This document shows positions 1-64,000 of a stretch of 64,000 nucleotides of DNA, piece by piece. The stretch is taken from contig JAQBVF010000009.1 in NCBI GenBank assembly GCA_027623675.1, positions 42,113 through 106,112 on the forward strand. Direction: 5' to 3'. The notes below the pieces were generated by a model. That model did no database searches. It saw only the letters and a program-made list of their open reading frames with translations, and was not told the origin of the DNA. The position numbers and the translations under genes were made by a program. Positions within the stretch are counted from its first letter, which is position 1. Each line of letters opens with the position of its first letter. The stretch comes from Chloroflexota bacterium (GTDB lineage Bacteria > Chloroflexota > Dehalococcoidia > Lucifugimonadales > UBA3495).

Positions 1-374
1 GCTTGGGCCACCCCCAAGAACAGTCCGTAGGATATCCAGAGGTGCCAAACTTCGGACACAACCCCGGTCATCGCCGCCCCGACGGCGAAGGTGAAAACGC
101 CAACCATGATGACCTTGCGCGCGCCGTAACGGTCGGTGCAGATGCCACTGAGAGGCGCCAATAGCGCGCCGGTGATACTGGCCAAGGAGTAGGCCAAGGT
201 GACGGTGGCCGGGCTCCAGCCCATATCATCCTGCAACGGTACGATGAGCACGCCGAACGCCTGCCGGATGGACCCGCCAGCCATGTGCATGAAAGCCGCG
301 ATGGCGATGACGATCCAGGCGTAATGGATCCGGCTGGTCAGGCCGAACGCAGCTTTATTTGTGATTCGTAACAT
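1..374 (-). CDS. MFS transporter, N-terminal part (runs off window start)
   Basis: Manual translation from ATG at 374: MLRITNKAAFGLTSRIHYAWIVIAIAAFMHMAGGSIRQAFGVLIVPLQDDMGWS...GICTDRYGARKV (MFS motif A). Confidence 0.85.
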   Translation of the reverse strand, partial: MLRITNKAAFGLTSRIHYAWIVIAIAAFMHMAGGSIRQAFGVLIVPLQDDMGWSPATVTLAYSLASITGALLAPLSGICTDRYGARKVIMVGVFTFAVGAAMTGVVSEVWHLWISYGLFLGVAQ

Positions 375-384
375 AAACAGGGCC

Positions 385-439
385 ATTCTGCGCCTACCGT
401 ATACCCATGTCAATATTGATAAATCGGCATTATCAATAT
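385..439 (-). promoter_or_regulatory. Sigma70-like promoter (TTGACA-17-CAGAAT) with an adjacent inverted repeat ATATTGATAA-N7-TTATCAATAT
   Basis: On the minus strand, -35 at 408-413 and -10 at 385-390; the dyad at 413-439 lies just upstream of the -35. Confidence 0.55.
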
Positions 440-551
440 CAATTCGCCAGCGATTACATCGTTACGCCGGCGATTTTTGTGACATCGGGTATGATTCCCG
501 GCAAGGCAGACCGCGACCTAACGGAAGAACAAGCCTAAGGGCCGGCCACGC

Positions 552-1319
552 CTAGAGCGCGGCTTCGACCCGTTTCTTGAAATCTTCGCCGGCCAGACGA
601 AGCAGGCCCTGGGATGAAACGGTAATGAAGTCGGCCCCCAGGTTGATGAACTCGGCCACTCCAGCGGCGTCGGCCGGCGAGTTGCCTCCGGCCCCCACAT
701 GTTTTCCCGAGCTCTTTATCTTGGGGATGACCTGCCCCATCAACCTTCGGACCTCGGCAGCCCCTGGATTGCCCATGCTCTGTCCCAAGTCACCGGCAGC
801 CACGTGGAGCACGTCCACGCCGGGAACCGCCAGGATGGCATCCAGGTTATCCACCGCTTCCGTTTCCTCGACCATTGGAATCACCAAGACCTGAGAGTTG
901 ATCCACTTGGCGGATTCTTCCCGGCCAACTCCAACCCCGTAGTCGTGGGCGCGCCCGCCTGCCACGCCCCGGCGTCCCTCCGGGTAGTAACGCGCGGCCT
1001 GGGCCACCGACTGGGCGTCTTCGGCGGTGTTGATGTGAGGCACGATGATTCCCTGCACGCCCCGGTCCAAGAAACGCAGTATGGTAGCGTCGGCGTGGTC
1101 CGGGATCCGGGCGATGGGGGTGATGCCGAAAACCTCCGCCGCCCGGACCATGTGCTCCACCTGGTCCAGGTCCATGGGGCCGTGCTCGCAATCGATCATC
1201 ACGAAGTCGTAGCCGATAGCGCCGAATATCTCGACGATGTCTGGGGCGAAGCGGCTGACAATGGCGCCGTAGACCACTTTGCCCTCGGCCAGTTTTGCCT
1301 TGGTTGTGTTGGTTCGCAT
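552..1319 (-). CDS. HpcH/HpaI aldolase family protein
   Basis: Motifs GYDFVMIDCEHG, LDRGVQGIIVPH, IPMVEE and DLGQSMG. Confidence 0.9.
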   Translation of the reverse strand: MRTNTTKAKLAEGKVVYGAIVSRFAPDIVEIFGAIGYDFVMIDCEHGPMDLDQVEHMVRAAEVFGITPIARIPDHADATILRFLDRGVQGIIVPHINTAEDAQSVAQAARYYPEGRRGVAGGRAHDYGVGVGREESAKWINSQVLVIPMVEETEAVDNLDAILAVPGVDVLHVAAGDLGQSMGNPGAAEVRRLMGQVIPKIKSSGKHVGAGGNSPADAAGVAEFINLGADFITVSSQGLLRLAGEDFKKRVEAAL

Positions 1320-1430
1320 GGTGTGTGGAATCCTCTCCGATGATTGAAATGTTATCTCTATAATTTCTGGTATCTATGAGCCCCAGACTCAAACAGTTGA
1401 CAAGATGTCTTCCCGCATGCTATGATAGCG

Positions 1431-1527
1431 GAGCGTTGTCACAAATTGGTGGCGGCGCTCTTTTTTTGCCCTTTTATCTGGCGCTTACATCTGCTCACTC
1501 AAGTCCCTCAACCGAGGGGCTTTTTTG
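1431..1527 (+). ncRNA. Candidate small RNA (two hairpins, each followed by a U-tract)
   Basis: TTGACA(1397-1402)-18-TATGAT(1421-1426) promoter; hairpin GAGCGTTGTCAC/GTGGCGGCGCTC + T7; hairpin AAGTCCCTC/GAGGGGCTT + T-run; G-U pairs form only on the + strand; both flanking genes are on the minus strand. Confidence 0.5.
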
Positions 1528-1539
1528 TTGGCCGGGATC

Positions 1540-2539
1540 CTACTGATCGGTGGCCGATTCGGGGCCGCCGGCGAACCCAGGCATCACGTCCTTGGCGAAG
1601 CGCCGCAATGTGGGGATACTGGCCGGACAGTTCAGCAACACGTACTCCACCCCGATATCGTGGAGGGCCTGGATCTGTCCGCTAACGTGGTCCGCCGACC
1701 CATAGATGGTCCCCGCCTCGGCGCCCTCGCGCGTGTCTTGGAAATTAGCCTGCTGGGCCAGAGCTTGGGTCCGGCGGCGGGCGGCTATGCGCGACTCGAT
1801 GGCCCGGTCGTAATCGGACTGAGATTCGATGATATTCACGGAACGCGCCACCGCCACGCTCATGGGGTCGAAGGTGCGCCCCAGGGACTCTACCTCCGCT
1901 TTGAAAAGGGCGACTTCCTCGGCAATCATCTCGAATGAATCGAATTGGCCCAGCAGCATGTTGAACCCCAGCTTGGCGACCTGCTTGATGGACCTGGGGC
2001 TGCCAGCCCCCATCCGCAGCTGTGGATGGGGGCTGCTGGACGCTGGGCGGCTCGACCACCACGTCGTGGTACCGCCAGTAGGTCCCTTGGTGCGACCACG
2101 GTGCGTCCGACGTCCAGGACTTCAGCAGCACCTCCAGGCACTCCTCGAAGCGAGCGTCCGCCTCATCCATTGACATGCAGAACCCCTCGAATTCGCTGCG
2201 GCGGTACCCCTTGCCGATCCCGGCGTCGACCCGGCCGTTGGACAGCAGGTCCAGTGTGGCGATCTGTTCCGCCAGCAGGACCGGGTTGTGCCAAGGAAGC
2301 ACGATGACCGCCGTGCCCAAACGCAAAGTGGTCGTGCGCGCCCCGATCCAGGTGAGCAGGTTCAATGTCGCCGACACCTGCCCAAAGCCGGTGAAGTGGT
2401 GTTCCACCAGGAACGTGCTGTGATAGCCCAGCGACTCTGCCTCAACGTTGCGCTCGACAAACTCGCGGAATCCCGCGCCGCTATCCACATTTGGCCCGCC
2501 GCGGCCCGCCTGTGCGCTCCCGAACATCCCGAATCGCAT
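1540..2539 (-). pseudogene. Luciferase-like monooxygenase (LLM) split by a 1-nt frameshift at ~2028-2032
   Basis: ORF 1745-2539 (EHHF, RLGTAVIVLPWHNP, GIGKGY) and ORF 1540-2013 join as ...VQQPHPQLRMGAGSP... if one base is removed from the G5 run; total span is 1000 nt. Confidence 0.8.
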
Positions 2540-2587
2540 GGTCTCTCCTGATCTTGGTGTACCGCCTATTGGTCTGAGAGCCGGGCG

Positions 2588-4375
2588 TCAGCCACCGCTG
2601 TGCTGCCGGTAGCGGTTCACTATGGGCAGGCGCCGGTCCTTTCCGAAGGCCCGGTGGGTTATCTTGACTCCCGGTGCGGCTTGGCGGCGCTTGTACTCGT
2701 TGCGGTCGACGGCGGCCATCACCTGGCGGACCACCTGGGGGTCCATCCCCTGGTCCACCATGTCCTGATAGCTGAGGTCATCCTCCACGTAGGCCTGCAC
2801 CACTGGGTCCAAAACCTCGTAGGGCGGCAAGCTGTCCGAGTCCAGTTGGTCGTCGCGCAGTTCGGCGCTGGGCGGCTTGTCGATGATGCTGGCCGGAATC
2901 ACGCCGTCCCGAGTCCCGAAAGCCTGGCCCTGACCATTTCGCCAGCGGCATAGCTCGTAGACCTTGGTCTTAGGCACGTCCTTCAACACGGCAAAGCCGC
3001 CGGCCATGTCGCCATATAACGTGGCGTAACCCATGGCCATCTCCGACTTGTTACCCGTGGTGAGCACGATCCACCCGAATTTGTTGGACACGGTCATCAG
3101 CACGTTGCCCCGCACCCTGGCCTGTACGTTCTCCTCGGCCACGTTTGGGTCTGTCGCCTTAAACCGGTCCTTCAGCATGTCCTCGAAGGCGCGGTGGGCC
3201 GGCTCGATGGGCACCTCCCATAGCTCCATGCCCAGGTTCTTGGCCAGCGTTTCCGAGTCGCCGATGCTCCCCTGGGAGGAATACCGGGACGGCATGGTGA
3301 TTCCGACCACGTTCTCCTTGCCCAAGGCGTCCACGGCGACCACGGCGGTCAGGGCCGAGTCCACCCCGCCCGACAGGCCGACGAGCGCCTTGGAGAAGCC
3401 CGACTTTCGGAGATAGTCGCCGGTGCCCATGACCAAGGCGCGGTAGACCTCTTCGGGGCCGTTGATGGCGTCGGCGATGGTCTTGCCCGGCAGCGGCGTT
3501 TTACTTGCGGTTCCGGGGCCGGAGACGGTCATGGCTTTGGGCGTGCCCACGGCTGCGACAGCCGCGCTCGTAACGCCGGCCGGACCCTGCTTCCGGCTGG
3601 CTGGAGCGTCCTGGAATTCCAGGTCGGTCACGATCAGCGCCTCTTCGAAAGAGGGGCCGCGGGCCAACAGTTCGCCGGCCGAATCATAGATGATGCTGCC
3701 GCCGTCGAAGACCAGTTCATCCTGCCCGCCAACCGTGTTCACGTAAGCGACGGTCAGTCCGTGGTCCACGGCGCGTTGGGCGATCATATCTTCCCGAAAT
3801 GCGCGTTTGCCCGCCTGGAACGGCGAGGCGTTGATGTTGACGATCAGTTCGGCCCCGGCTCGGCACTGGACCGTCGTCGGCCCCACCGGATACCAGATGT
3901 CTTCGCAGATATTCACCCCGATGGACACCCCCTCGACGCGATACACCGGACAGACCGAGCCCCTCTGGAAATAACGCTGTTCGTCGAACACGCCGTAGTT
4001 GGGCAGAAATATCTTGTGGTAGGTGTCCACGACCCGCCCGTCATGGGCCAGGGCGGCGGCGTTGGCGATCGGAATGCCCATGTCTTCGGGCCCGCGGTCA
4101 TGGGAAAGTATGTTCACGTAGCCGATGACCGCCGTGATGCCCTTGGCGGCGGCGGCGATCTTTTCCATGGCGCCCACGTTTTCGGTCAGGAAAGAGGTCT
4201 TGAAGAGCAGGTCTTCGGGAGGGTAACCCGTGGTGGCCATCTCGGGGAAGGCAACCAAGTCGGCCTGGGCCTCGCGGGCGCGTTCCAGGTACTCAAGAAT
4301 CTTGGCGGTGTTGCCGGCGATGTCTCCGACAGTTGGGTTGATCTGCGCCAGCGCCAGGCGTAAGGTCCGTGCCAT
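2588..4375 (-). CDS. nadE: Glutamine-dependent NAD+ synthetase
   Basis: N-terminal nitrilase domain (FPEM, KIFLPNYGVFDE, ICEDIW) plus SGGVDS, ENVQAR, TGNKSE, GYATLYGD, PPSAEL and EYKRRQA. Confidence 0.96.
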   Translation of the reverse strand: MARTLRLALAQINPTVGDIAGNTAKILEYLERAREAQADLVAFPEMATTGYPPEDLLFKTSFLTENVGAMEKIAAAAKGITAVIGYVNILSHDRGPEDMGIPIANAAALAHDGRVVDTYHKIFLPNYGVFDEQRYFQRGSVCPVYRVEGVSIGVNICEDIWYPVGPTTVQCRAGAELIVNINASPFQAGKRAFREDMIAQRAVDHGLTVAYVNTVGGQDELVFDGGSIIYDSAGELLARGPSFEEALIVTDLEFQDAPASRKQGPAGVTSAAVAAVGTPKAMTVSGPGTASKTPLPGKTIADAINGPEEVYRALVMGTGDYLRKSGFSKALVGLSGGVDSALTAVVAVDALGKENVVGITMPSRYSSQGSIGDSETLAKNLGMELWEVPIEPAHRAFEDMLKDRFKATDPNVAEENVQARVRGNVLMTVSNKFGWIVLTTGNKSEMAMGYATLYGDMAGGFAVLKDVPKTKVYELCRWRNGQGQAFGTRDGVIPASIIDKPPSAELRDDQLDSDSLPPYEVLDPVVQAYVEDDLSYQDMVDQGMDPQVVRQVMAAVDRNEYKRRQAAPGVKITHRAFGKDRRLPIVNRYRQHSGG

Positions 4376-4550
4376 CTACATCCTCATTTGGGCTTGAGCC
4401 GAGTATACAGACTTCCAAATCGACATGCCAATCCAACCGGCCTTCGGCCCAGCGGCGGGCCGGTGGTGGACAAGCATTGCCTGCCAAGGCTAACATTCGG
4501 ACACCGAATACGGACGCCGAGCACGGGTACAAACACACAGGAGAAGAACC

Positions 4551-4946
4551 ATGGAATACGCCATCAACCATGTCCACATCAGGGCCGCCGACCCCAGGGC
4601 GTCCGCAGCCTGGTACGAGAAGATATTCAACGCCAAGATCGTTTCGGAGCGCGAGGTAATGCCCGGCACCGTCACCATCGGCATGCAGGTGGGCGGCCCG
4701 ACCCGGCTGAACATCTCCTCACAGCCCCAGGGTTCGTCACCCAAACGTGCCTCCGCCGAACTCAACCAGTTGGGCCTGGAGCATTTTGGATTCCATGTGG
4801 AAGACCTGGCGGCGGAGATGACGCGGCTGGAGGCCGAGGGTATCCGCGTGGTGCTGCCCCTTACCGTCACGCCCCAGGGCATCAAACTCGCCTACATCGA
4901 AGGCCCGGACGACGTCCTGATCGAGCTTGTCCAGGCCGCCGCTTAA
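4551..4946 (+). CDS. VOC/glyoxalase family protein
   Basis: INHVHI, GLEHFGFHVEDL and YIEGPDDVLIEL; GGAG RBS. Confidence 0.9.
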   Translation: MEYAINHVHIRAADPRASAAWYEKIFNAKIVSEREVMPGTVTIGMQVGGPTRLNISSQPQGSSPKRASAELNQLGLEHFGFHVEDLAAEMTRLEAEGIRVVLPLTVTPQGIKLAYIEGPDDVLIELVQAAA

Positions 4947-4994
4947 CAACTAGACCCGCCTAGATATAGATATAGATTAATAAGGTTGGATCCA

Positions 4995-6665
4995 ATGTCC
5001 CAAATGATGACCGGCAAACAGGCGCTGCTGGAGATGCTGAAAGTGGAGGGAGTGAAACACATCTTCGGCAATCCCGGCACCAGCGAAGCTCCCATAATCG
5101 ACATGCTCGGCGACTACCCCGAATTTCAGTACTTCCTCACGCTGCAGGAAAGCGTCGCCATGGGCATGGGCGAGGCCTACGCTAGAGCCACTGAGAAGCC
5201 GTCCTTCGTTAGCTTGCATGTGGACAGCGGGCTGGCCAACGGCATCGCCATCATGCTGGACGCCCTGAACACGGGCACGCCCATGGTGGTGACCTCCGCC
5301 AACTACGACGCCCGCAAGATCAACGAGACCAAGACCGATCTGGCGGAACTGGTCCGCCCGGCCACCAAGTGGTCGGTGGAACTCAACCTGCCGGACCAGA
5401 TCCCCTCGGCCATCCGCCGGGCGTTCATCGAGGCCAACAGCCACCCCAAGGGTCCGGTCTACGTCGGGTTCACCGCCAACGCCCTGGAGGGTGAGGCCGA
5501 GATGAACATCGTGCCGTCCAGCAAGGTACACGACGCCTACCGGCCCGACCTCCAGGCCATCGGGGAAGCGGCGTCGCTGCTGCTGGCGGCCAAGCAGCCC
5601 ATGCTGATCGTCGGCGACCGGGTGTCCGAGGACCACGCCAACGACCAAGCGGTGGAACTGGCCGAGCTGCTGGGCCTGCCGGTCTACCAGTCCCGGGGCG
5701 CCGAGGTTTCCTTCCCGACCACCCATCCCCAGTTCTTCGGCAACCACACCCTGCGGGTCGCCCGGGGCCGTGAGGTGCTGGAGGAGATGGACCTGGTGCT
5801 GGCCGTGGGCATGGACGCCATGGACGAATTGTTCTATTGGGGTGACATCATCCTTGGCCCCAACACCAAGTTGATCCACATCGACCCCATCCCAGGCCGG
5901 GTTGGCCGTTCGGAACCCACCGATGTGGGCATCATTTCCCACTGCAGGCTGGGCCTGGAAGACCTGCTGGCCGCCATCAAGCCCCAGCTCACCCCGGCCC
6001 TGGAGCGGGAGATTGAAGCCCGCAAAGCCGAGGTCACGGCGGAGGCGGCGGCCAAGCGGAAGGCCTTCGATGACTCTGTCGCCGCCAAATGGGACCAGAA
6101 ACCCATGACTCCGGCGCGGATGATGTCGGAGTTGGCCGACGCCATCCCCGACAACGCCATCGTGGTGGACGACTCCATCAGCAACCGGGCGACCATGCGC
6201 CATTACTTCCAGGGCCAGAAACGGGGCGACCTGCGGGCGTTCCGGGGCCAGTCGATCGGCGGCGGCATCGGCACGACCATGGGCACCCAGGTGGCCAACC
6301 CCGGCCGGCCCGTGTTCGGCATCATCGGCGACGGCAGCGCCATGATGACCATCCAAGGCCTGTGGACTGCGGCCAACGACAACATCCCCTGCATCTTCGT
6401 CATCTGCAACAACGGCATGTACCGCGTCTTGAAGGTCAACTTCGACGTGTACCAGCGGGACGTGTTGCATCAGGAGGAATCGGCGGGCGCCAACCTGCCG
6501 TACTCCGACTTCCCCACTCCCTTCGACGTGGCGGCCATCGCATCCAGCATGGGCGTCCACGGCGAACGCATCACCGACCCCGCCGAGATCGCTCCAGCCG
6601 TGCAGCGCGCCGTGGCGTCTGGCAAACCGGCGGTGCTGGACATAGTCATCGACGGGTCCTTCTAG
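4995..6665 (+). CDS. Thiamine pyrophosphate-binding enzyme (benzoylformate decarboxylase/ALS-like)
   Basis: IFGNPGTSE, QESVAMGM and the TPP motif GDGS...CNN; exact start (4986/4995/5004) uncertain. Confidence 0.9.
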   Translation: MSQMMTGKQALLEMLKVEGVKHIFGNPGTSEAPIIDMLGDYPEFQYFLTLQESVAMGMGEAYARATEKPSFVSLHVDSGLANGIAIMLDALNTGTPMVVTSANYDARKINETKTDLAELVRPATKWSVELNLPDQIPSAIRRAFIEANSHPKGPVYVGFTANALEGEAEMNIVPSSKVHDAYRPDLQAIGEAASLLLAAKQPMLIVGDRVSEDHANDQAVELAELLGLPVYQSRGAEVSFPTTHPQFFGNHTLRVARGREVLEEMDLVLAVGMDAMDELFYWGDIILGPNTKLIHIDPIPGRVGRSEPTDVGIISHCRLGLEDLLAAIKPQLTPALEREIEARKAEVTAEAAAKRKAFDDSVAAKWDQKPMTPARMMSELADAIPDNAIVVDDSISNRATMRHYFQGQKRGDLRAFRGQSIGGGIGTTMGTQVANPGRPVFGIIGDGSAMMTIQGLWTAANDNIPCIFVICNNGMYRVLKVNFDVYQRDVLHQEESAGANLPYSDFPTPFDVAAIASSMGVHGERITDPAEIAPAVQRAVASGKPAVLDIVIDGSF

Positions 6666-6741
6666 GCCGGAGCGGTCCGGTGAAAGGGTGTCAGGACAGA
6701 AACAGATGACCTAGGCAGGCGGGGGTAGACAGAGGTAAACG

Positions 6742-7239
6742 ATGGAAGCTGAGTTGGATATCTTTCAGACCGTGGTAGCCAAGGCGGCCGGCATCTCACC
6801 CGGCGGCCCATTGGCAGCGGTTTTCGCCGGCCGCCGCGACATCATGGAGTTGACCGAGCGGTCCCACAACGCCTCGCTCAAGCCCAACAACCCTGGCGGG
6901 CTGAGCCATTCCGAGCGGGCGGCGCTGGCCTGCCGCATCGCCAAGCTGAACAACGAACCAGAACTGGCCCGGCACTACGAAGGCCTGATGGACGGCGAGA
7001 ACCATGGCCTGGCCGATACCGGGTTCGACGGCGGAAGTGACGCCCGGTTGAAAGCCATGCTCCGGCACACCGACTTGGTGACCCTGGATCCCAAGTCCGC
7101 CGTGGCAAGCGACGTATCCGCACTCCGGGCGGTGGGAATGAACGACCCGGATATCGTCCGGCTGTCCCAGTTGATTGCCTTCGTGAGCTACCAGATACGG
7201 GTGGTGGCCGGCCTGCGGCTGATGGAGGAGGTGGCATGA
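6742..7239 (+). CDS. CMD-domain protein (first of a CMD/AhpD pair)
   Basis: HTDLVT..P, DIVRLSQLIAFVSYQIRVVAGLRL; stop overlaps the next start (ATGA). Confidence 0.8.
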   Translation: MEAELDIFQTVVAKAAGISPGGPLAAVFAGRRDIMELTERSHNASLKPNNPGGLSHSERAALACRIAKLNNEPELARHYEGLMDGENHGLADTGFDGGSDARLKAMLRHTDLVTLDPKSAVASDVSALRAVGMNDPDIVRLSQLIAFVSYQIRVVAGLRLMEEVA

Positions 7240-7829
7240 CCGAGCCGCTACGAAGATTCACCACCGTCATCCCCTTCTGGGAGCCCAGGGTTAAGCCGGT
7301 TGTGCTGGAAGAGGCAACCGCGGAACAGTTGGAAGCCATGAAGGTGACCGTCTCGGACACGTCCATCGGCAATTACACCCTGACCCTGGCCCTTGACCCC
7401 GAAACCCTGAAAGAGCGCACCCCTCTCTTCAACGGGATCATGTACGGCCGGGGCGGGCTGTCCCGTCAGGAGACTGAGATGGGGGCGGTGGCGGCCTCGG
7501 TGGTTAACCGCTGCATCTACTGCGCCGCCGTCCACGCCAACCAGTACAACCAGTTGACCAAGGGCGAAGCAGTGATGGACAGCATATTCGCCTCCGAAAA
7601 AGGCGACGGCGCCGGGGAAGCCGATATCGACTCTCGCCAATCGGCGCTGATGAACTTCGCCACCAACCTTTCCCGATCTCCTTCCCAAGCCACCAGAGAA
7701 GACGTGGAGCGCCTGGTAGAGAATGGCATGGGAATGGATGAGGTCTTCGACCTGGTGCTGTCGGCATCCCTGTTCGGCTGGGCCAACCGCCTGATGCACG
7801 TTCTCGGCGACCCCCTGCCCCAAGATTAA
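7236..7829 (+). CDS. Alkylhydroperoxidase (AhpD-like) domain protein
   Basis: GGLSRQETE, NRCIYCAAVH (CxxC), FGWANRLMHVLG. Confidence 0.88.
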   Translation: MTEPLRRFTTVIPFWEPRVKPVVLEEATAEQLEAMKVTVSDTSIGNYTLTLALDPETLKERTPLFNGIMYGRGGLSRQETEMGAVAASVVNRCIYCAAVHANQYNQLTKGEAVMDSIFASEKGDGAGEADIDSRQSALMNFATNLSRSPSQATREDVERLVENGMGMDEVFDLVLSASLFGWANRLMHVLGDPLPQD

Positions 7830-7834
7830 AGCCG

Positions 7835-9208
7835 GTGAACTTCGCCCCGTTCCGCGCCCGGATCGCCAATTGGCTGCCGTTCTATTACGGCTGGGTGATT
7901 CTGTCCACTGTCTCGGTGCCCAGTTTCGGAGCAAGGCCGGTCATGGCCGTGGCCACCCTCTCCGTGTTCGTGGTGCCCATGACCAACGAGTTCGGTTGGT
8001 CGCGGGGGCAATTCTCCGGCGCGGTCAGCCTGGGAGCCCTCTTCGGACTCATCGTCTCGCCCTACGCCGGCAAGCTGGTGGACCGTTACGGCTCCGGGGT
8101 GATGCTCTCGGCTTCGTCGGCAGTGGTTGGGTGCTGCGCCATCGGACTCTCCCTGATCTCGCCGATCTGGTCTTTCTACGCGCTCTACGTCCCCGGACGG
8201 GCGGTGTTCTCCAGTCCCCTTGAGTTGGGCACGTCCACGGCGGTCAGCAACTGGTTCATCCGCCGCAGACCCATGGCGCTGGCCTACATGGGCATCATCC
8301 AGGGTGTGGGTCTCACCATCTTTCCCCTGATCGCCCAGGTGCTGATCAACGGCTGGGGCTGGCGCACGGCCTGGTTGGCGCTGGGGATCTTCACCATCAG
8401 CAGTGGCATCGCCCCGGCTCTGGTGCTCATGGCGCGCCGTCCCGAGGACATGGGACTGGAGGCCGACCCCGATAAGAAAAACTCGAGTTCGGCCATCGAA
8501 ACGCCGGTCTCTCAAGTACAGCCAGCCCAGGATGATTCCATTCCAGCCGGATCTGGCCAAGACCAGGCCAGCCATCGAACCGAATCCGACTACACGGTCA
8601 AGCAGGCTCTGGCGACCAGGGCATTCTGGATATTGGCGCTCTTCTCGGTGTTCGGCTTCGTGGTGCAGGCCGGAGTCAGCCTCCACCAGGTGCCCCACTA
8701 CATCGAACAGGGCGTGCCCACTCATCTGGCTGCATTGACCGCCAGTGTGTTTGCCTTTGGCCAGGTGCCGGGAGGGCTGTTTTGGTCGACGCTGGCCCGG
8801 CGTGTCCCACTGCGGATATTGCTGGCGGCCTCGGGAGGCGCAATGACCGTGGGGGCCATTGGCACGGGTTTCAGCAGCACGTTATCCGCCGGACTGCCCA
8901 TGGGGTTCTTGCTGGGTTTCGGGGTCGGCGGCATCCATCTGCTGCTGCGGCTGACCTGGGCCGACTACTACGGGCGGCTGCACCTGGGGGCCATTCGAGG
9001 GCTGACTCTCCCCGCCCAGATCGGCGGGCAGGCCATGGGACCCATCTTCGCCGGGTTCATGTTCGACGCCACCGGCGGCTATCAGGCGCCCTTCCTCGTG
9101 TTCGGCATCATCGTGGCCATCGGCGGGGTGATGGTGCTCGCGGCCACGCCACCCGGACCGCTCCCCCGGACCAGTGTTTCGGAACAGCCGGCGGTCAAGC
9201 CTGCTTAA
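7835..9208 (+). CDS. MFS transporter
   Basis: FYYGWVI, GKLVDRYGS, WFIRRR, ADYYGRLHLGAIRG; about 12 hydrophobic segments. Confidence 0.9.
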   Translation: MNFAPFRARIANWLPFYYGWVILSTVSVPSFGARPVMAVATLSVFVVPMTNEFGWSRGQFSGAVSLGALFGLIVSPYAGKLVDRYGSGVMLSASSAVVGCCAIGLSLISPIWSFYALYVPGRAVFSSPLELGTSTAVSNWFIRRRPMALAYMGIIQGVGLTIFPLIAQVLINGWGWRTAWLALGIFTISSGIAPALVLMARRPEDMGLEADPDKKNSSSAIETPVSQVQPAQDDSIPAGSGQDQASHRTESDYTVKQALATRAFWILALFSVFGFVVQAGVSLHQVPHYIEQGVPTHLAALTASVFAFGQVPGGLFWSTLARRVPLRILLAASGGAMTVGAIGTGFSSTLSAGLPMGFLLGFGVGGIHLLLRLTWADYYGRLHLGAIRGLTLPAQIGGQAMGPIFAGFMFDATGGYQAPFLVFGIIVAIGGVMVLAATPPGPLPRTSVSEQPAVKPA

Positions 9209-9846
9209 GGCCAGCTAGCCCGGGCCTTACGGCTGATCACGGCGAACATGGGGTCGTCGGGCGGGCTGGTCTTGGCGTTCAGGAAATTGCCCTGGATGTC
9301 CTCGAAGTTCTCCGCCGCCTCCATGTAGGTGCCCACCAGGTCGACCCGGCCCCGGTCGGTGGAGTTCCGCCAGATCAGCACGGCCTTGGTGGCGAACATG
9401 CGGTTGGAAAAACTGACGATGAAGACCCCGCCCGGCCTCAAAATACGGTTGACCTGGGCGAATGTCTCGATGGGCTTGGTCAGGTATTGGGCGGAGACGG
9501 TAATCACCACGGCATCAAATGACTCGTCGTCAAAGGGCAGTATGGGATTATTGTTCACGTTATGAACAACGATGCTGTCCAGGTCCGGATTGTCCATCAT
9601 CTCGACCTGGTTCAGGCCCAAGCCAACCAGGCGTTTCTTGGGGTGGCCGGCGGGCCAATGGGAGCGCCAACTGCTCATCAGGTCCAACACTTCCGAGTTC
9701 TCCGGTATCTCGTCCCGGAAGCACTGGGACACAGCTGCGATGGCCCCCGGGTCGATATGCACCACCAGGCGGGGAGACTGGTAGAAGACGCCGTCATCCT
9801 CCTCGTCCTCGCGCTGGAAAAGTTCGGGTGTCAGTCTATTCTCCAT
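9205..9846 (-). CDS. SAM-dependent methyltransferase (type 11)
   Basis: PRLVVHID, VLDLMSSWRSH, LPFDDESFDAV, RILRPGG, SFSNRMF. Confidence 0.9.
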   Translation of the reverse strand: MENRLTPELFQREDEEDDGVFYQSPRLVVHIDPGAIAAVSQCFRDEIPENSEVLDLMSSWRSHWPAGHPKKRLVGLGLNQVEMMDNPDLDSIVVHNVNNNPILPFDDESFDAVVITVSAQYLTKPIETFAQVNRILRPGGVFIVSFSNRMFATKAVLIWRNSTDRGRVDLVGTYMEAAENFEDIQGNFLNAKTSPPDDPMFAVISRKARASWP

Positions 9847-10071
9847 GATTGAATCTCCGTATCTCTCACGGACCGCATGAAGCGGCCCTTTGGTTGCGGT
9901 TCAAACGTGCCCCCTGGCACCGGCGGATTGTACCACGGCCTTGGCCGGCTCCAGATGGCTGGTGGCGCAGGCGGTCAGGGATTACAATCCCGGCACTCTC
10001 CGTCCAAGTGGAGCGATTGAAGTGGAGCATCGGACCGGAGCACGAATCAGATTAACAAAGAGGTGATTGCC

Positions 10072-10449
10072 ATGGCTGAAGAGACCAAAGAGGAGATGCT
10101 GAAAAGGATCTCGGAGAACCGGGGTTACTCCCTGGAGATGCACCGGATCATGGCTGAGGTGGACCTGGATTGGGTCACCGCCTACAACCAGTTCATCGAC
10201 GCGACCTACACGGGGCAACGGCTATTGGACCGGAAGACCAAGGAATTGTTGCAGGTGGCGGTGGAAGCCGCTCTGAAAGCCGACGTTGACCAGATACAGG
10301 CCCACATCCACGTGGCGATACAAGAGGGCGCCTCACCCATGGAAGTGCTGGAAGCCATGCAATGCGTGATCATGCCCATGGGCGCCCTGGCCTACCGCCG
10401 CGGCCTGCAAGCCTGGTCCGCGGAGACCGGCATCGGCCTGGACAAGTAG
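10072..10449 (+). CDS. Carboxymuconolactone decarboxylase family protein
   Basis: LDRKTKEL...AHIHVAIQEGASPMEVLE; GAGGTG RBS before ATG at 10072. Confidence 0.85.
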   Translation: MAEETKEEMLKRISENRGYSLEMHRIMAEVDLDWVTAYNQFIDATYTGQRLLDRKTKELLQVAVEAALKADVDQIQAHIHVAIQEGASPMEVLEAMQCVIMPMGALAYRRGLQAWSAETGIGLDK

Positions 10450-10485
10450 GACATTACTCAGGTTGAGACCACGTTAACCAGTAAG

Positions 10486-10512
10486 GGGCATCCCGAAACT
10501 ATCGGGATGCCC
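10486..10512. terminator. Hairpin between convergent genes (probable terminator)
   Basis: GGGCATCCCGA-N5-TCGGGATGCCC. Confidence 0.6.
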
Positions 10513-10592
10513 TTAATTTCTCCGAGGAAAGACCAGCGGAGACACACTCCCGGCGAGGTGCCTTGCCCCAAAACTATCATTCAGACGAGTGA

Positions 10593-10661
10593 GTCATTCC
10601 GCGGAAGGAAAGAATCTGCCAATCATCAACTTGGCAGACCCTTCACTACGTTCAGGGTGAC
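10593..10661. repeat. REP/MITE-like palindromic element (GTCATTC...AAGAATCT...AGACCCTTC...GGGTGAC)
   Basis: Imperfect long palindrome with the same architecture as the element at 19843-19967. Confidence 0.55.
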
Positions 10662-10745
10662 ATCTAAGCAGCACACTTCATGCCCTAAACCGTTGCTGTT
10701 AGGGCAACGCCCCCGGCGAAGCCGGACCAACCCCGGCCGTGCCGG

Positions 10746-11528
10746 TTATTTTTGCCAGTTGACCTTGTTGGTCAGCGTGCCGATGTCGTTGATGGAGATG
10801 GAGCAGACATCGCCGTCGACCATGTTCTCGGTGGCGCCGTCGGTGCCCATCCACAGCACATCGCCGGGCACCAAGGTCAGGTACTCGCTCATCTTGCTGA
10901 TGAAGGTACGCACGCCGAAGATGGCCGTGGCCACATCGTACTCACCCACTATGCGGTCATTAATCTTGATCACCACGTGCAGGTCGTCGGGGTTCAGATC
11001 GGTGACGATCCAGGGGCCCATGGGCTTGAAGGTGTCGGTGTTCTTGGCCCGCCACATGGTGCGGTCGCCCCGCTGCCAGGTGCGCTCACTCACGTCGTTG
11101 CCGATGCTGTAACCCAGCACGTAGTCCAGCGCCTGGGCTTCGGTGACGTTGCGGCAGGTCTTGCCGATGACCACCACCAGTTCGCCCTCATACTGGAGCA
11201 TCTCAGTGGCGTCCTTGGGCACGATGATGTCATGGCCGTCGGGCACCAGGGCGTTGATGGCCCGGTAGCCCACATCAGCCTGCTTGGGCAGGACCGGCTC
11301 TTCACCGCGCATCTGGGCGGCCCAGGTCACGTGTTCCGGATAGTTGATGCCGGCGGCATAGAATGTGGGGGGAATAACCGGCACCTCCAGCTTCACCGCG
11401 TTCAATTTGTGCGACTTGCTGGTTTTCTTGTAGCTGTCGAAGGGGCTTCCTTCAACCGCGGTTACGGTGTCTCCCTCGATTATCCCGTAGGAGATGGGGC
11501 CACCGGTGGAGAATCTGCACCATTTCAT
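10746..11528 (-). CDS. Fumarylacetoacetate hydrolase family protein
   Basis: GINY, QYEGELVVVIGK, GNDVSER, KNTDTFKPMGP, TLVPGDVLWMGT. Confidence 0.92.
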   Translation of the reverse strand: MKWCRFSTGGPISYGIIEGDTVTAVEGSPFDSYKKTSKSHKLNAVKLEVPVIPPTFYAAGINYPEHVTWAAQMRGEEPVLPKQADVGYRAINALVPDGHDIIVPKDATEMLQYEGELVVVIGKTCRNVTEAQALDYVLGYSIGNDVSERTWQRGDRTMWRAKNTDTFKPMGPWIVTDLNPDDLHVVIKINDRIVGEYDVATAIFGVRTFISKMSEYLTLVPGDVLWMGTDGATENMVDGDVCSISINDIGTLTNKVNWQK

Positions 11529-11658
11529 ATCGTTCACCTCGTTTGTTGGCGATACCCAAGGCCGGTCCATCTCGCTGCCGGGCCGTGAGTCATGCAGGCC
11601 AATTTTACACCGCGCTCCGGCCCGGTCAAGCTGACGCCAACATCCTCTGGTTCACGGG

Positions 11659-11691
11659 TGTCTCACGGATGTCTCACGGATGTCTCATGGA
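11659..11691. repeat. 11-bp tandem repeat x3 (TGTCTCAYGGA)
   Basis: tgtctcacgga tgtctcacgga tgtctcatgga in the divergent intergenic region. Confidence 0.9.
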
Positions 11692-11784
11692 ACCCGCCGA
11701 AAATGGTAGAATCTAGCCCGCCAGACCTCAAATGCTCTGGGCGGCGGGGCCGGCAACGATACTAGAAACCAAGGTGGATGTGCC

Positions 11785-12555
11785 ATGCGACTGGAAGGAA
11801 AGACGGCCCTGATCACCGGCGCCAGCCGGAACATCGGCAAAGAGATTGCGTTGACCTTTGCCCGTGAGGGCGCCGACCTGGTTCTGAACACCCGGAACAG
11901 CGAAGCCGAACTGGAAGAGGTGGCCAGCGAGTGCCGGGAATTGGGCGTGAAGACCCACACGGTGATCGCCAACGTCGCCGAATCGGCCAGCGTCACCAAG
12001 ATGGTGGCAGATGGGATCCAGGCGTTGGGCAAGATCGACATCCTGGTCAATAACGTGGCCGTCCGCCCCCACAAACCCATCTTGGAGATAACCGACGAAG
12101 AGTGGCACACCACGCTGGGAATCAACCTGCACGCCGCGTTCTACCTGTGCCGGGCAGTGCTGCCCGGCATGATGGAACGGCAGAGCGGCAGTATCATCGC
12201 CCTGGGCGGGCAGTCGGCCATCACCGGCCGCCCCGGAACCAGCATCGTGACCACCGCCAAGACCGGGGTGCTGGGCCTGATTCGCGCCGTTGCGGCTGAG
12301 ATGGCACCCTACAACATCCGGGCCAACATGGTGAACCCCGGCTCCACCGACACCTCCCGGGGCAATCCCGAGTGGTATCCCGAGTTCCAAGCCGGCACCG
12401 ACCGAGGTTCGTCGGAGCACCTGAAATCCATCCCCATGGGCCGTCAGGCGACCGTGCAAGACATCGCCAACGCCTGCCTGTTCTTCGCCTCGGACGAGTC
12501 GGGCTACATCACCGGGGACAGCGTGAACGTCATGGGCGGCCGCTACATCTTCTAG
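11785..12555 (+). CDS. SDR family oxidoreductase (FabG-like)
   Basis: TGASRNIG, DILVNN, GYITG; the catalytic YxxxK is replaced by VTTAK. Confidence 0.9.
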   Translation: MRLEGKTALITGASRNIGKEIALTFAREGADLVLNTRNSEAELEEVASECRELGVKTHTVIANVAESASVTKMVADGIQALGKIDILVNNVAVRPHKPILEITDEEWHTTLGINLHAAFYLCRAVLPGMMERQSGSIIALGGQSAITGRPGTSIVTTAKTGVLGLIRAVAAEMAPYNIRANMVNPGSTDTSRGNPEWYPEFQAGTDRGSSEHLKSIPMGRQATVQDIANACLFFASDESGYITGDSVNVMGGRYIF

Positions 12556-12697
12556 CCAGGCTGAGCCTGGACCCGATTACCTCCGGAGCCCCATCTCGCT
12601 GCGCCGCACCGACAGAAGTCCCCCATTTCGTAAAGTGGGCTAGGGGGATTTTTCCCTGGTAGCGAAATGCCCCCTAGCGCGCCCACCAACCCACTAC

Positions 12698-13261
12698 CTA
12701 GATGGGCAGCGGCAGCTCCGTCAGGTTGTCGGGAAGGCCCACATCGAAGGCGTTGATGTTGAAGGCCAAGGCCGAGTAGTACCCCATCAGGTTGGTCAGT
12801 TCCACCAAGCCCAGGACGCCGAACTGCGCCTTGGCCGCGTCGAACGTTGCCTGGCTGACCCTGTGAGTGCGGAAGAACTCCCGGCCGTAGTTGACCACCG
12901 CCGACTCCTGGTCCGAAAGCCCCGTCAGTTCCTTCTTGTCGCGGAGATTGTCGACCAACGCGTCGCTCACACCGGCCTTGCGGGCATTGGCCGAGTGGGC
13001 GTTCCAGATGAACTGGCAGTCCAACTCCCGGGCGGTCAGTATCATGGCAAGCTCCCGGACGTTGGCCGGCAGGGTGATCTCATCTCCCCGGAAGTAGGCC
13101 CGGTAGTGCTCGCCGCGGCTGGCCAACTCGGGGCCGTTCAGCATGATGGCCACGGGGCCGATGTCCGGCACCACGCCGCCGCGTGACTTCACCAATTCGT
13201 CAAAGGCGGCCAGTTGGTCTTGTGGCACGCTCTCTCTACTGACTATAGGTATTCTCGACAT
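12698..13261 (-). CDS. Carboxymuconolactone decarboxylase family protein
   Basis: RELAMILTARELDCQFIWNAH, GLVELTNLMGYY; GGAGG RBS before ATG at 13261. Confidence 0.87.
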   Translation of the reverse strand: MSRIPIVSRESVPQDQLAAFDELVKSRGGVVPDIGPVAIMLNGPELASRGEHYRAYFRGDEITLPANVRELAMILTARELDCQFIWNAHSANARKAGVSDALVDNLRDKKELTGLSDQESAVVNYGREFFRTHRVSQATFDAAKAQFGVLGLVELTNLMGYYSALAFNINAFDVGLPDNLTELPLPI

Positions 13262-13382
13262 TTGATCCTCCCGATCTTCACATTCCTGATACCCGCCAAC
13301 GTCGGGCGGGCACCACATGATACAACAGCCCGCCGGCGTCCGGTGTGACAAGCGATCCGGAACTAAAGTAACCTTGTCCATT

Positions 13383-14900
13383 ATGTCTTCGACCGACCTG
13401 GACCATGCCGGCGGCACCTCCCTGACCCGCAGCCCAAACTACAAGTATTGGGTCTTTGGGGCCTTGGCCATCGGCACGTTCGCATCGGTGGTGGACCACG
13501 GCAGCGTCAACGTGGCCCTGCCGACCATCGCCACCAGATTCCAGACCGACCTGCCGACCATCCAATGGGTGGTCATAACCTACGCCCTCACCATCAGCGC
13601 GCTGCTGCTGCCCATGGGGCGTCTCTCGGACCTTATCGGCCGCCGTAAGGTGTACATCGCAGGAATGGCGGTGTTGGCCATCGGAGCGGCATTGGCCGGG
13701 CTGTCACCCAACCTGGAGATGCTGTTCCCGGCCCGGGTGCTGCAGGGCGTGGGCGCCGCCATGACCCAGGGCACGGGCATGGCCATCATCACATCAGCAT
13801 TCCCGCCCAACGAGAAAGGCCGGGCCATCGGACTGATCATGACCATGGTGGGGGTGGGCGCGGTTGCCGGTCCGGCCATCGGGGGGCTGGCCGTCGACGC
13901 CTTTGGCTGGCGCGCGGTGTTCTTCCTGACCATCCCCTTGGAGGTCATCGGCGTGGCCGTCACTCTGTGGGTGATGCGCGGCTGGGCGGACGTTCGGGAA
14001 TCCGGGAGAGCCCGGTTCGACTGGTTGGGAGCCACACTGTCGGCGGGGATATTGGTGGCCTTGCTGATCACCATGACCACCGGCAACAAGACCGGCTGGT
14101 TTTCGCCGGTCATCCTGGCCGCCTTCGCCGGGTCCGCCGCCATGCTCGCCACCTTCATATGGTGGGAATTGCACACCACCGCCCCAATGTTGGACCTGCG
14201 GCTATTCAAGGGCGTAACTTTCTCGCTGGGCGTGTCGGCGGCTTTCCTGACGTTCCTGGGGTCGTCGGCGGTCCTATTCCTGATGCCCTTCTATCTGCAG
14301 AACGTGTTGGGCTACAGCGCCAAGACCGCCGGCTTTGTCGTGGTGCCCGGAGCGTTATGCATGGCGGTGCTGGGGTCGGTCAGCGGGGTGCTCTCCGACC
14401 GGTTCGGGTGGCGTCCATTCACGGTGGGTGGCCTGGCGTCTTCGGCCACCGGACTTATCATCCTGTCGCGGGTCACCGAGACATCGCCGCTATGGATGGT
14501 GGTGCCGGCGCTGATGCTGATGAACAGCGGCATGGGAACCTTCTATTCGCCCAACTCCAGTTCGGTGATGAACTCGGTCAGTCCCGACAAGTACGGCGTG
14601 GTGTCCGGGTTCTTGAACCTGGTGCGAAACGCCGCCAACGTCACCAGCATCGCCGTCGCCACCATCATCGTCACCGCCACCATGGGTTCATTGGGCTTCG
14701 AGCCAAGCTTGGAAGCGGTCCGGGGCGGCAGCGAGGGGGTTGGCCACGCATTTACCGTGGGACTCCGCTACGCCTTCTTGGTGATGATGGGGATGGTTCT
14801 CTCAGCCATGACCATCTCCGCCCTGCAACGGGGACGCTCCGGAGAGGAGGCCGCTGACCCGGCGGCCGACGCCCTGGGAAGGTCCCAGGCCGACGATTAA
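13383..14900 (+). CDS. MFS efflux transporter, DHA2/EmrB-QacA family
   Basis: VNVALPTI, GRLSDLIGRR, RVLQGVG, GPAIGG, WRAVF, PMLDLRLF; about 14 TM segments. Confidence 0.92.
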   Translation: MSSTDLDHAGGTSLTRSPNYKYWVFGALAIGTFASVVDHGSVNVALPTIATRFQTDLPTIQWVVITYALTISALLLPMGRLSDLIGRRKVYIAGMAVLAIGAALAGLSPNLEMLFPARVLQGVGAAMTQGTGMAIITSAFPPNEKGRAIGLIMTMVGVGAVAGPAIGGLAVDAFGWRAVFFLTIPLEVIGVAVTLWVMRGWADVRESGRARFDWLGATLSAGILVALLITMTTGNKTGWFSPVILAAFAGSAAMLATFIWWELHTTAPMLDLRLFKGVTFSLGVSAAFLTFLGSSAVLFLMPFYLQNVLGYSAKTAGFVVVPGALCMAVLGSVSGVLSDRFGWRPFTVGGLASSATGLIILSRVTETSPLWMVVPALMLMNSGMGTFYSPNSSSVMNSVSPDKYGVVSGFLNLVRNAANVTSIAVATIIVTATMGSLGFEPSLEAVRGGSEGVGHAFTVGLRYAFLVMMGMVLSAMTISALQRGRSGEEAADPAADALGRSQADD

Positions 14901-14916
14901 CCGGCTGACAGTCAGC

Positions 14917-15252
14917 CTATAGAGGACTTTGTCCCAGCAATCCCGCGAACCGCAGGCCCCACAAGACTCCAGCCAGTCCCGTGGACAGTATCAACGTGAC
15001 GGTCGCCCGGTTCTTCCACGCCGACCCCCACCAGCTGCCATGAGACTGCGCCAGCCACCAGCCCCGCGCCAACATGAGCACGGTTAAAGCCAAGAAAGGC
15101 CAGGTCATCACCCGCAACGCGGGCGCCAAGGCCAACCCGGCCGACGTTCCCCCCAGAACACCGAGCAGGCCCGGGACCACTCATCACCAAGGAAGCGGCA
15201 ACAGTCCACTGAGCAGGCTTACGAACGGCTTTTCCAACGCAAATAGTTTCAT
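14917..15252 (-). CDS. merT: MerT-like mercuric transporter with tandem selenocysteines (U23-U24)
   Basis: ATG at 15252; MKLFALEKPFVSLLSGLLPLPW-TGA-TGA(15181-15186)-VVPGLLGVLGG...ALRVMTWPFLALTVLMLARGWWL...; 111 aa with about 3 TM segments; the two TGAs sit where MerT has Cys-Cys followed by xxP; directly downstream of merA. Confidence 0.75.
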
Positions 15253-15391
15253 TGTTTCCCCAACTCTCTCGTCAGATATCTGCCACGCACTACGGCTGCT
15301 CCGGGTGAGTAAACTCAAGGGCAGCGGTGGAACGGCCAGTCAGATCAGATTTTCCCAAGGCCCGCTGTCTGAAACTCAAGCGCAGGGTCAC

Positions 15392-16828
15392 CTACTCGAC
15401 GCAGCAACTCATCTGAGACACATCCCGCGTGAAGGCTTGCGCCGCTCGCTTTATACCCTCGCTCAGGGTCGGAAATACGTGGACGGTATCGATTATGTCG
15501 TCGATGGTCAGGCTGAATTTCACCGCCATAGTGGCTTCGTGAATCAGGTCCGCGGCATGGGGCGCGACGATGTGAACGCCAAGCACCTTGGAGTTACTTG
15601 GATCGATGACCATCTTGAAAACGCCACGGTCATCCTTGGTGGCCTCTGCCTTTGGGACCGCGTCCATGTAGATGGTGCGGCAAGCGCAGGCTTTGGTCCT
15701 GCGCATCAGCTCCTCTTCAGTGATGCCAACCGACCCCACCTCAGGGTCCGTGAAAACGGCATGGGGCACTTCGTCATAGTTGATGCTCCTACGCGCGGAA
15801 GTCAGCGCATTGTCCGCGGCCAACGCCCCTTCTTTGGCCGCGACCGTCTCCAACGCCATCTTTCCGACACAGTCGCCGGCGGCGAAGACGTCCGGGTTAT
15901 CGGTCTGGTAATACTCGTCGACCTGGATGAAACCGTTTCCGTTGGCTTTCACACCGGCTTTCTCCAGCTGTAACGCGCCGGTATTGGCCTGGATGCCCGC
16001 GGCCAGCAGCAATTGGTCCGCCTCCAGGTCGGTTGCCGTTGTAACAAGACTTCGGTTCCGTTGGACCCCGCTGCCGCCCCGGACCGTGACGATCTTCCTG
16101 CCGTTCCGTTCAGCCACCTTGTCCACCGTTACACCCACGTGAAACTCGATCCCCTCGTTCTCCAGGTTGCGTTGTAGTTCGGCGGCTACCTCCGGCTCCT
16201 CACGGGGCAGAATTCGGTCCATGGCCTCCACCACGGTTACCTTCGTGCCAAAGCGAGCGAACATCTGGGCGAATTCCAATCCCAAGGGCCCGCCGCCAAT
16301 AACGATCATTGATTCAGGCAGTTCTTGAAGCGCGAGCGCCGAGACGTTGTTCAGCCAGCGAACTTGGTCGATGCCGTCGATCGGCAGAACCCTAGTGGAA
16401 GACCCGGTGGCGATGATTATCTTCTCCGCTTCGTAGGTCTGACCGCCGGCTTCCACGGCATTCGGCCCAACGAAACTGGCCACAGCCTCTAGCAGGGTAA
16501 CCGTATCCAGGCCATCCAGAACGTTGCGGTAATTCCTCTGCCGCAAAGCGCCCACAAGCTCATCCTTTTCTTGGATGGCGGTCTTAAAATCGAAATCGGG
16601 GCGGCGCCCATTGGAGATAGAGTTGAAATTTGAGTGGGAGCTGTAAAAAAGGTCATTGCCCACGCTGAGCAGGTGTTTACTGGGAACACAGCCAACGTTG
16701 ACGCAGGTGCCGCCCAGGGGCAGGCCGCTGTTGATCATGAGCGCGCTCTTGCCAAGATCCGCCGCTTTGGTCGCCGCTGCGAAGGCCGCCGCTCCGCCTC
16801 CGATGATTATCAGGTCAAGCTTATCCAT
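15392..16828 (-). CDS. merA: Mercuric reductase, catalytic core only (no NmerA domain)
   Basis: GGGAAA FAD motif, [13 protein letters not shown] redox pair, HVFPTLSE, C-terminal [11 protein letters not shown] vicinal Cys pair. Confidence 0.93.
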
Positions 16829-17035
16829 GGTCGCCTCTCAGTTATTGTTGTTTTAATCAGGTTAGTTTGGCTTTTGACGAGGGGACATTTAGCTCAAGGA
16901 TGAACACATCCTAAGTGCGCTATTGAAGACTCGAGGCATACCCTCTCTCCACGAGTTGCTTCAGCAATGTTTCGGCGTTACTGGACCGAAACTTTCCCCC
17001 ACTGTCTGGATTCCGATAAACGATCGAGGCCTTGA

Positions 17036-17560
17036 TCACAGCGTCCGTTCAATCTCGGTCTTCAAAACGTCGTACGACGTAGCGCCGCCGTCACGGTAGG
17101 AGACGAGTCCATTTCGATCCAGGATTATGGTCGTGCCCAGGCTCGTCACTCCGAACTCCTTGACCAACCGGCCGCCGGTATCGTTTGCCCAGGTCACATC
17201 TTCAGCCCCCTTGCTATGCCAGTAATCGCGCCATTCCTCCACGGAGACCCAGGCGGCGGTATTGATGGCCAGAACCTGGACTCCCTGGGACTGAAATTCC
17301 CGTTGCGCCCGCCCTAAGGCTGGAGCCTCCAGCCCGCAGGTGGGTCAACCGGGAAACGAGAAGTAAAGGACCACGGTTTTACCCAGGTAGTCGTCCATCG
17401 CCAAGGAGACTGCTGGAACAGCTCCGCCGGGTCCGTCGGCGGCCGGAGGGCCGGAATCGTTCGCCCCTGAGACGGCCGTGTTGCCTCCGCAGCCGGCCAG
17501 CGCGGCGGTCAATGCCAACATGATCAGAAAAGCGAGCGCCCTGGGGTAGGTTGATCTCAA
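17036..17560 (-). CDS. TlpA/ResA-like thioredoxin-fold lipoprotein, selenoprotein (U72-P-T-C)
   Basis: ORFs 17345-17560 and 17036-17242 share one frame joined by TGA at 17345-17347: ...GKTVVLYFSFPG-U-PTCGLEAPALGRAQREFQSQGVQVLAIN...FGVTSLGTTIILDRNG; lipobox LAGC; 174 aa. Confidence 0.88.
17318..17334 (-). other. SECIS-like hairpin for the TGA at 17345
   Basis: GGCTGGAG-G-CTCCAGCC inverted repeat starting 10 nt after the UGA. Confidence 0.65.
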
Positions 17561-17575
17561 ATCAGCTCCGGAGGG

Positions 17576-17740
17576 TCAACTTGGAATATGGTGGTCAAGC
17601 GAAGCGGTCGATCCTGGTACCGGGTCTGGTGTTTCGGGTGGCCCGCTTGGGGACCGGCGGAACACCATGGCGCCCAGCCCGATCATGGCCGGGATCAAGA
17701 TACAGCAGATAACCGGAAATGCGGCCAGGAAAGCTCCCAC
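17576..17740 (-). CDS. Small single-TM membrane protein with a Cys-Cys motif (MerF/MerT TM1-like)
   Basis: GTG start: MGAFLAAFPVICCILIPAMIGLGAMVFRRSPSGPPETPDPVPGSTASLDHHIPS* (54 aa); fills the gap within the operon; an alternative start ATG 17773 needs read-through of TGA 17759-17761. Confidence 0.6.
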   Translation of the reverse strand: MGAFLAAFPVICCILIPAMIGLGAMVFRRSPSGPPETPDPVPGSTASLDHHIPS

Positions 17741-17828
17741 GATTACCTGCTTCGCCTTTCAGAAGTAGTCCATGAAACCGACCGCGGCTTTTGGCTCCGG
17801 TAGAACGCCAATTTCGGTGGTGCGGCCA

Positions 17829-18065
17829 CTATTCAGCCAGCAATTTTTCGAAGCGGGCGCGGTCAAATCCCACCACGACCTCGCCGTCGATCACGGTAAC
17901 CGGGGTGGTCAACACACCCAGCTTCATCAACTCGTCCATTGCGGACTTGTCGTTCATGACATCCCGTTCCACAAAAGGAACATCCCGTTGCAAAAGATAA
18001 TCTTTTGCCATCTCACAGAAGTGTCAACCGTCGGGTTGGGTGTAAACGAATATCTCGCGTGTCAT
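17829..18065 (-). CDS. Glutaredoxin/NrdH-like selenoprotein (U14-H-F-C)
   Basis: AAGGAG RBS, ATG at 18065: MTREIFVYTQPDG-U(TGA 18024-18026)-HFCEMAKDYLLQRDVPFVERDV...TTPVTVIDGEVVVGFD; 78 aa. Confidence 0.9.
17990..18008 (-). other. SECIS-like hairpin for the TGA at 18024
   Basis: GCAAAAGA-TTA-TCTTTTGC stem starting 15 nt after the UGA. Confidence 0.55.
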
Positions 18066-18115
18066 GAACTCTCCTTACTAAACTGATGGCTGGCTAAACA
18101 CCTGAGCGTGGCGTA

Positions 18116-18559
18116 CTACCGAGGACGTTTGACGGCTGGGGCGGTCCGACGGTGTGCGACGTCGCTCTGTTCGATTATCGAGCAGATCTCCCCTCCCTCG
18201 GTCTTGCAGTCGACCAGGCCGATCGAGTGCTCTCTTAGCTCGACCAGGTCGCCTTTGAGGGCTTTCAGGTCTTCTATTGATGCCTCAACATCCGATATCT
18301 TTTGGTCCAACAGGTCGCGGACGTGGATGCACGTCGCTTCTTTCGCGTCATGCAATCGAAAGATTCCCCGAATCTCATTCAAAGAGAACCCCAATCGCTT
18401 CGCTTTAAGGATGAATTCCAGCCTACTCAACGACTCCCCATCGTACGAACGGTAGCCCCCAGTTGTCCTTGGGGGCTCCGGCATCAGGCCTTCGGCCTCA
18501 TAGAACCTGATGGTCTTGGTGTTCGTGCCGGTGGCGCGGGCCAATTCGCCAATCTTCAC
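18116..18559 (-). CDS. merR: MerR-family heavy-metal-responsive regulator
   Basis: MKIGELA...TIRFYEAEGL...GGYRSY, LGFSLNEI; three Cys (ATCIHV, VDCKT, EICSII) in the MerR/CadR/PbrR arrangement; first gene of the merA operon. Confidence 0.88.
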   Translation of the reverse strand: MKIGELARATGTNTKTIRFYEAEGLMPEPPRTTGGYRSYDGESLSRLEFILKAKRLGFSLNEIRGIFRLHDAKEATCIHVRDLLDQKISDVEASIEDLKALKGDLVELREHSIGLVDCKTEGGEICSIIEQSDVAHRRTAPAVKRPR

Positions 18560-18588
18560 TGATCGCTCCTGGATAGCTGCTGAATCCG

Positions 18589-18620
18589 ATTCTAAACCTT
18601 CCAGTATACTGGAATGTCAA
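18589..18620 (-). promoter_or_regulatory. MerR-type promoter/operator: TTGACA-20bp-TAGAAT with perfect dyad TTCCAGTATACTGGAA
   Basis: -35 at 18615-18620, -10 at 18589-18594, palindrome at 18599-18614 inside the elongated spacer. Confidence 0.9.
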
Positions 18621-18924
18621 GCAGCATTATAAGCTATACCGGTACGGGGTTATTTGTTGTAAACAATGTCCGGGTCATCAGATTTGCCAGGCCCAACAGT
18701 TAGACCTCCGGCTGATTGTCCCTTTGATGATTGATGCACTCGGCGGCCGTCCTCGCCGGCATGGTCTGGCCTCCGTTGACCGAGTGCGCGATTCCGGGTG
18801 GTCGACTCCGGCGGTGGGATCCAACCAAGGGCTGCCACAACCTCGTTGCCCCGGACCGCCAAAGGCGTTAACATTCGCCTGCTGAGGCTTGGAACTCGCG
18901 GCAAGCGATAAAAGGAGAATCAAA

Positions 18925-19242
18925 ATGTACGTGGTAATCGTGCCCATACAGATCATGGAAGGACACCGGGACGAGTTCCTGGAAGCACTGATGGTAGACG
19001 CCAAAGGGGCCAACAACGACGAGCCGGGGTGCCTGCGGTTCGACGCGGTCCAAGACGCCGAAGACGACCACCGCATCTGGCTGTATGAGGTATACAAGGA
19101 CGAAGACGCCTTCAAGGCCCACCTGGCGGCCCCCCATTTCGCCGTGTTCAAAGAGGCCGCCGACAAATGGCGGGTAGAAGGCATCCAGGGTTCCGCGCGG
19201 GGCAGCAAGAACCTTTGGCCCACCGACGCCGACTGGCGGTAG
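18925..19242 (+). CDS. Putative quinol monooxygenase (ABM/LsrG-like)
   Basis: EPGCLRFD, LYEVYKDEDAFKAHLAAPHF; AAGGAG RBS. Confidence 0.9.
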   Translation: MYVVIVPIQIMEGHRDEFLEALMVDAKGANNDEPGCLRFDAVQDAEDDHRIWLYEVYKDEDAFKAHLAAPHFAVFKEAADKWRVEGIQGSARGSKNLWPTDADWR

Positions 19243-19298
19243 CGGTACGGGAGTGATGTCCAGCAGCATCAAGATTGAGACGAATCTGGAGGATAGCC

Positions 19299-19694
19299 AT
19301 GGCTAAAACCATCCTTCAAAGCTCTAGGGTGTCCGCGCCCGCCGGGATAATGTCCCAGGGGGTGGAGGTCCAAGCAGGTAAGATGGTGTTTGTGTCGGGT
19401 CAGGTAGCACGAGACTTGGACGGCAGTGTTGTGGGCGTGGGCGATGTCGCGATGCAGACCAGAAAGGTGCTGCAGAACATGCAGGCGGTGCTGGCCGAGT
19501 CCGGGGCCACCATGGACGACGTGGTGAAGGTCACCGTGTTCGTCACGAATCTGGAAAAGCATTTCGCCGATATCCACAAGGTGCGCGGCGAGTTTTTCAA
19601 GAGCGACTACCCCGCCAGCACCATGGTGGAGGTGAAATCACTGGTCCACGAGGACATGCTGATCGAGATCGAGGCCATCGCGGTGATGCATTAA
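19299..19694 (+). CDS. RidA/YjgF family protein
   Basis: VFVSGQVA, DVVKVTVF, PASTMVEV, LIEIEAIA. Confidence 0.92.
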   Translation: MAKTILQSSRVSAPAGIMSQGVEVQAGKMVFVSGQVARDLDGSVVGVGDVAMQTRKVLQNMQAVLAESGATMDDVVKVTVFVTNLEKHFADIHKVRGEFFKSDYPASTMVEVKSLVHEDMLIEIEAIAVMH

Positions 19695-19736
19695 GAGCCG
19701 CCGGCCAACAGCTAGCAACCCTTTAGGTAATTAACC

Positions 19737-20008
19737 TGAGTCATCCCGGAGTTTCATCGCGGTCGGCACGCTTCCGGGCAGATGCCGTCATTTCAACTTC
19801 CGTAGAAATGACGCTCGTGCCTAGCAACCACACTCGGTACCTGTCATTCTGATCCTTCCGCAGAGGGAGAAGAATCTCTTTGCTTGACTTCAAAGTTGCT
19901 AGCGTTCCGCCGGACCAGCAGTTGGTCTACCATCAGCAACGAGATTCCTCGCATCGCTCGAAATGACCAACACGGCGGCATTCACCCGGCCAACTCCGGA
20001 ATGACTCA
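19737..20008. repeat. MITE/REPIN-like non-coding element with 17-bp terminal inverted repeats and nested palindromes
   Basis: TGAGTCATCCCGGAGTT (19737-19753) versus AACTCCGGAATGACTCA (19992-20008), 16/17 complementary; internal CGTCATTTC/GAAATGACG hairpin and a GTCATTCTGA...AAGAATCT...GAGATTCCTC...AAATGAC element. Confidence 0.6.
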
Positions 20009-20362
20009 TGTTTGTTGGCGTGCGAGAACAGGTTCACTGGGCGATGCCATTGGTCCCGCGGCGTCTCGTGGAAGCACTCGATGCCGTGACCGCCGGTATT
20101 GGGTTTACTGGGGTCCGGGGTTCTTTGCCGTACCTAGATGTTGTTCGAGTCCATCGCCCGAACGACCGGGCAGCCACCCGAATAACCCGACTGCCGAATA
20201 CCCCAGGTCTCGAGGGCAAGTCGCCCCATCGTCGAATCAGGGCCGCCAGCCTGGGTCGAAATGATACATGGTATTACGATCGCGGTCCATGTCTCCGGTC
20301 AGGCTCGGGTGATACAATGAACCAGCCGGAGCGATAGACTCGGCACCCCCCCTTTCCTCGAT

Positions 20363-20435
20363 GGGCCGTTAGCTCAGTTGGCAGAGCACCGGACTTTTAA
20401 TCCGGGTGTCGTGGGTTCGACCCCCACACGGCCCA
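20363..20435 (+). tRNA. tRNA-Lys (anticodon TTT), CCA not encoded
   Basis: Acceptor stem GGGCCGT/ACGGCCC, D-arm AGCTCAGTTGGCAGAGC, anticodon arm CCGGA-CTTTTAA-TCCGG, GGTTCGA T-loop. Confidence 0.97.
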
Positions 20436-20670
20436 CTTCTACTTCCTCGGTTTTGACAGACACCTAGCCACTGCTTGGTCTGGAGCATCAGGCCATACGG
20501 CTCGGCGCCCATTGGCTCCCTCCTCGGTGTCGTCAACGGTTCTTTGATAAACGTTGGATCACCCGGTCGCCACGGCGACTCATCCATTGCAAAGACATCA
20601 CGATAGGCAGTAGTCATCCGTCCGGGGAAAGACGGCGAGTCAATCTGGCCGGGTAGTATCATATCGAGAC

Positions 20671-21141
20671 ATGATTCTGATAGTGAAGTTACTATTTGTC
20701 GCCCTCGCAGTAAGCCTGCTTGCCGGTTGCGCGACATCCAGAACCATCTCCGGCGCTCTCGATTCCGAAGCAACGAACAACATTGAAGTAGTCAGGATTA
20801 TCGACGGCGATACTCTAGATGTCTTGATCTCCGGCGTCCCGCATAGGGTCCGGCTATTTGGGGTCGACACACCTGAGTGGGGAGAGCCGTGTTACCAGGA
20901 AGCAAGCGACCGCCTGCGGCAACTGGCCGGTGACGTAGCGCGTATCGAGGCTGGGCCGAGGGCTGAAGATACCTACGGCAGACTGTTGTTCTATCTTTAT
21001 ACTCTAGACGGAGAAAGCATTGACGCGACGCTGATCTCAGAAGGCTTGGCTAAAGCCCGGACCGGCGACGGCCAGTACCGAGACCTTCTGGTCAACCTGG
21101 AGGAGGAAGCTAGGACGCAGGGAGTTGGTTGCCTGTGGTGA
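20671..21141 (+). CDS. Thermonuclease (SNase-like) lipoprotein
   Basis: Lipobox LAGC; IIDGDT, VRLFGVDTPE, DTYGRLL, GLA, EARTQGVGCLW. Confidence 0.9.
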   Translation: MILIVKLLFVALAVSLLAGCATSRTISGALDSEATNNIEVVRIIDGDTLDVLISGVPHRVRLFGVDTPEWGEPCYQEASDRLRQLAGDVARIEAGPRAEDTYGRLLFYLYTLDGESIDATLISEGLAKARTGDGQYRDLLVNLEEEARTQGVGCLW

Positions 21142-21166
21142 TTTCGGCGGCCCGGAACGAATTCTG

Positions 21167-21205
21167 ATACGAAAGCCCCCGATGTGATATCGGGGGCTTT
21201 CGTAT
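21167..21205. terminator. Bidirectional terminator hairpin
   Basis: ATACGAAAGCCCCCGAT-N5-ATCGGGGGCTTTCGTAT between convergent genes. Confidence 0.8.
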
Positions 21206-21249
21206 TTCTGCTGGAGATCTGGCCCACTGCCCGGCGACGGGGTGCCCCG

Positions 21250-22692
21250 CTACGACTCGGTGCCGGACAGCATGTACATCTTGCCTCCGGAGGCGACGGC
21301 GACCCTGCCGGTATTGGCGCCGACCGCCAGGCTGGTGATTGGACCGCCGAGATATACCTCCCACAGCTTCAGACCCTGGCTGTCGAATAAGAACACCCTC
21401 CCATCGGAAGACCCGGCCGCCATGCGAGTGCCGGCGGGGTTAATAGCCACGGCCGTTATCGACGTACCCGCGACATCCACCTGGTTGATCAGTAAGCCTT
21501 GATTGTTCAGCAGGTAGATCGTGCCGTTCGCCGTTCCAGCTGCCACTCTGGCCCCCGCGTCGGCGACCGCAACATCGTTGACCGGGCCGTTGACGGCGAG
21601 CGAGAAGATTGCGGCGCCGTCGTTGTTCAGCAAAAAAACCTGGCCCGCTTGGGAGCCGACCGCCGAGCGCGTGCCGTCGCCCGAAACAGCGGAGCCGTTA
21701 ACCTGCCGGACTTCACCCGCCGGCGTCTCAAATATCCAGCGCTGCAGACCATCGGCGTTCAGAGAATGTGAATTCTGGTTCGCTGTCCCAACTGAAATCC
21801 GGCCCCCGTCGCCGGAGATGCCAACGTCGCTGACCGGGCCGCTCACCGCGACCGACCATAATTTGAACGGTCGTTCGTCCAGGAGATACGCCGTGCCGGA
21901 CGTGGTTGCCGTCCCTTGATCATCCGAGAATCCAGCCAAGATGCGGTTGCCGTCCAAGTCCATAGCCAGGCCAGTGACACTGCGCTTAACAACCCCAGGC
22001 GAAGCGTCTGCCGCACCGTCGTAGGTCCAACTCAGGACCCCGTTCGCGTTCAGATAATAAACGGCGCCGGATGATGTCCCGGCCACCGAAGTCTGTCCGT
22101 CACCCCTCATGCCCACCTGTCCGATAGTTACCCCTGTGCCACTGGCCTGGAAGGTCCATAGCAGTTGGTTCGGCGTTGGGGTCGGTCCCGGCACAGGCGT
22201 TGGAGTAGGCGTGGGCGCAGGCGTTTTGGTCGGTTCGGGAGTACTGGTTGGCGAAGGCGTGGGTGTATTCACCGGAGTGGGCGCTGGAGTACTGGTCGGC
22301 AGCACGATGGTCGCCGTTGGCGTAGGAACCGGGGTGTTGGTGGCCAGCGGCGTGGGCACATCCGTGGGCTCGGGGGTGTCGGTTGGCGATGGCCCGGTAG
22401 TTGGTTCGGCAGTCGGTTCGGCGGTTGGGCGAGGCGTTGGCTCCATCGTGGCAGGGGATGTCGGAACCGCCGTCGCCCCGCCGCCCGCTGTCGGCGCCGG
22501 GGTCGATGAGTCCACGGTTGGCGTCGGCGCCAGCGTTCGATCGGCAACGCCAGTCGACGGAGGGGGCGTCTGGGTGAACAAGGCGTTCGACCCACTGCCG
22601 CAGGCAGCGGTGAATAATGCCAGGAGAACGGCTGAGAGGCCGAGTCCCATGGACCGTCTAGACACCACTCTCAGAACAGGAATTCTCAACAT
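21250..22692 (-). CDS. Lipoprotein with Pro/Thr-rich linker and WD40/PQQ-like beta-propeller
   Basis: Lipobox TAACG; ~140-aa PT-rich stretch; repeated ~40-aa units (VxxVAVSxDGxRVAAGTxxGxVYLL...LW). Confidence 0.8.
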   Translation of the reverse strand: MLRIPVLRVVSRRSMGLGLSAVLLALFTAACGSGSNALFTQTPPPSTGVADRTLAPTPTVDSSTPAPTAGGGATAVPTSPATMEPTPRPTAEPTAEPTTGPSPTDTPEPTDVPTPLATNTPVPTPTATIVLPTSTPAPTPVNTPTPSPTSTPEPTKTPAPTPTPTPVPGPTPTPNQLLWTFQASGTGVTIGQVGMRGDGQTSVAGTSSGAVYYLNANGVLSWTYDGAADASPGVVKRSVTGLAMDLDGNRILAGFSDDQGTATTSGTAYLLDERPFKLWSVAVSGPVSDVGISGDGGRISVGTANQNSHSLNADGLQRWIFETPAGEVRQVNGSAVSGDGTRSAVGSQAGQVFLLNNDGAAIFSLAVNGPVNDVAVADAGARVAAGTANGTIYLLNNQGLLINQVDVAGTSITAVAINPAGTRMAAGSSDGRVFLFDSQGLKLWEVYLGGPITSLAVGANTGRVAVASGGKMYMLSGTES

Positions 22693-22954
22693 CGCTCCTC
22701 ACCGCCCAACCACACCTTTACCGGGGGTGTTTCGAGCGATTATAGCAACCTGGCACGTGCTGCCCCCGAACCGTCGCATGCACGTTTCAAGTTGAATGTT
22801 ACCGCAACGCCAGGCTGTGGGGTGGGTCGCCGGCTTTGGCCGATCGCCGCTCGGCCAAGCACACCACGGTTGGAACCGTGGCCGCTATAATCTCTTTGGG
22901 CCATCGCCCACCGAAGTCAGAGCCGGGAGACACGCGTTGGAAGCAGACCCAAAC

Positions 22955-23428
22955 ATGCAAAAGCGTCTCAACCACGCCGTTCAAACCGGCCTGATATCCG
23001 CCGCGCTGGTGGGGGTCAGCATCGGCATCCTGTTTGGCTTGACCCACTCGGTCCAGATCGGAGCGGCGTTGATCGACGCCATCGACATCTACGGCGACTC
23101 GGCCGCCGTCACCTTTGACACCGGCTCCCCGATGATCGCATCCGTGGTGTCGATCATCCCGGCGGTGATTGGCGGCATCGCCGGAGCGGGCGCTCCGATC
23201 GGCGCGTTGACCCTCGCCAGATGGCTGAAGCTAAGCAGTGTTGTCCGGCTCTTGTCCGGACTGGTCATCGCCGTTGGTGGAGGCGCGGCGGCGGGCGCCA
23301 TCATCATCGCCATGATCCCCCGATTCACTGCCGAAGGGGCGGCCCTGGGCGCCGGAGTGGGGACCGTGGCCGGCATCGTCTCCCTCATCTCGTTCCAGCT
23401 CCATTCCGGTCCGGGCGACAGCTTCTGA
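22955..23428 (+). CDS. Hypothetical membrane protein
   Basis: Four Gly/Ala-rich hydrophobic segments; start uncertain. Confidence 0.6.
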   Translation: MQKRLNHAVQTGLISAALVGVSIGILFGLTHSVQIGAALIDAIDIYGDSAAVTFDTGSPMIASVVSIIPAVIGGIAGAGAPIGALTLARWLKLSSVVRLLSGLVIAVGGGAAAGAIIIAMIPRFTAEGAALGAGVGTVAGIVSLISFQLHSGPGDSF

Positions 23429-23451
23429 TCCCATCTAAGACTGCGGCGCAG

Positions 23452-24837
23452 ATGGGCCGGCACGACCAATGGCCTGATGGCCGAGCCAGGCTTCTGACAC
23501 CGTTCTTCCTGCTGGCGGCGGCTTTGCTGGTTGCGTCGTCCGGCTGCGGAGGCTCCCCCACGGCCACCCGTAGCGCCGCGACGCAAGCGGATCCAGCCGG
23601 TGCGTCCAACGTTAAATCTGAGCTTGAGGTCGCCTCTACGCCCACCATCTACGCCTACACTCACCAGAATCCCGACGGCAATCGATATCTTGAGGGACGG
23701 GGCAATCTGCCCAACGCCCAAGTCCTGGACATAGAGCTTGCCGGCGCCCCCCGGTGGCTGGTGGCGGCGCCCTTCGGTGGCGGGAGCATCTGGGTAGCAG
23801 CGCTGGAAGACAACACCACCCAGGCGTTCTTGGTGATAGACGGTCAGGCGAAGGAGACAGCCATTTCTCCCGCGTCTCTGCCCTTTGGCGGTCCTCCGTT
23901 GCTCGCCGTGTCGGGCGGCCAGGCGTTTCTGGTGACGGCGCCATCAGACGCAGCTTCGGTGATCACCCACCCGGTCCCCATGGGCGATTCGGGCCGGCTG
24001 GCGTTCATCGAATCCGGGGGCGATCTAGTGGTCTGGGAGAACGGCCCGGACGGTTTTGAAATAGACCGGTTGGCGGTGGATGCCCTGCCCGACGCCCGCC
24101 TCCTGGTGGACGAGCAGGAACGCGTGCTGCTGCTGACCAAGCCGTCGACACGCTACCCGCACGGCATAGCGGGAGACCGGTTGGAGGCCACCGCGATCAC
24201 GCTTCTTGAGACTCAGCCGACTCTGCGTGTGGTGGGCCAGATCGCCATCCCCGGCCAAACCGTGGTGGAGGGCATCTCGCCCATCTGGGCCGACCTGAAC
24301 GGCGACGGTCAGCGAGAGATCATCGTCACCCAGAGCGACGCCGAGCAGGGCGCTCAGGTCGTGGTCTACGCGGAGTCGGGGGAAATGACCGCGTCTGGGC
24401 CGGCGGTTGGCCGCGGCAGCCGCTGGCGGCACCAACTTGCCGTGGCCCCATTTGGCGTGGGCGGCGAGATCGAACTGGCCGAGGTCGCAACGCCTCACAT
24501 CGGCGGGATAGCCGGGTTCTACCAACTGGACGGCAGCGACCTAGACCTGGTGGCGCAGCTGGGTGGCGTCACCTCCCACCCATTGGGCACGCGCAACCTG
24601 GATATGGGCCTGGCGGGAGACTTGGACGGCGACGGCCAGCCCGAGTTGGTGGTATTCGATCAACGGTTCGAGGAACTCACCGCGCTGCGCCGCACCCGCG
24701 ACGGAGTTGAGTTAGCCTGGCAAACGCCTGTCGGCGGCACAGCGGCGACCAACCTTGCTTCCGAGGTGTCCGGTGGCGGAATAACCCTAGGCGTAGGGCG
24801 CAAAGACAAGACACTGCGTATCTGGCTCGGCCCTTAG
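23452..24837 (+). CDS. FG-GAP/VCBS-repeat-containing lipoprotein
   Basis: Signal peptide ending SSGC; ADLNGDGQREIIV and GDLDGDGQPELVV Ca-binding loops. Confidence 0.75.
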   Translation: MGRHDQWPDGRARLLTPFFLLAAALLVASSGCGGSPTATRSAATQADPAGASNVKSELEVASTPTIYAYTHQNPDGNRYLEGRGNLPNAQVLDIELAGAPRWLVAAPFGGGSIWVAALEDNTTQAFLVIDGQAKETAISPASLPFGGPPLLAVSGGQAFLVTAPSDAASVITHPVPMGDSGRLAFIESGGDLVVWENGPDGFEIDRLAVDALPDARLLVDEQERVLLLTKPSTRYPHGIAGDRLEATAITLLETQPTLRVVGQIAIPGQTVVEGISPIWADLNGDGQREIIVTQSDAEQGAQVVVYAESGEMTASGPAVGRGSRWRHQLAVAPFGVGGEIELAEVATPHIGGIAGFYQLDGSDLDLVAQLGGVTSHPLGTRNLDMGLAGDLDGDGQPELVVFDQRFEELTALRRTRDGVELAWQTPVGGTAATNLASEVSGGGITLGVGRKDKTLRIWLGP

Positions 24838-24892
24838 AGCAGCCTGGTAGCATGCGCAGCCCAGTTGGTGAAACTCCTCCCGGCGCGGCAGA

Positions 24893-25921
24893 TTAAAGCT
24901 CGGCAATCATCACCCACATGGGGCCTTTACCCACGTCATAGACATCGCCGGCCTCCAGGACCCCGTCTTCTTTGATGCGGTACGAGGCCAGTTTGCCGGT
25001 GCCCAGTCCCGCGGCGTAGAGGAAGCTGCCTTGGGGGTCGATGGTGAAAGCGCGCGGCACCGCCTCAGTGGGTGTTTGGCCGATGGGCGCGATGTGTCCG
25101 TTGTTCGGGTTTACCCTGAAACCTGCGATGCTGTTGTGCCCCCGGTTGGGCGCGTACAAGAACTTGCCGTTGGGCGTGATCTGGATCTGGGAACAGGAGT
25201 TCTCGCCGTGGTACCCGCTGGGCAGCGTGGACACGGTCTGGGCAGGGTGTAGATTGCCCTTGTCAGGGTCCAAAGTGTAGAGCGTAACGCTGCTGCCCTG
25301 CTCGTTGGACGCGTAGACCAGGTCCTTCGTCGGATGGAAACACAGATGGCGTGGGCCTTCCATCTCCCGGTTGTTGGTCCGGGTCGGTGAGAGCGGAGTT
25401 AGCCGTCCGGTCTTCTCATTGAACTTGAACTGGAATATGGCGTTGGCCCCTTTCATCGAGCCGTTGGCGATGTGGGGAACGTAGGCGTACCGGTTGGTAG
25501 GGTCGGTCTGGATGTAATGCGCGCCGATGTCGGTCTCGCGCCAGACCACGGGCGGATCGGCCAGAGCGCCGTCGTCGCCGATCCTGTGCACCCCAACGGA
25601 CTTCTGATAGTAGTACGCCGACAGCAGGAATCTGCCCGTCCTGTCTGTGGAGATATGCACCGGGTCCCCTTGAAGCGGGATAGAACCGATGGGTGAAAGT
25701 CCGCCATTCTTCGGGTCTATATTGAAACTTGAAAGTCCATATTCGTCGGCTTTGCGGCGGCCTGCGAAGAGGTACTTCCGGTCTGGGTCCATCGCCATGG
25801 GAGCCGGGCGTCCCTTGAGTTCCGCGTCACCTAGATGCTTCAGCTTGCCAGTCTTCGGTGTCATGCTGAAGATGGCAATACGATCTTCTTCCTGAATGGA
25901 AAGGTACATGTAGTAAGCCAA
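24893..25921 (-). CDS. Lactonase family beta-propeller (6-phosphogluconolactonase-like)
   Basis: GPRHLCFHP, QTVSTLP, ITPNGKFLYAPNRGHNSIA, PRAFTIDPQG; probable TTG start. Confidence 0.9.
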   Translation of the reverse strand: MAYYMYLSIQEEDRIAIFSMTPKTGKLKHLGDAELKGRPAPMAMDPDRKYLFAGRRKADEYGLSSFNIDPKNGGLSPIGSIPLQGDPVHISTDRTGRFLLSAYYYQKSVGVHRIGDDGALADPPVVWRETDIGAHYIQTDPTNRYAYVPHIANGSMKGANAIFQFKFNEKTGRLTPLSPTRTNNREMEGPRHLCFHPTKDLVYASNEQGSSVTLYTLDPDKGNLHPAQTVSTLPSGYHGENSCSQIQITPNGKFLYAPNRGHNSIAGFRVNPNNGHIAPIGQTPTEAVPRAFTIDPQGSFLYAAGLGTGKLASYRIKEDGVLEAGDVYDVGKGPMWVMIAEL

Positions 25922-26192
25922 TGCCTTGCCTCCGCCGGAGTAATGTTGCCGGGCCGGGAATGATGTTACCACTCTATCGGCGAAAATGCGTACTCAGCGG
26001 CTCCATTTTAAGCAACGCGTTGGGCAAAGCGACGCGGGGACCGCCCATGGGACGCAGACTAATAGGCCGGTCTACTGCTATACTGTAATGAGCAACAAAC
26101 GCGCGGCGCTGCCGCGAAACTAGAATGACCGTGCCCATGGGACTGAGAGTGTGACTTGGCTCGGGAACGCAGTCAAGGAGTACGCCCTCTCA

Positions 26193-28127
26193 ATGAGTTT
26201 CCAAAGGTTTTCCCTGCATCCCCTCGTCTTGGCCGGGGTTGAATCCGTGGGTTTCACCAAACCCACCCCCATCCAAGAGCAATCCATCCCCCCCGCCATG
26301 GCCGGACGCGACGTCCTGGGACTGGCCCAAACCGGCACCGGCAAGACCGCCGCTTTCGCCCTCCCCATCCTGCACCACCTGGCCACCACCCCCGCCAAGA
26401 AAGGCATCCGCTGTTTGGTGATAGCGCCGACCCGGGAGTTGGCCGAACAGATTCACGACACCTTCAATACCCTGGGCGTCCACCTGCGCATCAAGAGCGT
26501 CTCGATCTACGGAGGTGTAGCCAAGGGACCCCAACTGGGCGCCGTGCGCCGCGGAGCGCAGGTGGTTGTGGCCTGCCCCGGCAGATTGCTTGACCACGTG
26601 CAAGCCAAGGACATCAACCTGTCGGGCGTGGAGATATTGGTCCTCGACGAAGCCGACACCATGTTCGACATGGGGTTCCTGCCCGACGTGCGCCGCATCA
26701 TCAGCCACCTGCCCGAGAAACGCCAGAACCTGATGTTCTCGGCCACCATGCCCAAGGAGATCCGCTCCCTGGCCATGACCGTGCTCAAAGACCCGGAGAC
26801 CGTCCAGATCGGGACCATTGCCCCTGCCAAGACTGTTTCCCACGCGCTCTACCCGGTCCCAGACAAGCTTAAGAAGAACCTGCTCCTCGCCCTGCTGGCC
26901 CAAACGCCCACCGGCCGGGCGCTGGTCTTCACCCGCACCAAGCACCGGGCACGCACCCTGGCATTGGACCTGGCCAAGGAGTCGTATCGCGTCACAGCCC
27001 TGCAGGGCAACATGTCGCAGACCGCCCGCCAGCGCGCGATGAACGGCTTTAGGGCCGGCAACTACGACATCCTGGTCGCCACCGACATCGCCGCCCACGG
27101 CATCGACGTGCCGGATGTCTCCCACGTGATCAATTACGACTTCCCCAACACCAGCGACACCTATACCCACCGGATCGGCCGCACCGGCAGGGCCGAACAG
27201 AGCGGCGAGGCTTTCACCCTGGCCATCGCCGAGGACCGGTCGATGGTCCGCGAAGTAGAGAGGGACCTGGGCGTCACCATTGAAAGGCGACGCCTCGATG
27301 GCTTTGACTATGGAAGCTTCAAGCCCGAAGACCAGTTCCGCGAACAGCGCCCCGGCCAGCGCCAATCCGCCCCTTATGCGGGCAACGGCGCACGCTCAAA
27401 TGGAGCGCGGTCCCATGCCGAAAATGGAAACGGCGCACGACAAGGCGGCCGTTCCGCGGGATACCGTGGCCAACGATCGGGCGACTCGCGTTTCAATGGC
27501 CCGCCGACCAGCGCCGGTCCAGGTCGCAACGAAGACGGCCGCACCCCCAACCCCCGCTCCAATGGGCCGGCATCCGGCGGACAGGCGAATGCCGACCGGA
27601 ACAGCCAGCGCCGAGAGAACCGTGTCGCAGGGGCGCCGGTTAACAGCCAGCCAGTCAGCCGTTCTGATGGTGATGCACCCCGGCAACGGACCACAGGCCG
27701 CGGGGCCGAGCCACGATTCAACGGCCCCAACGTTGACGGTCCTCGCTCAAACGGACGATCTAACGGCAATTCGTACAGCGAGGATGGGCCTCGCCGGAGC
27801 AGCGGCGGACCGCGCCAGAACAGCGCCAACCGCGGCCGGTCCAACGATTACCGGTCAAGCGGCCCCCCTGCGTCGGGTTCTACGCTAGGCCGCAGCGCCC
27901 GCAAGGAAGCTGAAGCCGGAAACCGGGCCAACAACAGTCCAAACGGTCGACGTCAAAACAGCTCTTCCGGCATCTGGAGTGGCCTGGGGCATTCCGGCGA
28001 CGATTCCACGCGCGCGCCGGGCGGGTCTCAGAGGCCCGGCGGCAATTCGCCAACCGGACGTCCAGCCCAACCGACCAAGCCACGGGGACGCTCCGTTGTC
28101 CGCCGCCAAGCCCGCCTGGCTAGGTAG
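26193..28127 (+). CDS. DEAD-box RNA helicase (RhlE-like) with long R/G/N/S-rich C-terminal tail
   Basis: Q motif PTPIQ, AQTGTGKT, PTRELA, DEAD, SAT, HRIGRTGRA; ~270-aa low-complexity tail. Confidence 0.95.
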   Translation: MSFQRFSLHPLVLAGVESVGFTKPTPIQEQSIPPAMAGRDVLGLAQTGTGKTAAFALPILHHLATTPAKKGIRCLVIAPTRELAEQIHDTFNTLGVHLRIKSVSIYGGVAKGPQLGAVRRGAQVVVACPGRLLDHVQAKDINLSGVEILVLDEADTMFDMGFLPDVRRIISHLPEKRQNLMFSATMPKEIRSLAMTVLKDPETVQIGTIAPAKTVSHALYPVPDKLKKNLLLALLAQTPTGRALVFTRTKHRARTLALDLAKESYRVTALQGNMSQTARQRAMNGFRAGNYDILVATDIAAHGIDVPDVSHVINYDFPNTSDTYTHRIGRTGRAEQSGEAFTLAIAEDRSMVREVERDLGVTIERRRLDGFDYGSFKPEDQFREQRPGQRQSAPYAGNGARSNGARSHAENGNGARQGGRSAGYRGQRSGDSRFNGPPTSAGPGRNEDGRTPNPRSNGPASGGQANADRNSQRRENRVAGAPVNSQPVSRSDGDAPRQRTTGRGAEPRFNGPNVDGPRSNGRSNGNSYSEDGPRRSSGGPRQNSANRGRSNDYRSSGPPASGSTLGRSARKEAEAGNRANNSPNGRRQNSSSGIWSGLGHSGDDSTRAPGGSQRPGGNSPTGRPAQPTKPRGRSVVRRQARLAR

Positions 28128-28141
28128 CTGCCTTAGCCCAA

Positions 28142-28531
28142 CTAGGCCCGGCGGCCAGCCCTTGTCTTCCTGTTTCCGGTCGCGAGTTGTACCTTCACGC
28201 AGACCCACGCTTGAAACAGGAAGAGCGGCAACGCTAAAACGGCGGTGACACCCATGATTAACACGCCCACCATGGGAAATGCCAGCAACGCCGTAGGGAT
28301 GAACGACAGCAGAAGGTTGCCCTGCCTTTGGTTGGCCACGTGGACGGCGACGGCCATGACCAGCGACTCGCCTACGATTCCACCGATCCCGATCCCCAGG
28401 AAAGCGGCCTCCAGACACTCCAACCCGCCGTCACACTGAGCGCCGGCGATGAACCCGCCGGCGAAGGCCCCGACGACGGCCCCGATGGACCCGGCGATGA
28501 ATGCGGTGACGTAAAGTGTGGAGAATTGCAT
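28142..28531 (-). CDS. Hypothetical membrane protein
   Basis: Four hydrophobic segments and a CDGGLEC loop. Confidence 0.65.
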   Translation of the reverse strand: MQFSTLYVTAFIAGSIGAVVGAFAGGFIAGAQCDGGLECLEAAFLGIGIGGIVGESLVMAVAVHVANQRQGNLLLSFIPTALLAFPMVGVLIMGVTAVLALPLFLFQAWVCVKVQLATGNRKTRAGRRA

Positions 28532-28657
28532 GGGCCTCTGGTGGAAAGTCTTCAGGTTGCAGGTGCGGTCGGAATCTTACTTCGATTATACCCAGGCTCC
28601 CGGCCGCTGACGTCGTCCACGAGACCATTTATCGCCGCTATGCCTTGAAACGAAATC

Positions 28658-28689
28658 AAAAAGCGCCCCTGGAGACCGGGGCGCTTTTT
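28658..28689. terminator. Terminator hairpin with A/T tracts on both sides
   Basis: AAAAAGCGCCCC-N8-GGGGCGCTTTTT. Confidence 0.8.
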
Positions 28690-28722
28690 TATTAGCATCG
28701 GCCGGACCGGGAGCCGTTTTAC

Positions 28723-29187
28723 TTAGATGAAAGTTTCGTAAAGCGCTCCAACCAAAACCCCGAATATCAGGTGCAGCACCAGGAAACCAATGGCGGTGCC
28801 CATCGGGTATCCCATGGCGAACGGGCCGGGCGCTGCCAGCGTGCCGTCCTTGATCCGCGGGTGCATTGCGGGCATCATGCCCAGAGCCATGCCGGTCATC
28901 GCCCAATGCGCCGCCCCGAACACCAACCCCCACGCTGCCAGGTTGGCCTCCAAGCCGAAAGCCTGGTATAGCCCTACGTGGGCCAAGGCAAAGGCCACGC
29001 TCATCGTGGCGTGCATCATCGCCCCCGACATATAGGCAATGGTCCGCTCGCCAAACATCATGCTGCCCAATATGTAGAGCAGATTCATCTTCATCTGCCC
29101 CGGCATCACAAATATTCCCATATACAGAACGGCTGTCATAGCCGCACCGCCGATCAAACCGGCCCAGATCGCCGCTGGATAGTCCAT
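28723..29187 (-). CDS. Met/His-rich 4-TM membrane protein
   Basis: GGAGG RBS; GAMMH, GLVFGAAHW, MPAMHP, HLIFGVLVG. Confidence 0.8.
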   Translation of the reverse strand: MDYPAAIWAGLIGGAAMTAVLYMGIFVMPGQMKMNLLYILGSMMFGERTIAYMSGAMMHATMSVAFALAHVGLYQAFGLEANLAAWGLVFGAAHWAMTGMALGMMPAMHPRIKDGTLAAPGPFAMGYPMGTAIGFLVLHLIFGVLVGALYETFI

Positions 29188-29287
29188 TGGGTCCCTCCTA
29201 ATCGAGACGTTTTCTGTCTCTACTGAACTTTGATGCTCGTCGCGTTAAGAGGTCGCGGACCGGCCCGCTGCGGGTCAGTACCGCGGA

Positions 29288-29600
29288 TGACGGAAAGTTG
29301 CACTTGGAAGAGGGGGAGTTGGCCGAGCGGGTCGTTTCTGGCGATACCCGAAAATATGGCGGCGATCTGGCCTTCCGGCGGAATCAACATAGCCGGGCGG
29401 CACGATTCGCCGAAGCGTCTGTTCGTGGTCTCGTTGAAAGGCCAAGCCGGGATGGTCATCAGCAACGGCACAACAATAACCATGCGTACGGGGGAGAATG
29501 ACCTTGATCGAGGATATGACCGGACCCAGCCACCGACGGCCATGGACCGCCCCTGATCGATCGCTACAATGATGGTGACGGTAGCACTGGGATGATGACG
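29288..29600 (+). pseudogene. Degraded cupin-domain gene
   Basis: RHDSPKRLFVVSLKGQAGMVISNGTTITMRTGE, then after a frame change TLIEDMTGPSH; resembles cupin motifs H-x-x-P-x-R-x-F-V and E-D-x-T-G-x-x-H; boundaries approximate. Confidence 0.4.
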
Positions 29601-29648
29601 GCGGCGCTGGCCGGCCAAACGCCGGGAGCGCGGGCTATGTAGCGGCGG

Positions 29649-30578
29649 CTATCTGTTGACGAACTGGGGAAGCAGCTCTTCGCCCAGGATCGCCAATTGG
29701 TCCATGCTCTCTTCGGCTGGGCACAAAGGCCGCATGACGAACTTGGAGCCGCCGGCGTCGATATAGCGCTGGACGTATTCCGCCACCTTCTCCACCGGAC
29801 CAACGGCGGTGAACTCAGTGAAATGGGCGTCCGGGCGCTGGCGAGTGACGAACCGGCTCGCTTTCTCCGTCGCGCCTTTCACATCGTCCGAGACGTAGTA
29901 ACCCATCAGAACGCCGACGTGGTCGTCTTCGATCTCACGGTTGAACTCGTTGGCGGTCTCAAACAGAATCTCGCAACCCTCTTTAATCTCCTCTGGCGTG
30001 GCGCTGGAGACCAGCCAACCGTCGCCGACACGGCCAACCCGCCGGGCGGCGGCGGCGGAACGCCCTCCGATCCAGACCGGGGTTGAGGGTTGCAGGTAGG
30101 GCTTGGGGGTTACGGTCACGTTGTGGCAGCTAAAGAACTCGCCCTCATGGGTGACGTCCTCCTCCTGCCACAGCCGGCGCATCAGGGCGATCCCTTCATC
30201 GGTACGAGGGCCGCGCCGCTCTTTGGTGACGCCACAGGCCTCGTACTCCTCCGGTTCCTCTTGGCCCAGCCCCACCGCGGGAAAGAACCGGCCCTGGGAG
30301 AGATAGTCCAGGGTGGCGATCTGCTTGGCCAGCACAACCGGATTGCGCAGAGGCATGGCCAGCACGCTGGTGCCCACCTTTAGGCGGTCCGAGTAAGCCA
30401 GTACCATCGAGCAGGCCATCATCGGCTCCAGACTGAACTTCTCGCCAACGATGCGGTCGCTTAGCCATAGAGAGTCATAGCCGTGTTTATCGCCGATCTC
30501 AACCAGATTCCGCAGGTAAGCTGGGTCTTCTCCACCTTCTCCGTAGGCTCCCGGCATGTAACCGATGGCGATACTCAT
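29649..30578 (-). CDS. LLM class flavin-dependent oxidoreductase
   Basis: GYDSLWLSD, KVGTSVL..PLRNPVVLAKQIATLDYLSQGR, PVWIGG, GDGW. Confidence 0.92.
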   Translation of the reverse strand: MSIAIGYMPGAYGEGGEDPAYLRNLVEIGDKHGYDSLWLSDRIVGEKFSLEPMMACSMVLAYSDRLKVGTSVLAMPLRNPVVLAKQIATLDYLSQGRFFPAVGLGQEEPEEYEACGVTKERRGPRTDEGIALMRRLWQEEDVTHEGEFFSCHNVTVTPKPYLQPSTPVWIGGRSAAAARRVGRVGDGWLVSSATPEEIKEGCEILFETANEFNREIEDDHVGVLMGYYVSDDVKGATEKASRFVTRQRPDAHFTEFTAVGPVEKVAEYVQRYIDAGGSKFVMRPLCPAEESMDQLAILGEELLPQFVNR

Positions 30579-30676
30579 GTCATCTCTCTAATGCCGCTTC
30601 TTGATACGGTTTCGGGGCGGCGGCTCAAACTAGGCCAATTATAACCCAAACGGTGCAAACCAGACCTAGACCTGTC

Positions 30677-31618
30677 TCAGCCGGCGAGGGTATCCAGTCC
30701 TGCCTCGGTTCGAGCGTCGTTTATGTGGTCCAGTATCCGCTGCCGCAAGGGCGCTATCTCGTAGCCGATGTCGGCCAGCATCCGGCTGTTGTCCACGTTG
30801 TAGACGTGGGGCACCAACTGATCGCCGGTAGTCACCTGGGCGCCGGGGATGATGTCCTTCACGATGTCGGCCATCTCCTTGATGCTGCACATGCTGCCGC
30901 CGCTGATGTAAACGCGGTGGTTAAGCTTCTCGGCCACGGCCGCCCGGACGAATATCTCGGCGGCGTCTTCGGCGTGGATCATGGGCGATTGCTCATCCTG
31001 GTGGAAGGGCATGCTCACAGGCTGTCCGATGGCCGGCAGCGACATCAGCAACCCGCCGATCATGCCGGTCATCCCCGTGACGCGTCCGTGGCCGAACACG
31101 GTGCAGATGCGCACTCCCCTTAGGTCCAACCCGTAGCGGTCGATATAACGCTTGGCCGAGAAGTCGTTAACCGACTTTGTCATCCCGTAGACGTTGATGG
31201 GGTCGTTGAGGTCGTCCTCGTTTATGGGCCGGTCGCCAAAGGTGTCTTGGACGCCATAGACCGCGATGGAACTGGCGTAGACCACCCGCTGGACGCCGGT
31301 CCAGCGCGCGGCTTCGAACACGTTGTTGGTGCCGCCGATGTTAACCTGCATAGCGTAGTGGGGCCGGTCTTCGGTATCGGGTGGCAGGAGCGCGGCCATG
31401 TGGATAATCTTTTGGACACCGTGGGTGTTGATGGCTTCCAAAAGATGGGGGAGTTGGGTAACGTCGCCACGATACATCTTGATGCGGTCCAGGTATGGTC
31501 CCAGGTTGGCGCGGGGCGGGGCCAGGTCGAAGCAGACCACCTCTTCGCCCCGGTCCAACAGCTTTCGAATGATTCTGTTGCCGATGAATCCCGTGCCGCC
31601 GGTGACCATCACGGACAT
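30677..31618 (-). CDS. NAD-dependent epimerase/dehydratase
   Basis: VTGGTGFIG, YASSIAVYG, YGMTK. Confidence 0.92.
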   Translation of the reverse strand: MSVMVTGGTGFIGNRIIRKLLDRGEEVVCFDLAPPRANLGPYLDRIKMYRGDVTQLPHLLEAINTHGVQKIIHMAALLPPDTEDRPHYAMQVNIGGTNNVFEAARWTGVQRVVYASSIAVYGVQDTFGDRPINEDDLNDPINVYGMTKSVNDFSAKRYIDRYGLDLRGVRICTVFGHGRVTGMTGMIGGLLMSLPAIGQPVSMPFHQDEQSPMIHAEDAAEIFVRAAVAEKLNHRVYISGGSMCSIKEMADIVKDIIPGAQVTTGDQLVPHVYNVDNSRMLADIGYEIAPLRQRILDHINDARTEAGLDTLAG

Positions 31619-31881
31619 GGAAAGCCCCTCCGAATCTCTACTCGAATCTTGTGGCGCCTGCTCTTGTCACACCTACGATGCCCGGCGCCTTAAATAGCAG
31701 GCACCGTCGATGATATAGGCGATGACATGCCTCCGCAATCCCGCTGCGATCACGGCTGGTCATAATTACCAGCATAAACTGCTGTTCCAAGCCCGGTCGT
31801 GATTCAAGGTCGGTCGAACGGCGTCGGATCTCCAGTTTAGGATACGCTCGGTTAGATATCCTGATATGACATCGGGGGAAT

Positions 31882-32670
31882 ATGTTGCGAAAGATTCGAC
31901 TTCCTTTAGCTATCATGGCGCTGGCCGTCGCGGCCCTCATCCTGCCGCTCGTAGCGAGCGCAGACAACTCCTGGGGTAATTACCACTGGGCGCGCACGGC
32001 TAATCCCTTGACGCTCTCCCTGGGTGACAACGTTTCGACCAACTGGGACGGAGCTTTGGCAACCGCCAACACTGATTGGAACTTATCAGCCGTACTATCT
32101 AATTCGGTGGATCCAGGACGTGCAAACCCAAAGAATTGCAAACCTGGCGATGGCCTTGTCGAGATTTGTAATAGCACATATGGTTTCAACGGCTGGCTCG
32201 GTATCGCCGGAATCTGGGCTTCCGGTGACCACATCACGAAAGGGTACGTGAAGGTTAACGATACATATTTCAACACCTCTACCTACAACACTCCGGCATG
32301 GCGGCAATTGGTGATGTGCCAAGAGGTTGGTCACATATTTGGCCTGTCTCACCAAGATGAGGATTTCACCAACCCGAATCTTGGCACCTGCATGGATTAC
32401 ACCAACAATCCCGGTCCCAACCAAGCTCCCAACCAACATGATTATGACCAGTTGGCCGCTATCTACACCCACCTGGACGGTTTCAACTCTTGGGCGCCCG
32501 CGCCCGCCGATGGTGGGTCTGGCGGTGGCAAGCCAGGTTCCATTCCCGGAGAGGATATCAGCCAGCGGGGCAAGGCGATAGGCGCCGATGGCAAAGGTCG
32601 CCCCAACCTGTTCGAGTTAGACCTGGGCAACGGCAATAAAGCCCTGACCCACGTATTCTGGGCCAACTAG
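31882..32670 (+). CDS. Secreted metzincin/matrixin-like protein with variant QEVGHxxGxxH motif
   Basis: Signal peptide (ASA-D), CQEVGHIFGLSHQDE and Met-turn TCMDY. Confidence 0.75.
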   Translation: MLRKIRLPLAIMALAVAALILPLVASADNSWGNYHWARTANPLTLSLGDNVSTNWDGALATANTDWNLSAVLSNSVDPGRANPKNCKPGDGLVEICNSTYGFNGWLGIAGIWASGDHITKGYVKVNDTYFNTSTYNTPAWRQLVMCQEVGHIFGLSHQDEDFTNPNLGTCMDYTNNPGPNQAPNQHDYDQLAAIYTHLDGFNSWAPAPADGGSGGGKPGSIPGEDISQRGKAIGADGKGRPNLFELDLGNGNKALTHVFWAN

Positions 32671-32691
32671 GCTCTCGATCCAGACGAGCAA

Positions 32692-32733
32692 GTTCGAAAA
32701 AGGCCTCCCAATCACAGGAGGCCTTTTTCGAAC
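32692..32733. terminator. Bidirectional terminator
   Basis: GTTCGAAAAAGGCCTCC-N8-GGAGGCCTTTTTCGAAC. Confidence 0.85.
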
Positions 32734-32744
32734 ACCCTTAATGC

Positions 32745-33497
32745 TCACAATGGCCGCTTGGCCGGGATGCCCACCCTTCTGGGGTAGCGATCGGGGGTCG
32801 GCCCGGTTTTCGCCACCGAGATAAGCACCCGGTCGTCGGTCAGCCCCTCCAACGCCACCGTGACCACTTTGTCGATGCGCCCGCCCAGCTCCAAAAGAGC
32901 GTTGGCCGCGGCATCAAGTTCCTGGCCGTCGCCGCCGTGCTTCAAGGCGACCAACCGGCCGCCGGGCTTGCAGAATGGCAGGCAATACTCCAACAGCAGG
33001 GGCAATCTGGCCACCCCTCTCACCACCACCAGGTCGAACGCGTCTCTAAGGCCATCCTCCCGGCCCAGAGCCTCAGAGCGGCCTGTGAGTACCGAAACGC
33101 CTTCCAGACCCAGTATGGCCGTCAGGCGCTCCAGGAATGCCGTCTTTTTCGCCACCGACTCCACCAACGTCAGCCGGATCCCTGGAAAGGCCAGTTTCAG
33201 GGCCATTCCAGGCAATCCCGCACCGGACCCAACGTCGATTACACGCGCCTCCAGTCCGGCTAACAAGCCGCCGGCCGCCAGGCACACCGTGAGCGAGTCC
33301 AAGAAATGCTTGACCTGAACATCCTCAAATCCGGTGATGGCTGTTAGGTTGGCCCGTTGGTTCCAGTCGGTCAGTTCGCGGTAGTAGACCTGGAACTGGT
33401 CCAGTTGGGCGCCGGACAGCGCGATTCCCAACTGGGCGGCGCCCTTTTCCAACAGTTCCATCCGCGAGTGGTTTCCTGGCGCAGTTTGGGAAGACAT
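32745..33497 (-). CDS. rsmG: 16S rRNA m7G527 methyltransferase
   Basis: WNQRANLTAI, KHFLDSL, DVGSGAGLPG, TPDRYPRRVG. Confidence 0.95.
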   Translation of the reverse strand: MSSQTAPGNHSRMELLEKGAAQLGIALSGAQLDQFQVYYRELTDWNQRANLTAITGFEDVQVKHFLDSLTVCLAAGGLLAGLEARVIDVGSGAGLPGMALKLAFPGIRLTLVESVAKKTAFLERLTAILGLEGVSVLTGRSEALGREDGLRDAFDLVVVRGVARLPLLLEYCLPFCKPGGRLVALKHGGDGQELDAAANALLELGGRIDKVVTVALEGLTDDRVLISVAKTGPTPDRYPRRVGIPAKRPL

Positions 33498-33616
33498 AGA
33501 TGCCTATTATAGCGGGGGCATGCTGGTCTCCGCTCACGTTCCCGCCAAATTGACACCATTAGAAGCAGAGCCGTAGAATGACCTGCAACACCCGGCCAGA
33601 CTGGGGAGGGGGAATC

Positions 33617-33853
33617 ATGGCAACCAAAGCTTACCTGTTGATCGAGACTGCCGTCGGTAAAACGCGCGACGTGGCAAACACCTTGAGCAGCCTACCGGGC
33701 ATCACCACGGTGGACGTGGTCACCGGGCCCTACGACATAATCGCGGTGGTGTCCGGCGAGGACATGACCATCGTTGGCGATCTGGTCACCGGCCATATCC
33801 ACACCGTCCCCGGCGTGGTCCGCACCGTTACCTGCGTGGCCGTGGGCAGCTAG
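33617..33853 (+). CDS. Stand-alone Lrp/AsnC ligand-binding domain protein
   Basis: KAYLLIE, VTGPYDIIA, IHTVPGVVRTVTC. Confidence 0.88.
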   Translation: MATKAYLLIETAVGKTRDVANTLSSLPGITTVDVVTGPYDIIAVVSGEDMTIVGDLVTGHIHTVPGVVRTVTCVAVGS

Positions 33854-33891
33854 GCCGCTCTTGGCATCCAAGCACCCTTAGGAGAATCGTT

Positions 33892-35067
33892 TTGGAGTTC
33901 AAGTTCACTGCCGAGGACGAAGAGTTCCGGAGAGAACTGCGGCTTTTCATGCAGACCGAACTTCCCGATAACTGGGAGGGCGCCGGCCGCTACCCCGAAG
34001 AGGACGACTGGGACCTGAACAAAGCCATTCGCCAGAAGATGGCGGAGCGGGGTTGGCTCACGATGCACTGGCCGGAGGAATACGGCGGCCAGGCGGCTTC
34101 ACCGGTAAAGTCGGCCATCTTCAACGAAGAGATCGCCTACCTGAGAGCGCCGGGACGGGACATCTTCGGCGTCCGCATGCTTGGGCCGACCCTGATGATT
34201 CACGGGTCCGACGAACAGAAGCGGACCCATCTGCCGCCCGTGGCCAAGGGCGAGGTCCAATGGTGTCAGGGCTACAGCGAGCCAGAGTCCGGCTCCGACC
34301 TGGCATCCCTCAGCACCAGGGCGGTCCGCGACGGCGACGACCTGGTCATCAACGGCGGCAAGGTATGGACCACCATGGCCCACCGCGCCGACTGGATCAT
34401 GCTGCTCACGCGCACCGACCCCGACGCCGCCAAGCACCGGGGTATCAGCTTCGTCTTGGTCGACATGAAGTCTCCCGGAGTGACCGTCCGCCCGATCATC
34501 AACATGGCCGGCGGGCACGAGTTCAACCAGGTGACATTCGACGACGTCCGGGTTCCCAGGGCCAACGTGGTCGGCGAGGAGGACCGGGGCTGGTACGTGG
34601 CCGTGACTTTGCTGGACTTCGAGCGCTCCGGCATCGACTATTCCGCCGCCGCCCGCCGCCTGCTGGACGACACCCGCGAGTATGCCACCGAGACCAAGAG
34701 CAACGGGCAGCCGCTCATGGAGATTCCCTGGGTGCGCAACCTGATGGCCGACCGGTATATCGACTGCGAAGTGGCCCGCCTCATGGCCTACAACGTGGCT
34801 TACATGCAGTCGCAGGACCTGATTCCCACCAAGGAAGCGTCCATGAGCAAGGTCTTCGGCAGCGAGACAGTGCAGCGGGTCACCGAAGCCTCCCTGGACA
34901 TCCTGGGCATGTACGGCACACTCTCACGGCAAGAGAAATGGGCGCCCCTGAAAGGCCGGGTCCAGGAACACTGGATGAACGCTTTCGCCGGCACCATCGC
35001 CGCTGGGACCTCCGAGATTCAGCGCAACATCATCGCCGGCCGGGGACTGGGCCTGCCCCGCGGCTAA
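33892..35067 (+). CDS. Acyl-CoA dehydrogenase
   Basis: WCQGYSEPESGSDLASL, FNQVTFDDVRVP, LDFER, IAAGTSEIQRNIIA. Confidence 0.94.
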   Translation: MEFKFTAEDEEFRRELRLFMQTELPDNWEGAGRYPEEDDWDLNKAIRQKMAERGWLTMHWPEEYGGQAASPVKSAIFNEEIAYLRAPGRDIFGVRMLGPTLMIHGSDEQKRTHLPPVAKGEVQWCQGYSEPESGSDLASLSTRAVRDGDDLVINGGKVWTTMAHRADWIMLLTRTDPDAAKHRGISFVLVDMKSPGVTVRPIINMAGGHEFNQVTFDDVRVPRANVVGEEDRGWYVAVTLLDFERSGIDYSAAARRLLDDTREYATETKSNGQPLMEIPWVRNLMADRYIDCEVARLMAYNVAYMQSQDLIPTKEASMSKVFGSETVQRVTEASLDILGMYGTLSRQEKWAPLKGRVQEHWMNAFAGTIAAGTSEIQRNIIAGRGLGLPRG

Positions 35068-35215
35068 CACCACCCCTCCACCCTGGAACCAAGAAAAAGG
35101 CAAGATGAACGGCCTTCGCTTGCCCTGGTGCTTACTTTTCAGAACCCTATGTTCCCGCTCATGGTGAGTTTGTCGAACCATCATTCCGTCACCGGTCAAA
35201 TCCCTGCCTGCGACA

Positions 35216-35551
35216 TTAGTCAGCGGCGAAGGCTGCCAGTTCTTCTTGGTCCAGCATGGCGGCATCGCGGCACCGGCGCATGATCCGGAAGATGGTCCGC
35301 ACGGTGACGGAGAACCGGTCGGCGGCCTCCTCGACCGTCAGGTTGTCCTGCTGAATGGCCGACCAGATCCTGAAGTCTCTGGCCAAACGGCGGTTGCGCT
35401 GGAACCAGGCCGGGTCGTCGTATTTGCACTGGGGCAAGGGGCAGTTGAGACACGAAGCGGAGACCTCACAACCCGTATCTTCGTAATGGTAAAATTCGGG
35501 CACGGCGTCGAGAACGGGACTAGAAGTGATTGGCCGGTCGAGTGTGGTCAT
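35216..35551 (-). CDS. Small protein with Cys cluster (C-x4-C-x2-C-x4-C) and C-terminal HTH
   Basis: DTGCEVSASCLNCPLPQCKYD...TVEEAADRFSVTVRTIFRI. Confidence 0.8.
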   Translation of the reverse strand: MTTLDRPITSSPVLDAVPEFYHYEDTGCEVSASCLNCPLPQCKYDDPAWFQRNRRLARDFRIWSAIQQDNLTVEEAADRFSVTVRTIFRIMRRCRDAAMLDQEELAAFAAD

Positions 35552-35590
35552 TTCCCTACTCCAAACCATACGTTCTAATATCGTTTGCCT

Positions 35591-35620
35591 AGTTTAGAAC
35601 GCCTGTTCTTAACATGTCAA
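35591..35620 (-). promoter_or_regulatory. Promoter TTGACA-18-TAAACT with a LexA-type box AGAAC-GCCT-GTTCT in the spacer
   Basis: GAAC-N4-GTTC at 35597-35608; degenerate copies at 35564-35575 and 35630-35641. Confidence 0.7.
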
Positions 35621-35713
35621 GGGTTTTTGGAACAGATTTTCTAATTACCCGTTGCTCACGCTCAAATCAGCCCGGTTTTCAGAACATCACACCTACGACC
35701 CGGAGGTAACCCC

Positions 35714-36523
35714 GTGGCCCAAGAACTCCAGGAACCCGCCATAATCACCGAATACGAGACCATGATGTACCAAAGGCAGGGAAGGATCGCCTACATCATG
35801 CTCAACCGCCCCCAGGCCTTGAACGCGGTCAATGACCAGTTTGAAGACGACCTGCACGATGCGCTGCTGGAGTTCGACCTGGACGACGAGGCCTGGGTGG
35901 CCATCCTCCACGGCGCGGGGCGGAGTTTCTGCGCCGGGGCCGACATCAAGCAGCGGTTCGTGGCCATGACGCCGCAGCAGGCGGCCCGCAGGGAGCGTGG
36001 CCCCAATCCCGAGGGCTACATGGGCCGGGCCATCAACTGGAAGCCGGTCATCGCCGCGGTCCACGGGTACGCCCTGGGCGCGGGTATAGTCCTGGCGGTC
36101 GAATCGGACCTGATCGTCGCATCGGAAGAGGCCAAGTTCGGCATCACTGAGACGCGCCGGGGGCTGCCCGGAGGCCGCATCTGGGCCAAGGTCAACGCCT
36201 TCATGCCGTCCAAGATTGCCTCGGAGATGGTGATTACCGGGGAGCATATCGACGCCGCCGAGTTGTACCGGCTGGGGTTGATCAACCGCCTGGTGCCCAC
36301 CGGAGAACACCTGAGCGCCGCCGAGGAACTGGCTGAGAAGATCCTGAAGTCGCCGCCCCTAGCCACCAGGGCAGCCGTGAAGCTGACGCGCCGCCAGTGG
36401 GTCCAAACGGGTGCCGAAGCCGATATGCAGGTGCTGCCCCTAAAGCTGCACCTGACCGAGGATTTCAAAGAGGCCAGCGCAAGTTTCGTGGAGAAGCGAG
36501 CGCCCAAATACCACGCGAGGTAA
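35714..36523 (+). CDS. Enoyl-CoA hydratase/isomerase family protein
   Basis: LNRPQALNA, FCAGADI, KPVIAAVHGYALGAG, FGITE. Confidence 0.93.
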   Translation: MAQELQEPAIITEYETMMYQRQGRIAYIMLNRPQALNAVNDQFEDDLHDALLEFDLDDEAWVAILHGAGRSFCAGADIKQRFVAMTPQQAARRERGPNPEGYMGRAINWKPVIAAVHGYALGAGIVLAVESDLIVASEEAKFGITETRRGLPGGRIWAKVNAFMPSKIASEMVITGEHIDAAELYRLGLINRLVPTGEHLSAAEELAEKILKSPPLATRAAVKLTRRQWVQTGAEADMQVLPLKLHLTEDFKEASASFVEKRAPKYHAR

Positions 36524-36548
36524 AGACAATCCCAGGCGTTTCCGCCCC

Positions 36549-37532
36549 CTAAGCGAACTCGGGCATGACCTTCTCGGCGAAGAGACGGAGCGACTTGGTG
36601 GTGATGTCGCCTTCCATGCCCGGCCACTGGGAGCGGAGTATCAATTCCTCCACGCCCTGCTCTTTGTACTTGTAGATCTCTTCGATGCACTCTTCAGGGC
36701 TGCCGATGATGAAACGGCCGTCCAAGACCTGCTCGAAGGGAACGTCGATGCGGTCGGCTTCGGGCAGTTCCTGGCTGTGCCCCAAGGCGGCACGGTCTTT
36801 GTAGAGCCACTCAACCTGGGGCCGCACCGTGTCGATGGCCTGCTGTCGGCTATCCGCCACGAAGGCCTCGCGCCACGCCGCGATGTAGCCCGGCTTGCCC
36901 GCCTCTTTGACGGCGTCCCGGTAAAGAGGCGCCTGCGTCCTGATGGTGGGCAGGGTTGACCTGGAACTGACCAGCCAGCCGTCCGCTTCTTTGGCCGCCC
37001 GCAGCACGCCTCGCTCCAGGTTGGCCGCCAGATATACCTTGGGTCCCGGCTTCTGGATGGGAGCGCCGGCGCCGGGGACGTCGTCCAGGTGGAAATGCCG
37101 GCCTTCGTGGGTGACCCGGTCCTGGTTCCACAGCTTCTCCATCACCTCCTGGACCTCGCGGAAGCGGGACAGACGCTCTTCTTTGGGCACTTCAAAAGCC
37201 TTGAACTGGAAGTCCCGCCAGCCCAGAGCCGGGGCCAGGACGAACCTGCCGCCGGTGATGACGTCCAAGGTGGATATCTGCTCCGCCGCCTCAACCGGGT
37301 GGTAAAAAGGCAGGAGGGCTACCATGCCCAGTTCCAGGCCCGGAGCCTCCGCGGCCACACGCGCCAGCAGCATCAGGGCGTGAAAATCGTTGTTCAGGTA
37401 GCCCGCGCCGGTCCAGAGCGAGTGATACCCCATCTTTTTGGCCAATCGCGCCTTGGCCAGCCGGGCCGCCAGTCCCTCTTCCCGCGATTGGCCCCGCCGG
37501 TCGCCCCCACCCAAGTTGATCCCAAAGCGCAT
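36549..37532 (-). CDS. LLM class flavin-dependent oxidoreductase
   Basis: LLPFYHPVEAAEQISTLDVITGGR, VTHEGRHF, IIGSPEECIE. Confidence 0.9.
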   Translation of the reverse strand: MRFGINLGGGDRRGQSREEGLAARLAKARLAKKMGYHSLWTGAGYLNNDFHALMLLARVAAEAPGLELGMVALLPFYHPVEAAEQISTLDVITGGRFVLAPALGWRDFQFKAFEVPKEERLSRFREVQEVMEKLWNQDRVTHEGRHFHLDDVPGAGAPIQKPGPKVYLAANLERGVLRAAKEADGWLVSSRSTLPTIRTQAPLYRDAVKEAGKPGYIAAWREAFVADSRQQAIDTVRPQVEWLYKDRAALGHSQELPEADRIDVPFEQVLDGRFIIGSPEECIEEIYKYKEQGVEELILRSQWPGMEGDITTKSLRLFAEKVMPEFA

Positions 37533-37648
37533 GGTTCCCGCCCTCTATCTCAGCCGAATCCTGTGTCAAATGCCCCCATTGGCAAGCCTGGGGAGTATAG
37601 CAGAGGGCAAACCCGCTGACCCGAGTGTGTCGATAGCGGAAGATCAAC

Positions 37649-37679
37649 AAGGCCCCAGAGGACGATCCTCTGGGGCCTT
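37649..37679. terminator. Terminator-like hairpin downstream of the HesB-like selenoprotein
   Basis: AAGGCCCCAGAGGA-CGA-TCCTCTGGGGCCTT. Confidence 0.7.
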
Positions 37680-37716
37680 TCTTATCTCGTGCTAATCATG
37701 TCAGAGCCGCCTTGCT

Positions 37717-38037
37717 TTACGCCCAGGAGGCACGCCGTCCCAGGACCAGGCCGTTCTCCAACTCCAATTCCGCCTTCAGGTTGCGGAAGAACAGGAACTT
37801 CTTGCTGTCGATGTTCATGGAAGTGGTGTGCCGGGCCAGGTCAGGCAGGATGAACAGTTCTACGCCGTCCTGATTTATCTTCGTGTACGGGGTGATGTCG
37901 CGGCGTGCCAGTCGGGTATCGACCGATACCTCAGTGGAGTTGCCGCCTCAAGATGAGAAAGAGAGCAGGTCCACGGCCGCCTGGCCTCCCCTGCTCTGTA
38001 TATGCTCGATCGCATCTGGCGTAAGATTGATCTGCAT
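37717..38037 (-). CDS. HesB/IscA-like small selenoprotein (S-S-U30-G-G)
   Basis: GAGAGG RBS, ATG at 38037: MQINLTPDAIEHIQSRGGQAAVDLLSFSS-U(TGA 37948-37950)-GGNSTEVSV...YTKINQDGVELFILPDL...KKFLFFRNLKAELELENGLVLGRRASWA*; 106 aa; hairpin GGTATC-GGTC-GATACC 17 nt after the UGA. Confidence 0.78.
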
Positions 38038-38174
38038 CCGGTAACCTCTCTGGCAGGCAGGCTGGCCCGCCGGCATGTCTGAACCGCGGCCCTCTCTATA
38101 CATATAGTAACTCCATCAGAGACGAGCCGCTTGCAATTATGATGCGACAAGCGCTATTTGGGTTCAAGACAGCG

Positions 38175-38753
38175 CTAACTCCTGAGCGCCAAAACCAGAC
38201 TGTTGCGGGCTTCCACGCTGGCTGGATGGATGGTCCCGCCCCTGGCAAGACGGTTTGCCATCTCCCGAGATAGAAACTCCAACAGCGCCAGGTCCAGGCT
38301 TTCCCGGGCCATATCGCGAAGTTCGGCCTGGTAGGAATAGACCGCCGCCTTCTGAGAGTCCAGCTTGTCGGCCAGGAACACCAGCTTGCCCAACGGGTCC
38401 AACGAAGCATGGGCCGTCGAGTGCCAGCGCACCGCTTCATAAAGGCTGTCGTCGGCCAGGCCGTCCTCCCGTCGGAGCAGTTCGGCGCCCACCGGACCGT
38501 GCAGCAGCAGGGGAAAGTCTTTCTCGACCTCGCTAACGGATACGCCCAGATCAGCAGACATCTTCAGGAGGTCATCTCCGGCCACAGCGCGGCAGACATC
38601 ATGGGCCAACGCGCCAAGCTCGGCGCGTTCGGCGGGAATGTTGTGACCGGCGGCCAATTCCAAGGCCACGTCGCGCACCCGGTAGATGTGCGCCTGCAGG
38701 CCGTCGGGCAGGGAAGCCAAACGCTCTTGCAGCCGCTGGAGCAGGTCGGGCAC
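38175..38753 (-). CDS. yqeK: HD-domain Ap4A hydrolase (YqeK-like)
   Basis: AHIYRV, LAHDVCR, LLHGPVGA, AVRWHST, VFLADK. Confidence 0.85.
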   Translation of the reverse strand: MPDLLQRLQERLASLPDGLQAHIYRVRDVALELAAGHNIPAERAELGALAHDVCRAVAGDDLLKMSADLGVSVSEVEKDFPLLLHGPVGAELLRREDGLADDSLYEAVRWHSTAHASLDPLGKLVFLADKLDSQKAAVYSYQAELRDMARESLDLALLEFLSREMANRLARGGTIHPASVEARNSLVLALRS

Positions 38754-38758
38754 TTGTT

Positions 38759-39109
38759 CTAGCCCATCGCTCCCAGTTTCTTACCGCCCAACAGGTGCAT
38801 GTGAGGATGGGTGATCTCCTGGCCCGAGTCGCTGCCCTGGTTTACCACCAGCCGGTAGCCGCTGAGGGCGACTCCCTCACGCCGGGCGATCTCCTCGGCA
38901 ACCACGAACATATGGCCCATGATGGGCACCTGTCCGGGACCCACGTAGGCCAGCGAGGCGATGTGCATGTTGGGGATGATTAACATATGCACCGGCGACT
39001 TGGGGTTGATGTCTTTAATGGCAAAGACCCGGTCGTCCCGGTAAACCGGGGCGGAGTGCATCGGGTCTTGGGCCATGTTGCAAAATATGCATTGAGCGGT
39101 GGTGGTCAT
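38759..39109 (-). CDS. HIT family nucleotide-binding protein
   Basis: CIFC, DINPKSPVH, GYRLVVN, GQEITHPHMHLLGG. Confidence 0.93.
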   Translation of the reverse strand: MTTTAQCIFCNMAQDPMHSAPVYRDDRVFAIKDINPKSPVHMLIIPNMHIASLAYVGPGQVPIMGHMFVVAEEIARREGVALSGYRLVVNQGSDSGQEITHPHMHLLGGKKLGAMG

Positions 39110-39159
39110 GCCGGGCTCGCCTCCGTGGAATTATTGGGGTGGATACCGTGTCTAAACGG

Positions 39160-40296
39160 CTATTCGTCGTCCACATGCTGCAGGGCTATCTCTTTGTGGA
39201 CGTTGGCGTCGCCGTAGGTCAACTCGTGGACCTTGGCCCGCCGGGTGTATAGCTGCAGGTCGTAATCTTTGGTGAAACCGATGGCGCCGTGGCATTGGTG
39301 CGCCGTGCCGCACACCCGCCGGTATGCCGGGCCGATCCAGGCCTTGGCCATGGCGACCCCTTTCTTGGCCGGCAGACCCTCAGCCAGCCGCCACGCCGCT
39401 TGGTAGGCGATGTTCTTGGAGCCTTCGACGTCCGTGGCCATGCGCGCGCAGTGGTGCTGCACAGCCTGGAAGCTTCCGATGGGACGGCCGAATTGGGTGC
39501 GGCCCTTGGCGTATTCGACGGTCATCTCCAACACGGCCTGGGCGCCGCCCAGCATCAGGATGCACTGGGCCGCCGTGGCCCGCAGGATGGCCCGGTCCAA
39601 GATGGGCCAACCCTGGCCAACGCCGCCGATAACCGAGTCGGCGGGAAGTTGTACCTGGTCCAAGTTCACTTCAAACACCCGCTCGTGGCCGATCGAGCGC
39701 ATGGGCATTATCTCCAAGCCGGCAGTACCTGACGGCATCAAGAAAAGGGTGATGCCATCGGCCGGGTCGGACCCTGACGATGTCCGTGCCGCGACAATCA
39801 TCATATCGGCGGCCTCGGCGTCGGGAACGAACAGCTTGGTTCCGGTAACCTCATAGCCGTCGCCCTGTTTGCTGGCCGAGGCTTGTATCCCCCAGGGTTC
39901 GTAGGTGGCGCTGGCTTCATTTAAGGCCATGGTCATGGTCAAAGTGCCGGCACAGATACGGCCCAGCAGGTCATCCTTCTGCGCCTCGGAGCCGCCGTCG
40001 AGCACGGTCATGCCGCCAAGGACCACGGTGGAGACGAAGGGGCCGGGGGCCAACGAGCGGCCGATCTCTTCCAGCAGCACACTCAGGTCAGCGAAATTCC
40101 CCCCGGTGCCGCCGTACTGCTCGGGGAAGGCCACGCCGGTCCAGCCAAGACCAATCATCTGGCGCCAAAGGTCATCGGTGTACCCGCGCGAGTCGCCTTC
40201 CATCTCCCTGACGTGGGTGAGAGGGCACTCACGGGACAGGAAATCCTGGGCGCTGGTCTTGAGCATCTGCTGTATCTCGGTTAGGCCCAGGTCCAT
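39160..40296 (-). CDS. Acyl-CoA dehydrogenase family protein
   Basis: PEQYGG, RTQFGRPIGSFQAVQH, QCHGAIGFT. Confidence 0.93.
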   Translation of the reverse strand: MDLGLTEIQQMLKTSAQDFLSRECPLTHVREMEGDSRGYTDDLWRQMIGLGWTGVAFPEQYGGTGGNFADLSVLLEEIGRSLAPGPFVSTVVLGGMTVLDGGSEAQKDDLLGRICAGTLTMTMALNEASATYEPWGIQASASKQGDGYEVTGTKLFVPDAEAADMMIVAARTSSGSDPADGITLFLMPSGTAGLEIMPMRSIGHERVFEVNLDQVQLPADSVIGGVGQGWPILDRAILRATAAQCILMLGGAQAVLEMTVEYAKGRTQFGRPIGSFQAVQHHCARMATDVEGSKNIAYQAAWRLAEGLPAKKGVAMAKAWIGPAYRRVCGTAHQCHGAIGFTKDYDLQLYTRRAKVHELTYGDANVHKEIALQHVDDE

Positions 40297-40395
40297 CTCG
40301 TTTCTCCATTCCGAATCATCAACGCAGGTTCGTGCCTATGCCTGGCACGTTAAGCGCGGACAGTATAGCCCATCGCCCTGCGGCAGGGTAGGGGT

Positions 40396-40782
40396 TTAGG
40401 CCTTGGACGCCTCAACCTCAACCACGATCTCAACCGGGGTGTTGCGGGCGACGATTATCTCCATGTTTTCGGCGCCGTCATTGATCGGCTGATGGACGGC
40501 ATCCGCCGGCACGTAGATGAAGTCGCCAGGGCCGATGGGCAACTCAGTCTCCAGGTTGTCGCCAATGACGAACCGCCCGGTTCCCTTGACCACGTAGATG
40601 GCCGACTCGCAATTGACGTGGTAGTGGGCGCTGGAGGCACAGTGGGGCGGGATGGTGGCGATGGCCAGGTGGATGCCTGTGGACCCGGTAAGTTTCTCGG
40701 AAACGCCGGCCAGCCGCGTCATGGCGCCGGATTGAATCTCGACCTCCAGGCCGTCTGGATGGACCACTTTTATCTCGGGCAT
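40396..40782 (-). CDS. Cupin domain protein
   Basis: AHYHVNCESAIYVVKG, GPGDFIYVPADAVHQPIN. Confidence 0.9.
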   Translation of the reverse strand: MPEIKVVHPDGLEVEIQSGAMTRLAGVSEKLTGSTGIHLAIATIPPHCASSAHYHVNCESAIYVVKGTGRFVIGDNLETELPIGPGDFIYVPADAVHQPINDGAENMEIIVARNTPVEIVVEVEASKA

Positions 40783-40838
40783 GTCTAGAACTCCTGGGTG
40801 ATGTCTAAAACCTGATGTCTAAATGCTGATGTCTAGAA
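40780..40838. repeat. Four copies of (TG)ATGTCTARA, the last three with 14-bp period
   Basis: Copies at ~40780, 40799, 40813 and 40827 span the whole intergenic region, including the upstream stop and downstream start. Confidence 0.8.
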
Positions 40839-41999
40839 GCTGCGGACCATTTTGTCCAACTGGCAGATGGCCTTCTGGATGTTCTCCCGGGAGTTGGCGT
40901 AGGAAAGGCGGACGTATCCCTCGCCGTACTCGCCGAACGCGCTGCCCGACAGCAGAGCAACCCCGGCGTCATTCATGGCCCGCTCTTCGAACTGGGCGCT
41001 GGTTAGGCCGGTCTCTTTGATGCTGGGAAAGACGTAGAATGCGCCCTCTGGCTCCGGACAATTGATGCCGGGGATGCTGCGAAGTCCGTCGGTGATCAGC
41101 CGGCGGCGCAGGCCGAATTCGGCAATCATGGCCTCGACTTCGTCCCTGGGTCCTTCCAGCGCCGCCACTGCCGCCATCTGGGTGAAGGATGCCACGCAAG
41201 AAACGCTGTTCGCCGCCAGATTCACCAGGTGGGGCACTAACTCCTCCGGCAATATTCCGTAGCCCATTCGCCAGCCGGTCATGGCATAGCTCTTGGAGAA
41301 CCCGTCCAGGATGATGGTGCGCTCCTGCATTCCGGGGATGGACGATATGCTGAAGTGCTCGCCGGTGTAGAGGATGTCTTTGTAGATCTCGTCGGCCATG
41401 ACGTAGAGGTTCGGGTGCTGCTTGACCACGTTGGCGATGGTCTCCAACTCCTGCCTCGTCAGGGCTGATCCGCAGGGGTTCTCCGGAGAGTTCAATATCA
41501 GCAGCCGGGTTTTGTCGGTGATCAAGCCGGGAAGAGCGTCCAGGTCGGGGTGGTAGTCCTTCTCTTCCAGAAGCCTCATTGGCACCGGTGTGGCGCCGGA
41601 AAACTTAATCATGGACTCATAGATGGGAAAGCCAGGGTTGGGGTAGATGACCTCAACGCCGGGCTCGGCCAGGGCCAGCAGCACGTAGAACATGATGGGC
41701 TTGGCGCCGGGCGTCACCACCACGTGGGCCGGGTCGGTGTCCGTCCCGCGGACCTCACGGCTGTTCCGGGCGATGGACTCGCGGAGTTCGGGCAACCCGG
41801 CGGTGGGGCCGTAGTGGGTGAAGCCGTCGCTGATGGCCTGCATGCCGGCTTCGACGATGTGCCGGGGCGTCTCGAAGTCGGGCTCGCCGATCTCCAGGTG
41901 GATTATCTCCTTGCCCTGGGCCTCCAATGCCCGGGCCTTGGCCAGCACTTCAAATGCCGACTCCGAGCCCAGGTCGTTCATGCGGGCGGCTACTGTCAT
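40833..41999 (-). CDS. PLP-dependent aminotransferase class I/II (aspartate aminotransferase-like)
   Basis: GEPDF, NSPENPCG, DEIY, GFSKSYAMTGWRMG, PEGAFYVF. Confidence 0.94.
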   Translation of the reverse strand: MTVAARMNDLGSESAFEVLAKARALEAQGKEIIHLEIGEPDFETPRHIVEAGMQAISDGFTHYGPTAGLPELRESIARNSREVRGTDTDPAHVVVTPGAKPIMFYVLLALAEPGVEVIYPNPGFPIYESMIKFSGATPVPMRLLEEKDYHPDLDALPGLITDKTRLLILNSPENPCGSALTRQELETIANVVKQHPNLYVMADEIYKDILYTGEHFSISSIPGMQERTIILDGFSKSYAMTGWRMGYGILPEELVPHLVNLAANSVSCVASFTQMAAVAALEGPRDEVEAMIAEFGLRRRLITDGLRSIPGINCPEPEGAFYVFPSIKETGLTSAQFEERAMNDAGVALLSGSAFGEYGEGYVRLSYANSRENIQKAICQLDKMVRSF

Positions 42000-42214
42000 C
42001 GGTCCTCCGGGATCAAGAACTTCCTGTTTAAGATTCGCTTAAGAACCCACGCCCGCACCCGCTCACCAATCAACGATCCACGCCACACTCCACTTGCCAT
42101 CAACCAATCAACGCAAGACGCCGTTCATCCTGAGATTGTCAAAGAATCTAGCCTGTCGCGATCTGGCGCTGTGTTTCCGTGGGCGCCATTCTCAGTCCGG
42201 ATACTCAGGCCTCT

Positions 42215-43405
42215 TTATTCAGACTGGACCTGGTTCTCGGTGCGCACGGACAGCCCGTAGATCTTGATGAAACCCTCGGCTGAGCCGTGGTCGAACTCGT
42301 CGGTCCGGTCGTAGGTGGCCAGGCCGTGGTTGTACAGGGCTTTGGGGGAGCGGCGTCCCACCACCGTTGCGGTCCCCTTGTGGAGGCGGACCTTGATGTC
42401 GCCGGTGACGAACCGCTGGGTGCTCTGCACATAGGCGTTCAGATCGGCGCGGTGGGCGGTGAACCAAAGGCCGTTGTAGACCACATCGGCGTATTCCTGG
42501 GCGATGCGGGCCTTGGTTCGGGCCTGGTCCCGGGTCAGCGTCATGGTTTCAAGGGCGGTGTGGGCCGTATGCAGCAGTGTGGCCGCCGGGCATTCGTATA
42601 TCTCCCGCGACTTGATGCCGACCAGCCGGTTCTCCATATGGTCGATACGCCCGATGCCGTGCTGGCCGGACAGAGTGTTCAGATGCCCAACCAGGCCGGC
42701 GCCGGCCATGCTTTCGCCGTCGACCGCCGTGGGGACGCCGGACTCGAAGTGAATCTCCACATAGGACGGTTCGTCGGGGGTTTCGGACACCGGATTGGTC
42801 CAGGCGTAAGCATCTTCGGGGGGTTCCAGCCACGGGTCTTCCAACTCCCCAGCCTCAACGCTGCGGCCCCACAGGTTCTCGTCGGTGGAGAACCGGCTGC
42901 GGTTGGCGTTGATGGGCAGGTTGCGTGCCTGGCCGTACTCGATCTCGTCGTCCCGGCTCATGCCCCAGTCGCGTATGGGCGCGATGACCTCAATCTCCGG
43001 TCCCAGCGCGGCGATCCCGACCTCCAAGCGCACCTGGTCGTTGCCCTTGCCGGTGCAGCCGTGGGCGATGGCGTAAGCGCCGTGGGTTTTGGCCGCCTCC
43101 ACCAGGTAGCGGGCGATCAGCGGGCGTCCCAGGGCGGTAGCCAGCGGGTATTGTCCTTCGTAGACCGTGCCGGCCTGAAGCGACGGAAAGAGGAACTCGT
43201 TGACCAGCGTGTCCTTGCCATCGACGGTCAGGGCTTCCAGCGCCCCGATACTGAGCGCGCGTTGCCGGATGGACTCCAAGTCCACCATGCCAAGGTCGAT
43301 GGTCAAGGTGATTATGTCGGCGTCGTATCTCTCCTGCAGCCAAGGGACCGCCACTGTGGTGTCCAGTCCCCCACTGTAGGCCAATACTATCTTCGGTTTT
43401 GCCAT
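42215..43405 (-). CDS. argG: Argininosuccinate synthase
   Basis: LAYSGGLDT, HGCTGKGNDQVR, DENLWGRS, ENRLVGIKSREIYE. Confidence 0.97.
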   Translation of the reverse strand: MAKPKIVLAYSGGLDTTVAVPWLQERYDADIITLTIDLGMVDLESIRQRALSIGALEALTVDGKDTLVNEFLFPSLQAGTVYEGQYPLATALGRPLIARYLVEAAKTHGAYAIAHGCTGKGNDQVRLEVGIAALGPEIEVIAPIRDWGMSRDDEIEYGQARNLPINANRSRFSTDENLWGRSVEAGELEDPWLEPPEDAYAWTNPVSETPDEPSYVEIHFESGVPTAVDGESMAGAGLVGHLNTLSGQHGIGRIDHMENRLVGIKSREIYECPAATLLHTAHTALETMTLTRDQARTKARIAQEYADVVYNGLWFTAHRADLNAYVQSTQRFVTGDIKVRLHKGTATVVGRRSPKALYNHGLATYDRTDEFDHGSAEGFIKIYGLSVRTENQVQSE

Positions 43406-43451
43406 TAGTTAGTTAGGTTGCTCCAATAACTACGTTTCATTTCGGGCCGTG

Positions 43452-43681
43452 CTAGCGGTCAAGAATCTCCGTGAACTCAGTTGGCGTGACTTGAGCGTCC
43501 CTTAGTATCTTCCGCATCAGCCCTCGGCCGATGTCCTGGCCGCTATGCACGCGGCAGTCACGATTCTATTATCCGGATGCCTTAGTCTCAGGTGCCTGCC
43601 ACGCTGACTGATTACTCGGAAACTCGGTACCTCAAGGACACCGATGATGGGCAAAGCATGTAAGACAGGAAATCGAGCCAT
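43452..43681 (-). pseudogene. hicA: HicA toxin pseudogene (1-nt frameshift)
   Basis: MARFPVL...SQRGRHLRLRHPDNRIVTA / VHSGQDIGRGLMRKILRDAQVTPTEF; 230 nt, frame change near 43550. Confidence 0.75.
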
Positions 43682-43687
43682 AAAGGC

Positions 43688-43905
43688 TTAGACTTGGATA
43701 CCGCCAAATTCTGGTAGGCCGCTGTCGGACTCTTCCTCGAGACACATCCTTATAACCTCTTAACCTCTCGGATGTTAGGCACCACACCGTCAAGGGTCTT
43801 CCCCTGGGTGTAGCAGACCTTCAATTGAGGCACTTCTCCGACGAAGTACCCGTCTTCGTCTTTTTCGATGACTACATAGAATTCGCGGAATTCGCGATCT
43901 GGCAT
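43688..43905 (-). pseudogene. hicB: HicB antitoxin pseudogene (8-bp duplication frameshift)
   Basis: FYVVIEKDEDGYFVGEVPQLKVCYTQGKTLD; removing one TAACCTCT copy (43753-43768) restores NIREVIRMCLEEE...GIQV*. Confidence 0.8.
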
Positions 43906-43933
43906 GACGGCCTCCAGTTCCTCGGACCCGGCC

Positions 43934-45124
43934 CTAGATGGTCGCCAGCGCGCTGCCCAAACGCTCAACCGCCTGGTCAATCTCTTCCCTGGTGACCGTC
44001 AGCGGCGGCATGAAGCGGATGGTGGTGGGCCGGGGCGCGTTCAGCAGCAAACCGGCCTCATTGGTGGCGGTCAGCACCTGGGGCGATATCTCGCTCTCAA
44101 ATTCCATGGCGGCCAGCAAACCCTTGCCGCGGACCTCGGAGATGAAAGAGAACCGCTCCTTGAGCCCGTTCAGGCTTGCCAGCAGATACGGCTCCATCTC
44201 CTTGGTCTTGCCGGGGATGTCGTTATCGATGAGGAACCGGGTCCCCGCGTAGGCGGCGGCGGTGGTCAGCATGTTTCCGCCGAACGTCGAGCCGTGGTCG
44301 CCAGGCACCAAGGCCATGCAATGCTCCTTGGACAGGAACGCGCCGATGGGCACGCCGTAGCCCAGGCCCTTGGCCAGAGTCATAACGTCGGGCTCGATGC
44401 CGTATTCCTGGTAGCCAAACAAACTGCCCAACCGGCCCATGCCGGTCTGGACCTCGTCCAGTATCAGCAGGATCCCTTGCTTATCGCACCAGTCCCTGAC
44501 CCGTTGCAGATAGTCGGGCGCGGGGATGATCACCCCTGCTTCGCCCTGCACCGGTTCGATCATGACCGCCGCCGTCTTGTCGGTGGTGGCTTCCATAATG
44601 GCTTCCACATCGTTGTAGTCGACATGGACGAACCCTGGCAGCAGGGGGGTGAAGTTCTCTTGATAGTGGGGCTGGCCGGTGGCGGCCACGGTTCCCATGG
44701 TCCTGCCGTGGAAGGAGTTCAGGGCGGTGATGATCTCGTAGGCGCCATCACGGTTGATCTTGCCGTAGCGGCGCGCCAGCTTCATAGCGCCTTCGTTGGC
44801 CTCGGCCCCGCTGTTGCCGAAGAAGACCCGGTCCAGGGCGCTGTTCTCGATCAGCGTTTCGGCCAACTGAAGCTGGGGCACGGAGTAAAACTGGTTGGAC
44901 ACCTGCACCAGAGTGGCGGCCTGATCGGCGATGGCCTTGGTCACCACTGGATGGCAATGCCCCAGTTGGTTAACGGCCCAGCCGGCCACGAAGTCCAGAT
45001 ACTCTTTGCCGTCGGCGTCCCACGCCCGGGTGCCCTCGCCCCTGACCAACACCACCGGCTGGCGGCGCACGGTCTGGGCATAATACTTCTTCTCTACGTC
45101 GATCCAATCGCTGCTCTTGCTCAT
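43934..45124 (-). CDS. argD: Acetylornithine aminotransferase
   Basis: NSGAEANE, SFHGRT, EPVQGEAG, DEVQTGMGR, TLAKGL, HGSTFGGN; arg-cluster context. Confidence 0.92.
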   Translation of the reverse strand: MSKSSDWIDVEKKYYAQTVRRQPVVLVRGEGTRAWDADGKEYLDFVAGWAVNQLGHCHPVVTKAIADQAATLVQVSNQFYSVPQLQLAETLIENSALDRVFFGNSGAEANEGAMKLARRYGKINRDGAYEIITALNSFHGRTMGTVAATGQPHYQENFTPLLPGFVHVDYNDVEAIMEATTDKTAAVMIEPVQGEAGVIIPAPDYLQRVRDWCDKQGILLILDEVQTGMGRLGSLFGYQEYGIEPDVMTLAKGLGYGVPIGAFLSKEHCMALVPGDHGSTFGGNMLTTAAAYAGTRFLIDNDIPGKTKEMEPYLLASLNGLKERFSFISEVRGKGLLAAMEFESEISPQVLTATNEAGLLLNAPRPTTIRFMPPLTVTREEIDQAVERLGSALATI

Positions 45125-45224
45125 TTCAGGTCTCCTCCCCAGGTTTCCGGCCAGTCATTCCGGCCGATCATTCCGGCCAACGATTCCAGTAGGTGTTTCA
45201 CAGCCCGTCAGATCTGTTCAGGGC

Positions 45225-47960
45225 CTAAGGCTGGTTCGTGTCCATCGAGTCCCGTAAGCGGTCGACCGCATCTTGAAGCTCCTTCAGGGCTTCATCCAGT
45301 CCGGTAACCGCATCTTCGATAACCCGCAGGTCCTCCAAACTTGGAACTGCCTGGCCGTCCACACCTACCCCTCCGGCACCCGAAGGCGAACCATCAAGAG
45401 GTTCCCCGCCCTCCAGCAGCATGGCCAATCCCTCGCCGACGCTGTCAGCCATAACCACGTTGCTGCCGTCGGCCAGGATAACCTTCTTCAGCTGCGGAAA
45501 TGCCAGCACTTCCGACTGGAGATATAAAGGCTCCACATAGATTATCGCATCGCCCACCGGTATGACCAGTAGCTGGCCGCGAATGATCTGAGACCCGGCC
45601 CCCGTCCACAATGTAAACTGCTGGGAGATGGCCTGATCATTCTCTATCCGGGCCTCCACCTGGCTGGGCCCGTCGACCTGCGGATCGCTGGGCACCGTGA
45701 AGGCGTTGAGCTTGCCGTAGTTTGCGCCGTCGTTCCGGGCGGTCAGCCAGCCGACCAGGTTCTTCTTCTCGCCGGCCGGGGTGAAGGGCAACATTAACAC
45801 AAACTCTGCGCTATCGCCGCCGGGCATCTGCAGTATCAGATAGGAGGGGTGGATCGGCACGCTCCGCTTGCCGAACCCGGTCTGCACCGGTACGCCCCAC
45901 TGGTCGGCCTGGTTGAAGAACACCAACGGATCGGTGATGTGATACCGCAGATACATGCCGGCCTGACGTGCGAACAGCCCGTTGGGGTAGCGGATGTGGG
46001 CCTGGAGGTCCTTGGGCATCTGGTCGAAATCCAAGAACAGACCGGGGAAAGCGCGGCGGTACATCTGCAGCAGCGGGTCGTTGGTATCCATGACATAGAT
46101 GGACACTTCCCCGGTGTAGGCGTCAACCACCGCTTTGACGCTGTTCCTGATGTAATTGAATCCGGCTTCAGTTTGGGTGGAATAAGGGTAGCGGTCGGTG
46201 GTCGTGAAGGCGTCCTGCAGCCACCACAGTTTGCCGGCCTCGTCCACCACTGGGTAGGGGTCTTCGTCCATGGTCAAGAATGGGGCCAAAGCCTGCACCC
46301 GGTCGCTTATCTGACGCCGGTATTGGATGCGGGTATCCGAGGATATCTGGTCGCTGAGCATGATGTTGATATCCAAAAACTGCCAGGCATAAGCCAGGCG
46401 CCGGAAGGTCGAACCCAGGGAGACGCCGCCGTCGCCATCGTAGTGGACTTCGCTTGCAGAAGGGTCTATCTCTGGCGCCGAGCTGTTCACGATGGCAAAG
46501 GGCGCCGGCGATTCCCCGTAATACAACTCCGGCCTGACGATGGGAATCTCCCCTCGGATCGGTATGTCCTGGATCAGGAATTCGGGGCGTCCCTCGTCGG
46601 GGGTGAAACCGGTTGCCGGGCTCATGGCTACGCCGTACCCGTGGGTGTACTGGAGGCGGCGGTTCACCCAGTTGCGGGCGTCGGCGGGTAGGCGCTCCGG
46701 GTCCAGCTCGCGTGCCGCCAACAGCACCTGCCGCAGCTGTCCGTCCACAACGTAGCGGTCCGAGTCCATGTTCAGGAAGTTGTAATACAGCTCCATGAAT
46801 TGGAGTTGGTTGTAGGCGTCGCCCAGCGGCTCCGCGTCCCAGAGGCGTATGTTCTCGATGACCGACCGGTTGTCGGCGATCAACTTGGCGTCGATGTTGC
46901 CCACCGCAGGCACGGCGGTCTCTTCCACTTGGTCCAGTTGGTAGGCGGCCCTGGTGGCCTGGATGTTCCGCTCGATGTAGGTCTTCTCCCGGTCGAACTC
47001 GTTGGGGTCAACCTGGAAGCGCTGGAACAGGGCGGGGAAGGCCAGGTTTGCCAAGAGCAACATGATGACCCAAAGACTGAACGACCCAGCGATGAGCCGG
47101 AGGCCGCCGAAACGGTAGCTGATGAAGAAAGCCCCCGCACTAATAGACGCGATACCGGTCATCAGCCAGAGCACCGGGATGCGGGCGTGGATGTCGGCAT
47201 ACCCGGCCCCTGCCACCAGCCCTCCCGGCGTTACGACCATCTCGTAGACGTTCAGAGCATGCCCAGCGGCTATGCTCAACATCAGCAGGCCGCCCAGGAT
47301 GGCTATGTGCTTCAACATCCGGGGCGCTAGGAAGAAGTTCAGCCCCCGCAGACCGTAGATCCCAGCGTAGAGCAACAGCGACATCACCACGGAGGTGATG
47401 AGGATGCCCATCACCCAACCTTGGATGAAATTCAGCATCCGTAAGGTGACTATGTAGAACGACAGGTCGTTGCCGAATTCGGCGTCGGACACCCCGAAGG
47501 AAACCTTGTTGAAGAACAGGAGGAAGGTATCCCAGCGTCCTTCGGCGGCCGATCCGAATATGGGCGCGGCAGTCAGGACCGTTATGACCGCCGCCGCCGC
47601 CAATAGCGCCTGCAGCAGCCGCATTGAATCGTCGGACACGGCCAGGGAAGAAGGGCCTCTGGAGAACCGGAAAGTGAAATAGAAGTTGACCAACAAGGCC
47701 GCGGCAGTGACCGCCGTCCCGCCGATGAAGAGCCAGACCTTCAACACCAGTATCTTGGTAAAGGCATCCCGGTAGCCCAACTCGCCGAACCACAGCAGGT
47801 CGGTGTAGACCGTGCGCAGCCACCACAAGATCAGGAACGCAAACAGAAGCCCAACGGCAATGATGCTGCCTTTACGGACCCGCCGCAGCATTACCGCCGA
47901 TATTCCCGGCAGCGCCGGTCCTTCCGGGTGGTCGGCGTCGTTTGTCAGATCGTGGCTCAT
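45225..47960 (-). CDS. UPF0182 family membrane protein
   Basis: NIRLWD, YTHGYG, FNYIRNSVKAVVDAY, HIRYP, YVEPLYLQS; N-terminal TM segments. Confidence 0.93.
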   Translation of the reverse strand: MSHDLTNDADHPEGPALPGISAVMLRRVRKGSIIAVGLLFAFLILWWLRTVYTDLLWFGELGYRDAFTKILVLKVWLFIGGTAVTAAALLVNFYFTFRFSRGPSSLAVSDDSMRLLQALLAAAAVITVLTAAPIFGSAAEGRWDTFLLFFNKVSFGVSDAEFGNDLSFYIVTLRMLNFIQGWVMGILITSVVMSLLLYAGIYGLRGLNFFLAPRMLKHIAILGGLLMLSIAAGHALNVYEMVVTPGGLVAGAGYADIHARIPVLWLMTGIASISAGAFFISYRFGGLRLIAGSFSLWVIMLLLANLAFPALFQRFQVDPNEFDREKTYIERNIQATRAAYQLDQVEETAVPAVGNIDAKLIADNRSVIENIRLWDAEPLGDAYNQLQFMELYYNFLNMDSDRYVVDGQLRQVLLAARELDPERLPADARNWVNRRLQYTHGYGVAMSPATGFTPDEGRPEFLIQDIPIRGEIPIVRPELYYGESPAPFAIVNSSAPEIDPSASEVHYDGDGGVSLGSTFRRLAYAWQFLDINIMLSDQISSDTRIQYRRQISDRVQALAPFLTMDEDPYPVVDEAGKLWWLQDAFTTTDRYPYSTQTEAGFNYIRNSVKAVVDAYTGEVSIYVMDTNDPLLQMYRRAFPGLFLDFDQMPKDLQAHIRYPNGLFARQAGMYLRYHITDPLVFFNQADQWGVPVQTGFGKRSVPIHPSYLILQMPGGDSAEFVLMLPFTPAGEKKNLVGWLTARNDGANYGKLNAFTVPSDPQVDGPSQVEARIENDQAISQQFTLWTGAGSQIIRGQLLVIPVGDAIIYVEPLYLQSEVLAFPQLKKVILADGSNVVMADSVGEGLAMLLEGGEPLDGSPSGAGGVGVDGQAVPSLEDLRVIEDAVTGLDEALKELQDAVDRLRDSMDTNQP

Positions 47961-48012
47961 GGATTATTCAACAGATGGCCCAGGCCGACAGCATCACGGC
48001 CAAAAATGGGGT

Positions 48013-48828
48013 TCACGGCCTACCCGGCCCCCTGGAGTTGAAGCTCCCAACTATGGTGGTGCCAGTCGATTCGCCCCGCACGCAGTCTAATACCGCGTTC
48101 GGCTGCCTTCCGTCGACGATGTTGGCCAACGGAGACTTTTCCAGCGCCCGTAGACAGGCCGACAATTTGGGAATCATGCCGCCTTGAATCACGCCCGAGT
48201 TAAACAAGATATTGGCACGCCGCCGGTCCAGCCGCCGGATGACCCGGCCACCGCCGTCCATGACACCGGCAACGTCGGTCAGGAAGATAAGTTGTTCCGC
48301 CTCCAGAGCATACGCCAACTCTCCCGCCACGGTATCGCCGTTGATGTTCAGCGGACTACCCGCGTTCGCCGACCCATCCCGCACGTGAACGCCGATCGGG
48401 GCGATCATCGGGATGAACCCGTTGTCCAGCACGGCCCTGATGAGGGCGGAGTTGACGCTGGTGACCTCGCCCACGAATCCAAGGTCGGGATTGCCAATCT
48501 TGGCCTCGACCATGCAGCCATCGACGCCGCTTAGACCAACCGACCGGCCACCGAACTCGTGCATCAGGGAGACCAGTTCCTTGTTGATCAGACCGCCCAG
48601 GACCGCGACAACGATCTCAAGGCTGGGCGCGTCGGTCACCCGCAGGCCGCCCACGAACTGGGGCGCTAGCCCTTGGCGCTGCATCCACTGGGATATCACA
48701 TTGCCGCCGCCGTGGACCACCACCACCTCCCGGCCTTCCCCCTGCAGCCGGACCAGGTCCTTTAGGCTGGTGTCGTGACTTCCCAGGGTGCTGCCACCGA
48801 TCTTTATGACTATCGGTTGGCCCGGCAC
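48013..48828 (-). CDS. argB: Acetylglutamate kinase
   Basis: VIKIGG, VVHGGG, GLRVTD, NINGD, LTDVAGV, GGMIPK. Confidence 0.95.
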   Translation of the reverse strand: MPGQPIVIKIGGSTLGSHDTSLKDLVRLQGEGREVVVVHGGGNVISQWMQRQGLAPQFVGGLRVTDAPSLEIVVAVLGGLINKELVSLMHEFGGRSVGLSGVDGCMVEAKIGNPDLGFVGEVTSVNSALIRAVLDNGFIPMIAPIGVHVRDGSANAGSPLNINGDTVAGELAYALEAEQLIFLTDVAGVMDGGGRVIRRLDRRRANILFNSGVIQGGMIPKLSACLRALEKSPLANIVDGRQPNAVLDCVRGESTGTTIVGSFNSRGPGRP

Positions 48829-49071
48829 CGCTTCCTCCGAAAAAACAAACTCAGCAAATCAAAATACTCGAATCAAGATGATAAACGGGAGGGAGTGGGA
48901 CCGGCTGCCGGAGTGGAACCTTGGATTTGGTTCCAGGAGAAGAGCCCAAACGCTGCTCGCAAAGCGGTCAGAGTGCCGTTGGGAACGCAGATGCCACGCC
49001 CGAATATTTACTCTGTAATCGGACGCAGCCTACGTATGTTTGGACAGCAAATGTTGGGACAGCAGAAAGGG

Positions 49072-50292
49072 CTAGGTAGTGTAGGCACTGTTGATAACCA
49101 CGTACTCTTCGGTAAGGTCGCAGCCCCAAGCGGTAGCCTGCCCATCCGAAAGATTTAAGTTGACCCCAAAGGTGACTTCATCGGTCCGCATAAGGGCGAC
49201 CACGGCGTCGCGGTGGAATGGCACAGGTTTACCAGATTCCATGATACAAACGCCGTTGATGTAGAGGTCGATCTTCGACTCTACGGTTTCGGCCCCGCTG
49301 CGGCCCAAGGCCATGATCAACCGGCCCCAATTGGGGTCTGCACCGTACACCGCCGACTTGACCAATAACGACGACGTAATCGTCTTGGCCGCCATTCGGG
49401 CGTCGGCCAGGTTCCTCGCGCCTTTGACCTCGGCCACGATTAATCGGGTGGCGCCCTCGCCGTCTTGGGCCAACTGGCGGGTCAACTGGACCAGCACCTC
49501 AGTCAGGCCATCCGAAAAGGTGTCGGCGTCGGCGCTTCCAGCCGATATAACCTTGTTGCCCGCGGCCCCATTGGCCAAGACGACAAGGCTGTCGTTGGTG
49601 CTGGTGTCGCCGTCAATGTCCAGCATGTTCAGGGTGCTGTCGGCGATGGCAGGGAGTATGGAGCGCAGGTAGTCTTGGTCCACAGCCGCGTCGGTGGCCA
49701 CGAAGCACAGCATGGTCGCCATGTTGGGGTGAATCATCCCCGAGCCCTTGGCCACGCCGCTGATATTAACTTCCTTGCCGCCCAGATTCACCTTGACCGC
49801 CGCCTCTTTAGTGCGGGTGTCCGTGGTCATCATGGACCGGGCCAATGCGTTGCCCGCGTCGGCGGTAAGTTTTATCACTCCGACGCCCTTGCGAATCAGC
49901 GTCATGGGCAGCTCTACACCGATGACGCCGGTGCTGAAAACCAGCATTTCCTCGGGTTTAACGCCCAGGCCCTTGGCGGCCACGGCAGCCATCTCCTTAG
50001 CGTCGATGTAACCCTGCTCGCCAACTCCGGCATTGGCGATGCCCGAATTGACCACCAGACCACGTATGGGCCCGCCCGCCGCCAGGGTCTCGCGGTTCAC
50101 GGTGACCGACGGCGACACCAGCGTGCTTTTGGTGAACACGCCGGCAGCCGAGCATGGGGCGTCGGACAGAAGCATACCCATGTCCATCTTGTCTTCGGAG
50201 AATGTCTTAATGCCCACGTAGGTCGCGCCGGCGCTGAAGCCTTTGGCGTTCGTGATGGTTCCGCCGTCTACATGAGTGATTGGGCCGGCCAT
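49072..50292 (-). CDS. argJ: Bifunctional ornithine acetyltransferase/N-acetylglutamate synthase
   Basis: STGVIG, MTTDT, KGSGMIHPNMATML, DGDTSTND, DGEGAT, DPNWGR; likely start ATG 50292. Confidence 0.96.
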   Translation of the reverse strand: MAGPITHVDGGTITNAKGFSAGATYVGIKTFSEDKMDMGMLLSDAPCSAAGVFTKSTLVSPSVTVNRETLAAGGPIRGLVVNSGIANAGVGEQGYIDAKEMAAVAAKGLGVKPEEMLVFSTGVIGVELPMTLIRKGVGVIKLTADAGNALARSMMTTDTRTKEAAVKVNLGGKEVNISGVAKGSGMIHPNMATMLCFVATDAAVDQDYLRSILPAIADSTLNMLDIDGDTSTNDSLVVLANGAAGNKVISAGSADADTFSDGLTEVLVQLTRQLAQDGEGATRLIVAEVKGARNLADARMAAKTITSSLLVKSAVYGADPNWGRLIMALGRSGAETVESKIDLYINGVCIMESGKPVPFHRDAVVALMRTDEVTFGVNLNLSDGQATAWGCDLTEEYVVINSAYTT

Positions 50293-50304
50293 GGGCTTAC
50301 CTTC

Positions 50305-50350
50305 CTGTAAAACGAGATCCGCCTGTGAAACGTGACCCGGCTGTAAAACG
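50305..50350. repeat. Three direct repeats CTGTRAAACG with exact 18-bp period upstream of argJ
   Basis: Copies at 50305, 50323 and 50341. Confidence 0.8.
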
Positions 50351-50537
50351 AAAATGTGCGCTGATTCCGTGCCTGAGCAAGCACAGAGTATATCACAACA
50401 CCAGGTGGGCCAAATACTGCCGCCGGCAGTGTCGGTTGGGTTTCTCATCACACAGTTTTGGCCGGTGGACTGGCCTTGGGGGTTAACCTATAATCGAGCT
50501 TGGTAGACACGGTTAATCCTAGTATGCAGGTGGCACA

Positions 50538-51821
50538 ATGGCATCGGTAAGCCCTTTCAGAGGATGGCGCTACAACCCGGAAAAGGTGGGAGACATGGCC
50601 TCAGTGCTGTGCCCGCCCTACGACATGATCAACGAGCAGAGCCAGGAAACCCTCAAGCGGCAAAGCCAGTACAACGTGATCCACCTGGAAGCCGGCGAGA
50701 GCTTGGACTGGAACGTCTCAGCGAAAGAGCAGTACGCCGCAACCTCCGGGCTATTCGACCAATGGAGGCAAGACGGGGTGCTGCGCCAGGACTCCGCTCC
50801 CTGCTATTACCTGATGCGCCACAGCTTCCCCTTGGGCGGCAAGAACATGGTGCGCCTGGGACTGATCGCCTCCGTGGGCTTGGAGGGCTATGAGACTCGG
50901 CAGATACTGCCCCACGAGTTCACCGAAGCCCCGGCCATCCGCGACCGAGTCCTGCTGATGGAGTCACTGTCCGCCAACATCAGCCCCATCATGTCCATCT
51001 ACCGCGACGCGGAGGGCACGCTGGACCAGGTTTTCCAGAAGGTCATGCAGGCGCCGCCGGAAGTGGACGCCACCGATGAGTCGGGAAGCGCCACCGCCCT
51101 GTGGCCCATCTCTGATCCGGCGGTGCAGGACCAGATCAGCGGCTTCTTCGCCGGCAGGCCCGTCTATCTCGCCGACGGTCATCACCGCTACGAGGCCGCC
51201 AGGCAGTACCAGCTGGACCGCCACGCCGAGGACCCCTCGGCAAAGTCGGCAGCCCTGGCCCACAACTTCGTGATGATGACGCTGATAGCCTTCGACGATC
51301 CCGGCCTGGTCGTCCTGGGCTACCACCGCACTCTCAGCGGCGTGCCCGATGACAAACTGGCCAACATCAAGGCCAGGCTGGCCGAGTTGTTCGAGTCAGC
51401 GCCACTGCCCGGCGACCCGGACTCTTTGGTAGAGCAGGTGACTCGCCGGGGCGCGGACCAGCGGCTGCTGGCGTCGGTGGACCGAGACGGCGCCAAGATG
51501 CTCACGCTTAAGGACTCGGCGGTTGGTCCCGACTGGGGCGCATTGTCCGCGTCCGAGGCTTGGGTGTTGGAGGAAAAGGTCCTGCGGCCGGAACTTGGTG
51601 ACGCTACCCTGGACCATCTGGGGTTCATCCATGACCACGATGAGGCGGTCAACCGGGCCAAGAGCGGCGACCTTCAGATGGCGTTCCTGCTCAAACCGTT
51701 CCCGCTTGACGCATTCGAGAGCATCGTGGGCGGCGGACAACGGCTCCCCCGAAAGTCCACTTTCTTCTATCCCAAACTGCCCACCGGCCTGGTGATAAAC
51801 CGCCTGGACGGCGAGCTATAG
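50538..51821 (+). CDS. DUF1015 family protein
   Basis: PFRGWRY, PPYD, ILPHE, YLADGHHRY, LPRKSTFFYPKLPTGL. Confidence 0.92.
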   Translation: MASVSPFRGWRYNPEKVGDMASVLCPPYDMINEQSQETLKRQSQYNVIHLEAGESLDWNVSAKEQYAATSGLFDQWRQDGVLRQDSAPCYYLMRHSFPLGGKNMVRLGLIASVGLEGYETRQILPHEFTEAPAIRDRVLLMESLSANISPIMSIYRDAEGTLDQVFQKVMQAPPEVDATDESGSATALWPISDPAVQDQISGFFAGRPVYLADGHHRYEAARQYQLDRHAEDPSAKSAALAHNFVMMTLIAFDDPGLVVLGYHRTLSGVPDDKLANIKARLAELFESAPLPGDPDSLVEQVTRRGADQRLLASVDRDGAKMLTLKDSAVGPDWGALSASEAWVLEEKVLRPELGDATLDHLGFIHDHDEAVNRAKSGDLQMAFLLKPFPLDAFESIVGGGQRLPRKSTFFYPKLPTGLVINRLDGEL

Positions 51822-52005
51822 CCTGATCTAACCCGGGCTGCCCACCGGCCTGATCGGCTGATCGCCGGCCGGTCGACTTTGTCAGTTGTTTGCGTCCGGA
51901 TTTCATGGTAGGGCGGCGATTGCGTGATGTAGAATTAGAAAGCCTGCCACAACTCTAATCTCCCCAGATTACGAGTCCCCAACCTTTTCCACTCGAGGTC
52001 CGAGC

Positions 52006-53088
52006 ATGAAGCGTAAATATTGGATTCTTTTCGCAGGTCTATTCGGCCTGCTAGCGTTGGCTGCGGTCGCCTGTGGCGACTCGGCCACCGCGACCCCAGG
52101 TCCCGATTCAGTCACACCTGAGCCGGAAGCCAAAAGCTCCCGATTGGACCTGGTCGAAAGCCGGGGCAAGCTCCTCTGCGCCGGCCGCACCGACCTGGCC
52201 GGGTTCGGATACCTGACCTCAGGTGGAGCCAACGCCGGGTTCGACGTTGACCTGTGCCGCGCCGTGGCCGCCGCTGTCTTTGGTGATGGAGACGCCATGG
52301 AATTGATCCCGATCACCGCATCCGAGCGTGGCCCCACGATCCAAGCCGGCGAGGTTGACCTGCTGTCCCGGAACGTGACCTGGACCTCCACCCGCGACGC
52401 GCAATGGGGCAACTTCACGACGACCATGTTCTACGACGGCCAGGGTTTCATGGTCCCCAAGTCAACCGGGTTCACCAGTGCCCTGGACCTGGACGGAGCC
52501 ACGGTGTGCGTCACCAGCGGCACCACCACCGAATTGAACCTGGCCGACTATTTCCGGCAGAACGGCCTCGCGCTGGACACCGTGGTGTTCGAGGACACCG
52601 CATCCGTGTACGGCGCCTATGAAAACGGACGTTGCGACGCCACCACCAGCGACAGGTCTCAGTTAGCTGCTGTCAGGAGCGGGTTCGCCGACCCCGACGC
52701 CCACGTCATCTTGCCTGAGACCATCTCCAAGGAGCCCTTGACTCCGTTGGTCTCCCACGGCGACGACCAATGGTTCGACGTGGTCAAAACCGTCATGTCC
52801 GTCCTCATCAATGCCGAGGAATTGGGCGTGACCTCAGCGAACGTTGACGCTATGCAGACCAGCGACAACATCGTGATTCGGCGCATGTTGGGCGCCGAGG
52901 GCGAATTTGGCCAATCAGACCTGGGACTTCGCCCCACCTTCGCGGTGGACGTGATCAAAGCCGTCGGCAACTACGGCGAGATATACGACCGCTACATGGG
53001 TCCCAACGGCGATTCATTCACTCTGCCAAGAGGCCTGAACGAGCTCTGGAACAACGGCGGGTTGATCTATTCGCCGCCGCTTCGCTAG
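52006..53088 (+). CDS. aapJ: General L-amino acid ABC transporter substrate-binding lipoprotein (AapJ/BztA-like)
   Basis: GFDVDLCRAVAAAVFGD, FYDGQGFMV, TTELNLADYF, ISKEPL, GNYGEIY, RGLNELW. Confidence 0.9.
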   Translation: MKRKYWILFAGLFGLLALAAVACGDSATATPGPDSVTPEPEAKSSRLDLVESRGKLLCAGRTDLAGFGYLTSGGANAGFDVDLCRAVAAAVFGDGDAMELIPITASERGPTIQAGEVDLLSRNVTWTSTRDAQWGNFTTTMFYDGQGFMVPKSTGFTSALDLDGATVCVTSGTTTELNLADYFRQNGLALDTVVFEDTASVYGAYENGRCDATTSDRSQLAAVRSGFADPDAHVILPETISKEPLTPLVSHGDDQWFDVVKTVMSVLINAEELGVTSANVDAMQTSDNIVIRRMLGAEGEFGQSDLGLRPTFAVDVIKAVGNYGEIYDRYMGPNGDSFTLPRGLNELWNNGGLIYSPPLR

Positions 53089-53176
53089 GCCCTTAACCTG
53101 CCAAGCACAGCGCCGGCAGGCCCACGACTTCTGGCCAGCCGGCGTTTAGTTTCACCGACGCGAGGCGATTGCGGAG

Positions 53177-54352
53177 ATGCGCTTCCTCACCTTTGACGGC
53201 GTTCCTATCTGGCGCGACGCTCGAGTGATTCGGGCAACTGCGCAGATAGTCTCCGTTGTAATCGTCGTCATTGTCGTGTTCTTCGTCGCCAGCAATGTGC
53301 TCGACGCCGCCGACAAGCGTGGATTCTCCCTGGGATTCGACTTCTTGGGACAGGAAGCGGGCTTCCCCATAGCCGAATCCGTAATCGAATACGACGAGTC
53401 GAATTCTTTCCGGTACGCCTTCACGGTTGGGGTGCTGAACACTCTCAAGGTGGCCTTGATCGGCATCGTGGCCGCCACTGTCCTGGGGATCATCATCGGG
53501 GTGGCCCGGGTTTCAAGCAATTGGCTGATCAACAGATTAGCCAACGTCTACATCGAAACTTTCCGCAACATTCCCCTTCTGGTGCAGCTCTTCTTCTGGT
53601 ATTTCAGCGTCTTCTTGGTCCTGCCCACGGTCCAAGACAGCATCCGGTGGCCGGGCCCCATCTACCTCAGCAACCGCGGCCTCGTCTCCGTTTGGGCCAG
53701 CCCTACATCCTCGTTCACGCCGTGGCTCTTATTCCTGTTGGGCGGCGTTTTGTTGGCCGTTGCGGTGACAATGACGCTGGCCCGGTATCAATCGCGCACC
53801 GGCCGGTCCACCTACCCCAACATCGGCGCACTTGCCGCGTTCGTGGTGCTGGCCGTCGCCGGGTGGTTCCTGGTTGGGGAGAGTCCGCTGGTGAAGAACG
53901 TGCCCGAGTTGGAACGTTTCAACTATGCCGGCGGCCTGCGGTTCACCCCTGAATTTGCCGCTCTTCTGTTGGGCCTGGTGATCTACACGGCCAGCTTCAT
54001 CTCGGAGATCGTGCGGGCGGGGATACAGTCCGTTCCCCGAGGCCAGGTTGAAGCGGCAAGGGCATTGGGTCTAAGCGAGCTTGAGGCCCAATGGTCGGTG
54101 GTTTTCCCCCAGGCGCTGCGGGTTATCGTGCCACCGCTGATCAGCCAGTTCCTAAACCTCACCAAGAACTCCAGCCTGGCGATCGCCATCGGCTATCCCG
54201 ATCTGTTCAGCATCGGCAGAATCATGATTAACCAGGCCGGGCGCGCCGTGCCCATCTTCTTGCTAATCATGGGCGCCTACCTGGTCATGAGCCTGACCTA
54301 CGCCGTGATCGGCAACCTTTACAACCGCCACATGCGGCTCGCGGAGCGGTGA
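53177..54352 (+). CDS. aapQ: Amino acid ABC transporter permease (AapQ-like)
   Basis: FRNIPLLVQLFFWY, EIVRAGIQSV, NLTKNSSLAIAIGYPDL. Confidence 0.9.
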   Translation: MRFLTFDGVPIWRDARVIRATAQIVSVVIVVIVVFFVASNVLDAADKRGFSLGFDFLGQEAGFPIAESVIEYDESNSFRYAFTVGVLNTLKVALIGIVAATVLGIIIGVARVSSNWLINRLANVYIETFRNIPLLVQLFFWYFSVFLVLPTVQDSIRWPGPIYLSNRGLVSVWASPTSSFTPWLLFLLGGVLLAVAVTMTLARYQSRTGRSTYPNIGALAAFVVLAVAGWFLVGESPLVKNVPELERFNYAGGLRFTPEFAALLLGLVIYTASFISEIVRAGIQSVPRGQVEAARALGLSELEAQWSVVFPQALRVIVPPLISQFLNLTKNSSLAIAIGYPDLFSIGRIMINQAGRAVPIFLLIMGAYLVMSLTYAVIGNLYNRHMRLAER

Positions 54353-55563
54353 CCGTGGCCAGCACACCAGAGATCGTCCGGCCGCCAATAACCAGCTCGG
54401 GACCGATCGGTTGGGTTAGGGCGAACCTGATGAGCACCAAGTACAACACTTTGCTCACGGTAGCCGTGTTGGCGCTTTTGGTCTGGTTTCTAAAATCGGC
54501 GCTTGGCTGGGTGTTTTTCGGCGCCGATTGGAGCGTGGTCACCTCGAACTTGAAGCTCTTCCTGGTCGGGCAATATCCCTCGGAAGAGATGTGGCGCATC
54601 GGGGTGGGCGTTCTCTTTGCAACCCTGTTGCTGGGGGTTTCTTGGGGCGTTTGGGGCGGAGTGCCACGCACCTTCGGAAGGGTGTGGGCCGTGGGCTTGG
54701 TTGTCCTGGCATTCTTTCCGTTCAGCCTGGACCACCTCAGCATCGAGAGCCGGATCTGGATACTGGCCAACCCTGGCATGATTGGGGTTGGCTACCTGCT
54801 CTCCAGAGCGTCGTTCGTCCAGCCCCGCCGTGTCGTGATCGCCTGGGTGGTCTTATTCCTTGTGGGAATCGTATTGCTGCGGGGCATCGAGGGCGTATCG
54901 GTGCTGCCCAAGGTCAGCACCACGCTGTGGGGCGGGCTGATGCTCACGTTCGTCCTCGCAATAGTTGGCATCGTCGCTTCCTTCCCCTTGGGCGTGCTCC
55001 TGGCGTTGGGCCGGCGCAGCAGCCTTCCGGCGGTCAAATCCCTGAGCGTGTTGTACATCGAGTTCTTCCGCGGCGTGCCGTTGATCAGCTTGCTGTTCAT
55101 GACCCAGATAATCCTGCCGCTGTTCCTGCCCGAGGGCCTGCGCTTGGACCGCGTTCTGCGCGCCCTGCTGGCGATCACCCTGTTCAGCTCCGCCTATATG
55201 GCAGAGAACGTTCGTGGCGGCTTTCAAGCAGTGCCGGCCGGGCAGGTGGAAGCGGGCAAAGCGCTGGGGCTGAGCGGCCCTCACATCATGGTCTTCATCG
55301 TCCTGCCGCAGGCTTTAAGAGCAGTGATTCCGGCCATCGTTGGCCAGTTCATCAGCCTGTTCAAAGACACCAGCTTGGTCGTGATCGTGGGCTTGCTTGA
55401 TTTCGTAGGCATCGGCAAGTCCGTCGTTCTGGGTAACGTGGCATGGATCGGTTCCCAGCGCGAGGTTTACGTGTTCGTAGCCGCGGTTTTCTGGGTGTGC
55501 ACCTACTCCATGTCCTACGCCAGCCAGAAATTGGAAGAGCGGCTGGGTGTCGGAAGCCGCTAG
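54349..55563 (+). CDS. aapM: Amino acid ABC transporter permease (AapM-like)
   Basis: WGGLMLT, LALGRRS, RGVPLI, AYMAENVRGG, LFKDTSL. Confidence 0.9.
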   Translation: MTVASTPEIVRPPITSSGPIGWVRANLMSTKYNTLLTVAVLALLVWFLKSALGWVFFGADWSVVTSNLKLFLVGQYPSEEMWRIGVGVLFATLLLGVSWGVWGGVPRTFGRVWAVGLVVLAFFPFSLDHLSIESRIWILANPGMIGVGYLLSRASFVQPRRVVIAWVVLFLVGIVLLRGIEGVSVLPKVSTTLWGGLMLTFVLAIVGIVASFPLGVLLALGRRSSLPAVKSLSVLYIEFFRGVPLISLLFMTQIILPLFLPEGLRLDRVLRALLAITLFSSAYMAENVRGGFQAVPAGQVEAGKALGLSGPHIMVFIVLPQALRAVIPAIVGQFISLFKDTSLVVIVGLLDFVGIGKSVVLGNVAWIGSQREVYVFVAAVFWVCTYSMSYASQKLEERLGVGSR

Positions 55564-55612
55564 AAAGCGGCGCGCCAGCGCTCAGTTGCAACACCTAGCC
55601 TGAAGGAGTCCC

Positions 55613-56401
55613 ATGGCCGATCTAGAGCCGTCGAGCACCCGCGAACCAGGCACGGAGGCGGCCTCCCAGGCCGACGATATAATCGTCTGCCGTGAGGTCC
55701 ATAAGTGGTATGGCGATTTCCACGTCTTGAAGGGTGTAACCACCACGATCAAGCGGGGACAAGTCGTGGTGGTGTTCGGCCCTTCGGGATCGGGTAAATC
55801 AACCTTTATCCGGACCATCAACCGGCTAGAGGAGCACCAAAGGGGCCAGATCATCGTCGATGGCATCGAACTCACCCACGACACCCGGAACGTCGAGGCC
55901 GTGCGGCGCGAGATCGGAATGGTGTTTCAATCGTTCAATGTATTTCCCCATCTCACGGTGCTCCAAAATATCACTTTGGCGCCGATGAAGGTGCGCAAAT
56001 GGCCCCGGAAACGGGCCGATGATGCCGCCATGGAGCTATTGGAGCGGGTCGGCATACCGGAGCAGGCCCAGAAATATCCGGCTGAGCTTTCGGGAGGACA
56101 GCAACAGCGGGTGGCCATCGCACGCGCCTTGGCGATGCAACCCAAGATCATGTTGTTCGACGAACCCACGTCGGCCCTGGACCCTGAGATGATCAAAGAG
56201 GTGCTGGACGTGATGCGCGAGTTGGCATCGTCGGGCATGACGATGATCGTGGTCACTCACGAGATGGGATTCGCCAGGGAAGTCGCCGACCGCCTGATGA
56301 TGTTCGACGAGGGCATCATCGTGGAAGAGGGTGCGCCCGAAGAATTGTTCGACAACCCTCGGCAGGAGCGGACCAAGCTGTTCTTGTCCCAGATCCTCTG
56401 A
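55613..56401 (+). CDS. aapP: Amino acid ABC transporter ATP-binding protein (AapP/GlnQ-like)
   Basis: [36 protein letters not shown]. Confidence 0.92.
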
Positions 56402-56461
56402 CCCGCCGCGCCCGGTGGCTGGCCGCTCTGGCCCATGGGGCGCCGGGGACGGTCAACGGAA

Positions 56462-56935
56462 TCAGCCAGCGGCCTGGTCGCCGCCGGTCCTTTCTCGGAA
56501 ACGGTCGGTGATGGCCTGCTCGGCCTGGCGGCTGTTGGCGGCGATAAAATCTTCCAACTGCCTGATCTCTTGTTGTCCCTCTTCGCTGGCGCCGCCGCGA
56601 CTCTGCTTCAGTTCGGCCAGCTTCGACCGTGCCTCGTCCACTCTTTTCAGCAGCTCAAGGGCTTCTAGCTCTTGGGTAGCCGTCTTCTTGATCTCGATCA
56701 GCCTGCGCCGGTTGGCAATGGCGTCTTCCAGGCGTTCTTCGATCTCGCCCATGGCAGTCATGGACAGTTCCAGTGAGGTCTGTCCGTAGGCGACCTGACG
56801 GGGCAGGCGGCGCAGTTGGGTCTGAAACTGGCTTATCTGAGCGTCAAGTTGGTCTTCTTTGTTGCGCATCTCGGCCAGTCCCAGCCGCAGGGTGGCCATA
56901 GCCTGTTGGAGTTGAGAGATAGCCATCTTGGGCAC
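56462..56935 (-). CDS. Hypothetical coiled-coil protein
   Basis: GGAG before GTG start; heptad-rich Q/E/L/R composition. Confidence 0.75.
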   Translation of the reverse strand: MPKMAISQLQQAMATLRLGLAEMRNKEDQLDAQISQFQTQLRRLPRQVAYGQTSLELSMTAMGEIEERLEDAIANRRRLIEIKKTATQELEALELLKRVDEARSKLAELKQSRGGASEEGQQEIRQLEDFIAANSRQAEQAITDRFRERTGGDQAAG

Positions 56936-57072
56936 CTCCGAGAACCGCCTTGGAATTGAAACGCGGGAAACGAAACACCGGAGTAACGATCACGCTACCC
57001 CGGCGTTAATAGCTCGTTGAACAGATTATCCCATTGAGACGCGGTTATTCATACTGCGGTGCTGGGATGTTT

Positions 57073-58182
57073 CTACGGATTAAACCCCACCTCGGGCAGC
57101 ACTTTGGCCAGGGCATCCATCACCTCGGTGATGTCGGACTTCTCAACAGCGCCCAGGTGGCCGATGCGGAAGATGTCGTTGGTCATCCTGCCCTGTCCGC
57201 CCGCCAGCACCACGTTGTACTCCGTGCGCAACTTGCCCATCAGCGCTTTGTTGTCCACGCCCTTGGGGACCTTGATGGCGGTCACCGTATCCGACGCATA
57301 TATCTCATCCGCAACCAGCAATTCCAGACCCAGCGCACGGGCGCCGTCGCGGGTGAACTGGGCGATAGCGGCGTGGCGTCCGAACACGTTCTCCATCCCT
57401 TCTTCCAGCAGATTGTCCAAGGCCTTGCTGAGCCCGAACATCGCCGACAGGTTGGGGGTGAAAGGGCTCTGGCCTTGTTCAAGGTACTGCTTGGCCATGG
57501 CCAGGTCGAAATAGAACCGGGGCATCTTGGCGGTCTGCTGGGCCTCCCAGGCACGCTCGCTCACGCTGACGAAAGACAGGCCCGGAGGAATCATGAACCC
57601 TTTCTGCGAAGCGGTGCCGACCAGGTCGCAGTCCCAGGCGTCGACCGGAAGGGGGATGCAGCCCAGGCTGGACACGGCGTCGACCAACAGCAGCTTGTCG
57701 AACTCGCCCTTCACCACCTTGGCGATCTCTTCAACCGGGTGGGTCAGTCCCGTGGATGTCTCGTTGTGGGTAACCAGCACCGCTTTGACGTTCGGTTCAG
57801 CTTGGAGGGCCTTGCGTATCGCATCGGGGTCGATGGGACCGCCCCACTCAAAGTCCATGCGTTTCACGTCGGCGCCGTAGGCCTCCACCATGTCCACGAA
57901 CCGGTCTCCGAACGCGCCCGCCGTGGCTGCTATAACCCGGTCTCCGGGAGATAGCGTGTTGACGATGGACGCTTCCAGCGCGCCGGTCCCGGACGCAGTG
58001 AGGATAAACAGGTCATTCTTGGTCATGAACACCTGTTTCAACTGCTCGGTGGCCTTCTTGATCAGGGCGGCGAACTCCGGACCGCGGTGGTTGATCATCG
58101 GGTCGGTCATCGCTTCGACGATGTCGCTGGGGATGGGCGTGGGTCCAGGGGTTCTGAGGTTCTGGGGAGTCTTTCGCTGCAT
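57073..58182 (-). CDS. Class V aminotransferase (alanine/serine-glyoxylate aminotransferase family)
   Basis: TPGPTP, INHRG, HNETSTG, VDAVSS, SQKGFMIPPGL, FRIGHLG; AAGGA RBS before ATG 58182 (the ORF-track extension to 58506 is not credible). Confidence 0.92.
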   Translation of the reverse strand: MQRKTPQNLRTPGPTPIPSDIVEAMTDPMINHRGPEFAALIKKATEQLKQVFMTKNDLFILTASGTGALEASIVNTLSPGDRVIAATAGAFGDRFVDMVEAYGADVKRMDFEWGGPIDPDAIRKALQAEPNVKAVLVTHNETSTGLTHPVEEIAKVVKGEFDKLLLVDAVSSLGCIPLPVDAWDCDLVGTASQKGFMIPPGLSFVSVSERAWEAQQTAKMPRFYFDLAMAKQYLEQGQSPFTPNLSAMFGLSKALDNLLEEGMENVFGRHAAIAQFTRDGARALGLELLVADEIYASDTVTAIKVPKGVDNKALMGKLRTEYNVVLAGGQGRMTNDIFRIGHLGAVEKSDITEVMDALAKVLPEVGFNP

Positions 58183-58199
58183 CGGTCCTTTCTTCCTGT

Positions 58200-58476
58200 C
58201 GATCGGCCTCTTGTGGCAGGGGCCGGCTAGTTGTGATTCTATCCCTCGCCAACCTTGGGCCGTCAACCTCGCGTGCTGCGTTGCCGCCGGGGACCCAGTG
58301 GACCTGGCCGGCCAACACGAAGGGACATGCACGATTGACGCGGGGAGCTTAGATCCGGATATGACTCGCTTTGCCCAGTTTTGGGCGCCGGGGTTTCGCT
58401 GCGTTCGCCACGCCTGTTTCCAAGTGATGACGCGGTTGACAGCGCGAGGCGACAGCCTAGCTGTCAAGAGCGACCC
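58200..58476 (-). ncRNA. Candidate structured RNA / long 5' leader
   Basis: Extended -10 (TGATATAAT, 58478-58486) immediately upstream; nested long-range pairings CTCTTG/CAAGAG, GCTAG/CTAGC, CCTCGC/GCGAGG, GCTGTCAACC/GGTTGACGGC; internal CTTG-GAAA-CAGG and GCCCA-AAAC-TGGGC hairpins. Confidence 0.4.
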
Positions 58477-58678
58477 GATTATATCACCGTCCAACCCAAG
58501 CGTCATATTGGCGCGTTGTTCTCAAGCACGGGCCTCGTCCCATTGCCAGCCAAGCTAGCCGGGTCTCGGCGCGGCAGGCGGCCTGCCATAAGCGGGGGCT
58601 GGCCGGACCGGTTCTGAAAAGGGCCAAATCGGCCGATTTTGAGGCTAGATCGGCCCCAGCCCATGTTATGATAAGCCC

Positions 58679-60913
58679 ATGACTACCGGCACCTCATTAC
58701 TGGAAGGACTCAACCCCGCGCAGAAGGAAGCCGTCGAAACGGTCGACGGTCCTCTGCTCATCGTGGCCGGGCCGGGCAGCGGCAAAACCCGTGTTATCAC
58801 CCACCGAATCGCCTACCTGGTACGCGAGTACGGCGTCAGCCCCTACAACATCCTGGCCATGACCTTCACCAACAAGGCCGCCAGGGAGATGCGGGAACGC
58901 CTGGACCGCCTGGTCGGCTCCCGCAGCGATTCCCTGACGGTGGGCACGTTTCACTCGTTCTGCGCCAAGCTGCTCCGTTGGGACGGCCATCACCTGGGCC
59001 TGGCCTCCAACTACTCCATCTACGATGCCGACGACCAGGCCAGCATCATCAAATCAAGCATGGAACTGGCCGACGTCGACCCCAAGCGCAACCCGCCCCG
59101 CGCCGTGCTCAGCGCGATATCCAAGGCCAAGAACCAGCTGTGGGACTCCCGGACCTTCACCAAGAACGCCGACGGCTATTTCGAAGAGCGCTGCGCCCAG
59201 GTCTACCACCACTACGAAGAGAAACTGGCCACCAACAACGCCCTGGACTTCGACGACCTTTTGATGAAGTCGGTCCAGCTCCTCCAGGAGTTTCCCGAGG
59301 TCCGGAAGAAATACCAGGACCGCTACCAATACATCATGGTGGACGAGTTCCAAGACACCAACGTGGCCCAATACCGCCTGGCCCGGTTCCTGGGCGAGAG
59401 CCACCAGAACGTCTGCGTGGTGGGCGACCCCGACCAGTCGATCTACTCCTGGCGCAGCGCCGACATCCGGAACATCTTGAGCTTCCAGCAGGACTATCCC
59501 AGCTCCAAGACCGTCACTCTCGACCAGAACTACCGGTCGACCTCCACCATTCTGGACGCCGCCAAGAGCCTCATCTCGATCAACGGCCAGCGGATCCCAA
59601 AGGACCTGTTCACCGACAACGACAAGGGCAAGCTGGTGGAGGTGCGTGAGGCGTACGACGAGGGTGAGGAGGCAGCGTTCGTGGTCTCCGAGTCGGAGCG
59701 TTTGGCGCGGGAAGAGGGCTTCAAACCCGGCGATTGCGCCATCATGTACCGGGTCAACGCCCAGTCGCGCGCGCTGGAAGAAGCCTGCCTGCGCCGGGGG
59801 ACAAAGTACCGGCTGGTGGGCGGCGTTCGTTTCTACAAACGGCGCGAGGTCAAAGACCTGATGGCCTATTTGCACATGGTCTATAACCCCCATGACGACG
59901 TCAACCTGGGGCGGGTGATCAACGTGCCGCCCAGGGGCATCGGCGCCAAGTCGATGCAGCAAATGGCCGACTACGCCCGCGGCAAGAACCTACAGTTGTT
60001 CGCCGCCATGCAGGATGTCGCCGCCGCCAGGCTGGGCGGAGAACCCTGCCCGGTCTCCATCACCGCCCGCGCCGCCACGTCCATCGCCGACTTCGCGGTC
60101 ACGATGGAGAAGCTCATCGAGTTGAGCCGCCAGGCGCCGGTGGTCGACCTGGTCGACCGCGTGCTTGAGGAAACCGGATTCCGCAGCTTCATCCAGAGCA
60201 GCGACGACCGGCCCCAGGAGCGGTGGGAGAACATCCTGGAACTGCGGAACACCGCCCAGGAGTTCAACGCGGAGACGCCGCCCGACGGCCTGGCCACCCT
60301 GCTGGAACGCCTGGCCCTGGTCGCCGACGTGGACAACTACGAAGACGACGATGACTCCATCACCCTGATCACACTGCACCAGGCCAAGGGGCTGGAGTTC
60401 CCGGTGGTGTTCATGGTCGGCATGGAGGAGGGCCTACTGCCCCACAGCCGGTCCATGGAGTCCGAGGACCAGCTTGAGGAGGAGCGGCGTCTCTGCTACG
60501 TGGGCATGACCCGCGCCGAGAAGCGTCTCTACCTGACCCGCGCCTTCCGCCGGTCGCTGATGGGCAGCACCCAGGCCGGACCGGCATCCCGGTTCCTGCG
60601 GGATATCCCCGCCGAGTTGATCGCCGCCGGCACGGGCGACCACTCCATCGACCGGTCCAAAAACGCACTGCCTCCCAAGCGGCCTTCCTGGAACGATTGG
60701 CAGGCCCCCACGCCAACGATCAACCGCAACCAGCCCGCCGTCGAACGGCCCACGCTACAGATCGGCGACTCGGTGCGCCACGGCTCCTTCGGCGAGGGGG
60801 TGGTCACCGGACTGGAAGTCACGGCCGCCGACACCGAGGTCACCATCGAGTTCGCGGGCGGCGTGGGCGTGAAACGCCTGCTGCTCAGCTTTGCCCCCAT
60901 CGAGAAGATCTAG
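58679..60913 (+). CDS. pcrA: ATP-dependent DNA helicase PcrA/UvrD
   Basis: AGPGSGKT, TFTNKAA, VDEFQDTN, VGDPDQSIY, NYRS, HQAKGLEF, EERRLCYVGMTRA, C-terminal Tudor-like domain. Confidence 0.95.
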   Translation: MTTGTSLLEGLNPAQKEAVETVDGPLLIVAGPGSGKTRVITHRIAYLVREYGVSPYNILAMTFTNKAAREMRERLDRLVGSRSDSLTVGTFHSFCAKLLRWDGHHLGLASNYSIYDADDQASIIKSSMELADVDPKRNPPRAVLSAISKAKNQLWDSRTFTKNADGYFEERCAQVYHHYEEKLATNNALDFDDLLMKSVQLLQEFPEVRKKYQDRYQYIMVDEFQDTNVAQYRLARFLGESHQNVCVVGDPDQSIYSWRSADIRNILSFQQDYPSSKTVTLDQNYRSTSTILDAAKSLISINGQRIPKDLFTDNDKGKLVEVREAYDEGEEAAFVVSESERLAREEGFKPGDCAIMYRVNAQSRALEEACLRRGTKYRLVGGVRFYKRREVKDLMAYLHMVYNPHDDVNLGRVINVPPRGIGAKSMQQMADYARGKNLQLFAAMQDVAAARLGGEPCPVSITARAATSIADFAVTMEKLIELSRQAPVVDLVDRVLEETGFRSFIQSSDDRPQERWENILELRNTAQEFNAETPPDGLATLLERLALVADVDNYEDDDDSITLITLHQAKGLEFPVVFMVGMEEGLLPHSRSMESEDQLEEERRLCYVGMTRAEKRLYLTRAFRRSLMGSTQAGPASRFLRDIPAELIAAGTGDHSIDRSKNALPPKRPSWNDWQAPTPTINRNQPAVERPTLQIGDSVRHGSFGEGVVTGLEVTAADTEVTIEFAGGVGVKRLLLSFAPIEKI

Positions 60914-60946
60914 GCCCAGTCAGCCCGAGATATACAAACTAGTGAT

Positions 60947-62032
60947 ATGCAAGCTGGAGATATGACTGAACCTTCCGGCCAACTGCATTCGAGGCGTGTC
61001 CGGGTGGCCGACTCCCCCCGCGCCATCCAAGACTATCTCTGGGAGCAGGGCTGGACCGACGGCCTGCCGGTGGTGGCCCCCACCGAGCCCCTGGTGCGGG
61101 AGATGCTGTCCGGCTACAGCGGCGACCCGTCCGACTCTTTGGGCCGCATCCAACCGGGCAACTCGCGAGTGACCCTGGAGAAGCTGGCGGTGAACGCGGT
61201 GATGGCCGGCTGCCTGCCCGAGCACTTCCCGGTGGTCGTGGCGGCGCTCAAGGCGGCGCTGCGCGATGAGTTCAACCTGGCCGGCAACGCCGTCACCACC
61301 GGCGGCGCGGCCCAGGTGTTGATCGTGAACGGTCCCATCGCCAAGGAGCTGGGCATCAACGGCGACGCCGCCTGCTTCGGTCCCGGCTTCCGGGCCAACG
61401 CCGCCATCGGCCGGGCGCTGCGGCTGGCCATCCGGAACCTGGGCGGTCTCATCCCCGGCGACATGGACAAGGCCACCCTTTCCACGCCATTCCGCTACAG
61501 CTTCTGTTTCAGCGAGAACGAGGACCTTAGCCCCTGGGAGCCGAGGCATGTAGAACTGGGCTACGACCCCGCAGCCAGCACCGTGACCATCGCCGCCATC
61601 CTGGGCGTCTACAATGTGATGGAGAGCACGGTGGGCACGGGCGTGGAAGTCCTGCGGACCCTCACCGGCAACATGCGCGGCATGGGCATACCTGGCTACT
61701 ACCACCTGGGCACCCGGTCTCAGATCGTACTGGTCCTCTGCCCGGAGCACGCCGCCGAGATCGCCGAGTCGGGCTTTTCCAAGGCCGATGTCCGCGAGTA
61801 CATCTACGCCAACGCCCGCATGCCCATCCGTCAACTCAAAGACCTGGCCCACTACGGCAACCGGGTCTGGCCCAACTGGATCGACCAGACCAACCCCGAC
61901 ACCCTGGTACCGGTCTGCGCGTCGCCCGACGACATCGTGGTCGTGGTGGCCGGGGGCGGAGGCCGCCACTCGGCCTGGATGTCCGGCTGGGTGACGCGGG
62001 TCTGCACCGAGGAGATCGTCACGGCGGGTTGA
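60947..62032 (+). CDS. Conserved hypothetical protein (GWTDGLP-motif family)
   Basis: GWTDGLPVVAPT, EKLAVNAVMAGC, RANAAIGRALRL, FSENEDLSPW, VVVAGG; start at 60947 or 60962. Confidence 0.8.
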   Translation: MQAGDMTEPSGQLHSRRVRVADSPRAIQDYLWEQGWTDGLPVVAPTEPLVREMLSGYSGDPSDSLGRIQPGNSRVTLEKLAVNAVMAGCLPEHFPVVVAALKAALRDEFNLAGNAVTTGGAAQVLIVNGPIAKELGINGDAACFGPGFRANAAIGRALRLAIRNLGGLIPGDMDKATLSTPFRYSFCFSENEDLSPWEPRHVELGYDPAASTVTIAAILGVYNVMESTVGTGVEVLRTLTGNMRGMGIPGYYHLGTRSQIVLVLCPEHAAEIAESGFSKADVREYIYANARMPIRQLKDLAHYGNRVWPNWIDQTNPDTLVPVCASPDDIVVVVAGGGGRHSAWMSGWVTRVCTEEIVTAG

Positions 62033-62238
62033 CGTCCACCGGGCGGGGATGGCCGAATGGTCCGGATGGAACGGGCCAATGGACTCTACATCCCGCCCCC
62101 ACGCCGGAATATCGTGGCGTTGAGAGGCGGCAAACGCCCAGTAAAGTTTGCCGGCCGGCCAAGACCCAGGTAAGATTCACACCCGATCAACCAAGGGACC
62201 GGTCGGGAAGCGTACGAAAGGCTACTAGGAGGGTCGTC

Positions 62239-62475
62239 ATGACTTCAGAGAACCATACGTACAAGGTGATTGAACTAGTGGGATCGTCATCTGAAGGCCT
62301 TCAACCGGCCATCGACGCCGCCATCGCCAGGGCGGCCCGGACCATCCGCAATCTGGACTGGTTCGAGGTCAAGGAGATCCGGGGGAACATCCAAGACGGC
62401 GGCGTGGCTTGGTATCAGGTCAAGGTCGCCATCGGCTTCCGGGTGCTGGACGCGGCGGACCTGGAGAAGGAGTAG
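62239..62475 (+). CDS. Dodecin (flavin-binding)
   Basis: YKVIELVGSS, TIRNLDWFEV, YQVKVAIGF; AGGAGG RBS. Confidence 0.93.
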   Translation: MTSENHTYKVIELVGSSSEGLQPAIDAAIARAARTIRNLDWFEVKEIRGNIQDGGVAWYQVKVAIGFRVLDAADLEKE

Positions 62476-62713
62476 GTCCCCGGGTGGGATGATCACGGTA
62501 ACCTGATAACGTGCCCAAGCGGCCCGAGTGGGCGGCGTGGTCTGCCGCTGGCCCCGTCGTCAAAGACGGACCTGTCGGCCCGGCCCGGCGGGTGCGGACC
62601 GGTGCGTTGGACGGGCGCGGCCTTGCCGGCCGGTTGGAATCCGTGCGGCTGACGCCCCCAAGCCCCATCTTGTGGGACCAGGATAGGCAGAGCAACCGGG
62701 TCAGTTCAACGGC

Positions 62714-63529
62714 TCAGCGTTGCCCCTTGATCTCGTCGATCTCCAGCTCCAGTTCCGCCACGTCCCACCCCAGCTCCACGATGCGGTCCAGGTCAGCCTG
62801 GGCCGCTTGGTCGTTGCCCAGCCGCGTCTGCGCCAGCGCCCGGTCCCAGTACGCGTCGACCATCCCGTCGTTCAGCCGGATCGCCTCGCCGTAGTCCTGC
62901 ACCGCTAGCTGGTACTGGCCCGACGCCCCGTAGGTGTAGGCGCGCTCGAAGTAGACGTCGGCGTCGGCGGGATCGAGCCTGATGGCCTCGGTAAAGTCGG
63001 CGATGGCCCGTGGGTAGTCGCCAAGCTCGGTGTAGCTGTAGCCACGCTCGAAGTAGCTGCTGGAATCGCCGGGCGCCAGGCGGATGGCTTCGCTGAAGTC
63101 GATGATGGCCGCCTCGAGGTCGTCCGTGTCGATATACGCGTAGCCCCGCCGGTAATGGAACCTAAACTCGCCAGGCTCCAGCCTGATCGCCTCGCCGTAA
63201 TCGGCGATGGCCCGCTCAAGCTCACCCAACGCCATGTAGGTCTGCCCCCGCTCGAAGAACGCCACCGCATCATCCGGGTCCAGGGCGATCGCCGCATCAA
63301 ACTCCCCGACCGCCGCCCCAAACGCCCCTGCGTCAAACAGCTCCACCCCCGCCACAACACGGTCGGAGGATGGCAGCCGGGTGGCGGCCGGCTGTTGGGT
63401 GCTAGCCGCGGTTGGCAGGGATGGTGGGGTTGCGTCGGAGGTGCATGCTATCGCCAGCAGCGTGGCGAGTAGGATAGGGAGGCTGGTTAGCATTTTGGGG
63501 AGAGTGGGCATGGTGGGGTAGTTTAGCAT
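62714..63529 (-). CDS. TPR-repeat lipoprotein
   Basis: Lipobox AIAC; repeated 34-aa units (RGxxY...AIADxxEAIRLDP). Confidence 0.9.
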   Translation of the reverse strand: MLNYPTMPTLPKMLTSLPILLATLLAIACTSDATPPSLPTAASTQQPAATRLPSSDRVVAGVELFDAGAFGAAVGEFDAAIALDPDDAVAFFERGQTYMALGELERAIADYGEAIRLEPGEFRFHYRRGYAYIDTDDLEAAIIDFSEAIRLAPGDSSSYFERGYSYTELGDYPRAIADFTEAIRLDPADADVYFERAYTYGASGQYQLAVQDYGEAIRLNDGMVDAYWDRALAQTRLGNDQAAQADLDRIVELGWDVAELELEIDEIKGQR

Positions 63530-63593
63530 TTGGGTGGGTGTATGGCGACGGAGACTGGATGTTTGGTTGGGTTACCCGGTCATGTACGCAGAA

Positions 63594-63614
63594 AAGCACG
63601 TAGACTACGTGCTT
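63594..63614. promoter_or_regulatory. Perfect 10-1-10 palindrome (candidate operator)
   Basis: AAGCACGTAG-A-CTACGTGCTT. Confidence 0.45.
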
Positions 63615-63924
63615 AAACAAAATCGGAATGGCGCCGCGATTATCTGTCAAATTCAACAGATGTCTCGACATGTCCAATCCGGACAATGCCAGTATAATTC
63701 AGTTGACGCTTACGGGCGTCAATTGAATTATGCGGTCGATACGCTGCAGTGGATAACAAGGTGTGCTCAGGTTGCGCGCAATCAGTAAGCTCATGTCTCC
63801 TGCTCTAGTAATATGTTGCGCGATAAGTAGAATTGCCCGTAAGCGTCAATCATCCAACATTCTTTACGGAATTCGATGACGATTGGAACCACCACAACAA
63901 GACAGAAGTTTCTAGCCCTCAAAT

Positions 63925-64000
63925 TAAGGTGGACCCCATTAGTTGGACAGGTTTAGTGCGAAATTAAGTGAGAGTCCCGCCATCTTTCCAGGGTCTGCCA
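63925..64000 (-). mobile_element. Probable IS3-family (IS150-like) terminal inverted repeat; element continues beyond the window
   Basis: TAAGGTGGACCCCATTAGTTGGACAG resembles IS3/IS150 ends (…CCCC-N4-GTTGGACA); a minus-strand frame stops at TAA just inside it; preceded by AT-rich DNA. Confidence 0.45.

Follow-up and report, generated by a model that had tools for sequence, protein, structure and literature searches.

A six-gene locus of the Dehalococcoidia probably represents a mer-type operon for the detoxification of Hg(II) in which the three proteins that would relay the metal are selenoproteins, forming a selenol relay. It lies on the minus strand of the window (the whole 64,000-nucleotide stretch of DNA that was analysed, to which all positions refer) and consists of six co-oriented open reading frames downstream of a MerR box, with four in-frame TGA codons, all at Cys positions. 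An initial annotation had placed six genes behind a MerR-type promoter here, and both the reading frames and the box were located by sequence. All three selenoprotein genes are truncated by gene callers. The promoter (18589..18620, minus strand) has a -35 element TTGACA (18620-18615), a perfect 16-bp dyad (18614-18599) and a -10 element TAGAAT (18594-18589), with a spacer of 20 nt; because this spacer is long, as expected, a promoter scan allowing 16-18-nt spacers missed the box, which is also present before merR in 6 relatives. Logan contigs from two runs span the stretch with 0 differing letters and so exclude a consensus slip, both runs being possibly the source of this DNA and hence not independent. 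The host is an aquatic bacterium of the Dehalococcoidia.

In three helper proteins selenocysteine (Sec) very probably replaces Cys, one of them having two adjacent Sec. The initial annotation had taken the four TGAs for Sec codons, and decoding machinery, conservation, alignment with Cys, hairpins and low downstream dN/dS uphold that reading. The machinery, whose absence had been named as grounds for abandoning it, was recovered when the genome was searched for selA, selB, selC and selD: selA, selB, selD and tRNA-Sec were all found, the tRNA being tRNA-Sec(UCA), and the sole tRNA-Trp found is CCA; among the carrier genomes, of which many are incomplete, 29/36 have selB. The codons are conserved and stand opposite Cys rather than Trp or Arg: a peptide-pattern scan found TGA-TGA kept in 44/44 related loci, the true stops of the 43 intact loci vary (TAA 17, TAG 15, TGA 11), and TGA-TGA aligns with the Cys-Cys of 17 PWCC orthologues, while 0/44 Dehalococcoidia loci have a Cys or mixed form of the site. 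A 27-row alignment, which overlaps this 44-locus set, is biased to intact TGA-TGA copies because broken, duplicate and unparsed copies were dropped from it; for a fair count, the 44 loci are the set to use. The TlpA gene has one TGA in 9/9 matches across 301 genomes of the order, and the glutaredoxin gene has its TGA in 4/4 relatives where a glutaredoxin was found beside the Sec-Sec gene; both Sec sites align with the CxxC of Pfam models, that of TlpA also with plasmid TlpAs. Where relaxed selection 3' of the TGAs would have spoken for decay, dN/dS is mostly 0.04-0.28, with purifying selection on both sides, and sequence folding places SECIS-like hairpins directly after UGA in all three genes. 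The lineage is predicted to be selenoprotein-rich throughout, with Sec in many unrelated redox proteins: a crude scan gave 29 candidate Sec sites in the genome, of which 18 were kept as plausible, and the BSepDB top ten includes two Dehalococcoidia genomes.

The Sec-Sec protein (14917..15252, minus strand; 111 aa) is a MerT-like membrane protein with zero Cys and the motif P-W-U23-U24, encoded by TGA TGA at 15186-15181. A profile comparison matches it to MerT (probability 97%, E 1.7e-11), aligning UU with the first Cys-Cys pair of MerT in the first membrane helix; judged by this match it is related to MerT, much as the initial annotation had identified it, and it belongs to a separate, unnamed PWCC/PWUU family. 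Among curated MerT models, PF02411 is matched by 0/27 family members and NF033556 is touched by 26/27 (best E 8e-4, far under cut-off); the Sec-Sec protein itself misses the cut-offs of PF02411, NF010314 and NF033560. The second, cytoplasmic Cys pair of MerT is without a counterpart, its loop being absent in the alignment. An AlphaFold model has three long helices (mean pLDDT 71.8, pTM 0.50); a fold search of the model against the PDB gave no match at E 0.001, and a PDB sequence search with the family profile returned unrelated membrane proteins only. Database entries of the carrier are almost all fragments of 85-87 aa. The Sec-Sec gene was found in 2/401 genomes of a phylum-wide sample, namely the source genome and one weak match; of the genus copies besides that of the source genome, 8/15 are broken, and many orphan copies are intact at 50-65% identity.

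A new observation is that the UGA-UGA is followed by two conserved hairpins, possibly one per Sec. The first (15130..15171, minus strand) has a stem from +10 and a variable loop opening with G at about +29; across 27 sequences, a set biased to intact TGA-TGA copies, 95.9% of cells are paired, and the G opens the loop in 40/43. Its energy alone is ordinary, as 53/500 shuffles fold as well. The second (15108..15126, minus strand), which is equalled by 9/500 synonymous shuffles, has an 8-bp stem and a GUU triloop at +63 to +65; its Leu codon is TTG in 43/43, its loop reads GUU in 38, UUU in 4 and CUU in 1, and its stem exchanges C-G for U-A (24 vs 14).

The glutaredoxin/NrdH-like selenoprotein (17829..18065, minus strand; 78 aa; U14-H-F-C17, TGA 18026-18024) matches PF00462 at E 4e-14 on read-through, and its dN/dS 3' of the TGA is 0.04-0.09 against three genus relatives. 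Only 1/500 synonymous shuffles folds as well as its SECIS-like hairpin (17990..18008, minus strand), whose loop has lost its G and reads UUA in this copy versus GUA/GUU in four relatives. The TlpA/ResA-type lipoprotein selenoprotein (17036..17560, minus strand; 174 aa; lipobox LAGC, U72-P-T-C75, TGA 17347-17345) is assigned to AhpC-TSA/Redoxin on read-through and is 27% identical to a TlpA from a mer locus of Rhodococcus; its hairpin (17317..17335, minus strand; 13/500 shuffles fold as well) has the core CTGGA-GGC-TCCAG, the same in 11/11 distinct copies, and outer pairs that covary. Curated NCBIfam selenoprotein models are passed by neither protein. A Cys-Cys mini-protein without Sec (17576..17740, minus strand; 54 aa; a single membrane helix) has no family match and no usable match in the ESM Atlas. 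It travels with TlpA, a similar CC helix lying <900 nt from the TlpA Sec site in 11/14 loci where the site was found. An ATG with in-frame TGA upstream of the mini-protein (17773-17759) was considered as a fifth Sec site and discarded, because the start used in relatives corresponds to 17740.

The initial annotation had suggested that, with merP absent, the Sec lipoprotein may capture Hg or keep the outer face reduced. Rather than a stand-in for MerP, this TlpA more plausibly corresponds to the TlpA that partners CcdA in mer operons of staphylococci and actinobacteria, since other loci of the order hold both an HMA/MerP-like protein and TlpA. The operon itself has no CcdA gene, and a PF02683 search of the genome found none; a mer-locus CcdA query found a CcdA-like gene on contig C42 of the same genome (51% identity). 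No MerP/HMA remnant was found in the 208-nt gap before merA, HMA domains in the genome are confined to one 846-aa frame, and a PF02411 search of the genome gave nothing over cut-off. A PF03243 (MerB) search of the genome also gave nothing over cut-off, but controls gave no match either, so that absence is not implied.

The mercuric reductase MerA (15392..16828, minus strand; 478 aa) is without NmerA and ends in CCVE. By its curated model it is genuine (TIGR02053, 537.5 bits against a cut-off of 454.45), as first annotated; its best PDB matches are mercuric reductases, and its catalytic residues are present. The residues required of a MerA are Cys207/Cys212, Tyr264 and C-terminal Cys628/Cys629, with Tyr605 in the bacterial or Phe605 in the archaeal form (PMC8261052); C42, C47, Y100, C475 and C476 match them. 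Phe at position 605 (F452 here) occurs in 18/19 aligned Dehalococcoidia MerAs, the 19th sequence being incomplete, and bacterial Phe605 variants are without reported tests (PMC8261052). In trees, this merA clusters with other genera (support 0.956) and the Sec-Sec gene with genus members (support 0.991); merA looks to have been acquired separately, probably by insertion into a cassette of five genes already present in this genome. Repeats were looked for at the merA borders, and none was telling.

The regulator (18116..18559, minus strand; 147 aa; Pfam MerR) has Cys at 77, 118 and 126, all kept in relatives. As a mercury-responsive MerR should, it has its three metal-binding Cys, and its promoter carries a dyad within a long spacer; Cd/Pb sensors share these features. 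Its NCBIfam scores (CadR-PbrR 118, ZntR 105 and MerR 104 bits) all stay below cut-off, that of the Hg-specific TIGR02051 being 150.85, with three relatives at 92-97 bits. ArsR-type regulators occur at several Sec-Sec loci.

A link to mercury, also part of the initial annotation, appears real both statistically and by context. Within the order, merA is found in 8/24 Sec-Sec carriers versus 10/277 other genomes, kin among them not being independent; one weak match without the TGA (G586) had been removed from 25 carriers, and G672 and G712 (under cut-off, of a type with ~31% identity) from 20 merA matches. By context, in one genome (G628) the Sec-Sec gene has merB immediately upstream, MerE-like and GDCCVxC genes lie near other copies, MerP-like genes are also among the neighbours, and in merR-PWCC-HMA loci Cys orthologues take the place of merT. 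Reading by eye picked out one or more candidate Sec genes in the merA locus of 11/18 merA genomes of the order, and other merA loci of the order hold Cys-form TlpA and HMA genes. The fixed six-gene architecture first envisaged does not hold: merA is missing from the orthologous cassette in three same-genus genomes (G011, G004 and G005) and from 16/24 Sec-Sec carriers, and lies <=4 kb from the Sec-Sec gene in 8/44 loci only. The same six gene kinds recur in different order in one further genus member, and locus L155 has the same kinds but a regulator of the ArsR type; no true merA was observed beside any of 41 Cys-form loci, many of which have short flanks. By these comparisons merA is not a fixed part, and the cassette is modular.

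Sequence shows a three-Cys MerR and its operator, the catalytic residues of MerA, four conserved Sec codons accompanied by hairpins, and a genome equipped with the Sec machinery. We hypothesize that Hg(II)-bound MerR switches on the operon; that the Sec-Sec protein binds Hg(II) in the membrane with two-coordinate geometry, like the first Cys pair of MerT; and that Sec-TlpA, regenerated in turn by a CcdA-type protein from outside the operon, maintains either the outer-face Sec-Sec or the mini-protein Cys-Cys in the reduced state. The Sec-glutaredoxin would replace both the missing NmerA and the missing cytoplasmic Cys pair of MerT, handing Hg(II) to the C-terminal cysteines of MerA, which would release Hg(0). 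Counting against this mer-type relay are the carriers without merA, a regulator that passes no Hg-specific model, the broken genus copies, the Phe605 of MerA, the missed MerT cut-offs and the lost loop G of the glutaredoxin hairpin; moving Hg off two selenolates and onto thiolates is, moreover, expected to be uphill. Only tentatively do we propose that the relay has been rebuilt on selenium, such that Sec-Sec traps trace Hg(II), the TlpA/glutaredoxin selenol chain enables transfer to MerA, and the two-hairpin element decodes UGA-UGA (with one SelB complex pre-loaded per codon, or a SelB site held outside the ribosome path). The very high affinity for trace Hg suggested in the initial annotation is an equally tentative idea, in a lineage that also places Sec in numerous redox proteins of other kinds.

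The most serious rival reading, less likely than the mer-type relay and about as likely as the selenium-based proposal, is an ordinary mer operon in a lineage that widely swaps redox and metal-site Cys for Sec, its proteins working as their Cys forms do; it is compatible with the mer-type relay on function and differs solely on whether selenium matters. The many Sec sites of the genome, the two BSepDB entries, the Cys-form TlpA and HMA genes of other merA loci and the Cys-Cys orthologues of other bacteria fit it, but Cys is retained in MerR, MerA and the mini-protein, and none of the 44 Dehalococcoidia loci has a Cys or mixed form despite the need for a conserved RNA structure and the yield cost of tandem UGA (30-40% per UGA in E. 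coli; PMC4513850). We think it unlikely that the Sec core (regulator, glutaredoxin, mini-protein, TlpA and Sec-Sec protein) is instead a sink for Hg or soft metals with redox repair and without reduction, in which Sec-Sec holds Hg and merA is an occasional passenger. The cassettes without merA, the discordant trees and the many intact orphan copies would suit such a sink, as would the affinity of selenolates for Hg; yet merA recurs beside the Sec-Sec gene in varied orders and genera, two Sec per Hg is a stoichiometric and costly price, and orphan copies in the genus often decay.

Less probable still is that the module serves some other soft metal (Cd, Zn, Cu, Ag or Pb) and that merA entered it by insertion here: the cassette is without an efflux pump and the neighbours are merA, merB, merE, GDCCVxC and MerP-like genes, set against the CadR/PbrR and ZntR models that score the regulator highest, the ArsR/CmtR-like regulators and cation-efflux gene near some copies, and the relatives of TlpA that lie in Cd/Cu islands on plasmids of actinobacteria. 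That the TGAs are nonsense mutations or Trp codons is hardly credible given 44/44 conservation beside varied true stops, purifying selection on both sides, Cys orthologues and the tRNA complement; the mini-protein and TlpA genes themselves end with TGA. Broken copies in relatives point the other way, as do W-W or C-W at the site in three database proteins (P0013, P0083 and P0074, protein records only), most simply explained as gene calls under a TGA=Trp code.

The antagonism of Se and Hg is usually viewed as Hg poisoning selenoproteins; here Sec is apparently placed purposely in the Hg-handling path, beside a real mercuric reductase. If the selenium relay is true, the reduction of Hg by microbes of marine and groundwater habitats would be controlled by Se supply. 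Each part has natural Sec and Cys versions, and the contribution of Sec at a metal site is therefore directly testable; the conserved UGA-UGA and its pair of hairpins are a natural system for studying consecutive Sec insertion by bacterial SelB, useful for making multi-Sec proteins. Because databases hold the carrier mostly as a fragment, mer-gene surveys of deep-water and groundwater Chloroflexota miss these components.

The nearest known neighbours are a staphylococcal mer operon (merR-TlpA-CcdA-merT, plasmid NZ_CP054833) and actinobacterial mer loci (merB-merA with TlpA-CcdA, NZ_CP044212 and NZ_CP053565), so that a Cys-based TlpA in such operons is already known, and TrxA/CcdA have been catalogued as 'mercury transporters' (PMC12195606). 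They share with our operon a metal regulator, a TlpA-type protein, a MerT-like carrier and MerA, and the regions examined are likewise without merP; their TlpAs have Cys pairs whereas TlpA, glutaredoxin and carrier have Sec here, CcdA here lies outside the operon, which gains a glutaredoxin and a CC mini-protein, and TlpA similarity is weak (27% and 22%). MerT (PF02411) and the Gram-positive RC607-type MerT (NF033560) have, as here, three membrane helices, the first of which contains a vicinal pair with x-x-P after it (profile probabilities 97% and 96.5%); the differences are Sec-Sec for Cys-Cys, the missing cytoplasmic Cys pair and scores below all curated cut-offs. UxxC glutaredoxin (PF00462) and redoxin (PF08534) selenoproteins are both described (PMC13188914), in agreement with the initial remark that Sec-glutaredoxin and Sec-TlpA families are individually known; fold and motif are the same, and placement in a mer operon differs. 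The UU motif is absent among the 119 families of Table 1 of PMC13188914, and neither this motif nor this operon was found in the literature searched. MerT-family selenoproteins (WP_250634603.1 with a CU motif, Haft and Gwadz; a 'putative mercuric transport protein' with 1 Sec; NCBIfam NF045683) also have Sec at the MerT metal site, one there versus two adjacent here, and NF045683 is touched by only 4/27 members of the present family (best E 0.03). The SAO system of Clostridioides difficile, too, combines several selenoproteins per operon with a proposed mercury-like substrate; it has an ABC transporter and a MerB-like lyase, is without MerA or MerR, and has been argued to be metabolic rather than a resistance system (Haft and Gwadz).

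The six genes and four in-frame TGA codons described in the initial annotation are present in the sequence at the positions claimed (minus strand, window 14917-18620: merR, glutaredoxin, CC mini-protein, TlpA lipoprotein, merA and a MerT-like carrier), and the operon that they form is real and well supported as a mer operon variant with several selenoproteins, its composition being modular and not fixed. Read through their TGAs, the lipoprotein matches AhpC-TSA/Redoxin and the glutaredoxin PF00462; MerA passes TIGR02053 (537.5 bits, cut-off 454.45), and no metal-specific model was passed by the MerR-family regulator. The stretch has zero letter differences from contigs of two aquatic-metagenome runs, both possible sources of its DNA. 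An insertion of about 10 residues in MerA (16020-16100) recurs in some of the Dehalococcoidia MerAs; the 95% complementarity between 21 nt of this insertion and positions 14716-14736, inside the MFS gene, is probably a chance match. At 20363-21141, a tRNA-Lys beside a nuclease-like lipoprotein gene in lower-GC DNA is a possible small integration site.

The source genome (3.07 Mb, 91% complete) contains selA, selB, selD (with a TGA of its own) and tRNA-Sec, the machinery that the proposed selenocysteine decoding calls for, and SelB was detected in 29 of 36 genomes with the carrier. The carrier gene (14917-15252, with consecutive TGAs at 15186-15181) was detected in 16 of the 41 near relatives, in 25 of 301 genomes sampled from the order and in 2 of 401 sampled from the phylum, each count including the source genome; a search of 1.84 billion proteins with the family profile returned 40 matches, mostly fragments. 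A peptide-pattern scan found TGA-TGA at the carrier site in 44 of 44 loci (43 from Chloroflexota or Dehalococcoidia by name, the other from an uncultured bacterium; two of the 44 are labelled SAR202), while the true stops of the 43 intact loci vary (TAA 17, TAG 15, TGA 11), so the internal pair is not drifting like a stop; two decayed copies of the genus have lost one of the two TGAs. The expected alignment of TGA with cysteine was found in 17 full-length proteins from the profile search with P-W-C-C at the UU position; three database proteins have W at this site, presumably because their genes were called with a different genetic code. Nor is selection relaxed downstream: dN/dS after UU is 0.14-0.28 in six intact genus copies and 0.61 in a frameshifted one, and against three genus relatives it is 0.18-0.25 for the remainder of TlpA (0.45 in the most distant relative, over a short stretch) and 0.04-0.09 for glutaredoxin, a fourth relative being saturated.

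What surprises most in the operon is the Sec-Sec site with the two hairpins that belong to it. In the two hairpins downstream of UGA-UGA, 94.7% of cells are paired and 14 are changed on both sides; none of 500 column shuffles reaches as high and slid controls give 33-51%, with the caveats that the structure was derived from the scored sequences themselves and that kinship inflates such scores. Hairpin 1 begins at +10 (nt after UGA) and has a variable loop near +29, its first base G in 40 of 43. In hairpin 2 the loop is GUU in 38 of 43 (UUU in 4, CUU in 1), the stem exchanges C-G for U-A, and one Leu codon is TTG in 43 of 43, other Leu columns reaching 37-69%. Its loop lies at +63, which becomes the usual +21 when the 42 nt of hairpin 1 are subtracted; each hairpin may serve one UGA, or hairpin 1 may be a spacer by which the SelB site stays intact through both decoding steps. 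The UUU loop marks a carrier clade (L188, L189, L193, L194) in which the marker set used found no mer neighbours, and which offers a natural test of SelB specificity. The hairpin of TlpA lies at +10, and its core does not vary among 11 of 11 copies; that of the glutaredoxin lies at +16, with loop GUA or GUU in four relatives and UUA, with a compensated stem, in the window; other candidate Sec genes of the source genome have mostly short stems and loops near +18 to +24, often G-first.

The carrier is associated with mercury genes. In the order sample, merA is present in 8 of 24 carrier genomes and 10 of 277 others (Fisher p 1e-5, overstated since kin are not independent), and the neighbours of the carrier in 44 loci include merR (11), merA (8), GDCCVxC (8), Sec-type TlpA (7), glutaredoxin (5), ArsR (4), HMA (4) and MerE-like genes (3). 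In G628 a MerB gene adjoins the Sec-Sec gene upstream, and 7 of 9 genomes with Sec-TlpA also have the carrier or merA. Further Sec candidates occur in other merA loci: HMA with UxxC or CxxU, rhodanese with UxxxxU and peroxiredoxin with UxxC. A longer operon in G476 (L130, 2533-7229, minus strand) includes ArsR, merA, MerE-like, rhodanese-CBS with UxxxxU, CcdA, HMA with CxxU, CC mini-protein and TlpA with UxxC, as many as four Sec codons being found in this single mer locus; in G495 (L121, 2091-2863, minus strand) the genes after merA encode a MerP-like lipoprotein with UxxC and a MerT-like protein with Cys-Cys.

The six genes do not form a fixed architecture: the same-locus cassette lacks merA in G011, G004 and G005, other genus members keep the carrier alone, and G003 has all six gene kinds in a different order. 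Of 15 genus carrier copies besides that of the window, 8 are broken. In FastTree phylogenies the window MerA groups with G442 and G483 (0.956), not G003, and the carrier with genus copies (0.991); this difference suggests that merA was inserted separately between tlpA and the carrier in the source genome, although its loss from the sibling genomes is a possible alternative. Genus members differ in what they carry between the MFS gene and an ABM-type gene (14900-14917 and 18925): the full cassette, the cassette minus merA, different enzymes or no cargo at all, the Sec-Sec gene remaining beside the MFS gene as the cargo changes.

Six UGSC/UGGC-type candidate selenoproteins lie on source-genome contigs C13, C17, C20, C35 (twice) and C46. 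Further candidates we take, from motif, to be GrdB-like, peroxiredoxin, TlpA and carboxymuconolactone-decarboxylase-like, and one with an in-frame TGA at C13:89464 is presumably an MFS-like membrane protein. The literature searched (most subscription journals lay outside its scope) yielded no paper on bacterial consecutive UGA with SelB or adjacent selenocysteine, and no description of a Sec-based mer operon. MerT selenoproteins with a CU motif are described by Haft and Gwadz (bioRxiv 10.1101/2022.07.06.499078); Table 1 of PMC13188914 contains no UU motif, and the MerT-type selenoprotein in it has one Sec.

Profile comparison aligns UU with the first Cys pair of MerT (97%, E 1.7e-11 with Cys orthologues; 89% without them), and the carrier profile matches, at 96.5%, a protein that occupies the merT position in Paenibacillus; on plasmids, the annotated proteins that best match a Cys orthologue are MerT, with weak E-values. 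The carrier may at most resemble MerT in function; it falls below every curated MerT cut-off, lacks the second Cys pair of MerT and is, by these models, not a MerT member. Among 41 Cys-form loci, 18 have a MerR-family gene, often followed by an HMA protein, and two a merB-like gene; the flanks covered contain no true merA. Upstream of the Sec-Sec gene in G705 (L062, 1166-1714, minus strand) is a thioredoxin-like frame with SPT-U-PVC and zero Pfam or NCBIfam matches.

The weak point of a relay is that Hg has to pass from a pair of selenolates to thiolates. A selenol acceptor, for example Sec-glutaredoxin, would ease this handover; a handover that fails would favour reading the operon as a mercury sink. 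There is a precedent, cited in PMC8261052, for a glutaredoxin that works together with a MerA-like enzyme in Synechocystis. For TlpA, the initial annotation offered Hg capture or keeping the outer face reduced. The CC mini-protein flanks TlpA in 11 of 14 loci, CcdA adjoins it in several loci of this order, as it does in staphylococcal and actinobacterial mer loci, and the source genome has a CcdA-like gene outside the operon; this context favours a reductant rather than a captor.

Follow-up and report, generated by a model that had tools for sequence, protein, structure and literature searches.

The window, i.e., the whole 64-kb stretch of DNA analyzed here, carries on its minus strand an operon that includes merR and merA but no merP. 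The first gene of the operon (18116..18559) encodes a MerR-family metal-sensing regulator of 147 amino acids with three Cys residues, which matches MerR_1 and MerR-DNA-bind and scores 118 bits against CadR/PbrR and 104 bits against MerR, both below the cut-off. Read directly from the sequence, a promoter-like arrangement of TTGACA, a 20-nt spacer and TAGAAT lies at 18589..18620 on the same strand, and its spacer contains a perfect 16-nt palindrome, TTCCAGTATACTGGAA (18614-18599). Such a long-spacer layout is typical of MerR-type promoters. A consensus promoter scan returned nothing at this position because it allowed only spacers of 16-18 nt.

The regulator gene is followed, also on the minus strand, by a gene for a glutaredoxin-like selenoprotein of 78 amino acids (17829..18065; motif DG-U-HFC, TGA at 18026-18024), grx(U), with matches to Glutaredoxin (4.4e-14), the YruB family (5.4e-18) and the Uxx-star families, and with a hairpin whose triloop lies 23 nt after the UGA. 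A 54-codon gene on the same strand (17576..17740) encodes a single-helix peptide with a Cys-Cys pair (FPVICCILIP) and no family match, which reads MSSL..LPIVCCLLIP in relatives. As the relatives' copies begin at an ATG downstream of a stop, this peptide requires no Sec. The next minus-strand gene, tlpA(U) (17037..17521), encodes a TlpA/redoxin-like lipoprotein selenoprotein with the motif FSFPG-U-PTC (TGA at 17347-17345) and the lipobox LAGC, matching AhpC-TSA (3.6e-13), Redoxin and ResA-like profiles; its SECIS combines an 8-bp stem with a GGC triloop located 17 nt 3′ of the UGA, and the nine variants of it include compensatory changes. The start of this lipoprotein may be a TTG a few codons upstream. 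The minus-strand merA gene (15392..16828) encodes a mercury(II) reductase of 478 amino acids (TIGR02053, 537.5 bits, cut-off 454.45) with the CVNVGC site and a C-terminal Cys-Cys but without an N-terminal HMA domain.

Separated by 139 nt from merA, which lies upstream on the same strand, the gene of interest (14917..15252, minus strand; hereafter the UU gene) has 111 sense codons and a TAG stop (14919-14917) when TGA is translated as selenocysteine (Sec, U). Its ATG start (15252-15250) has a purine-rich GGGG(A) stretch just 5′ of it. Codons 23-24 are TGA TGA (15181..15186), a predicted Sec-Sec pair in the first hydrophobic helix within the motif LPLPW-U-U-VVPG. The first-pass annotation had described this pair within CTT CCT TGG TGA TGA GTG GTC CCG GGC, in a frame devoid of other Cys and next to merA; the string was re-read identically, retranslation gave zero further Cys codons, and the merA neighbor was identified above its cut-off. 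In addition, contigs from two DNA sequencing runs of one study, possibly the origin of this DNA, match positions 14800-15500 identically, at depths of 9 and 52. Two structure predictions of the UU protein, using 12 and then 48 aligned sequences and both of low confidence (mean pLDDT only 55.9 and 57.9), place helices at residues 8-17, 22-36, 47-70 and 77-102. The product would be a small, roughly three-helix membrane protein carrying the predicted Sec-Sec pair. The loop between helices 2 and 3 has a conserved GW(Y/W)L..SHG..W without Cys.

Conservation of the UGA pair and its reading frame

TGATGA with an open frame on both sides is found at 256 sites genome-wide, so the string alone is not rare. 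The UU gene stands above chance because its TGA pair is conserved across relatives. PW-TGA-TGA is kept in 39 of 39 loci from species-representative genomes of Dehalococcoidia/SAR202 Chloroflexota. Among the 28 matches listed in a search of 61 relatives, 17 have exactly two in-frame TGA codons and no other stop, and the relatives hold 16 intact copies with exactly TGA TGA and a frame open on both sides. A class sample of 401 genomes, the window's own genome included, was also searched, and all three further matches among the 400 other genomes have at least two in-frame TGA codons. Copies with extra stops or frameshifts are present in some relatives (L022, L027, L032, L033 and L044).

The peptide encoded before the UGA pair is conserved as well. 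An upstream start 22-23 codons before the UGAs was found in 13 loci (ATG in 12 and GTG in 1), and at the codons 5′ of the UGAs the amino acid is held with three to five synonymous codons in use. It is evident that the UGA pair, the preceding peptide and the following protein are conserved as one reading frame. Two observations that would have spoken against selenocysteine, homologs starting after the TGAs with no conserved upstream peptide and a TGA pair out of register with a Cys pair, were named in the first-pass annotation. What we have observed is an N-terminal peptide that is conserved and varies synonymously, and distant homologs with PW-Cys-Cys at the same columns.

The TGA pair could also be a sign of decay or an assembly error, and the degenerate copies in the five relatives named above are what a decaying pseudogene would produce. 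This reading is already contradicted because the TGA pair is conserved, in the 16 intact copies of relatives as in all 39 loci; the pattern of synonymous changes is that of purifying selection, and two assemblies are identical at the locus. We consider decay or error to have practically no chance of being correct.

Another reading divides the locus into two genes, an upstream ORF of 22 codons closed by the two successive stops, and a protein of 87 residues starting from the GTG after the UGAs. This is how gene callers annotate the family, most database entries of which are 87 amino acids long, and GTG does follow the UGAs in the window and altogether in 22 of the 41 distinct sequences. The remaining 19 sequences, however, have GTC, GTA, GTT, ATC, ATT or ATA at this position, none of which is a usual start. 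Moreover, the purine-rich stretch precedes the upstream ATG, with none before the post-UGA codon; Cys-Cys homologs are continuous through PW-CC-(V/I)xP; and the hydrophobic helix would be split between the two products. Taken together, these observations make a two-gene arrangement very unlikely.

Selenocysteine machinery and Cys-Cys homologs

The genome has a complete machinery for selenocysteine, comprising tRNA-Sec (70.4 bits, anticodon TCA), SelA (554.8 bits), SelB (347.7 bits) and SelD (380.3 bits), and selD itself is interrupted by a UGA at the known Sec/Cys site. SelB scores above the cut-off in 55 of the 61 relatives; its presence is not discriminating because nearly the whole order has SelB.

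To find homologs with standard codons at the pair, a profile search of 1.84 billion representatives was used, which gave 36 matches, 11 of them full-length proteins with PWCC. The UU family and this Cys-Cys (CC) family align in hhalign at 99.5% (E = 2.1e-22) with UU placed on CC, and P-W-C-C are the sole invariant columns in a joint alignment of 48 sequences. Nine of the 11 CC homologs match nearly the whole profile of merT_RC607 (NCBIfam NF033560; E = 3.4e-9 to 2.9e-4), but their 21-37 bits fall well short of its cut-off of 130 bits; for the UU proteins themselves this profile gives no match. Against Tn21 MerT, the hhalign results are all weak (CC family, 58.7%; joint profile, 44.5%; UU family alone, 1.9%), with the CC/UU pair falling on the Cys-Cys pair of Tn21 MerT. 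All 12 UU proteins show a weak match to MerTP (best E = 7.8e-4), and one of the 12 matches the MerT/CopZ fusion selenoprotein NF045683 (E = 0.79). The UU protein of the window contains no Pfam family, PF02411 matches 0 of 12 UU members at E up to 10, every NCBIfam score of a UU protein is far below the cut-off, and a six-frame search found no Pfam MerT over the cut-off elsewhere in the genome. Sequence profile searches of the PDB with two alignments gave chance-level matches only (E of 0.6 or more). In a protein atlas, a natural CC homolog falls among clusters of "hypothetical protein", one of which has MerT on 14% of its members. The MerT-like identity proposed at first sight therefore holds as a remote relation only: judged from sequence profiles, the UU family appears to be linked to MerT transitively, through the CC homologs, and it is not a MerT by Pfam match or NCBIfam cut-off.

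An ordinary tRNA (for Trp, Cys or Arg) or a reassigned code could in principle read the UGAs, and three deposited proteins, P0013, P0080 and P0095, have Trp-Trp (WW) at the pair. Yet TGA is otherwise a normal stop in the window, where it terminates 21 of the 62 long frames; the full Sec machinery is present, including a selD that is itself crossed by an in-frame UGA; alignment sets the pair on Cys-Cys and not on Trp-Trp; and a conserved structured RNA lies 3′ of the UGAs (see below). Such decoding is thus most improbable. Separately, P0077 may be a Cys-Sec variant, its protein entry reading "CW" at the pair.

With the pair on the Cys-Cys of homologs, the frame conserved and the Sec machinery complete, the vicinal di-selenocysteine reading of the first-pass annotation is supported, Sec insertion being a prediction. 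The best explanation in our view, to which we give a probability of roughly 0.7, is that the adjacent UGAs of the 111-codon gene are read as Sec-Sec in a transporter of soft metal (Hg).

Two covarying hairpins downstream of the UGA codons

Frozen synonymous sites are confined to the first 24 codons (72 nt) that follow the UGA pair. Within this zone, which was chosen after the data had been seen, 7 of the 15 conserved 4- to 6-fold degenerate codons have at most two synonymous variants, compared with 0 of the 30 elsewhere (P = 1.4e-4, Fisher's exact test). The zone contains two hairpins. Hairpin A (15130..15171, minus strand) has an 11-bp stem of 4 + 7 bp around a U/U mismatch and begins 12 nt after the first UGA and 9 nt after the second. 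Across the 41 distinct sequences, 92.9% of its cells are paired, and its covariation is 0.215 compared with 0.170 in shuffles, none of 500 shuffles being as high. Its apex is variable: the apical loops lie 25-31 nt after the second UGA in 40 of the 41 sequences and are mostly G-first, but the apex is not conserved. Hairpin B (15108..15126, minus strand) has an 8-bp stem and a G-U-U triloop, which is GTT in 36 of the 41 sequences and lies 65 nt after the first UGA and 62 nt after the second. Its pair 75-83 is C-G in 24 sequences, U-A in 12, U-G in 1 and other in 4, and 0 of 500 shuffles reach its covariation score; for both hairpins, the shuffle controls leave the relatedness of the sequences in place. 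The 72 nt 3′ of the UGA pair are constrained at the RNA level and contain both covarying hairpins.

The structures favored by the 41 sequences differ from those considered earlier. A small hairpin, CCGGG-CCTG-CTCGG, had been pointed out in the first-pass annotation; it is not supported, its middle pair failing to form in 23 of the 41 sequences and its score being equalled by 431 of 500 shuffles. The larger hairpins A and B are supported by the covariation analysis of the same post-UGA stretch. In a first alignment of 15 sequences, covariation was weak (40 of 500 shuffles as high). A lower stem, GUGAUG + CGUUGC, was considered with that set; the 41-sequence set favors hairpin B on the same bases. 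The window's own 85 nt fold modestly better than shuffles (z = -1.64), which is not significant alone.

In about 10 other likely selenoprotein genes of this genome, the UGA is followed at 17-27 nt by a G-triloop on a stem of 7-9 bp. Hairpin B shares the form of these SECIS candidates but lies 62-65 nt from the UGAs. It is about 40 nt too distant for a usual SECIS, and hairpin A occupies exactly that gap. In a whole-genome scan, four sites combine a TGATGA gene with a downstream G-triloop hairpin, of which only the UU gene is protein-like, as judged by eye.

Bacterial SelB/SECIS decoding, of which E. coli fdhF is an example, is generally regarded as suited to a single UGA lying at a set distance from a single hairpin. 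As in fdhF and in the SECIS of the genome's own selD, tlpA(U) and grx(U), the UU gene has its hairpins inside the coding sequence and 3′ of the UGA; it differs in having two successive UGAs and two conserved hairpins. Both UGAs would be decoded by SelB with Sec-tRNA(Sec), guided by hairpin B, the usual SECIS form of this lineage, by hairpin A, or by both. The start of hairpin A is where that of a normal SECIS is expected, and its folding might bring hairpin B to the normal distance. A dedicated double signal for adjacent Sec insertion can be imagined in two versions. Each hairpin could load its own SelB with Sec-tRNA, or hairpin A could act as a folded spacer that parks the standard SECIS at the ribosome entrance in both rounds. 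The product would be a di-selenol site in the membrane. The proposal of such a double signal together with an all-selenium mercury chain, running from the TlpA-like protein outside through the Sec-Sec protein in the membrane and the Grx-like protein inside to MerA, is tentative, and we regard it as possible but rather doubtful.

Possible function and comparison with known systems

By analogy with the Cys-Cys pair of MerT, the probable role of the helix 1 Sec-Sec pair is to bind a soft metal, Hg(II) or another, and to pass it inward. The metal would feed the MerA encoded upstream, under control of the MerR-type regulator. On the outside, the TlpA-like U-x-x-C lipoprotein and, on the inside, the glutaredoxin-like U-x-x-C protein may, speculatively, serve as donor and acceptor.

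The neighborhood of the UU gene varies among relatives. A merA gene of at least 63% identity lies within 4 kb in 7 of the 39 loci and merR is near in 11, and in 24 loci merR, merA, tlpA(U) and grx(U) are all missing from the vicinity. The genes grx(U), merA, UU and tlpA(U) are contiguous in another order in L048 and L057, and HMA P-type ATPases, ArsR and merA adjoin the UU gene in other lineages. The adjacency of merA noted in the first-pass annotation is thus true of the window but is not a general rule, as merA adjoins the UU gene only in a minority of relatives. MerA above the cut-off is missing from five same-genus genomes with the UU gene (best 401 bits, compared with 454; genomes 62-91% complete).

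These neighborhoods bear on a reading that keeps the Sec-Sec decoding but makes the protein a transmembrane redox shuttle like CcdA/DsbD, passing reductant from the Grx-like to the TlpA-like protein without metal transport. CcdA and DsbD are transmembrane thiol-disulfide reductant shuttles with one Cys in each of two helices, in whose layout a thioredoxin-fold donor in the cytoplasm and a TlpA-type acceptor in the periplasm are connected by a membrane protein that has the redox pair. The neighbors here are alike in kind, namely a cytoplasmic Grx-like U-x-x-C protein and an extracytoplasmic TlpA/ResA-like U-x-x-C lipoprotein encoded together with the UU gene, and same-genus relatives carry these genes without merA. 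The UU pair, however, is adjacent in one helix, which would be unusual for a redox relay, given that CcdA keeps its two Cys apart. With E values up to 10 allowed, none of the 12 members matched a DsbD/CcdA family, and the recurrent weak matches are of the MerT type only. The regulator is a three-Cys metal sensor of the MerR family, and merA, HMA P-type ATPases and ArsR lie beside the gene in other lineages. We therefore consider a redox shuttle unlikely.

Under the preferred reading, Sec-Sec in a soft-metal transporter, the pair would be a new kind of soft-metal site, a single Sec beside Cys being already known in a MerT-type metal site, and it would be fixed throughout a clade of Chloroflexota from oceans and groundwater. 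For Hg(II), selenolates are tighter ligands than thiolates. If the reading is true, the UU gene is a natural system for how SelB/SECIS serves two UGAs in a row, and its two-hairpin layout offers concrete mutants for this decoding question. The UU family is missing from selenoprotein lists and from surveys of mercury-cycling genes in the deep ocean because gene callers truncate it to 87 residues or read Trp-Trp. In freely readable main texts, searched by words rather than by the motif UU itself, no bacterial protein with adjacent Sec-Sec was found to have been described.

Like MerT of Tn21/Tn501 (PF02411, NF010314), the UU protein of the window is a small membrane protein whose gene shares an operon with merR and merA, and helix 1 of each contains two chalcogen residues side by side with a Pro two residues on. 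It differs in having a predicted Sec-Sec in place of Cys-Cys, within PW-UU-VxPG, and in the absence of merP. The cytoplasmic loop that joins helices 2 and 3 of MerT carries a second pair of Cys, which the UU protein lacks. Gram-positive MerT (NF033560, merT_RC607) is the best named relative of the CC homologs, whereas the UU proteins are unmatched by it. Among known selenoproteins, a "putative mercuric transport protein" is listed in the table of the review by Zhang (PMC9312934), and a Cys-Sec (CU) group of MerT was named by Haft (bioRxiv 10.1101/2022.07.06.499078). These MerT selenoproteins, including NF045683, share with the UU family a Sec at the metal-binding pair of a MerT-type transporter; they have one Sec (CU), whereas the UU family has two predicted adjacent Sec in a different sequence family.

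Tandem UGA codons in one conserved reading frame

The UU gene is a minus-strand frame of 111 sense codons, from ATG at 15252-15250 to TAG at 14919-14917, with TGA TGA at 15186-15181 (codons 23-24, here UGA1 and UGA2). The minus-strand translation bears out what the first-pass annotation had read there, namely a tandem UGA, here in the wider context LLPLPW-U-U-VVPGLLG, and zero Cys codons in the rest of the frame. In the existing annotation the gene is an 87-codon ORF with a GTG start directly 3′ of the UGAs. Window positions 14800-15500 were compared with contigs from two DNA runs of one study, a possible source of this DNA, and no difference was found.

Twenty of the 61 genomes in a six-frame search, a set of relatives that includes the window's genome, have the UU gene. 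Full-length matches cover residues 1-111, and 17 of the 28 matches listed have exactly two in-frame TGA and no further stop. The translations of 16 intact copies share PLPW-UU-(V/I)xPG. Additional stops or frameshifts mark five copies (L022, L027, L032, L033, and L044) as degenerate, and some of these are the second copy within one genome; the L022 copy has P-stop-L-U in place of P-W-U-U. A class-wide sample of 401 genomes, again including the window's own, added only 3 matches, each with at least two in-frame TGA. Scanning species-representative genomes yielded 39 loci, all with PW-TGA-TGA and all titled as Dehalococcoidia, SAR202 cluster or Chloroflexota MAGs.

In the 13 loci examined, the start codon (ATG in 12, GTG in one) lies 22-23 codons 5′ of the UGA pair, with a purine-rich stretch ahead of it. 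Up to the pair, amino acids are conserved although 3-5 synonymous codons encode them, e.g., both Pro and the Leu in LPLPW, so this region is translated. Thus, homologs do not lack a conserved peptide 5′ of the TGAs, a possibility that had been raised at first pass. A general restart at the codon after the UGAs can be ruled out, since this codon is GTG in just 22 of 41 distinct sequences and ATC, GTC, GTA, GTT, ATT, or ATA in the other 19. A reassigned code with TGA as a sense codon is likewise rejected, because TGA terminates 21 of the 62 long frames in the window.

All four components of the Sec machinery are found in the window's genome: tRNA-Sec (70.4 bits, anticodon TCA), SelB (347.7 bits), SelA (554.8 bits), and SelD (380.3 bits; locus L038, G000:C3:53424-54344), the last with its own in-frame UGA in HCAG-U-AAK. 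SelB scores above cut-off in 55 of 61 relatives, so that the trait is general in the order and does not discriminate.

Using a profile of 12 full-length UU translations, with U written as C, as a query against 1.84 billion representative proteins, we obtained 36 matches at E up to 0.001, the majority being truncated forms. The 11 full-length matches (95-124 residues) carry the motif (S/A)(L/I)PW-C-C-(I/V/L)xP. Profile-profile comparison of the UU family with these Cys-Cys (CC) homologs gave 99.5% probability (E 2.1e-22, 93 columns) and placed the UU pair onto the CC pair, which answers the earlier question of whether the TGA pair aligns with a Cys pair. P-W-C-C are the sole invariant columns in a joint alignment of 48 sequences. 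Three deposited proteins (P0013, P0080, and P0095) read the UGA pair as Trp-Trp, and a fourth, P0077, reads CW at this position and could be a Cys-Sec form. The UU gene is a real, conserved, and unannotated selenoprotein gene, for which adjacent selenocysteines are predicted.

Structured RNA downstream of the UGA pair

A bacterial SECIS is expected in the region directly downstream of the UGA. Counting conserved 4- to 6-fold degenerate codons with at most two synonymous variants, we found 7 of 15 in the 24 codons after the UGA pair versus 0 of 30 elsewhere (1.4e-4, Fisher's test), the 24-codon zone having been picked after the codon variation had been seen. Covariation is weak with 15 sequences, and with 41 distinct sequences two hairpins become prominent on the minus strand. 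Hairpin A (15171-15130) contains a U/U mismatch within its 11 pairs, and 92.9% of its cells are paired; hairpin B (15126-15108) comprises 8 pairs, with 94.8% of cells paired and GUU as its loop in 36 of the 41 sequences. The covariation score of each was reached by 0 of 500 shuffles; this is good but not final evidence for structured RNA, because the shuffle control leaves relatedness among the sequences in place. The clearest pair, in hairpin B, is between position 3 of a Pro codon and position 2 of an Arg/Gln codon (C-G in 24 sequences, U-A in 12, U-G in 1, and others in 4). It is C-G in the window whereas it is U-A in same-genus relatives, suggesting that this pair has switched state repeatedly. 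The small hairpin CCGGG-CCTG-CTCGG noticed in the first-pass annotation does not hold up, as the bases of its middle pair do not pair with each other in 23 of the 41 sequences.

Other SECIS candidates of the genome offer a comparison. In selD, an 8-bp stem carries a GUC triloop that starts 27 nt after the UGA. For the TlpA-like selenoprotein gene of the window operon, tlpA(U), the stem is likewise 8 bp, the GGC triloop lies at 17 nt, and the 9 variants include compensating changes; the glutaredoxin-like gene, grx(U), has a (G/U)U(A/U) triloop 23 nt after the UGA. A crude genome scan returned 77 sites, about 10 of which were judged by eye to be likely selenoprotein genes (contigs C12, C17, C35, C5, C10, C20, C36, and C43 of G000, the window's genome). 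They include three GD-U-GSC paralogs and proteins with C-x-x-U, U-x-x-C, T-U-PPF, TPT-U-PAC, and C-R-Y-U, each with a stem of 7-9 bp and, 17-27 nt from the UGA, a triloop beginning with G. A separate filter for TGATGA genes gave no other credible one in the genome.

Hairpin B is exactly like these candidates in form but differs in distance (62-65 versus 17-27 nt), the start of its loop being 65 nt from UGA1 and 62 nt from UGA2. Of this distance, hairpin A takes up 42 nt, leaving a path of 23 and 20 nt when folded. It starts 12 nt after UGA1 and 9 nt after UGA2, the latter matching the 9 nt at which the SECIS of tlpA(U) begins. The apex of hairpin A varies; 40 of 41 sequences have the apical loop, mostly with G as its first base, 25-31 nt beyond UGA2. 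SelB might bind hairpin A alone, hairpin B with hairpin A as a folded spacer, or one hairpin per UGA codon. Taken together, the conserved frame, the CC homologs, the full Sec system, and the structured RNA lead us to infer that SelB decodes both UGAs with Sec-tRNA. The product would be a membrane protein with a predicted Sec-Sec pair in its first helix.

Operon context and possible function

Directly before merR, direct reading reveals a promoter-like TTGACA and TAGAAT (18589-18620, minus strand) separated by a 20-nt spacer, which contains the perfect 16-nt palindrome TTCCAGTATACTGGAA; spacers as long as 20 nt are outside the range of the standard promoter scan. The arrangement resembles a MerR-type operator-promoter in front of an operon that begins with merR. 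Transcription then runs, all on the minus strand, through merR (18559..18116; a MerR-family regulator with three Cys), grx(U), a CC peptide, tlpA(U), merA, and the UU gene. The unannotated grx(U) (18065..17829; 78 codons, DG-U-HFC, TGA at 18026-18024) has matches in the glutaredoxin-like families YruB and Uxx-star. The peptide (17740..17576; 54 codons, FPVI-CC-ILIP) has one helix, resembles an echo of the first helix of the UU protein, and has no family match; it is conserved in the context P-x-x-CC-x-x-x-P and also occurs at L049 and L053. It does not need a UGA read as Sec, since its relatives begin at an ATG that follows a stop. tlpA(U) (17521..17037; TGA at 17347-17345), also unannotated, encodes a TlpA/redoxin-like lipoprotein with FSFPG-U-PTC and the lipobox LAGC. 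The operon thus has four predicted Sec across three proteins. The UU gene had been placed right after merA, and 139 nt 5′ of it on this strand there is indeed a gene for a true mercuric reductase, MerA (TIGR02053, 537.5 bits versus the cut-off of 454.45), which has CVNVGC as its redox site, Cys-Cys at its C-terminus, and no N-terminal metal-binding domain. A convergent MFS transporter gene lies 3′ of the UU gene. Between the two stops is an inverted repeat, GGCTGAC-T-GTCAGCC (14900-14935), which may be a common terminator; it has no T run and was not flagged by the terminator scan.

At L048 and L057 the genes are contiguous as grx(U)-merA-UU-tlpA(U), so the association survives rearrangement. 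It is not universal: within 4 kb of the 39 loci, merA at 63% identity or more is found at 7, merR at 11, tlpA(U) at 7, grx(U) at 5, and none of the four at 24. Other neighbors, among 43 ORFs hand-picked from 20 of the 39 loci, are HMA-domain P-type ATPases (L062 and L072), an ArsR regulator (L046), a redoxin (L068), and unrelated genes. Same-genus relatives have merR-grx(U)-CC peptide-tlpA(U)-UU without merA, and in five genomes of this kind, 62-91% complete, no MerA scores above cut-off. The UU gene directly follows tlpA(U) at L049 and L053, of the same genus, and merA (15392-16828) lies in between in the window's genome. It looks as though merA was gained (or lost) at exactly this junction within the genus.

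The neighbors and remote homology make it likely that the Sec-Sec pair binds Hg(II) or another soft metal and moves it inward, with MerA as a putative recipient in the window's genome. Hg departs selenolates less readily than thiolates. Speculatively, the TlpA-like selenoprotein outside as donor and the Grx-like selenoprotein inside as acceptor would ease this slow release. The chief alternative function would be that of a CcdA/DsbD-like shuttle carrying reductant between these two selenoproteins. The MerR-type regulator and the metal genes beside the UU gene in other lineages argue against it, but the merA-less operons leave it some probability.

Relation to MerT and known selenoproteins

The first-pass designation MerT-like holds only remotely. 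The window's UU protein has no Pfam match, and 12 UU relatives have scattered matches only, even at E up to 10. All 12 UU proteins match NCBIfam MerTP weakly (best E 7.8e-4; cut-off 180 bits), and none belongs to the curated MerT families. Nine of the 11 CC homologs match NF033560 (Gram-positive MerT) over almost the entire model (E 3.4e-9 to 2.9e-4), with scores far below 130 bits, and several also weakly match PF02411, MerTP, and the MerT/CopZ selenoprotein model. Against Tn21 MerT (from plasmid R100), hhalign gave 58.7% (E 9.5e-5) for the CC family, 44.5% for the joint profile, and 1.9% for the UU family alone; the MerT Cys-Cys aligned with the UU/CC pair in all three comparisons. MerC gave no match, and Pfam MerT was not found elsewhere in the window's genome. 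Unlike MerT, the UU protein has no second Cys pair. At best, it would be a remote MerT relative that works like MerT helix 1.

Our literature search turned up no bacterial protein described as having adjacent Sec-Sec, "UU" being unsearchable and subscription journals and supplements lying outside its coverage; the portions available of PMC1976440, PMC1794560, and PMC10778597 do not mention adjacent Sec. Related proteins are known. Among prokaryotic selenoproteins, the table in the Zhang review includes a "putative mercuric transport protein" (pfam02411) and a "putative mercuric reductase" with U-x-x-U (PMC9312934). MerP and mercuric transport selenoproteins appear in the GOS survey, as does a ferredoxin-thioredoxin reductase whose two Sec are not adjacent (PMC2398784). 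The Haft preprint describes Sec as very rare in transporters and a C-U motif in a small group of MerT-family selenoproteins (10.1101/2022.07.06.499078). The UU gene is a variant of these known MerT-type selenoproteins, with a signal that is unusual in having two hairpins.
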